Assembly: GCA_963781925.1 (NCBI GenBank)
Contig: CAWAHQ010000002.1
Location: 25,364 to 89,363, forward strand
Direction of reading: 5' to 3'
DNA: 64,000 nucleotides
Source of the DNA: an uncultured bacterium
Lineage (GTDB): Bacteria > Babelota > Babeliae > Babelales > Vermiphilaceae
Shown here: piece after piece, positions 1 through 64,000 of the stretch
Position numbering within the stretch: position 1 is the stretch's first letter
Layout of the letters: the number at the start of each line of letters is the position of its first letter
The notes under the pieces: model-generated
What the model saw: only the letters and a program-made list of their open reading frames with translations
Database searches by the model: none
Told to the model about the DNA's origin: nothing
Position numbers and translations under genes: made by a program

Positions 1-653
1 TGGTCTTCCCACTGCGTAACCGTCTCATCAAGAGATTCAAATTCTGCTGCGCTAATATAGGGAGGATTAGAAAGAATAATATCAAATTGCATGCCAACCG
101 GAATCGATTCAAAAAGATCAGATTGCAACCATGTAACATTTCTCATCTTATTGTGTTCAATGTTTCGTTCTACTAATTCAAGAGCAGTATCTGCAATATC
201 AGTTGCCAAAATTCGTGCTTGTGGCAAATAGTCGGCACACGCAAGTGCAATGCACCCAGATCCTGTTGCAATGTCTAAAATCTGTAATTTTTTATTATCT
301 AAGGTCAACAACTGCTCAATGATATATAAACACCATTCTTCAGTTTCAGGACGAGGAATCAGCGTGGGTGGTTCAACTAAAATTTCAAGGTCTGCAAAAG
401 GAACAAATCCAAGCAGATATTGCAAGGGCATTTTTTCTTCCACCAGTAATCGCATCCAACGATCAATTTTTTGGCGCTGCTCAGGAGTCAATGCGACAGA
501 TTCTTGGATAATCAGTTCTGTTTTGGTTTTATTGCAAATTGCTTGCAAAATCCACCACGCATATTGCTGACACAATGTATCATCTTCATACATGGCAGAA
601 AGCCGCTGGCGGATATCGCTGATGTAGTAATTAAGATCATAATGGGTATTCAT
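1..653 (-). CDS. prmC: Release-factor glutamine N5-methyltransferase PrmC/HemK; 3-prime end runs off the window
   Basis: Own reverse-strand translation from the ATG at complement 651-653: MNTHYDLNYYISDIRQRL...LDIATGSGCIALA (SAM motif I)...ILSNPPYI (NPPY catalytic motif). Missing from the ORF track because it is open at the window edge. Confidence 0.8.
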   Translation of the reverse strand, partial: MNTHYDLNYYISDIRQRLSAMYEDDTLCQQYAWWILQAICNKTKTELIIQESVALTPEQRQKIDRWMRLLVEEKMPLQYLLGFVPFADLEILVEPPTLIPRPETEEWCLYIIEQLLTLDNKKLQILDIATGSGCIALACADYLPQARILATDIADTALELVERNIEHNKMRNVTWLQSDLFESIPVGMQFDIILSNPPYISAAEFESLDETVTQWED

Positions 654-806
654 GCAGATCAGTCTAGCATACTTTTATTACAGGGGAAGAGAAAATCTAG
701 ACATTATCACAATTAAAACATTACAAATAGAATCAATCCATTTGCATATTCTTGCTTTTTATATATACTAATACTAAATACATTCTTATATTTTAGGAGA
801 TTTTCA

Positions 807-1691
807 ATGAAAAAATACACAATAATCGCGCTCTTAGCGCTTTTTTCGACTCAACTTTCTCTCGCAGCTGATACTGCAGATATAACCGTTACAACCTATA
901 ACATAACCCATGCCAAGAAAAATGATTGGAATCTGAGAAAAGCTGGCAATATTGCTCTTATCAAGGAACTAAACTCGGATATACTCGCATTGCAAGAAGT
1001 TATTGACGATAATGATCAACTCAAAACAATCCAAGATACCTTATCAGGCTATGGATGGGTAGGGGAAAAAAGAAATTCTCATCTTAACGATAAATCAACC
1101 TGGCGGCTTTGGTTTGTTTCTTCTCGGCCTATTCAACGTATCTTTAACGCAACTGATGAATATTGCCCTATTTTTTATAACAAAGAAAAATTTGAACTCT
1201 TGAACACGCAAACATTTGGCATTAATACCGGTGGATACGACTTACTGCCACGAATTGCAACCGTTGCCTGTTTAAAACATAAATTGACGCACCAAGAATT
1301 TTGCGTATGCAACACTCATCTTGAACACAAATCTGACAGCGAATCTGAGCAAATACGTACCGCACAAGCTCAGATCATCATCAATAAGCTTAAAGATTAC
1401 AAGGATAAACCGATACTATTGATGGGTGATTTTAATACAACGTTCGATAAGGATATGAAAAAGGTTCTTACTGATGCTGGCTTTGTTCATGGCAAAAAAA
1501 TAGCAGAAAAAGTAAGCGGACCTGCAATAACTCATGAAAAAAGTTCAACGAAGAAACTTATCGAATGTGATTTTATTCTGATCAAACCTCAAGAAAAATT
1601 CAACGTACAAAGTTATGAAACGATCGATGCAATGAGCCCGGAAACAAGTGATCATAATCCGGTGAAAATGAAATTCTCTTTGAATGAGTAA
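807..1691 (+). CDS. Exported endonuclease/exonuclease/phosphatase (EEP) family protein
   Basis: Signal peptide MKKYTIIALLALFSTQLSLA. EEP-type motifs LALQEV, LMGDFN and C-terminal SDHNPV. Confidence 0.75.
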   Translation: MKKYTIIALLALFSTQLSLAADTADITVTTYNITHAKKNDWNLRKAGNIALIKELNSDILALQEVIDDNDQLKTIQDTLSGYGWVGEKRNSHLNDKSTWRLWFVSSRPIQRIFNATDEYCPIFYNKEKFELLNTQTFGINTGGYDLLPRIATVACLKHKLTHQEFCVCNTHLEHKSDSESEQIRTAQAQIIINKLKDYKDKPILLMGDFNTTFDKDMKKVLTDAGFVHGKKIAEKVSGPAITHEKSSTKKLIECDFILIKPQEKFNVQSYETIDAMSPETSDHNPVKMKFSLNE

Positions 1692-1705
1692 AAACAATTC
1701 ATATG

Positions 1706-1741
1706 AAAAACCTGCAGCCTTAAAAACTGCAGGTTTTTTTA
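1706..1741. terminator. Rho-independent terminator shared by the convergent EEP gene and ftsY
   Basis: Stem ACCTGCAG (1710-1717) / CTGCAGGT (1727-1734), flanked by an A-run and a T-run. Confidence 0.6.
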
Positions 1742-1761
1742 TTTTTATAATTCCAAAAAAT

Positions 1762-2652
1762 TTATCCCAATAACTCAGTCACGTATTCCTGCGGATCAAA
1801 AATCTTAATCTGCTCGGCCTGTTCACCAAAAGTGAAAAAGCAAATCGGAATGCCAAGTTCTTGTGCTATGGCAAATACAATGCCCCCCTTGCCTGTACCA
1901 TCCATTTTAGTTAAGATAATACCCGTAACATCGGTACTTTCTTTAAAAAGTTTAGCCTGCTCGAATGAATTTTGCCCAAGCATTGCATCAATGGTAAGTA
2001 ATGTAGCTACACGTTGCGCAGGAAGCTGTTTTTCAACCGCACGCTTTATTTTTGCAAGCTCATGCATCAAATTTACTTTCGTCTGCAAACGTCCGGCTGT
2101 ATCGATAATCAAAATATCGTAATTCTCATGTTTGAATTTTTCACATCCTTGATATACCAATGATGCAGGGTCTTGGCCTTCTGTACCATACAGAATATCA
2201 GCTCCTGATCTTATCGCCCATTCTCTTAATTGCTCAGGAGCAGCTGCACGGAATGTATCGGCAGCAACCAGTAAAACTTTTTTGCCCTGAGACACAAACA
2301 TCTGCGCAAGCTTACCGATGCTTGTTGTTTTGCCACTCCCATTGATACCCACAAAAAGAAATATCGATTGCGCACGATAATTAGGCATGTGATTTTTTTC
2401 AAGAATATCAAGCAAAATGGTGTGCATACTGGTTTTTAACTGCTGACCATCATGCAATCCCGCATCAAGATGTTTTTTTAATTGAGCAATAATCGATTTT
2501 GTTGTGGCAACACCAACGTCACTCGAAATGAGTAGTATTTCAAGTTCTTTAAGCGCTGCATCATCGATTGTTTTTCTACTGAAAAAGGAACCTAATTTTG
2601 AGGTAACAGTACTAAATATTTTTTGTAATTTACTTTTTATAAAACTAAACAA
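1762..2652 (-). CDS. ftsY: Signal recognition particle receptor FtsY (short form, NG domain only)
   Basis: GINGSGKTTSIGKLA (G1), DTAGRL (G3), TKMDGTGKGG (G4-like SRP GTPase motif). Confidence 0.9.
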   Translation of the reverse strand: MFSFIKSKLQKIFSTVTSKLGSFFSRKTIDDAALKELEILLISSDVGVATTKSIIAQLKKHLDAGLHDGQQLKTSMHTILLDILEKNHMPNYRAQSIFLFVGINGSGKTTSIGKLAQMFVSQGKKVLLVAADTFRAAAPEQLREWAIRSGADILYGTEGQDPASLVYQGCEKFKHENYDILIIDTAGRLQTKVNLMHELAKIKRAVEKQLPAQRVATLLTIDAMLGQNSFEQAKLFKESTDVTGIILTKMDGTGKGGIVFAIAQELGIPICFFTFGEQAEQIKIFDPQEYVTELLG

Positions 2653-2737
2653 GATGACTATTCTTTCTTTATGATTATGGTTTAATTCTATAACAGTATA
2701 TTAAAAAAGAACTTTTTTAGCCAAAAAAAGAAAGGTT

Positions 2738-3592
2738 TTATTCAAAAACTTTTAAACGTTTTGTTTCTTTGTCAAAATTACGATAATCTTCTCCCAATAA
2801 GTTTTGTAATGCAACGTCCTCCAGCTGCAATTTTTCCTTACTAGAAGCGCCTCCATATTCACTCGATAGAAACCGTCCAAGCTCGCCGAGCATATCTGAC
2901 CAATCAAGCTCTCTCGCAGAAGATATCATATTTATTTTTGGACCAGGACAATCTTTGGTAATATGCTGCTCAATACAACTAAAATGTGGTACCACATTAA
3001 GAATTCGGGCTGAAAAAATTGGATTATTCTTAACATCATTTTCGCCAAAAGATCGTTCAGATATATCATTAAACCCTAAATAAATATCAATGGTATCATC
3101 TTTTTTCGTATAATCGGTAAATTTTCCAATAATCCTAACAATTTTAGTGACAATAGGATCTATAATTTTACATGTTTCAGTGATACTTTTTTCCGTAGGT
3201 ATAGTCCAAAAATAACGTATAAACCCACAACGTTTTATCGGTATAAATTGCATATTTTGAGCAGTAAAGATAAATTCATCATTCCTTTCCTGCTTCTTAT
3301 CAAGCACTTCTTGAAGCTGTAATTTACTCTGAAGATCAATGGAAGAATACGAAAGTATTTTTTGAAGATCAATCGAAGATGACTCCTCAACCAGTTTCCG
3401 AGGACTCATGGTTGAATCGCTTGGAGAATATACACCTAATATACGCTTTATCACTCCATAGTTAAACTGTAGAATAGCTTTACGACCAGGCTCTTGTGAT
3501 AAAGGTATCTCTACTTCTGCTCTGTCCATTGCAAAAACATTAAAAACTGTCAAGAATGCTTGTAACACAACACATTTATTTCTGCTTTTCAT
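2738..3592 (-). CDS. Hypothetical exported protein (leader ends ...FNVFA-MD)
   Basis: 284-aa ORF in AT-rich DNA. Has a hydrophobic N-terminus and an internal SSIDLQ x2 repeat. No recognisable domain. Confidence 0.5.
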   Translation of the reverse strand: MKSRNKCVVLQAFLTVFNVFAMDRAEVEIPLSQEPGRKAILQFNYGVIKRILGVYSPSDSTMSPRKLVEESSSIDLQKILSYSSIDLQSKLQLQEVLDKKQERNDEFIFTAQNMQFIPIKRCGFIRYFWTIPTEKSITETCKIIDPIVTKIVRIIGKFTDYTKKDDTIDIYLGFNDISERSFGENDVKNNPIFSARILNVVPHFSCIEQHITKDCPGPKINMISSARELDWSDMLGELGRFLSSEYGGASSKEKLQLEDVALQNLLGEDYRNFDKETKRLKVFE

Positions 3593-4205
3593 ATGATCCC
3601 ATTACGTGCTCTACTCTTTGAAGAAACAATTTAATACGACGATAATCATTACCAATCAACAGCGAATATACTTGCATAAAATTATTAATTTTATCGGATG
3701 TAAAAATAGTATGCTCCATTTGTTGCCGCAGGAGCGCCAGGACAAGCTCATCTATATTAAAAATTTGTGAGGAATGAGTAAAGAGCAGATGCAGATATTT
3801 ATTGTTCTGAAAAAAAATTCTGCTCATTTCAGCATCGGGACGAGTAATAAATGCATGAATTTTAGGTGGCTCTGGTGCAATAAGATAAGAAATCGATCTT
3901 TTTTCTTGATAACCAATTGTTATACAAGAAAATGTTGTTTTAAGAAATTCAAATATCTGTGGCTGTTCTTTCAACAACTCCTCCTCTGTTTTTTGATACG
4001 GAAATGGATACCGCACCGGATCCATGGATCCGGTTTGAACCTGGTGAACAATCCCAAAAACAATACGTTTTTTTCCCTCCACGGCGACAAATGAACCAAA
4101 CTCAGGAAACATATCCCATGCCCAACTTTGTGCCAACCACCCCGTCAACGAACTTTCAATCACCTCGGCAAAGTATTTCTCCTTTGTGATCATGGCGCAC
4201 CTCAA
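3576..4205 (-). CDS. Hypothetical cytoplasmic protein; overlaps the downstream ORF by 17 nt
   Basis: 209-aa ORF with no leader. Start may be the M at 4193. Family not recognised. Confidence 0.5.
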   Translation of the reverse strand: MRCAMITKEKYFAEVIESSLTGWLAQSWAWDMFPEFGSFVAVEGKKRIVFGIVHQVQTGSMDPVRYPFPYQKTEEELLKEQPQIFEFLKTTFSCITIGYQEKRSISYLIAPEPPKIHAFITRPDAEMSRIFFQNNKYLHLLFTHSSQIFNIDELVLALLRQQMEHTIFTSDKINNFMQVYSLLIGNDYRRIKLFLQRVEHVMGSYEKQK

Positions 4206-4245
4206 GCATAGCTTCTATCCTTCGATACACCCTTAATCCCCAACT

Positions 4246-5010
4246 TCATTCCTCCGTTGGGGTCCCCATATGTGATGGAATAGAATATGGGGTAAGGGCA
4301 CTCAGGACGATCGGAAGAATTAATTGTTTATCCTCTTCACTATAGTCAGATTGCATCATATTTTGCAAAAAAGTTATTCGATGAAGAAAAGAATGGTGTT
4401 GTTTTTTGATAGCATGCTTATGGTGCACCGTGCCATACCCTTTATTATCCGACCACCCATAACCAGGAATGGCCTTATCATATAATGCCATCATGGCATC
4501 TCTTGTTACCTTAGCGGCAATGGATGCAGCTGCTACAGAACTTGATCTTCGTTCGCCTTTGGTAAAATAATAGACGGGAATAGTATGAAAATGTGTATCA
4601 GAAAGGTCTAATGGCATTGCATCAGTCAAAATTGCAGATGGCCGCGTGCCAGATGCTTCCAGTACGTGAATAAGCGCTTTCTTCATAGCGATCAATGTAG
4701 CTCGCCAGATATTATGCTCATCAATTGATCGATGATGAACTATACCAATACCATAGTGGCAATGCTTTTTAATCCACTGGAAAGCCTTTTCCCGTTCTTC
4801 CGGCGTCATAATTTTTGAATCTTTAAGCATCCGATGAGGCTTGCCGATGGGTAAAATAACTGCTGCTGCAACCACCGGGCCGGCAAAACAACCTCTGCCT
4901 ACTTCATCAATGCCGACCACAAGCATCTGCCGCTGCCAAGCATCGGTTTCAAATGAATTCTTCTTTATATTGCCTGTTTGTCGCGTTATGGTCATATTTT
5001 TCATTTCCAT
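4246..5010 (-). CDS. rnhB: Ribonuclease HII with a repeat-encoded C-terminal tail
   Basis: VGIDEVGRGCFAGPVVAAAV (RNase HII active-site DEDD region), DSKIMTPEERE, KGYG...H. The last ~17 codons overlap the repeat at 4259-4294. Confidence 0.85.
   Translation of the reverse strand: MEMKNMTITRQTGNIKKNSFETDAWQRQMLVVGIDEVGRGCFAGPVVAAAVILPIGKPHRMLKDSKIMTPEEREKAFQWIKKHCHYGIGIVHHRSIDEHNIWRATLIAMKKALIHVLEASGTRPSAILTDAMPLDLSDTHFHTIPVYYFTKGERRSSSVAAASIAAKVTRDAMMALYDKAIPGYGWSDNKGYGTVHHKHAIKKQHHSFLHRITFLQNMMQSDYSEEDKQLILPIVLSALTPYSIPSHMGTPTEE
4259..4294. repeat. Family-3 hairpin element (GGGGTCCCC...ATGGGGT) inside the rnhB 3-prime end
   Basis: GGGGTCCCCATATGTGATGGAATAGAATATGGGGTA. Same architecture as the copies at 25297, 33863 and 37874. 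Confidence 0.7.
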
Positions 5011-5038
5011 TTGACAAAGTTGTCAAGATGAGTACAAT
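5011..5038 (+). promoter_or_regulatory. Candidate sigma-70 promoter with an overlapping palindromic operator, upstream of the HTH-S24 repressor gene
   Basis: TTGACA (5011-5016), 16-nt spacer, TACAAT (5033-5038). Perfect inverted repeat TTGACAA-AG-TTGTCAA at 5011-5026. Confidence 0.4.
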
Positions 5039-5101
5039 TAGAAATAATACAGTAGTTACAAGATTATCATAAGTATAACCACGTTCGAAGGAGATATAAA
5101 G

Positions 5102-5779
5102 ATGATTTCGATATCAACTCAGCTACGCGTAAAAGAACTTTTGAGAGAAAAAGGCTGGACAACCAAAATTTTAGCAGAAAAAACTGGTATGTCTGAAAGT
5201 TACCTTACTCACATTAAAAACGGTACTCGCCGTTGGAATGAAGATTCCTTCAGAAAATTATCACAAGCTTTTGAAATAAGCCCAATTGATCTCTTTGCAG
5301 AACACCGCCAACGCACAGATGACATCGATAAAAATGTCAGCATGCCAGAACAATCTGATCTTGAATTACAAGTCAAAGTTGTTCCCGTTGTTGGAGAAGT
5401 TCCCTCAAATCCATCACCATATAATAATCAATTGATGCAAGTTACTACTGGCTACAAAGATGTCTTTGTTCCGGTATTCAATTCAGCTGACAATGCAATG
5501 TTTGCACTTTGTGTTGAAAACAACGCAATGGCACCAACATTTATTAAAGGTGATTATTTAATCGTTTCTCCAGAAGTATGGACACGCTCTGGTGACATCG
5601 CTGCCGTTGAATTTGGCAACGATACTCCAATTAAAGCAATTATGCAAGTTACCTATACTGAAGACTTTATTGTTCTTGAATCAGTCAACCATAAACAACC
5701 TCCAATAGCATTGATTCGCGGTAAAGATCATTTCAGAATAATTGGTCGTGTTATTCAACGCAGCCAAAAATTTGTATAA
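5102..5779 (+). CDS. XRE-type HTH plus S24 (LexA / phage-repressor-like) domain protein; catalytic Ser replaced by Ala
   Basis: N-terminal LREKGWTTKILAEKTGMSESYLTHIKNG (HTH_XRE). C-terminal VENNAMAPTFIKGDYLIVSP...PIKAIM...IIGRVIQ aligns to the S24 G-x-S-M-x-P...K pattern. Confidence 0.7.
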   Translation: MISISTQLRVKELLREKGWTTKILAEKTGMSESYLTHIKNGTRRWNEDSFRKLSQAFEISPIDLFAEHRQRTDDIDKNVSMPEQSDLELQVKVVPVVGEVPSNPSPYNNQLMQVTTGYKDVFVPVFNSADNAMFALCVENNAMAPTFIKGDYLIVSPEVWTRSGDIAAVEFGNDTPIKAIMQVTYTEDFIVLESVNHKQPPIALIRGKDHFRIIGRVIQRSQKFV

Positions 5780-5802
5780 TAGTTAAGCGTAGTATTTAAA
5801 AT

Positions 5803-5840
5803 AAAAAAGCAGTCATCTTGTAAGATGTCTGCTTTTTTTT
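5803..5840 (+). terminator. Rho-independent terminator after the HTH-S24 gene
   Basis: AGCAGTCATCTT / AAGATGTCTGCT stem (one mismatch) followed by T8. Confidence 0.55.
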
Positions 5841-5866
5841 AATGCATCCCTTTTTCAGAAACAGTT

Positions 5867-6238
5867 ATGCACAAAAAATATCCCTTTCTCATATCCCTCT
5901 TACTCATTCTCCCCACCCCCACGTACCCCAAGAAAAAAGATCAGGTACCCGTTCAGCCACTCAGCCCCGCGCAAGCCCAAACAGTAGCGGCATTTATAGC
6001 CATAGGAGCATGCGCTACTGCAACAATATTTAGCAAATATTTACGCCGAAAATCACCTCGAGTGCATACCGCATTAAAATTGATCGCCCTGCTCGGTGGA
6101 GCATACGCCCTGGCCGCAACAATCACTCAATATATACCTATATATTGCAGTCCCAATACCAACCCTAGCGCAACCCAGCGCAAGAAAAGAAGACCTTTTA
6201 GTCGCCGCAGAAAACGTTGGGGCGATAGATTTGGATAA
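5867..6238 (+). CDS. Small membrane protein: leader, two adjacent hydrophobic segments, very basic C-terminus
   Basis: TVAAFIAIGACATATIFSKYL - RRKSPRVHT - ALKLIALLGGAYALAATITQYI. C-terminal RKKRRPFSRRRKRWG. Confidence 0.45.
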   Translation: MHKKYPFLISLLLILPTPTYPKKKDQVPVQPLSPAQAQTVAAFIAIGACATATIFSKYLRRKSPRVHTALKLIALLGGAYALAATITQYIPIYCSPNTNPSATQRKKRRPFSRRRKRWGDRFG

Positions 6239-6378
6239 AACCTAGTATTTTACAGGGTTTATGGTATTCTCATTTTTAGAGGGTTTTACAGCAGCAAGCT
6301 GCGTTAAACTCAATAAAACAGTATATTTCCCATTTCATTAATTGCGCAGGGGTTCCCCCTGTGAAATGACTGCGCCCC

Positions 6379-6420
6379 GATCATCCTGAGCTTGTCGAAG
6401 GAAGCCTTGGCGTAGTAGGG
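6379..6420. repeat. Single arm of the family-1 element fused to the AGCCTTGGCG module
   Basis: GATCATCCTGAGCTTGTCGAAGGAAGCCTTGGCGTAGTAGGG. Confidence 0.65.
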
Positions 6421-6491
6421 AATGGAGCATGGGGATTAGCTAGTTTTATAGTTATACAATTAACTTCCAAATCACATAAAGGTTCATATAC

Positions 6492-6926
6492 ATGATGCGT
6501 CAATACGAAGCATTATTGCTTACCGTTCCGGAAATCACCGGCGACGAAGTCAAACACCTTGAATCCCAGCTCGATAAAGCTGTCAAAGCAGGTTCAGGTT
6601 CTACTATCTCATTCGAACGTTGGGGAAAATATAAATTGGCATACGAAGTCAATAAAAGTGACTACGGTGTCTTTTTTCTTACTCGTTTTGAAGTTCCACA
6701 AGGCACGAAATTGCTGGAAGATATGAAACATTTGTTCAAAGTCAAACTTAACAATGTTGTCATGCGCGATATGATTTCAGTTCTTGATCCGAAACGCCCA
6801 CTTACCTATCAACGTCCTCGTTCTCTGGAAGAAGCACCAATGCGTGAAGAAGGTTTTTCTAAAGATGGCAAAGCACCTAGCTTTTTCGCAGCAGATGATA
6901 GAGATGATATTGACGACGAAGACTAA
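6492..6926 (+). CDS. rpsF: 30S ribosomal protein S6 with an acidic C-terminal tail
   Basis: MRQYEALLL...ISFERWGKYKLAYEV...GVFFLTRFE is typical bS6. Confidence 0.9.
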   Translation: MMRQYEALLLTVPEITGDEVKHLESQLDKAVKAGSGSTISFERWGKYKLAYEVNKSDYGVFFLTRFEVPQGTKLLEDMKHLFKVKLNNVVMRDMISVLDPKRPLTYQRPRSLEEAPMREEGFSKDGKAPSFFAADDRDDIDDED

Positions 6927-6948
6927 AAACAATAAGGATATTTAGATC

Positions 6949-7236
6949 ATGACAAAAAAAATTAAATTAAAAATCAGTGCTCGCTTGGTGAAAAAACGCT
7001 CACGTCGCGGCAATGGTAACCGTTCCAAAATGTGTCGTTTCTGCGCAGATAAAGAGCAAGTGTATGGCATAGACTATAAAAATGCTACCTTCCTCAAGGG
7101 ATTTTTGACTGAACGCGGTAAAATATTACCTTCTCGTATTTCTGGAGCATGTGCACGCCATCAGCGCTGCATTTCCCAAGAAATTAGAAAATCCCGCGTT
7201 ATGTCATTATTGCCATACTCCGGGCCAGCATTTTAA
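6949..7236 (+). CDS. rpsR: 30S ribosomal protein S18
   Basis: CRFCADKEQ..IDYKN..FLKGFLTERGKILPSRISG.CARHQR...EIRKSR..SLLPY. Confidence 0.9.
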   Translation: MTKKIKLKISARLVKKRSRRGNGNRSKMCRFCADKEQVYGIDYKNATFLKGFLTERGKILPSRISGACARHQRCISQEIRKSRVMSLLPYSGPAF

Positions 7237-7306
7237 ATAGCCCAACCTCCGCTTCACTGCGGTCGGGCGCCCATTTTAAGATAAAATCGATCTTGGGATA
7301 AATATT

Positions 7307-7337
7307 AGGGTGATTCGCAAGAATCACCCTTTTTTTG
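7307..7337 (+). terminator. Rho-independent terminator after rpsR; duplicated at 8065
   Basis: AGGGTGATTC-GCAA-GAATCACCCT followed by T7. Confidence 0.65.
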
Positions 7338-7442
7338 CGTCCTAAAATATGCGATTATACTTATGAAATTGGTTAGCTACAAGTTACTTTTTTATAAAAA
7401 TTCGACCCCTTTTATCACCAAACCACCTCCAGATGGCCCCCT

Positions 7443-7471
7443 TTGACCAAATAAGTTTCATTTGGTAATAT
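7443..7471 (+). promoter_or_regulatory. Sigma-70-like promoter of MTISKKL paralog 1
   Basis: TTGACC (7443-7448), 17-nt spacer, TAATAT (7466-7471). The block is duplicated at 8135-8163. Confidence 0.5.
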
Positions 7472-7513
7472 TAATAATGATAAAGAAATTGTGTATTAAC
7501 CGGAGATTTTATT

Positions 7514-8020
7514 ATGACTATTTCAAAAAAATTATTTTTAGTGGCCGCATTAGGCCTTGGTTTGCAGGTAGCAAACATCTCAGCGATCCATTCTACAGTC
7601 AATAACACCAATCAAGAAGATACAGACGGACAGCAAGTTTTTAATTTTGCATGTGATTTACAAAAACAGAGTGATAATGCCGACGCAATAATCGCTGGTC
7701 AATGGCTAGAAAAACAAATTCTTGCTCATTACTCCGTGTATTACAATACTATCGATAGAATAATAATAGTACTTAATGCTGAGTTATCACTTGAAGAAAA
7801 AATAGCGCACATTCTGCAAATCAAAAGAAATCAAGAAGAGAGCATTGATCAAGATAAAGTGCAACAAGCACAAGGAGAACAAGCACGAAAAAGACAGGAA
7901 CAACTAAACTCAGTAGTTCAACTTGTTAAAATTATTACATTACCAGCAATCACCGTAATATCGTTACGTTTTGGTTGGGATCTTGCATCCAAATTATCAA
8001 AAGCTTTATTTATTGCGTAA
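7514..8020 (+). CDS. MTISKKL-family exported protein, paralog 1 (leader, helical domain, C-terminal hydrophobic anchor)
   Basis: MTISKKLFLVAALGLGLQVANISA. Shares FNFACDLQKQ / WLEKQ blocks with the ORFs at 8203 and 9123. Confidence 0.6.
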   Translation: MTISKKLFLVAALGLGLQVANISAIHSTVNNTNQEDTDGQQVFNFACDLQKQSDNADAIIAGQWLEKQILAHYSVYYNTIDRIIIVLNAELSLEEKIAHILQIKRNQEESIDQDKVQQAQGEQARKRQEQLNSVVQLVKIITLPAITVISLRFGWDLASKLSKALFIA

Positions 8021-8064
8021 CAAACTTAAGAACCATGTGAAGATGGGTTTGTTGAAGATATTTT

Positions 8065-8095
8065 AGGGTGATTCGCAAGAATCACCTCTTTTTTA
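8065..8095 (+). terminator. Rho-independent terminator; near-identical copy of 7307-7337
   Basis: GGTGATTC-GCAA-GAATCACC followed by a T-run. Confidence 0.6.
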
Positions 8096-8134
8096 CGCCT
8101 TTTGAGCACTGCAAATGCGCATTTGCAAGCCCAT

Positions 8135-8163
8135 TTGACCAAATAAATTTCTCTTGGTAATAT
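8135..8163 (+). promoter_or_regulatory. Sigma-70-like promoter of MTISKKL paralog 2
   Basis: TTGACC (8135-8140), 17-nt spacer, TAATAT (8158-8163). Confidence 0.5.
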
Positions 8164-8202
8164 TAACAATGAGACTTGTATTTTAATTATCCAGGAGATT
8201 CT

Positions 8203-8709
8203 ATGACATTTTTAAAGAAATTATCAATTATTGTGACATTAGGCCTTGGTATATCATTTATTGCACAAGCATATGATAAAGCACAAGAAGACAAGGATAT
8301 AACCCTGATTTTGAATTTTGCTCAAGAATTACGCCAACAAAATAGCACCAAAGCACAAAATGTTGCTACATGGCTTGAAAAGAAAGCTATGGATCCGTAC
8401 TACGACATAACTAGTTGTAATCACCTAGTGACTATTATCACTATTGACGATCTTACCATCCAATCAAAATTGGCAACTCTTGCTGAGCGAATGAGCCAAG
8501 AAACTCGCAATAACAGATATCAAAAACTTAATAATTGTGTAGCTACTGTCTGCTCCGGCATCCTATTTACTGGATTCAGCGCTCTTATGATATGGGCCTT
8601 CATCGAATCAGTAAGAAATCCTGCACCGATTATCGTTACTCGCCGACAACCGGCAGTAAGTGTTACCTGGACAACACGTTATCCAGTAATGTCATATAAC
8701 TACTACTAA
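8203..8709 (+). CDS. MTISKKL-family exported protein, paralog 2
   Basis: ATG at 8203 preceded by AGGAG. MTFLKKLSIIVTLGLGISFIAQA, then LILNFAQELRQQ...WLEKK. The ORF-track start at 8176 is a TTG upstream of the SD. Confidence 0.6.
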   Translation: MTFLKKLSIIVTLGLGISFIAQAYDKAQEDKDITLILNFAQELRQQNSTKAQNVATWLEKKAMDPYYDITSCNHLVTIITIDDLTIQSKLATLAERMSQETRNNRYQKLNNCVATVCSGILFTGFSALMIWAFIESVRNPAPIIVTRRQPAVSVTWTTRYPVMSYNYY

Positions 8710-8737
8710 TATTGAACTTCTATTAATAAGCTATCCA

Positions 8738-8770
8738 AAGGGCCTCTGAAATCCAGAGGCCCTTTTTTTA
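8738..8770 (+). terminator. Rho-independent terminator
   Basis: GGGCCTCTG-AAATC-CAGAGGCCC followed by T7. Confidence 0.65.
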
Positions 8771-8806
8771 ACGATAGCGATCCAATCGACATATGCGATA
8801 TGCACT

Positions 8807-8835
8807 TTACAGTCTGAAATTAAAATGATACACTT
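8807..8835 (+). promoter_or_regulatory. Possible promoter for paralogs 3 and 4
   Basis: TTTACA (8807-8812), 17-nt spacer, TACACT (8830-8835). Confidence 0.3.
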
Positions 8836-8876
8836 AAAATACGTAGTAAAAGTATTATTTAATGGAGGTTTCTATT

Positions 8877-16879: not shown

Positions 16880-18017
16880 TGGTTACATCGGCTTTTTTAG
16901 TAAGGAATTCTGCAGCAATAGCATCGGCCTCCTGCTGCTTTTCTTCTATAAACTGAAGAAAATCATCTTGCAACACTTGTGGCATAATATAAGCATGATG
17001 TTTCAAACAATGCCCCGCCAATTGCATTGCTTGAGCAGACGATGGTAATTTTTCATATATTTTTTGAAGAAAATCTTGTCGCGATGCAATAAATTTACGT
17101 TGACGATCGGGATCATTGATCATAGCTATTATTTTAGCATCTTCTCGAATATTCAATGATGTTCTGCCTTCTACTGTCTGCAAGAGTTCACGTCCTTTGA
17201 GTGTTCTCAATAATTGTTTTATTTGGTAAACAACAAGACATGTTTGCAAATAACTATAAGCATCTTTTTCTCGACCAGCGCATGGCCAACCTATTTTTAC
17301 AAAGATATCAATCAATGCTTCATTATTTTCTGAATTTATAGATCCCGAAAAATTTTCAGCCTTGGCAGATTCTGTCTGACTATTGGAAACAGGCCAAACT
17401 TTTTCTGCTTTATTGCAAGCCTTTGTGGTTTGTGCATTTTGTTCGTTTAAATACTGCTTAAATAAATTTTTTAAAGGATCTGGCATTACCGATAAATGAT
17501 GTTCCATGCAATGTTCCACCAGTAGAACACCATCGGGCCTTGGCAAACATTTACCATAAGTAGTTTCAGTAGGATACAAACATTTATAAACTCGTATTAA
17601 ATAATTTACCCTGTTGCCAATAGTCTCAAGATCTTTGCATCGAAGTTCAAAAATGGGTTCTTTTGCTATCGTATTATATTTACCGAGAGATTTTGTCAAT
17701 TCAAGTTGTGCTATAGGATCAGAAACTGGGTAGCCCAATTTTCTAAACGCAGCGTCATTCGATGCTGCGTTATTAAAAGTTTCAGTAGCAGACGCCACCT
17801 TACTTGAAACAAAGTTCGCCATACCTGCCAATGTTGGCAAACCAAGAAAATAGACATTCTGTTCGATAGGAGATTGCCCTAAGGAAGAATTAAATTGATC
17901 TGCCATTTGAGTTGCTGAACTTGCATCATCTGCCTTTTTCGTATTCTCTGCACCGTATAAGCCACTCATCATTATCAACGAAAAAACCATTACCACTATC
18001 TTGCCATTCGTACTCAT
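16863..18017 (-). CDS. Hypothetical exported protein with an internally duplicated Cys/His motif
   Basis: Leader MSTNGKIVVMVFSLIMMSGLYGA. VEHCMEHHLSVMPDPLKNLFKQYLNEQ and AGHCLKHHAYIMPQVLQDDFLQFIEEKQ. Confidence 0.55.
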   Translation of the reverse strand: MSTNGKIVVMVFSLIMMSGLYGAENTKKADDASSATQMADQFNSSLGQSPIEQNVYFLGLPTLAGMANFVSSKVASATETFNNAASNDAAFRKLGYPVSDPIAQLELTKSLGKYNTIAKEPIFELRCKDLETIGNRVNYLIRVYKCLYPTETTYGKCLPRPDGVLLVEHCMEHHLSVMPDPLKNLFKQYLNEQNAQTTKACNKAEKVWPVSNSQTESAKAENFSGSINSENNEALIDIFVKIGWPCAGREKDAYSYLQTCLVVYQIKQLLRTLKGRELLQTVEGRTSLNIREDAKIIAMINDPDRQRKFIASRQDFLQKIYEKLPSSAQAMQLAGHCLKHHAYIMPQVLQDDFLQFIEEKQQEADAIAAEFLTKKADVTNVTKK

Positions 18018-18067
18018 ACAATTCCTTTTTTAAATATATTAAAAATTAATTTGCCAAATCATAACAT

Positions 18068-18108
18068 AAAAAAATGAGGCCAGAAAGATTTTCTGACCTC
18101 ATTTTTTT
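18068..18108. terminator. Hairpin plus T-run terminator (reads correctly on the minus strand, after ORF 18126..19232)
   Basis: ATGAGGCCAG...CTGACCTCAT flanked by A7 and T7. Confidence 0.55.
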
Positions 18109-18125
18109 AATTAACGATCTATTGC

Positions 18126-19232
18126 TTAAAAAGTAACGGTAACTGACACTTCTTCTACTGGTACATAGTAGACTGGCCGTGCGTACATTTTTTCACGCTC
18201 AATCCGATTATGTTCTACAAGAATTCTGTTTTGTTGTTCCAAAATACGTATACGTTCACGTTCAAGACGCGTTTGCTCTTCAATCGCTGCAATGCGCTGA
18301 CGCTCCAAACGTGCCTGTTCCCATTCATATAATTCTTGCTGATAACGCGGATCAGATACAATCAGATTTTTAATATACGTGAGTCTATTGAGCAATGTGT
18401 TTGTATCATTTTGAGCTGAAGAATACGTACGAGCAAGTGCATAGATACGCGAATTCACGTTGGCAATATCTGCTTCTATTTCTTTTACAAAATTCTTGAA
18501 TGCATATCTACTACCATCGCGGCTTATAATATACTGCTTTAATTCTGTTATTAAGGTATAACGTTCAGACGTAACAATATTTATTTCTTGTGCATAGCGC
18601 GTATGTGTTTTACCTATAGTATTACACAAAGCCAAATATGTTTTATGACATTCTAAACATTGTGCCAAAATAACTATATCGGCAAATAACTGATCAGATC
18701 GCTGCAACAGATTACGCATAGTTGCTAATCGCTTTTGATCTTCATAGTTATTATATTTACCTTCAAGATTATGAATACGTTTGCGTAAATCTTTTATGCA
18801 TGATTGCAACTTGTCTTTTGCTGCAAAAACGCCTGACATATAATCCTGCGGAGATACATTACCATTCCACAAAAATGTCGCAAACTCAAAGAGTGTCAAT
18901 TCTGGAATATAGGAAATAGGTCTGTGTGGCGCATGAATGCCAACCCCTGCACGAGGTCCAAAATAATCCATTGTCTGTTGATAATTGGCACTGATTACGT
19001 GATACTCATTGCCCACGCGCGCAATCAGCTGGTCATCTGTTTCAGAACAACACCAATCAGCTAAAGCCACTGCCCCTGCAACTCCGATAAGCGCAACGCC
19101 AACGGCACATGCTCCTGCGATAAAACCATCATGTTCATCTCGAGCAGACACATTGCCTACCGATAAAGATACCATCAATGGCACCATCAATAAGATCATA
19201 GTTCTTCTTTTCATCATCATTGTTCCCTTCAT
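18126..19232 (-). CDS. Hypothetical membrane protein: leader, long Gly/Ala hydrophobic segment, C-terminal coiled coil
   Basis: GFIAGACAVGVALIGVAGAVALADWCC. C-terminal QARLERQRIAAIEEQTRLERERIRILEQQNRILVEHNRIEREK. Confidence 0.55.
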   Translation of the reverse strand: MKGTMMMKRRTMILLMVPLMVSLSVGNVSARDEHDGFIAGACAVGVALIGVAGAVALADWCCSETDDQLIARVGNEYHVISANYQQTMDYFGPRAGVGIHAPHRPISYIPELTLFEFATFLWNGNVSPQDYMSGVFAAKDKLQSCIKDLRKRIHNLEGKYNNYEDQKRLATMRNLLQRSDQLFADIVILAQCLECHKTYLALCNTIGKTHTRYAQEINIVTSERYTLITELKQYIISRDGSRYAFKNFVKEIEADIANVNSRIYALARTYSSAQNDTNTLLNRLTYIKNLIVSDPRYQQELYEWEQARLERQRIAAIEEQTRLERERIRILEQQNRILVEHNRIEREKMYARPVYYVPVEEVSVTVTF

Positions 19233-19416
19233 ATTGAAGTATGCGATGGTTTACTATCCATTACAATGATACCATAGTTATTGATGGCCGTAAAAGGGGG
19301 CACATTTGTGAATTACAAATGGAAATGCATGTTGCAAAAGACGTAAATAATTGTATAATAAAAATACGACCTAAAACCATTCAAATACTAATATAGAAAT
19401 TTCTAAAAGCGTTATT

Positions 19417-20421
19417 ATGGCATTAAAAACACGTGTTTATCTGGTATTTCTTCTCTTAATTTGTGGCCAACAACCAATTAGCTGCTTTTCTTTCAGGCCC
19501 ACAATGCCCGTAAGCACTACTGATTTTACAGCCTTTTGCACGCGTCTAATTGATGGAATCCAAAATCATCCGTATCTCACTGGTTGCTTGGTAACAGTAA
19601 GTTGGATACTCTACAGTGTAATTAAATTTAATCGTAAGAAAATAGCCCGCGAACAAACAAAAAAAAATGTATCCAAGGCAGAAAATGTATCCAAGGCAAA
19701 ATCTGATTCACCTGACTTACAAGCCAGAGAAAGAATTTTAAGTTCATATTTAAGCAAAATAAAGGTTGATCCATTAGTTACGGTAAAAAAGCTCGCCGAA
19801 CTCACCCCTCTAGCCTATCCTGATGAACTTAGGTATCTCATTGAGCTCGCTGACCATTTTCAGCAAGAAGACGATCTCGCCAATAAATCACAAAAACCTT
19901 CTTGTATTAGCCCCGAAGCATTCCTGGTTGCTCTTGAGCAAAACAGAGCTAATAAAGTTACCGCTATCATCACTGAACAAATCCGGCAACAAGACACTTC
20001 TGTGAAAACGATGTGCAAAGGTATACGGACATTAGAAAAGTTCAATTGTTTGATAGACTGTTCAGCTGAAAATATCATTGATTCAGTTAAACACATACCC
20101 CACTTTGAGATAAAAGAAATTGTCATAAAAACTATCACAATATATAAGGATACTTATCAAGATGGGCCTCCTCGCAAGCCAACGAATGTCACTCCATGCC
20201 TTATTCAAGCAATTGCCGAGCTGGATCTCTCTTGGGAAAATAGAAAAAAAAGACAATTTGTAAGAGACTGCTGCATTATGTATAATCTCCCTGCGCTTTC
20301 ACCAACTATAACATTTCCTACAAAAAAACTGTCAGAAATAATGGATTTTATGAAAAAATGCGCCTTTGATAAACAGCACAATAAGCCCCAGCAACTTCTC
20401 TTAACATATCCTGAAAAATAA
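19417..20421 (+). CDS. Hypothetical membrane-anchored protein
   Basis: 334-aa ORF with an N-terminal leader and a second hydrophobic segment. Contains an 18-bp in-frame tandem duplication at 19666-19701. Confidence 0.5.
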   Translation: MALKTRVYLVFLLLICGQQPISCFSFRPTMPVSTTDFTAFCTRLIDGIQNHPYLTGCLVTVSWILYSVIKFNRKKIAREQTKKNVSKAENVSKAKSDSPDLQARERILSSYLSKIKVDPLVTVKKLAELTPLAYPDELRYLIELADHFQQEDDLANKSQKPSCISPEAFLVALEQNRANKVTAIITEQIRQQDTSVKTMCKGIRTLEKFNCLIDCSAENIIDSVKHIPHFEIKEIVIKTITIYKDTYQDGPPRKPTNVTPCLIQAIAELDLSWENRKKRQFVRDCCIMYNLPALSPTITFPTKKLSEIMDFMKKCAFDKQHNKPQQLLLTYPEK

Positions 20422-20484
20422 ACAATCGTATAAGTGCATTCGCCCTCATACCATAGAGTAAGATGCAATTACACGATTGTTGTA

Positions 20485-21813
20485 TTATTTTCTCATGAAC
20501 GTAGGTACATCAAGATCTTTCGAATCCACCGCACAACTAAACGTAGAACTTTTATCAAAAAAACCATCTTGTTGCTTCGGTGCCGCGTCCGCCGTCATGT
20601 CCGCCGTAGCCTTGGCAGAGGAGGAAGCCTTGGCAAAGGAGGATTCTTCTTCAAGCTCAAACATCATTTCTTCTTCATTTTCTGCCATCATCTCCATTGG
20701 CTCAATTTCTCTGATCAAAGGAAGCGATTCTGCTATGATTTCCGGCTCCTGCTGAACTGATGCAGCAGCGGCCGCCATCACCACTTCTTCTTTCTGAACC
20801 TGAACCACCAATGGTTCGATAACAATTTCTTGCATAACAGTAGGACGTTCAAAATCAGTTGCTATGATAGTGACAATCACTTCATCATGTAAACTATCAT
20901 CAATCACTGAACCAATAATAATATTTGCATCTTCATGCGCTTGTTCATATACAACGGAAGCAGCCTCACTAATTTCATGTAAACCAAGATTGCTGCCACC
21001 AGTAATATTACAGAGTACAGCATGCGCACCTACAATACTCATGTTTTCAAGCAATGGTGAAGATATTGCTTCAAGAGCTGCTTGAAACGCACGCCCCTTG
21101 CCAGATGCTTTACCAGTGCCCATTACCGCAAGACCGCGATCTTTCATAATGGTACGAATATCAGCATAATCAACATTGATATGTCCTGGACGCGTAATAA
21201 TATCAGAAAGTCCACGTACCGATTGGCTTAAAACACCTTCATTGATCATTGCAAAAGCATCCGTCATAGAAACTTCTGGACCTACCATTTCAAGTAATTT
21301 TTGATTTGGTATAACAATCAGCGCATCAACATCTTGTTTAAGTTTTTCGATAGCATTGCTGGCCACTGCCGCACAACGCTTGCCTTCAAATAAAAAAGGT
21401 CGCGTTACAATTGCGATAACTAAAATTCCTTTATCTCGCAATGCACGCGCAATGACCGGCAACCCGCCTGAACCAGTACCACCGCCCATTCCACCGACGA
21501 TAAATACAATGTCTGCACCACTAATTGCATCCATCACTTTATCCAAGTCTTCCTCTGCAGCTCGTTTCCCCATTTCTGGATTCGCTCCAGCCCCTAACCC
21601 TTTTGTTGACTTAACGCCGATCTGGATTTTATGTTGCGCTTTGGAAAATTCCAATGCTTGCGCGTCAGTATTTGCAACAACAAAACCAATTCCTTGACAT
21701 CCTGATTCGATAATACTATTTACCGCATTACCACCAGCGCCGCCGACACCAATAACTTTGATTGATACCATTGATTTCTGACGCTGTAATGCTTCTTGTT
21801 CAAACTCTATCAT
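20485..21813 (-). CDS. ftsZ: Cell division GTPase FtsZ with a repeat-derived segment in the C-terminal linker
   Basis: GVGGAGGNAVN, GGGTGSGG (tubulin signature), C-terminal FtsA-binding peptide DLDVPTFMRK. Confidence 0.95.
   Translation of the reverse strand: MIEFEQEALQRQKSMVSIKVIGVGGAGGNAVNSIIESGCQGIGFVVANTDAQALEFSKAQHKIQIGVKSTKGLGAGANPEMGKRAAEEDLDKVMDAISGADIVFIVGGMGGGTGSGGLPVIARALRDKGILVIAIVTRPFLFEGKRCAAVASNAIEKLKQDVDALIVIPNQKLLEMVGPEVSMTDAFAMINEGVLSQSVRGLSDIITRPGHINVDYADIRTIMKDRGLAVMGTGKASGKGRAFQAALEAISSPLLENMSIVGAHAVLCNITGGSNLGLHEISEAASVVYEQAHEDANIIIGSVIDDSLHDEVIVTIIATDFERPTVMQEIVIEPLVVQVQKEEVVMAAAAASVQQEPEIIAESLPLIREIEPMEMMAENEEEMMFELEEESSFAKASSSAKATADMTADAAPKQQDGFFDKSSTFSCAVDSKDLDVPTFMRK
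20582..20643. repeat. GC-rich family-4-like segment inside the ftsZ linker (encodes SSFAKASSSAKATADMTADAA)
   Basis: GCCGCGTCCGCCGTCATGTCCGCCGTAGCCTTGGCAGAGGAGGAAGCCTTGGCAAAGGAGGA. The AGCCTTGGC(A/G) core is shared with 6403, 22000, 41110 and 61133. Confidence 0.5.
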
Positions 21814-21909
21814 ATCAGCTCCTTTAGTTAACCCTATGTTCGCACACGGGGATTCCGTTTAAGATCTTATAACTTGGACCTTGAGCATTTCTTAGTTGAT
21901 CTCTTTCCT

Positions 21910-22076
21910 GCGCTCATCCTGATGCTTCGACTATGCTCAGCAGTAAACACCCGCCTGCCCTCCGACCGCGTGCGCCATAGCCTTTTGGCGACGGCGTAAG
22001 CCTTGGCGAAGGACGGGTTGAAGGATTTCCTCGAGCGCTCGAAGATATCCTTCAACAAGTTCAGGATGAGCGCGGG
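21910..22076. repeat. Composite element between ftsA and ftsZ: family-1 arms enclosing a family-4 module
   Basis: GCGCTCATCCTGA at 21910 pairs with TTCAGGATGAGCGCGGG ending at 22076. Internal GTGCGCCATAGCCTTTTGGCGACGGCGTAAGCC matches 61125-61156. Confidence 0.75.
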
Positions 22077-22113
22077 AAAAAATATACATATCAGGAGGAT
22101 TTTAATAACTTGC

Positions 22114-23346
22114 CTAAAAAAAGTCTGCAACCCAGGACTTCATTCGTTCAAAAACACGTCGCGTCAATGGCTCATCTTGTAGCTGTTTTTTTACTTTCTT
22201 TTCTCGTTGCAACACATGCACCAGCAATCCGTATCCGGTGGCATACAGTGGACTTTGCAATGTTTCGACTAAATCAAAAAGCACACGTGGCTTTCCAATG
22301 CGTACCGGACAATCAAAAATTTCTTCAGCCAATTCGCGTGCACCGGTGAGCAATGAACCACCGCCAGTGAGCACCAATCCATTTGTCATAAACTGCTGTA
22401 ACTTATTTTTGTGTATGTCCGCGTTCACTAATTCGAACAATTCTCTCATGCGTGATTCAATGATAAGAACAAGATCAGAAAGGCGAACAACCTGTAAATC
22501 TTCTCCCTGCATCATTTCAACTTCAATCAGTTCTTCAGTTTCAATAAGACTACTAATTGCAAATCCATATCGTCTTTTAATTCGCTCCGCTTCTTCTTTC
22601 ATAATTCGCAATCCAATTGCAATATCATTGGTCACATGATTTCCTGCTACCGGTAAAACCATCGTATGCCTTACTGCAGCATTTTTATAAAACGCTACAT
22701 CAGAAGTCCCACCGCCGATATCAATCATCCCGACCCCTAATTCTCGCTCATCTTCACTCAAAACAGCATCAGCTGAAGCAAGTTGCTCTAATATAATATC
22801 AGCGACCTGAATGCCAGCTGCTTGACAACAATTTAATAAATTTTGCACCGATGATACTGATCCCATGATAATATGTGCCTGCACTTCAAGGCGCACACCA
22901 TGCATACCAATAGGGTCTTGCACTTGATCTGTTCCATCGATAATAAAATATTGTGGCATAACATGTAAAATTTGACGCCCTTCAGGAATTGCTATCGCTT
23001 GCGCTGCTTCCAAAACAATATCAACATCCGTTTGTTTAATTTGCCCGTGTTTAATAGACGCCATCCCAGTTGAATTGATTGAGCTAATGTGAGCACCTGA
23101 AATACCGATGTATGCTGCTTCTATGGGAAAACCTGCCATCATTTCTGCTTCTTTAACGGCAGTTGTAATAGAATTGATTGTTTTTGCAACATCAACAACA
23201 ACTCCTTTTTTCAATCCATGCGATGGAGATTTACCAATGCCGATAATATCAATCTGATCACCCATCTTACACGCTACCAAAACACAGATTTTTGTCGTGC
23301 CGATATCAATTGATGTGATGATATTTTCTTTAATAAGTCTTGCCAT
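22114..23346 (-). CDS. ftsA: Cell division protein FtsA
   Basis: SIDIGTTKICVLV, DIGGGTSDVA, LTGGGSLL (actin-fold ATPase). ATG at 23346 after AAGGGGG. The ORF-track start at 23370 adds 8 codons. Confidence 0.9.
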   Translation of the reverse strand: MARLIKENIITSIDIGTTKICVLVACKMGDQIDIIGIGKSPSHGLKKGVVVDVAKTINSITTAVKEAEMMAGFPIEAAYIGISGAHISSINSTGMASIKHGQIKQTDVDIVLEAAQAIAIPEGRQILHVMPQYFIIDGTDQVQDPIGMHGVRLEVQAHIIMGSVSSVQNLLNCCQAAGIQVADIILEQLASADAVLSEDERELGVGMIDIGGGTSDVAFYKNAAVRHTMVLPVAGNHVTNDIAIGLRIMKEEAERIKRRYGFAISSLIETEELIEVEMMQGEDLQVVRLSDLVLIIESRMRELFELVNADIHKNKLQQFMTNGLVLTGGGSLLTGARELAEEIFDCPVRIGKPRVLFDLVETLQSPLYATGYGLLVHVLQREKKVKKQLQDEPLTRRVFERMKSWVADFF

Positions 23347-23424
23347 ACTACCCCCTTTATTATACCCCAACTACGTTAACATTTATTGGGGTCCCTTTTT
23401 TTAACAATGCTGTATTATTCAGTT

Positions 23425-23580
23425 CCGTTCGCCCTGAGTGTTTTCCGAAGTTCCTACGCAGGAAAATGTATCGAAGGGTTGATTTTATGGATAATTCTTT
23501 CACATTGCTTTTAAACAAAATTAAAGAAGAATTACCCTTCGATACATTTTTTGAGGACAAAAAACACTCAGGGCGAACGG
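23425..23580. repeat. Family-2 MITE-like element (~155 bp) between ftsQ and ftsA
   Basis: Terminal IR CCGTTCGCCCTGAGTG / CACTCAGGGCGAACGG, inner IR GTATCGAAGGGT / ACCCTTCGATAC, AT-rich centre. Confidence 0.85.
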
Positions 23581-23644
23581 AACTTGAGCTATAATTTTTA
23601 TTATTAAGTTTACAGTGTTGTCCCATTTTTTAACTCCCGCAAAT

Positions 23645-24337
23645 TTATGCCCTATATGCGATAATATAATCAGCAAACCTTGTATCGGCTGCCCATTGCG
23701 AATTTTTATCAAATTTTTTTCGTGCATCAAGATTTTTTTTCACTAAATTACATTGGCTCAAAAGAGCCGCCATGTTTTTCTGCGCAGCAGAAGAAACAAT
23801 CGAAAACTGTGGTTTATCTTTATCAGTAAGACGAATCGTATGTTCACTTTCTAAACGAAGATTATAGTGCTGGTCAAAATCGGACGGCAATGCATGCAAG
23901 AGAGATAATAAATGCGAAACTGCGTGATTGAGATAATGCGGAGCAACGGCAACAGAAGGAATAGTAGAACACATATCATCAGAAAAATTATCTTTGGGAA
24001 AAAGCTCACCATTGCCGGTAATAACTAAAGAATTATTGATGCAACAGAGAGGCTTATGGGCATAGAGTGATATCTGGGTACGCATTGGACTATATGATAA
24101 TACAATGTTGTTTAAGATGGGAAATTGTTTCTGCAATTGTGTAATTATTGAATGAGCAGAATTATTATCACGTAATAAATTACCAACGACAGTCTCAATC
24201 AAAGAAAAGTAATCGGGAGCGATGATTCCTGTCTGAGAACAATGATATTCTTTCACTGCAAAAAGCGAGGTTGAATTCCATCTCAGCACAGCAAAAATTA
24301 TTATTAAGCAGAGACCGGCTATTATTATTTTTTTCAT
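23645..24337 (-). CDS. ftsQ: FtsQ-like cell division protein (single N-terminal TM)
   Basis: Sits immediately upstream of ftsA-ftsZ on the same strand. N-terminal TM IIIAGLCLIIIFAVL; size 230 aa. Weak sequence signal, so the call rests mainly on synteny. Confidence 0.5.
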   Translation of the reverse strand: MKKIIIAGLCLIIIFAVLRWNSTSLFAVKEYHCSQTGIIAPDYFSLIETVVGNLLRDNNSAHSIITQLQKQFPILNNIVLSYSPMRTQISLYAHKPLCCINNSLVITGNGELFPKDNFSDDMCSTIPSVAVAPHYLNHAVSHLLSLLHALPSDFDQHYNLRLESEHTIRLTDKDKPQFSIVSSAAQKNMAALLSQCNLVKKNLDARKKFDKNSQWAADTRFADYIIAYRA

Positions 24338-24410
24338 TTAACCTTCCTTGCTAAAAGCAACCCCATTGCTTTTTTCTTACTCTTTTGGGAGGCAAATAGT
24401 CAATAAAAAT

Positions 24411-24442
24411 ACCCCAATTTCGCTATTGCTCAATTGGGGACC
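24411..24442. repeat. Family-3-like hairpin
   Basis: ACCCCAATTTCGCTATTGCTCAATTGGGGACC. Confidence 0.45.
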
Positions 24443-24516
24443 TCTGTTTTTATTCAATTTAATGCATAATTAAAATGACTAATAAGAACCAAGTCTATTA
24501 TAGTAATAATAATATT

Positions 24517-25257
24517 CTAAATATTTTTCTGCTGACTGGAAATTAAGAAAAGTAAGATTCCTGCCGCTACTGAAGCGTTATAAGAAATGTCACTTGATTT
24601 TTGAGGCAAGGTTACATGGATACCAGAAGATAAAATTGATTTAGAAATACCACTACCTTCACCACCAATTACTGCACATAGTGGGTTTTGGTAGTCGCAC
24701 TTTGTAGCATCTTTGCCATCAAAAGTCGCCAAATAAATAGTGTATCCAGCATTTTTCAGCTCTGTAACAGCAGCCGCAGCAGATTGGGCTGCATAAATTT
24801 CAAGATGCTCACTTAACCCAGCAGACGATTTGATTGCAATACCCGTCAATTGTGCACCACCACGTTTAATGACAATGGCACCATCAACGCCAGTACAATA
24901 TGCTGAACGCAAAATAGCGCCTAAGTTACGCGGATCTTGAACCCCATCAATCATCACTAAGAATTTATGCTTTTTAGGATCAAAGAAAACTTTTCGGAAA
25001 GGAAAAAGATGCGTCCAAGCAACAACACCTTGATGATCAGTGGTACCTGCCATACGATCAAGAACATCACGGGTAACGTATTGTATTGCCACTGGGTATT
25101 TTGGCCATACCTTTTGAATATCTTCAAATGCTTGTGGTGTTGGCTTGGTGGTATAGATTGAAATGAGCTTGCGACGCTTAGCTTTAAGCAGCTCTACGAC
25201 GGGATTAATCCCAAAAATAAGTTCGCCTTTAACTTCTTTATCTTTTTTCTTAATCAT
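24517..25257 (-). CDS. rlmB: 23S rRNA 2-prime-O-ribose methyltransferase, SpoU/TrmH family (RlmB-like)
   Basis: GINPVVELL, GVQDPRNLGAILRSA, IGGEGSGIS, SLNASVAAGI-like SYNASVAAGI. The start is taken at M17 (25257) because the ORF-track ATG at 25305 lies inside a repeat. Confidence 0.8.
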   Translation of the reverse strand: MIKKKDKEVKGELIFGINPVVELLKAKRRKLISIYTTKPTPQAFEDIQKVWPKYPVAIQYVTRDVLDRMAGTTDHQGVVAWTHLFPFRKVFFDPKKHKFLVMIDGVQDPRNLGAILRSAYCTGVDGAIVIKRGGAQLTGIAIKSSAGLSEHLEIYAAQSAAAAVTELKNAGYTIYLATFDGKDATKCDYQNPLCAVIGGEGSGISKSILSSGIHVTLPQKSSDISYNASVAAGILLFLISSQQKNI

Positions 25258-25296
25258 GAGTATCTCTTTATGTTTTAATGTCTTATCTTTATATGA

Positions 25297-25329
25297 GGTC
25301 CCCATTAGAAATGAAATGGAGAATGGGGT
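25297..25329. repeat. Family-3 hairpin element
   Basis: GGTCCCCATTAGAAATGAAATGGAGAATGGGGT. Confidence 0.65.
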
Positions 25330-25360
25330 TAAAAATAAGCCTCGATTACCGAGGCTTATT
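25330..25360 (-). terminator. Terminator after ORF 25391..26047
   Basis: ATAAGCCTCG-ATTAC-CGAGGCTTAT with a T-run on the minus strand. Confidence 0.5.
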
Positions 25361-25390
25361 TATTATATCATATTTGTAGAAAATTATCAG

Positions 25391-26047
25391 TTATACTTGA
25401 ACTTCAAGTTCAGCTATTTTGGCATTCAGCAAATCAATCATTGGCCAATTATCCATTAACATTTCTGGATGCCAAAGGTAGATATCGAGTATTTCTTTAA
25501 AGATATTTCTTATCGTCTCCTCAGCCATTTTTTCTCCAAAGGTATCTTTTTGACTGAACTGCAGAGAATATTCTTGATATGTTTTTTCAAAAATAGGAAC
25601 AAATAGTTCAAATAATTCCTGTTTTGTATCCTCACTAATTTCCACAGGATCTTGTGCTTGCAGATCGCCTTCGACCGAAACTAATGTATTCATTCTTTGA
25701 TAAGTCGGCAAATTATCAAATTTATTTTGAATCTGATAAAAAGACAATGATATATTATCGCATACTACGTCGAATTCAGGACGCACTATTTCATCAGTTA
25801 CAATCCTCTGCAAAGTTTTAGCTTTATTATAAAATTCGCTTATAAGTGTTGCAAAAAAATTATATCTTGCCATTTCTTCTTGAGAAAACTCAGAAAATCG
25901 ACTTGATCGATTCTCATCAATAATAGATATCAATTGTGATCTAATATTTTTCAAATGCCCCAAAAGTTGAGCATCGCTCACCTCTGTATTGGCACATGCC
26001 GAACCCACAAAACTCATCAAAATCGTCATCAATAACATCTTTTTCAT
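25391..26047 (-). CDS. Hypothetical exported protein, tandem paralog 1
   Basis: MKKMLLMTILMSFVGSACANTEVSDAQLLGHLKNI. Colinear with the next ORF. Confidence 0.55.
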   Translation of the reverse strand: MKKMLLMTILMSFVGSACANTEVSDAQLLGHLKNIRSQLISIIDENRSSRFSEFSQEEMARYNFFATLISEFYNKAKTLQRIVTDEIVRPEFDVVCDNISLSFYQIQNKFDNLPTYQRMNTLVSVEGDLQAQDPVEISEDTKQELFELFVPIFEKTYQEYSLQFSQKDTFGEKMAEETIRNIFKEILDIYLWHPEMLMDNWPMIDLLNAKIAELEVQV

Positions 26048-26090
26048 GAAATTTCCCTAAATTATATAATCGCTATTTATTCGCAAATTC

Positions 26091-44532: not shown

Positions 44533-45781
44533 TAGCATGGCGCACAAAAACAGATTCTTATTGCTGTTATTAGTCATCATTGCCCTTGTACTCGTCCTCT
44601 GCAGACCTGCCCGCCGTAGCTTTAGCGAAGGCGAACGTAAAAAAATTCTTATTTTAACAACTACGGGTTGGGGAAATTTCCAAGCAAGTAAAGCATTGGA
44701 GCACTATTTACAGAATGATTATCAGGTAAAATTGTGTTATGCGTTGAAAGATTTGCTTGCACCACTTGATCCTTTATATCACATCACTTCTCAACGCTAC
44801 CAAGGAGAAGAGTTCTATAATCTTTTTGTACCAGGAAAACATTTCCGCTTATTAGGTTGGATCTATTCACTCGGTTCATGGTATATCCAAGGGCAGAAGA
44901 AAAGGATTCATACGATATTTAGTAATTATTTCACCAAAATGCAACCCGATTTAATCATTTCTGTCATTCCCATCATTAATAATATTGTTCTTGATGTCGC
45001 ACAAGAATTGAACATTCCTTTTTTACTTGTGCCAACTGATTTGGATGTAACTCCCTATATTATCGATATAACAAACCCTACCTACAAAAAATTTTATATC
45101 GGGCTTCCGTTTGATGATGAAGAAATCAAAAAACCGCTTGTGGATGCACGCATACCCAACGAACAGATTTTTATTGTTGGTGCGCCATTAAAAACAGATT
45201 TTTTCACGTCCGCCGTCGCCGAGGCTATGGCGGACGTGTCCGCCGAAGTTTTAACGAAGGCGGATAAGCCCACTATTATGATTCTCATGGGATCCTATGG
45301 ATCTGATGAAATCACGCACTATGTCACTGAATTATTGAAAGTAGAAATGCCGATACACATTATTGCCTGTATTGGAAAAAATGAAAAAAGTAAGGTGCAG
45401 CTGGAAGCTCTTTCTATACCATCGCATATAAATCTTACCATTGTCGGATTCACTGAGCATATTGCCGATTATATGGCAGTATCGGATATACTTATCTCCA
45501 AATCTGGCACTTTAAGCGTCTGCGAAGCTTTATATATGAACGTGCCTCTCTTTCTTGATGCAACGTCGGCACTCCTGCCATGGGAAAAATTTAATCATCA
45601 TTTTATCAAAAAACATGGGTTTGGCGTGTGCATAGAAAATTTCCCCGATGTTGCCCCACTGGTGACTAAGATGCTGCAAGATAATGATTGGTTGCAGTTT
45701 TATAGAGAGAATAGTGCAAAATTGGAAAAGAAGGATTGTTCGCGGGAAGTTGTGGAACTGGTTGAGAAGATAATAAAATAG
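44525..45781 (+). CDS. GT28-family glycosyltransferase (MGDG-synthase / diacylglycerol glycosyltransferase-like) with an in-frame GC-rich hairpin insert
   Basis: N-terminal KILILTTTGWGNFQASKAL (MGDG_synth-like). C-terminal ISKSGTLSVCEALYMNVPL (GT-B C-domain). Confidence 0.55.
   Translation: MSNSMAHKNRFLLLLLVIIALVLVLCRPARRSFSEGERKKILILTTTGWGNFQASKALEHYLQNDYQVKLCYALKDLLAPLDPLYHITSQRYQGEEFYNLFVPGKHFRLLGWIYSLGSWYIQGQKKRIHTIFSNYFTKMQPDLIISVIPIINNIVLDVAQELNIPFLLVPTDLDVTPYIIDITNPTYKKFYIGLPFDDEEIKKPLVDARIPNEQIFIVGAPLKTDFFTSAVAEAMADVSAEVLTKADKPTIMILMGSYGSDEITHYVTELLKVEMPIHIIACIGKNEKSKVQLEALSIPSHINLTIVGFTEHIADYMAVSDILISKSGTLSVCEALYMNVPLFLDATSALLPWEKFNHHFIKKHGFGVCIENFPDVAPLVTKMLQDNDWLQFYRENSAKLEKKDCSREVVELVEKIIK
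45205..45268. repeat. GC-rich palindromic insert inside the GT28 gene (encodes TSAVAEAMADVSAEVLTKADK)
   Basis: Perfect 10-bp stem CACGTCCGCC (45205-45214) / GGCGGACGTG (45229-45238) around GAGGCTATGG, related to 41484-41530. Confidence 0.55.
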
Positions 45782-45810
45782 GCGCCGCATATAATGCGAC
45801 GCCTATTTTT
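45780..45810. terminator. Bidirectional terminator between the GT28 gene and the pal-like gene
   Basis: TAGGCGCCGCAT-ATA-ATGCGACGCCTA followed by T5. Confidence 0.55.
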
Positions 45811-45830
45811 AATTCTTATTTATTGAATGT

Positions 45831-46565
45831 TTACGTGTAAATCACGCGAACTTCAACACGGCGGTTCGGTGCACGATCTTGACGAGATCCATTGATCACT
45901 TTACCATTGACCATCACTGGACACTCTTGGCCACGACCAACAACTTTAATATTGCTGATACCCGCAGCTGCAAACTCATCAGCTATAACTTTTGCACGCT
46001 TTTCCGAGAGCAACAAGTTATACGGCGCTGATCCTTCTTGGCACGCATGACCTTCAACAATAACGGTTGGCTGTAGGCCGGCATCAGTTTCTGCAAGAAG
46101 CTCTTTCACTTGGGCAATGTCATAAACAAGAGCCGCTTTTTGGTCTGGTCTTAATCCATAATGATTGAATGAGAAGTAGATTTTCTGTAATTCATCATCC
46201 ATTTGGGCATCGATCCAGTTGAATGCTTCTTCTTGATTATCAAGATCGGCTTCATCAAGAATAAAGTCTTGATCGTCTTCTTCTGCTTTAAGCTGTGCTA
46301 AATACGCATCGATGTCATCAAGATTAAGCTCTTCTTCTTCGTCTTCGTCGTCTAAATCGCTAAAATCGATAGCTGCGATATCTTCATCTTCAGTTCCATC
46401 TTCGTCTTCATCAACATCGAGCGCTATTATTTCATCGCCATCTGGCGTTTCCATGTAGCGAGCTACAGAATTTCTTCTTTCAGACTGGGTCGTTTCTTTC
46501 TTTTTATCACGACAACCAGGAAGGGCTATCACAAGAGCCATCACCAAGAGAGACATCTTTTTCAT
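45831..46565 (-). CDS. pal: OmpA-domain lipoprotein (Pal-like) with a long acidic linker
   Basis: Lipobox LVIALPGC. D/E-rich middle. C-terminal OmpA-like EGHACQEGSAPYNLLLSEKRAKVIADEF...NRRVEVRV. Confidence 0.65.
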   Translation of the reverse strand: MKKMSLLVMALVIALPGCRDKKKETTQSERRNSVARYMETPDGDEIIALDVDEDEDGTEDEDIAAIDFSDLDDEDEEEELNLDDIDAYLAQLKAEEDDQDFILDEADLDNQEEAFNWIDAQMDDELQKIYFSFNHYGLRPDQKAALVYDIAQVKELLAETDAGLQPTVIVEGHACQEGSAPYNLLLSEKRAKVIADEFAAAGISNIKVVGRGQECPVMVNGKVINGSRQDRAPNRRVEVRVIYT

Positions 46566-46715
46566 TAAACTATCCTTAAAAAATATAGATTTTACCTCAA
46601 TTTACCTAATAGTGAACAGAATCTACCATATTTTTGACCATTTTTCTACCCAATATTACACATATTCTGTATATTAGATATAAAGATACTTATGTAACCT
46701 CTACCTAGTCAGATT

Positions 46716-48227
46716 ATGAAAAAAATTATTATCAATGATAATCCGTGGGAAATACGGATAGCTATCATCAACAATGGCAAACTGCAAAATATCTATTTTT
46801 CCGCCCCAACCCATGAAGTTCTCGAACGAGCTTACTTTAAAGGGCTGGTTACTAAGGTTCTGCCTGGCATTCAGACCGCCTTTATCGAATTTGGCCAAGA
46901 AAAGGCGGGATTTCTGCATATTTCAGAAATTGACCGTGAACTTGCCCTGCAAAAACTGAGTGATCAGCTGGAAGATGATGAAGATGAACCTAAAGTTGAA
47001 AAAAAGGTCACCCAGAAACGGGATATCAGCAAAATTCTCAAGGAAAATGAACCTATTCTTGTTCAGGTAAGCAAAGAACCTATCTACGAAAAAGGCGCAA
47101 AACTAACAACATGCTTCACTCTTCCTGGTAGATTTATAGTTCTGATGCCTAATATTCCCCGCATCGGTGTATCAAAAAAAATTGAAGACCGCGATGAGCG
47201 CATGCGTTTAAAAAATATTATCAGAACGCATCTTCCTGAAGGCATGGGCGCAATCATCAGAACCACTTCTGATGGCCGGCCAGAAACAGATCTTATTAAA
47301 GATCTTACTTTTTTGGTACAAGAATGGCACTCAATAGAGAAAAAATTTGCAACGGCCAAAGTTTCAGACAAAATACACCAAGATCTTCCGTTAGTGCTGC
47401 AAATCGTTCGCGACCATCTGGATAGTGATGTTGAAGCAATTATCACCGATTCAAAACAAAGTCAGAACGAGCTTTATAAATTTGCCAAGCAGGTTGCACC
47501 TGAATTTGCCCACGTTATCCAGGCATATGAAGACACGGTAAATATATTTTCTGCGTACGGCATTGAAAAACAGATTGAACAAGCGCTCAAGAAGAAGGTC
47601 TCTCTTAAATCTGGTGGATCGATCATTGTTGAATCAACAGAAGCAATGACGGTTGTTGATGTGAATACCGGCAGATTCATTGGAAAAACAAACCTTGAAG
47701 ATACCATTCTCAAGACAAATCTGGAAGCGGCAGAAGAAGTAGTACAACAACTAAAACTCCGCAATATTGGTGGACTGATTGTTATCGATTTTATCGATAT
47801 GGCAATTGCTGCTCATCGTCAAAAAGTCTTCAGCTTCTTTGAAAAAATATTAAAAGAACGAGATAAGTTTCAATCAGTTGTTCTGAAAATTTCAGAATTT
47901 GGATTAGTCCAAATGACACGCAAACGATCAGGAAAGACATTAGTACAGCAACTGACCACTGATTGCCCAGGATGTCATGGATCAGGATTTATTAAATCAT
48001 ATCAAACTGATAGTTATGCGATATTGCGCGCCGTTCGTGATGAACTGAAAACAGTACCCTCTGATAAAAAAATTGAAATTCATGTCAATCCTCACGTATT
48101 CAATTATATCACCTCAATAGAGTATGATGCCATTTTAAAACTGGAAAATATGTTTAAAATAAAAATAACGCTATTGAGCAACAAAGATTGTGCACCAGAT
48201 AAATACAAGATTGAAAAAAAACAATAA
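46716..48227 (+). CDS. rng: Ribonuclease G (RNase E/G family)
   Basis: S1 domain YFKGLVTKVLPGIQTAFIEFGQEKAGFLHISEI. DNase-I-like catalytic region VVDVNTG, IVIDFIDM. 503 aa with no RNase E scaffold. Confidence 0.85.
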   Translation: MKKIIINDNPWEIRIAIINNGKLQNIYFSAPTHEVLERAYFKGLVTKVLPGIQTAFIEFGQEKAGFLHISEIDRELALQKLSDQLEDDEDEPKVEKKVTQKRDISKILKENEPILVQVSKEPIYEKGAKLTTCFTLPGRFIVLMPNIPRIGVSKKIEDRDERMRLKNIIRTHLPEGMGAIIRTTSDGRPETDLIKDLTFLVQEWHSIEKKFATAKVSDKIHQDLPLVLQIVRDHLDSDVEAIITDSKQSQNELYKFAKQVAPEFAHVIQAYEDTVNIFSAYGIEKQIEQALKKKVSLKSGGSIIVESTEAMTVVDVNTGRFIGKTNLEDTILKTNLEAAEEVVQQLKLRNIGGLIVIDFIDMAIAAHRQKVFSFFEKILKERDKFQSVVLKISEFGLVQMTRKRSGKTLVQQLTTDCPGCHGSGFIKSYQTDSYAILRAVRDELKTVPSDKKIEIHVNPHVFNYITSIEYDAILKLENMFKIKITLLSNKDCAPDKYKIEKKQ

Positions 48228-48272
48228 ATATAAATCATCGCCCTCTTATCTTAATTTATGAATCTTAGTTTT

Positions 48273-48342
48273 CGCGCTCATCCTGAACTTGTTGAAGGAT
48301 TAAGCGCGCTTTGATCCTTCAACAAGTTCAGGATGAGCGCGG
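48273..48342. repeat. Family-1 palindromic element, full copy, between rng and gatB
   Basis: CGCGCTCATCCTGAACTTGTTGAAGGAT-taagcgcgctttg-ATCCTTCAACAAGTTCAGGATGAGCGCGG. Confidence 0.85.
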
Positions 48343-48365
48343 AGAATGGAATAAGGAATCAACCT

Positions 48366-49832
48366 ATGGCAGAACATATTACCTCAGTACTTGATAAATA
48401 TCCTGATTACGAAGCTACCATCGGCATGGAAGTGCATGTGCAGCTAACAACCAACACTAAAATATTTTGCTCATGTCCCAACTCGGTAGCGCAAGATCCT
48501 AATTCAAATATTTGCCCTATCTGCGCCGGATATCCGGGCACCTTACCAATGCTTAATGAAAAAGTTGTTGATTATGCAATTTTGGCAGGGCTTGCGACCA
48601 ACTCTACCATCAATGAAAATTCAACATTTGATCGTAAGCATTATTTTTATCCTGATTTACCAAAAAACTTCCAAATCACTCAACAAGCGGAACCAATCTG
48701 CACTGATGGATTTGTATCGATTCGCTTGGAAGATGGCAGCACAAAAAATGTTAATCTGATCCGCATTCACATCGAAGAAGATGCAGGCAAAAACATTCAC
48801 TCAAGCCACAGCAATGAAAGCTTTGTTGATTTAAACCGTGCAGGTACCCCATTACTTGAAATTGTCAGTTATCCTGATATTTCAACATCAGATGAAGTAC
48901 GCCGGTATCTCAAAACATTGCGCTCAATTGTGCAATATTTAGGAATTTGTACAGGTAACATGGAAGAAGGTTCTTTCCGTGCTGATACTAATATTTCGGT
49001 GCGCAAAAAAGGACAAAAAGAACTGGGCACTAAGTGCGAATTGAAAAACATCAATTCATTTAAATTTATTGTTGATGCAACTGAACATGAATTAGAACGC
49101 CAAATCACCATCCTAGAAGAAGGCGGTAAAGTACGCTCTGAAACACGTTTGTGGAATTCGAAAGAAAAAACAACAACGGTAATGCGTTCAAAAGAAGAAA
49201 CGGCCGATTATCGTTTTTTCCAAGAACCAGATCTTCCTCTCATACACATTACTGCTGAACGTCTTGAAAAAGCGAAAGCTTCACTGCCAGAGCTTCCTGC
49301 AGCAAAGTTTGAACGTTTCACCACTCAATGTGGTCTGAACGATTATGAAGCAGATATTTTGATAGAAGATATCGATCTTGCGCATTATTTCGATGCAGCG
49401 CGCGCACATACCACCAGCAAAAATCTTATTAATTGGATTTTGCGCGATCTCGTTGGATACCTCAAAGAAGAAAAAGTGGAACTTGCACGCTGCACAGTTA
49501 CCCCTGAACGCTTGGCACAACTGGTTAATCTGGTTGATCAGGGAATTATCAATACGCCAACGGCAAAAGAAGTATTACTATTTGTTGCGCAAACAAATAA
49601 AGATGCATTAATTATTATTGAAGAAAAAGGCCTCAAGCAAATCGGCTCTGTTGATGAATTGGATGCGATGGTACAAGAAGTTATCGCCGCAAACCCTTCT
49701 CAAGTTGCAGAATATCGCTCAGGAAAAGAAAAGTTATTTGGTTTCTTTGTCGGGCAGATGATGCAGAAGACAAAGGGTAAGGGAAATACCCAACTTATTA
49801 ATGATTTGGTTAAGAAACATTTAAATCAGTAA
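48366..49832 (+). CDS. gatB: Asp/Glu-tRNA(Asn/Gln) amidotransferase subunit B
   Basis: YEATIGMEVHVQL, CPICAGYPGTLP, RIHIEEDAGK, C-terminal YqeY-like domain. Start moved to 48366 because the ORF-track ATG at 48333 lies inside the repeat arm. Confidence 0.9.
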   Translation: MAEHITSVLDKYPDYEATIGMEVHVQLTTNTKIFCSCPNSVAQDPNSNICPICAGYPGTLPMLNEKVVDYAILAGLATNSTINENSTFDRKHYFYPDLPKNFQITQQAEPICTDGFVSIRLEDGSTKNVNLIRIHIEEDAGKNIHSSHSNESFVDLNRAGTPLLEIVSYPDISTSDEVRRYLKTLRSIVQYLGICTGNMEEGSFRADTNISVRKKGQKELGTKCELKNINSFKFIVDATEHELERQITILEEGGKVRSETRLWNSKEKTTTVMRSKEETADYRFFQEPDLPLIHITAERLEKAKASLPELPAAKFERFTTQCGLNDYEADILIEDIDLAHYFDAARAHTTSKNLINWILRDLVGYLKEEKVELARCTVTPERLAQLVNLVDQGIINTPTAKEVLLFVAQTNKDALIIIEEKGLKQIGSVDELDAMVQEVIAANPSQVAEYRSGKEKLFGFFVGQMMQKTKGKGNTQLINDLVKKHLNQ

Positions 49833-49838
49833 AATAGT

Positions 49839-49872
49839 ATCCCCCGCAATTATATATTGCGGGGGATTTTTA
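49839..49872 (+). terminator. Rho-independent terminator after gatB
   Basis: ATCCCCCGCAAT-tatat-ATTGCGGGGGAT followed by T4. Confidence 0.65.
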
Positions 49873-49949
49873 TATACCACAAAGTAGTTAAGAAACATTT
49901 GAAATAACAATATATACTCAATTATTTACTCACCTTGCAGGAAATACTC

Positions 49950-51722
49950 ATGAAGCACTTACTCTTATTTTCTATAATCGTAACTACATCAGCCTTACAT
50001 GCCATGGAAGCGGATAGCACCCTTCATCTTAAGCTTCAAAGCTATAAAAAAGTAAACCTTTTGGATAGCACCAAACCGAAATCAGAAATAAATATCGATC
50101 CTATCCCCGCTGATAGTTCATCATTCCACAAGGTTCTGTTTTATGTCGTATCCCATTCATCCTTTTGCGCTTATGATCTTGAATACGCTATTTTTAAACT
50201 CAACAGGTTTATTACACCGATAAGCATTGTAGATAAGTCAGCGAATGCGTATGTTAATCATCCGAATGTTATACGTCATATCATCGGCTCTATTTCTGAC
50301 AACAGATATCAAGACATTGTCGCAAAAGCCCTTACGCTTCCAGGAGCAAAAAATTATCTTAGACAAAGTACGTGTCTCTATGCTTTTTCCGTACAATTAC
50401 AGCCTGACCAAATACGCGAATATATAACTGCTGGTGCCGATCCCCTTTATTATCCATCAACCTCAAAGGTAGGATCTTTATCCTCTACTGCTGCCGTTCA
50501 TCGCAATCGCAATCGCATAGATAAACCCAAAGACCCATCAAAAACATTAATGGAATCATTACAAGAAGAAGTAAATGATATAAGAGCTGAAGTCGACAAA
50601 GACCGCAAACTACGCCCAGCCATTATGAGTGAAAATGAAAATCATATCATAGCAACTCTTAGTCAAGAAAACATAACACCCGATGAAGCATTGGATTTTG
50701 CAATGCGAATGGATAAAGCAAAAGCAGTATCTTTGCTTCTGCAATTGGGAGCAGATCCAAGACCACACCTTCAAAAACGGATTGACAACGACGTTATTTT
50801 CAGTATGTTATACTCCGCTCTGGATTGCGCACAAGATGTTCCTACCATTGCCCATTCCGATTATGACTATGTTGCTACAAAATCGGTGGCCGCGATAAAG
50901 CCCGTACAAGAAAAGCTACAAGAAGCACTTAAGAGTGAAGATCCGCTCCGTATCATCAAAACCATTCAAGAAGAAAAAGCAACTTTATTTGAAGCACTCA
51001 GAATCGCAATTTCATTGAATCTTGAAAAGAGCGTATCAATCTTACTAACAGCAGGAGCAGACCCAAAACCACATCTTCAAAAGCAGATCAAGAATGAGGT
51101 TATTTTCAAGGCTCTCTGCTCAGCTCTTACACTTGCACAAACTAATGCTGCAACTTTACTTGATGAACATACTCCTGAACAATCTAAAAAATTACAATTA
51201 GCCCTGGCAAGTAAAAATGAAGAATATGTCCTCGATGTTCTTCAACAAGAAAATATAAACCTTGACGTAGCTTTGAAACTTGTAGCAACGTTACAAAATG
51301 AAGATGCTATGTTGCTATTGTTTAGACTAGGAGCAAGACTCCAATCTCCTCTGAAAGACCTCAAACACCTTCATGACCAAGACAGATCCGAACTTCATCC
51401 ATTAATAAAGGAGAATTTGAAAAGCGCGGTACAACATAAAAATTTGAATAAGATGAAGTGGTTGTTTAAAAATGGAGCAAACCCAAACACTCATCTATAC
51501 GATACCGTTACGATGGCCATAAGCAACATATCAGATAATATCCTGAAAGATTTACAAAAAGATTTGGATATGATTGAGCTGATGTGCAATCATGGCGCAT
51601 ATGATCAGGAAATATACGATCAGGGAATAATCGATATTGTAGAAACTATGGAAAATATGCCTGCCCGATTGTTAGCATCCCTGAAAAGAGGCCAAACATT
51701 ACACAATATGTTCCAAAAATAA
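49950..51722 (+). CDS. Large exported ankyrin-like repeat protein, first member of the array
   Basis: Leader ...TSALHA-MEA. Repeated blocks AL.FAMRMDKAKAVSLLLQLGADPRPHLQK, ALRIAISLNLEKSVSILLTAGADPKPHLQK and ALKLVATLQNEDAMLLLFRLGARLQSPLK. Confidence 0.65.
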   Translation: MKHLLLFSIIVTTSALHAMEADSTLHLKLQSYKKVNLLDSTKPKSEINIDPIPADSSSFHKVLFYVVSHSSFCAYDLEYAIFKLNRFITPISIVDKSANAYVNHPNVIRHIIGSISDNRYQDIVAKALTLPGAKNYLRQSTCLYAFSVQLQPDQIREYITAGADPLYYPSTSKVGSLSSTAAVHRNRNRIDKPKDPSKTLMESLQEEVNDIRAEVDKDRKLRPAIMSENENHIIATLSQENITPDEALDFAMRMDKAKAVSLLLQLGADPRPHLQKRIDNDVIFSMLYSALDCAQDVPTIAHSDYDYVATKSVAAIKPVQEKLQEALKSEDPLRIIKTIQEEKATLFEALRIAISLNLEKSVSILLTAGADPKPHLQKQIKNEVIFKALCSALTLAQTNAATLLDEHTPEQSKKLQLALASKNEEYVLDVLQQENINLDVALKLVATLQNEDAMLLLFRLGARLQSPLKDLKHLHDQDRSELHPLIKENLKSAVQHKNLNKMKWLFKNGANPNTHLYDTVTMAISNISDNILKDLQKDLDMIELMCNHGAYDQEIYDQGIIDIVETMENMPARLLASLKRGQTLHNMFQK

Positions 51723-51753
51723 TGATTTTTACTACTAAGTACCAACTACCATC

Positions 51754-52563
51754 ATGAAAAATTCCATAACTATCTTTCTGCTCATTATTTCATTTTCTCA
51801 TGAAACATATTCTATGAAGCGCCATCGCACGAGTAACTGGCATACGCGCAAAAAAATCACTCCACTAAAAATGATAAAACCATCTGGGTCTATTGCTCAA
51901 CTGGAACAACCAGTTCTTCCTCTAGAAATCATAAAAAAGATATGTATTGATTTATTCAGGCGCTATCAGAACGTTCTCACTATGGAGACTAATATTAGAA
52001 AAATAGGTTCAATTAACAAACAATTACGCACGTTCATATGCCAACCTCGCACTATTTGCACCATTATTAATAATGTAGGAGGGTCTCCTTTTTTTGATTT
52101 TAAAGCATCTTTAGCAAATCAAATCAAAATCAAACCCATACAAAATTACTTACTACAATCGACATTATTGAACCTGAATATAATATCGCTTAATAGTGAT
52201 CAAATTAAAAAATCTATCATCAATGGTGCAGATGTTAATTATTGCAATTCCTTTATTAAAACAGGAACAATATGTAAACCTATTTTACTAAAAACCAAAA
52301 CCGATCACCGTAAAACACAATTGCTCCTGGAATTCGGAGCAGATCCGCATCTTACCGATAAACCTGATCAATCTTCAGCCTTTGGACAAGCCATTAGAAA
52401 GAAAAAATCTGAATTATTAAAGCTTTATATTAGCTACTGCCCTCAATACTGTAAGGATTACTTAGAAATTATATTAGCAACAGCAAATTCCACTATTATA
52501 CGCCTTATTCTACAACAAAAAAATATTCCTGAAATTCATCAAACCCGGCTTGCGCAGTTCTGA
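51754..52563 (+). CDS. Exported F-box-like/ankyrin protein, type A1
   Basis: Leader ...SHETYS-MKR. LPLEIIKKICIDLF...IGSINKQLRTFICQP. INGADVNY, LLLEFGADPHL. Confidence 0.6.
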   Translation: MKNSITIFLLIISFSHETYSMKRHRTSNWHTRKKITPLKMIKPSGSIAQLEQPVLPLEIIKKICIDLFRRYQNVLTMETNIRKIGSINKQLRTFICQPRTICTIINNVGGSPFFDFKASLANQIKIKPIQNYLLQSTLLNLNIISLNSDQIKKSIINGADVNYCNSFIKTGTICKPILLKTKTDHRKTQLLLEFGADPHLTDKPDQSSAFGQAIRKKKSELLKLYISYCPQYCKDYLEIILATANSTIIRLILQQKNIPEIHQTRLAQF

Positions 52564-52631
52564 TTTCCGAACGCAAAACTATGAGATAAAATAAGGAATT
52601 GCTCAACTCACTTAAACTTAACCAAAACACC

Positions 52632-53504
52632 ATGAAAAAAATAACATTTTTAATCAGCACTCTCTTCATCCACTCCATCACGGCTATGGAAGAATCGCAA
52701 TTATCTAACCGCATACTTGCCAATGATACTAAAAAATTGATTGTTCAGCACTATTTTTCCGATGCTCATCTGAATCTTGATAAAAGCAAGTTAGTTGATG
52801 AGAAAACAGCAAGCAAAGAAATCAGCCAATATTTGAAACATATTTGCCTTATTGATAAATCATTTTTTACCCATGCAAACGATAACGATATCATAAAAAC
52901 TTTTGTCAGAAAATCCTTTATCAGAAATGGATCAATCGACCTTCCCAACAGTCACTTATTTTTTGGCTTCCATGCAAAACTGCCAGGAATTATAAACTAC
53001 CGAACACAATGCAGAGCATTGGTAAGTCTTGTGCATTCAAAAACTTATGACCTTTTTTCTAAAAAAGCGCTGCGCACGCCAGAAATTATTGCTGAGACAA
53101 TACAAGCTATAAGAAAACTGGTAGCAGATGGTGCCGATGCTGCTTGTTGCCTTCATACCCTGGATGGAAGTTTGCATATGACAGTTACCCGGGACTATGA
53201 TGAATATACACAGCAATTATTAGAGCTTGGAGCCGATCCTAATTATTCTTTTAGTTCAATCTTAGGTTCTAATCTTAAAATTGCCATAGGAAATGTAAAT
53301 ATCAAAACGATAGAACTTTTACTGCATTTTGGTGCACGCAATACTGAGCTCGAATATGCGGTGGAAAGAGGCAATATGGAGATAATTAAGCTACTTATTA
53401 ATCGCCCCGATATGTCTTTTGAGCAATTAAAAAAAGGTATGGCTGCAGCTCACAAAAAAAATGATCCGAACATTCTAAAATTATTAACTGATGCCCAAGC
53501 ATAA
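52632..53504 (+). CDS. Exported F-box-like/ankyrin protein, type B1
   Basis: Start at MKKITFLISTLFIHSITA-MEE. KKLIVQHYF...ICLIDKSFF. LLELGADPNY, IELLLHFGA. Confidence 0.6.
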   Translation: MKKITFLISTLFIHSITAMEESQLSNRILANDTKKLIVQHYFSDAHLNLDKSKLVDEKTASKEISQYLKHICLIDKSFFTHANDNDIIKTFVRKSFIRNGSIDLPNSHLFFGFHAKLPGIINYRTQCRALVSLVHSKTYDLFSKKALRTPEIIAETIQAIRKLVADGADAACCLHTLDGSLHMTVTRDYDEYTQQLLELGADPNYSFSSILGSNLKIAIGNVNIKTIELLLHFGARNTELEYAVERGNMEIIKLLINRPDMSFEQLKKGMAAAHKKNDPNILKLLTDAQA

Positions 53505-53531
53505 ATAACATAAGTGGAATAAATAATACTC

Positions 53532-54431
53532 ATGAGTCACAACTTGAACCACATAATTATTTTACTATTCATCACATTGCTCTCACATAATACGCATTCT
53601 ATGAAGCGCACAGCTCAGCAAGAATTAGCACAGCCGATAGAACAACAAAGCATTAGATCTGCACTATCAACAGATCCATTGCTGCCAATAGATCTTATCG
53701 GATATATATTTGTTAGCTCTTTTAAAACAGAAAAAATCACAGAGCCGCCTCATATAATTCAAGATCAAATCAGAAGATTCTGCTTAGTAAACAAATCACT
53801 CTGTGCATATATATGTCAACCCGATACTATTCGCACTATTCTAAATAATGTTAATTATTACCTTAAAGACTCTATTGCAACACTTATTGGTACACCACAT
53901 ATGTGCAATTATTTAGAAAAATCAAAATCATTATATGATAAGATAGATACCTTGACAGTAGCTGATATTAGAGATCTTGTTAAGAATGGCGCAGATGTTA
54001 ATTATCACATAACTGACATAACACCTAGGCCTCCGCTATTATTAAAAACAATGCAAAGCTATGATAAGACATATTGCCTTCTTGAGTTGGGAGCCAATCC
54101 CCACTTAACCTGCTTGGATCTTCTATCACCTGACTGTGCTTTCAGAAAAGCAATCAGAGAGGAAAATATTGATATCGTAAATCTTTTTATTCAATATTAT
54201 CCCTATTACCATAGTTGCGGTGGAAGTAGTATTGACATAGCCTTAGACACGAAAAACATAACCCTCATAAAATCTGTTCTTACACAGAAGAATATTCCTT
54301 TGGATAAACTAAAAAAAGTATTATTCTATGCCCTTGATGAAGACATAGCCGAATTAAGGGAATTCTTGTGTGATCGTGGGATATGTATGACATGTCCAAC
54401 TGCTTGTCCGGCTGCTTATTGGCCATTCTGA
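53532..54431 (+). CDS. Exported F-box-like/ankyrin protein, type A2
   Basis: Leader ...SHNTHS-MKR. LPIDLIGYIFVSSF...FCLVNKSLCAYICQP. KNGADVNY, LLELGANPHL. Confidence 0.6.
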   Translation: MSHNLNHIIILLFITLLSHNTHSMKRTAQQELAQPIEQQSIRSALSTDPLLPIDLIGYIFVSSFKTEKITEPPHIIQDQIRRFCLVNKSLCAYICQPDTIRTILNNVNYYLKDSIATLIGTPHMCNYLEKSKSLYDKIDTLTVADIRDLVKNGADVNYHITDITPRPPLLLKTMQSYDKTYCLLELGANPHLTCLDLLSPDCAFRKAIREENIDIVNLFIQYYPYYHSCGGSSIDIALDTKNITLIKSVLTQKNIPLDKLKKVLFYALDEDIAELREFLCDRGICMTCPTACPAAYWPF

Positions 54432-54459
54432 AAAAAATACCCTAAAATAAGGAATTACC

Positions 54460-54708
54460 ATGACACGTATTATTCGTACTATCACGCTTGGGATATTTTT
54501 GTTGCCATGCTTTCTTGTGGGATCTGAAAATGCACCAACTGAAGCACAAAAAAAACAATGGGCAGCGGATGCCGAACGATATAAGGCCACGGTAATGGCT
54601 CTGGGTGGAAAATTTGCCGATTCCGATCATGCACATGATCCGAAAAAAACAGAACCGCAACCTTCTCAATCACCCAAAAAAATTCTCAATCGACCAGCCA
54701 AACTATAG
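54460..54708 (+). CDS. Small hypothetical exported protein
   Basis: 82-aa ORF. Leader MTRIIRTITLGIFLLPCFLVGS. Charged, Pro-rich remainder. Confidence 0.4.
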   Translation: MTRIIRTITLGIFLLPCFLVGSENAPTEAQKKQWAADAERYKATVMALGGKFADSDHAHDPKKTEPQPSQSPKKILNRPAKL

Positions 54709-54816
54709 ATAATATGTGTGCCCATGGAAAAAATCATCATCGCAATTCTCTTGCCTTCAAAAGATAAAGCAGTGATGAAACTGCTACTTGCATAAAAAAA
54801 ATGAAAATACAGAGCC

Positions 54817-64000: not shown

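Follow-up and report, generated by a model that had tools for sequence, protein, structure and literature searches.

Hairpin arms and two-arm elements in a Babeliales genome and their association with a small GIY-YIG nuclease gene

Hairpin elements of the window and their genomic family

The window analyzed here is a stretch of 64,000 nucleotides from the 1.69-Mb assembly (38% G+C) of an uncultured MAG of Babeliales, and the gene neighbors of its elements are bacterial (ftsA, ftsZ, and alr), with homologues that bear the label Candidatus Babeliales/Dependentiae. It contains three full two-arm elements, one solo arm, and one degenerate arm. Copy 1 (23425–23580) lies between ftsA and an upstream ORF and is made up of a left arm (23425–23479), a center (23480–23533), and an inverted right arm (23534–23580); the left arm has a longer "B" hairpin (TTTTCC..GGAAAA), and the right arm has a short "A" hairpin (TTTTTTG/CAAAAAA). 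Copy 2 (28306–28450) occupies the alr-dNK spacer, and copy 3 (41076–41229) is located 94 bp upstream of tRNA-Gly(GCC); all three are listed without a strand. The positions of these full copies agree with the original prediction, as does the half copy that it placed at 57987, which is a single arm on the minus strand (57987–58042) consisting of CCGTTCACCCTGAGT, a hairpin, and GTATCGAAGGGT, with one mismatch in the terminal box. The earlier list of three full copies and a half copy missed a fifth member, a degenerate solo arm on the minus strand (4217–4314; CCGATCGTCCTGAGT ... GTATCGAAGGAT) that overlaps the 3' end of a minus-strand ORF (4246–5010) and has a two-hairpin module of ~70 nt at its variable position. 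The terminal 15-mer, CCGTTCGCCCTGAGT, has eight matches in the window at ≤3 mismatches compared with 0.43 expected, and at least eight matches were obtained in 0 of 100 shuffles. A perfect GC-rich, terminator-like hairpin (ATTGACCCTCGCCCGGCTTTTAAGCCGGGCGAGGGTCAAT) was also seen at 57919–57957, ~30 bp upstream of the solo arm.

The internal layout proposed for the full copies held in most respects. Perfect terminal inverted repeats (TIRs) of 16 nt are present in copy 1, but those of copy 2 extend for 15 nt (position 16 is A where G is required), and the TIR of copy 3 falls inside a 51-nt perfect palindrome formed by its arms. The inner inverted pair, GTATCGAAGGGT/ACCCTTCGATAC, shows no mismatch in any of the three. 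The AT-rich center, given as 50–60 bp, measures 54 bp in copy 1 but is slightly shorter in copies 2 and 3 (46 and 44 bp, respectively). The elements fold as ssDNA with z scores from −9 to −20 (copy 2, −41.6 kcal/mol and z −10.9; copy 3, z −20.4). Each copy had been expected to form one long hairpin; elements with unlike arms, such as copy 2, in which the local hairpins differ between the arms, are instead predicted to adopt a branched cruciform with an outer stem, two local hairpins, and an inner stem.

A census of the whole genome, with ≤2 mismatches allowed in the terminal boxes, confirmed that copies are present elsewhere: 132 arms were found, of which 48–51 pairs form full elements of 103–218 bp (about 50 in all) and the remainder are solo arms. 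Most copies are intergenic, and the intergenic elements lie between tandem genes in 36 cases, convergent genes in 8, and divergent genes in 4. The basic unit is the single arm, not the two-arm element; arms are also found alone, nested, and tail-to-tail. A typical element combines a short-hairpin arm (TTTTTTG/CAAAAAA) with a longer-hairpin arm, and a G-poor, pyrimidine-rich leader of ~8 nt precedes each arm. Some arms are nested within the hairpin of another arm, and some carry the ~70-nt two-hairpin module at the variable position.

Each arm reads CCGTTCGCCCTGAGT, followed by a self-contained, variable, and covarying stem-loop and then GTATCGAAGGG. According to the sequence and the fold, CCCT and AGGG are base-paired across an internal loop in which tandem G-A pairs can form. 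An outer stem of 4 bp or more without mismatches is present in 94% of the 68 distinct variable regions of this genome (29 different stems), compared with 4% of shuffles, and the same stem was detected in 66% of 137 variable regions from other phyla (62 different stems), compared with 7% of shuffles. The simple loops are mainly GCA, GAA, GTA, and AAA triloops; loops of the complementary sequence are nearly absent, which suggests that the structure is selected on one strand. C-GNA-G triloops are characteristic of stable mini-hairpins in DNA and are not known as a typical feature of RNA.

Two further features of the arms and their surroundings were noted. At three loci of Undibacterium arcticum (L035, L045, and L072), the arms are nested three deep, with CCGTTCGCCCTGAGTAGGT repeated and then GTATCGAAGGG repeated, an arrangement that resembles successive insertions into the hairpin position. 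In this genome, the flanks on the long-hairpin side often share an extra repeat (..GGTGGGATAAATATACATTTTATAGGTCACA), for example at C1:582535–582565 and C1:1388545–1388579, and in another subfamily GTCAATTTAAGAAAAATTATTACCC is common on the opposite side; larger composite repeats therefore exist.

Element ends, empty sites, and in-frame copies

Full elements are 88–91% identical from end to end, including the AT-rich center, and in many pairs the homology stops within one base of the CCG/CGG ends. No pair of copies is more than 91% identical except for one local tandem duplication, so the copies give no sign of recent movement. That duplication (C1:1453665–1454002) has a length of 193 bp, comprises a whole element together with its flanks, and is the only near-identical pair (98.6–100%). 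Inspection of the flanks for target-site duplications, a check put forward with the original prediction, gave a negative result: none was present in 47 of 48 elements, the single 2-nt match is at chance level, and flank alignment likewise revealed none. Palindromic per-site targets were also not found, with flank complementarity no higher than in mismatched flank pairs (z = 0.9). Two-arm elements were copied as units with sharp ends and without target duplication.

Filled and empty sites could be compared in relatives at the alr-dNK spacer and in ddl, murE, and mutL orthologues. In five genomes of the same genus, the orthologous alr-dNK spacer is 25–72 bp long and has no element; the exact empty-site junction was not recoverable there because the intergenic DNA of the relatives is too diverged (the nearest genome is ~80% identical in genes). 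Within coding sequence, arms occur in frame in ddl, in murE, in the linker of mutL, and in a region for a signal peptide; the insertions thus reach essential genes, and orthologues of ddl, murE, and mutL have empty sites. The genes with in-frame arms, or with a related mini-motif described below, are murE (C1:78048–79691), ddl (C1:151936–153264), mutL (C1:1374553–1376526), and the gene for an exported protein (C1:614658–616586), and the inserts read PFALS..VSKG or PFDT..TQGER. One ddl loop is a hot spot, and its arrangement varies by species within the genus: the loop is empty in four cases, has a single arm in one and a mini-motif in another, and has two arms tail-to-tail in three, all in frame. 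The closest MurE orthologues (72% identity) do not have the 44-residue insert, and other Babeliales MurEs have motif-coded inserts at different loops. The varied ddl and MurE arrangements indicate that arms are independent units and that either orientation is possible.

Dispersed copies, sharp homology ends, empty orthologous sites, and the ORF-bearing versions described below support the reading of these sequences as non-autonomous mobile elements. The TIRs, the small size, the absence of an ORF, and the large number of copies are features of a classical MITE, as proposed, but the missing target-site duplication and a partner gene that is not a classical transposase are not.

A GIY-YIG nuclease gene between the arms

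Two 408-bp elements (C1:113636–114043, with its ORF at C1:113699–113983, and C1:944857–945264) share their arms with the 150-bp elements and enclose only a 95-codon ORF, which is intact in one and has an in-frame TAA in the other. The sole domain of the 95-aa product is the GIY-YIG catalytic domain (PF01541, E = 3e-20, residues 4–75), and its nearest PDB structures are the UPF0213 proteins BH0048 and EF2693 (1zg2/1ywl), which makes it UPF0213/Slx1-like. UPF0213 proteins belong to the prokaryotic Slx1-like group, which has been treated as a group of vertically inherited repair nucleases (Dunin-Horkawicz et al., 2006).

A second family is built on a shorter motif. Two GIY-YIG paralogues (54% identity; C1:251872–252138 and C1:557397–557684), a second nuclease lineage of this genome, are bracketed by perfect inverted copies of a mini-motif, GCGCTCRTCCTGAACTTGTTGAAGGAT..GCGC, that is related to the arm. 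A search with CCTGAGCTTGTCGAAGG at ≤3 mismatches gave 88 matches in the genome, the majority in the GAAC form and about two dozen in the related CCGYTCRTCCTGAGCYTGTCGAAGGA form. Ten of these copies (GCGCTCATCCTGAACTTGTTGAAGGAT.. or CCTGAGCYTGTCGAAGG) are in the window, at 6385–6401, 10653–10703, 14484–14500, 15555–15571, 22049–22065, 34008–34024, 36674–36690, and 48282–48332, two of them as tight inverted doublets.

Part of the 150-bp family resembles the 408-bp cassette in its interior as well as in its arms. The subfamily that includes copy 1 of the window retains cassette-like end sequences: ~12 nt similar to the cassette start region (TAATCTTATGGA) lie beside the long-hairpin arm, and ~27 nt similar to the cassette 3' end lie beside the other arm. 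The resemblance fits an internal deletion of the cassette, which is likely, although the similar stretches are short and AT-rich. Global alignment was also used to derive the AT-rich center from the cassette, but this derivation was rejected: one subfamily showed similarity only over short stretches near the ends, and the rest showed scattered blocks.

The association between arms and nuclease was assessed in 40 relatives (41 genomes with our own), which are not phylogenetically independent. Of the 21 homologues with at least 50% identity in the 40 relatives, 12 were enclosed by a pair of inverted terminal boxes at ~60 nt from the ORF, and 4 had a box on one side; none of the 9 distant GIY-YIG genes had such a box. 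In a motif-agnostic comparison with 400 control genes, 25 of 32 homologues (≥45% identity) had inverted repeats at their flanks that exceeded the 99th percentile. Arms and close GIY homologues co-occur over the 41 non-independent genomes (15/8 versus 1/17; Fisher p = 1e-4). Some evidence points the other way: G016 (61% complete), G032 (89% complete), and G005 are relatives with numerous arms in which a close nuclease gene is absent.

In its exact form, the arm motif is widespread across several phyla. With one genome per species, the exact two-box pattern is found at more than 117 loci, with hosts in Sphingomonadales, Oxalobacteraceae, Gallionellaceae, Dehalococcoidia, Eisenbacteria, Binatia, and Babeliales. 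A nuclease homologue adjoins the arm at 3 of 117 random arm loci. Six of nine such arm-bearing genomes contain nuclease homologues; there are 14 of these, in Sphingomonadales, Solimonas, and another Babeliales genome, and 12 are flanked. Variants of the motif change with the nuclease (CCCTGAGC..GTCGAAGGG, TTTCGAGC..GTCGAGAAA, CCCAGAGG..AGCGAGGGG, and CCCTGAAC..GTTTCAGGG). In a maximum-likelihood tree, which is based on short proteins and has many weak nodes, all motif-linked nucleases form one clade (support 91/84), and the motif types map to subclades. Motif type follows nuclease clade across Babeliales and Proteobacteria.

The nuclease gene is not equally placed in all hosts. Cassettes are located at non-syntenic loci in most members of the genus, one cassette of this genome (g3) is syntenic with its counterpart in relative G004, and in Sphingomonadales one GIY gene is found at a conserved nrdR-GIY-methyltransferase locus. 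In Sphingobium spp. (loci L209, L211, L212, and L119), the GIY-YIG gene sits between nrdR and a SpoU/TrmH-like methyltransferase gene, and its frame is open into the methyltransferase (365–399 aa). A GIY-YIG-TrmH "fusion" was noted for Erythrobacter (Dunin-Horkawicz et al., 2006), and the open frame in Sphingobium probably explains it.

From the shared arms, the ORF-bearing versions, and the linkage to one nuclease clade, we think it probable that the 150-bp elements are gene-less DNA doublets of the hairpin arm that come from an arm, GIY-YIG gene, and inverted arm cassette, which would make them MITE- or REPIN-like derivatives.

Related systems, competing explanations, and a possible mode of movement

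The closest known system is Ssn/SRM, of which the present nuclease would be a relative. Single-domain GIY-YIG "Ssn" nucleases (cd10448) are flanked by NTS/SRM hairpin repeats that have hundreds of dispersed copies; their substrate is ssDNA alone, which they cleave on a single strand immediately 5' of the motif, and neither dsDNA nor RNA is attacked (Chenal et al., 2025, Nat Commun, PMC11893778). The Neisseria SsnA/NTS pair has been proposed to restrict or shape incoming or replicating ssDNA, Rickettsia is among the SRM-rich genera, and Ssn membership is set by CDD cd10448 or by BLASTP at E<1e-10 to N. meningitidis SsnA (CAX49033.1) (PMC11893778). The same authors point out the IS-like architecture and the analogy with REP/RAYT, and they suggest domestication (PMC11893778).

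The two systems have in common a single-domain GIY-YIG protein of ~95 aa, a gene bracketed by inverted hairpin repeats that are also dispersed in tens to hundreds of copies, co-variation of nuclease and repeat, a directional motif, an IS-like architecture, and enrichment in symbionts and intracellular bacteria. They differ in what is conserved: the present arms conserve the boxes beside the hairpin and leave the stem free, whereas NTS conserves the stem. The description by Chenal et al. also does not mention MITE-like units with two arms, nested copies, or insertions in frame within genes. The SRM pattern, HGTCWYN(0-2)YYVSBRHN(0-5)WNVSBRGN(0-2)RNCYNB, has 1 match in the genome compared with 1–5 in shuffles, and it matches the NTS control but neither the arms nor the mini-motifs. 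The present nuclease clade looks distinct, as it is separate from the only SRM-flanked GIY in the sample in a tree with weak nodes. At one locus of relative G033 (L197), two canonical SRM-pattern hairpins (TGTCATCCCCGGCTTTGAACGGGGATCCAG) adjoin a distant GIY-YIG gene; the Ssn/SRM type and the present type therefore both occur in the order.

Domestication, as proposed by Chenal et al. (PMC11893778), offers a different account of the elements, in which the arms are recognition sites of an ssDNA nuclease that serves the host, the elements are immobile, and the copy number reflects past expansion. The conserved nrdR-GIY-methyltransferase locus of Sphingomonadales, the synteny of cassette g3 with its G004 counterpart, and the 91% ceiling on identity between copies are all in line with this proposal. 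However, the cassettes are non-syntenic among most genus members, the in-frame insertions in ddl, murE, and mutL vary between species, and the nested copies resemble selfish spread; we consider a domesticated, immobile system unlikely. Domestication and past mobility are compatible and not mutually exclusive.

A structured non-coding RNA family, the alternative named in the original prediction, would turn the boxes into a tandem G-A/k-turn-like loop and would keep the variable helix through compensatory changes. The suggested covariance check did find such changes, with strong covariation of the variable stem over the 29 and 62 distinct stems, and the internal loop is conserved and the loops are strand-asymmetric, but compensatory changes are equally expected of a DNA hairpin that is read by a structure- or sequence-specific ssDNA nuclease. 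Moreover, the loops are mostly C-GNA-G triloops, the elements occur in all types of intergenic context, single coding genes and their mRNAs contain arms of both orientations, and the arms have a close link to a family of nucleases that was demonstrated not to act on RNA. Rfam, searched with gathering and E-value thresholds, gave no specific family and returned only generic plant-miRNA/MITE long-hairpin matches far below gathering scores. An RNA gene family therefore seems highly improbable. A K-turn/tandem G-A RNA motif was considered as a candidate and dropped because of the arms running both ways inside ORFs and the link to the nuclease.

REP/REPIN sequences, which are associated with RAYT, are hairpin repeats that occur singly or as inverted doublets and spread as units (Nunvar, 2010; Bertels & Rainey; PMC3337134). 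The present elements are likewise inverted doublets that spread as a unit with no target-site duplication, the enzyme gene is flanked by the repeats and is partly inherited vertically, and the hairpin start is GTAG-like in GC-rich hosts. It is nevertheless hardly credible that a RAYT, which is an IS200/IS605-type Y1 HUH transposase, mobilizes the elements: the enzyme found here is a hydrolytic nuclease of the GIY-YIG family, the arms show no linkage to a RAYT, Y1_Tnp is represented in this genome only by a 17.8-bit fragment, the Y1 genes of relatives are not arm-flanked, and Y1_Tnp is absent from 5 of 10 motif-bearing genomes of other phyla. The RAYT/REPIN model was accordingly rejected as unsupported by PF01797 in our own genome, the 40 relatives, and the 10 genomes of other phyla. 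The fragment itself (C2:10256–10336) is similar to the N terminus of a Y1 transposase, contains an internal TGA, and is probably a relic or a chance match. Origin as a classical MITE, descended from an insertion sequence with a DDE transposase and mobilized in trans, would account for the TIRs, the small size, and the many copies, but it is just as hard to credit given the lack of target-site duplication (48 elements), the single, nested, and tail-to-tail arms, and a GIY-YIG nuclease as the only ORF found between such arms.

Two other families of small repeats invite comparison. Like Neisseria Correia elements, the present elements are TIR-bounded, non-coding, ~150 bp in length, foldable, and present in many intergenic copies; unlike them, they have modular, independent arms, no target duplication, and no DDE parent among the ORFs between the arms. 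Rickettsia palindromic elements (RPEs) are reportedly 100–150 bp long, occur in an obligate intracellular host, and are said to lie in frame in essential genes, with frames open in both directions. The elements described here are also palindromic, of similar size, and in frame in protein-coding genes (ddl, murE, mutL, and a signal-peptide region), but the host phylum and the sequence differ and the present system has a candidate partner gene; the likeness is one of architecture. Literature searches on the arm peptide and DNA strings and on REP in Dependentiae yielded no description of the elements.

For the reading that we favor, in which the 150-bp elements are gene-less derivatives of the nuclease cassette, a mode of movement can be inferred by analogy with these systems. 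The cognate nuclease would recognize the arm as a folded single strand, namely the strand reading CCGTTCG..., which carries the tandem G-A mismatches and the GNA triloops. By analogy with SsnA, it would nick a few bases 5' of the arm, and a two-arm element would then be nicked once at either outer boundary, with the two nicks on opposite strands. The predicted nick points coincide with where copy-to-copy homology ends. GIY-YIG nucleases hydrolyze DNA without a covalent intermediate and cannot join DNA, so insertion would require host replication or repair, and the nuclease alone cannot explain integration. Insertion might proceed by copying from another copy or through released single strands that anneal at forks, and a route through host replication or repair would fit both the missing target duplications and the nesting in hairpin loops. 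Because no pair exceeds 91% identity, the ORF-less elements may be mobilized in trans or may be relics.

A bolder proposal, which we put forward only tentatively, is that the 408-bp unit is an autonomous ssDNA mobile element whose sole protein is a hairpin-guided GIY-YIG nuclease and that the 150-bp elements are its MITEs. To our knowledge, GIY-YIG nuclease chemistry is not recognized for prokaryotic transposons. The arm motif is presumably the source of the common spurious ORFs of the "PFALSLSKG / FDKLRANG" type, and, if the proposal is true, these ORFs would be the footprint of the element.

These data tie a very widespread bacterial hairpin motif, both intergenic and intragenic, to a specific clade of small nucleases, and they extend the partnership of Ssn and hairpin repeats to a motif class that is missed by the published SRM pattern. 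Comparative support for past or present mobility of the cassette, an idea that was only raised by Chenal et al. (PMC11893778), comes from unit copies without an ORF, empty sites, cassettes at non-syntenic loci, nested arms, and insertions in frame within genes. The elements may show where RPE-like "selfish DNA in genes" comes from in an unrelated intracellular lineage, and the nucleases and their motifs are new candidate nuclease/target pairs for ssDNA tools.
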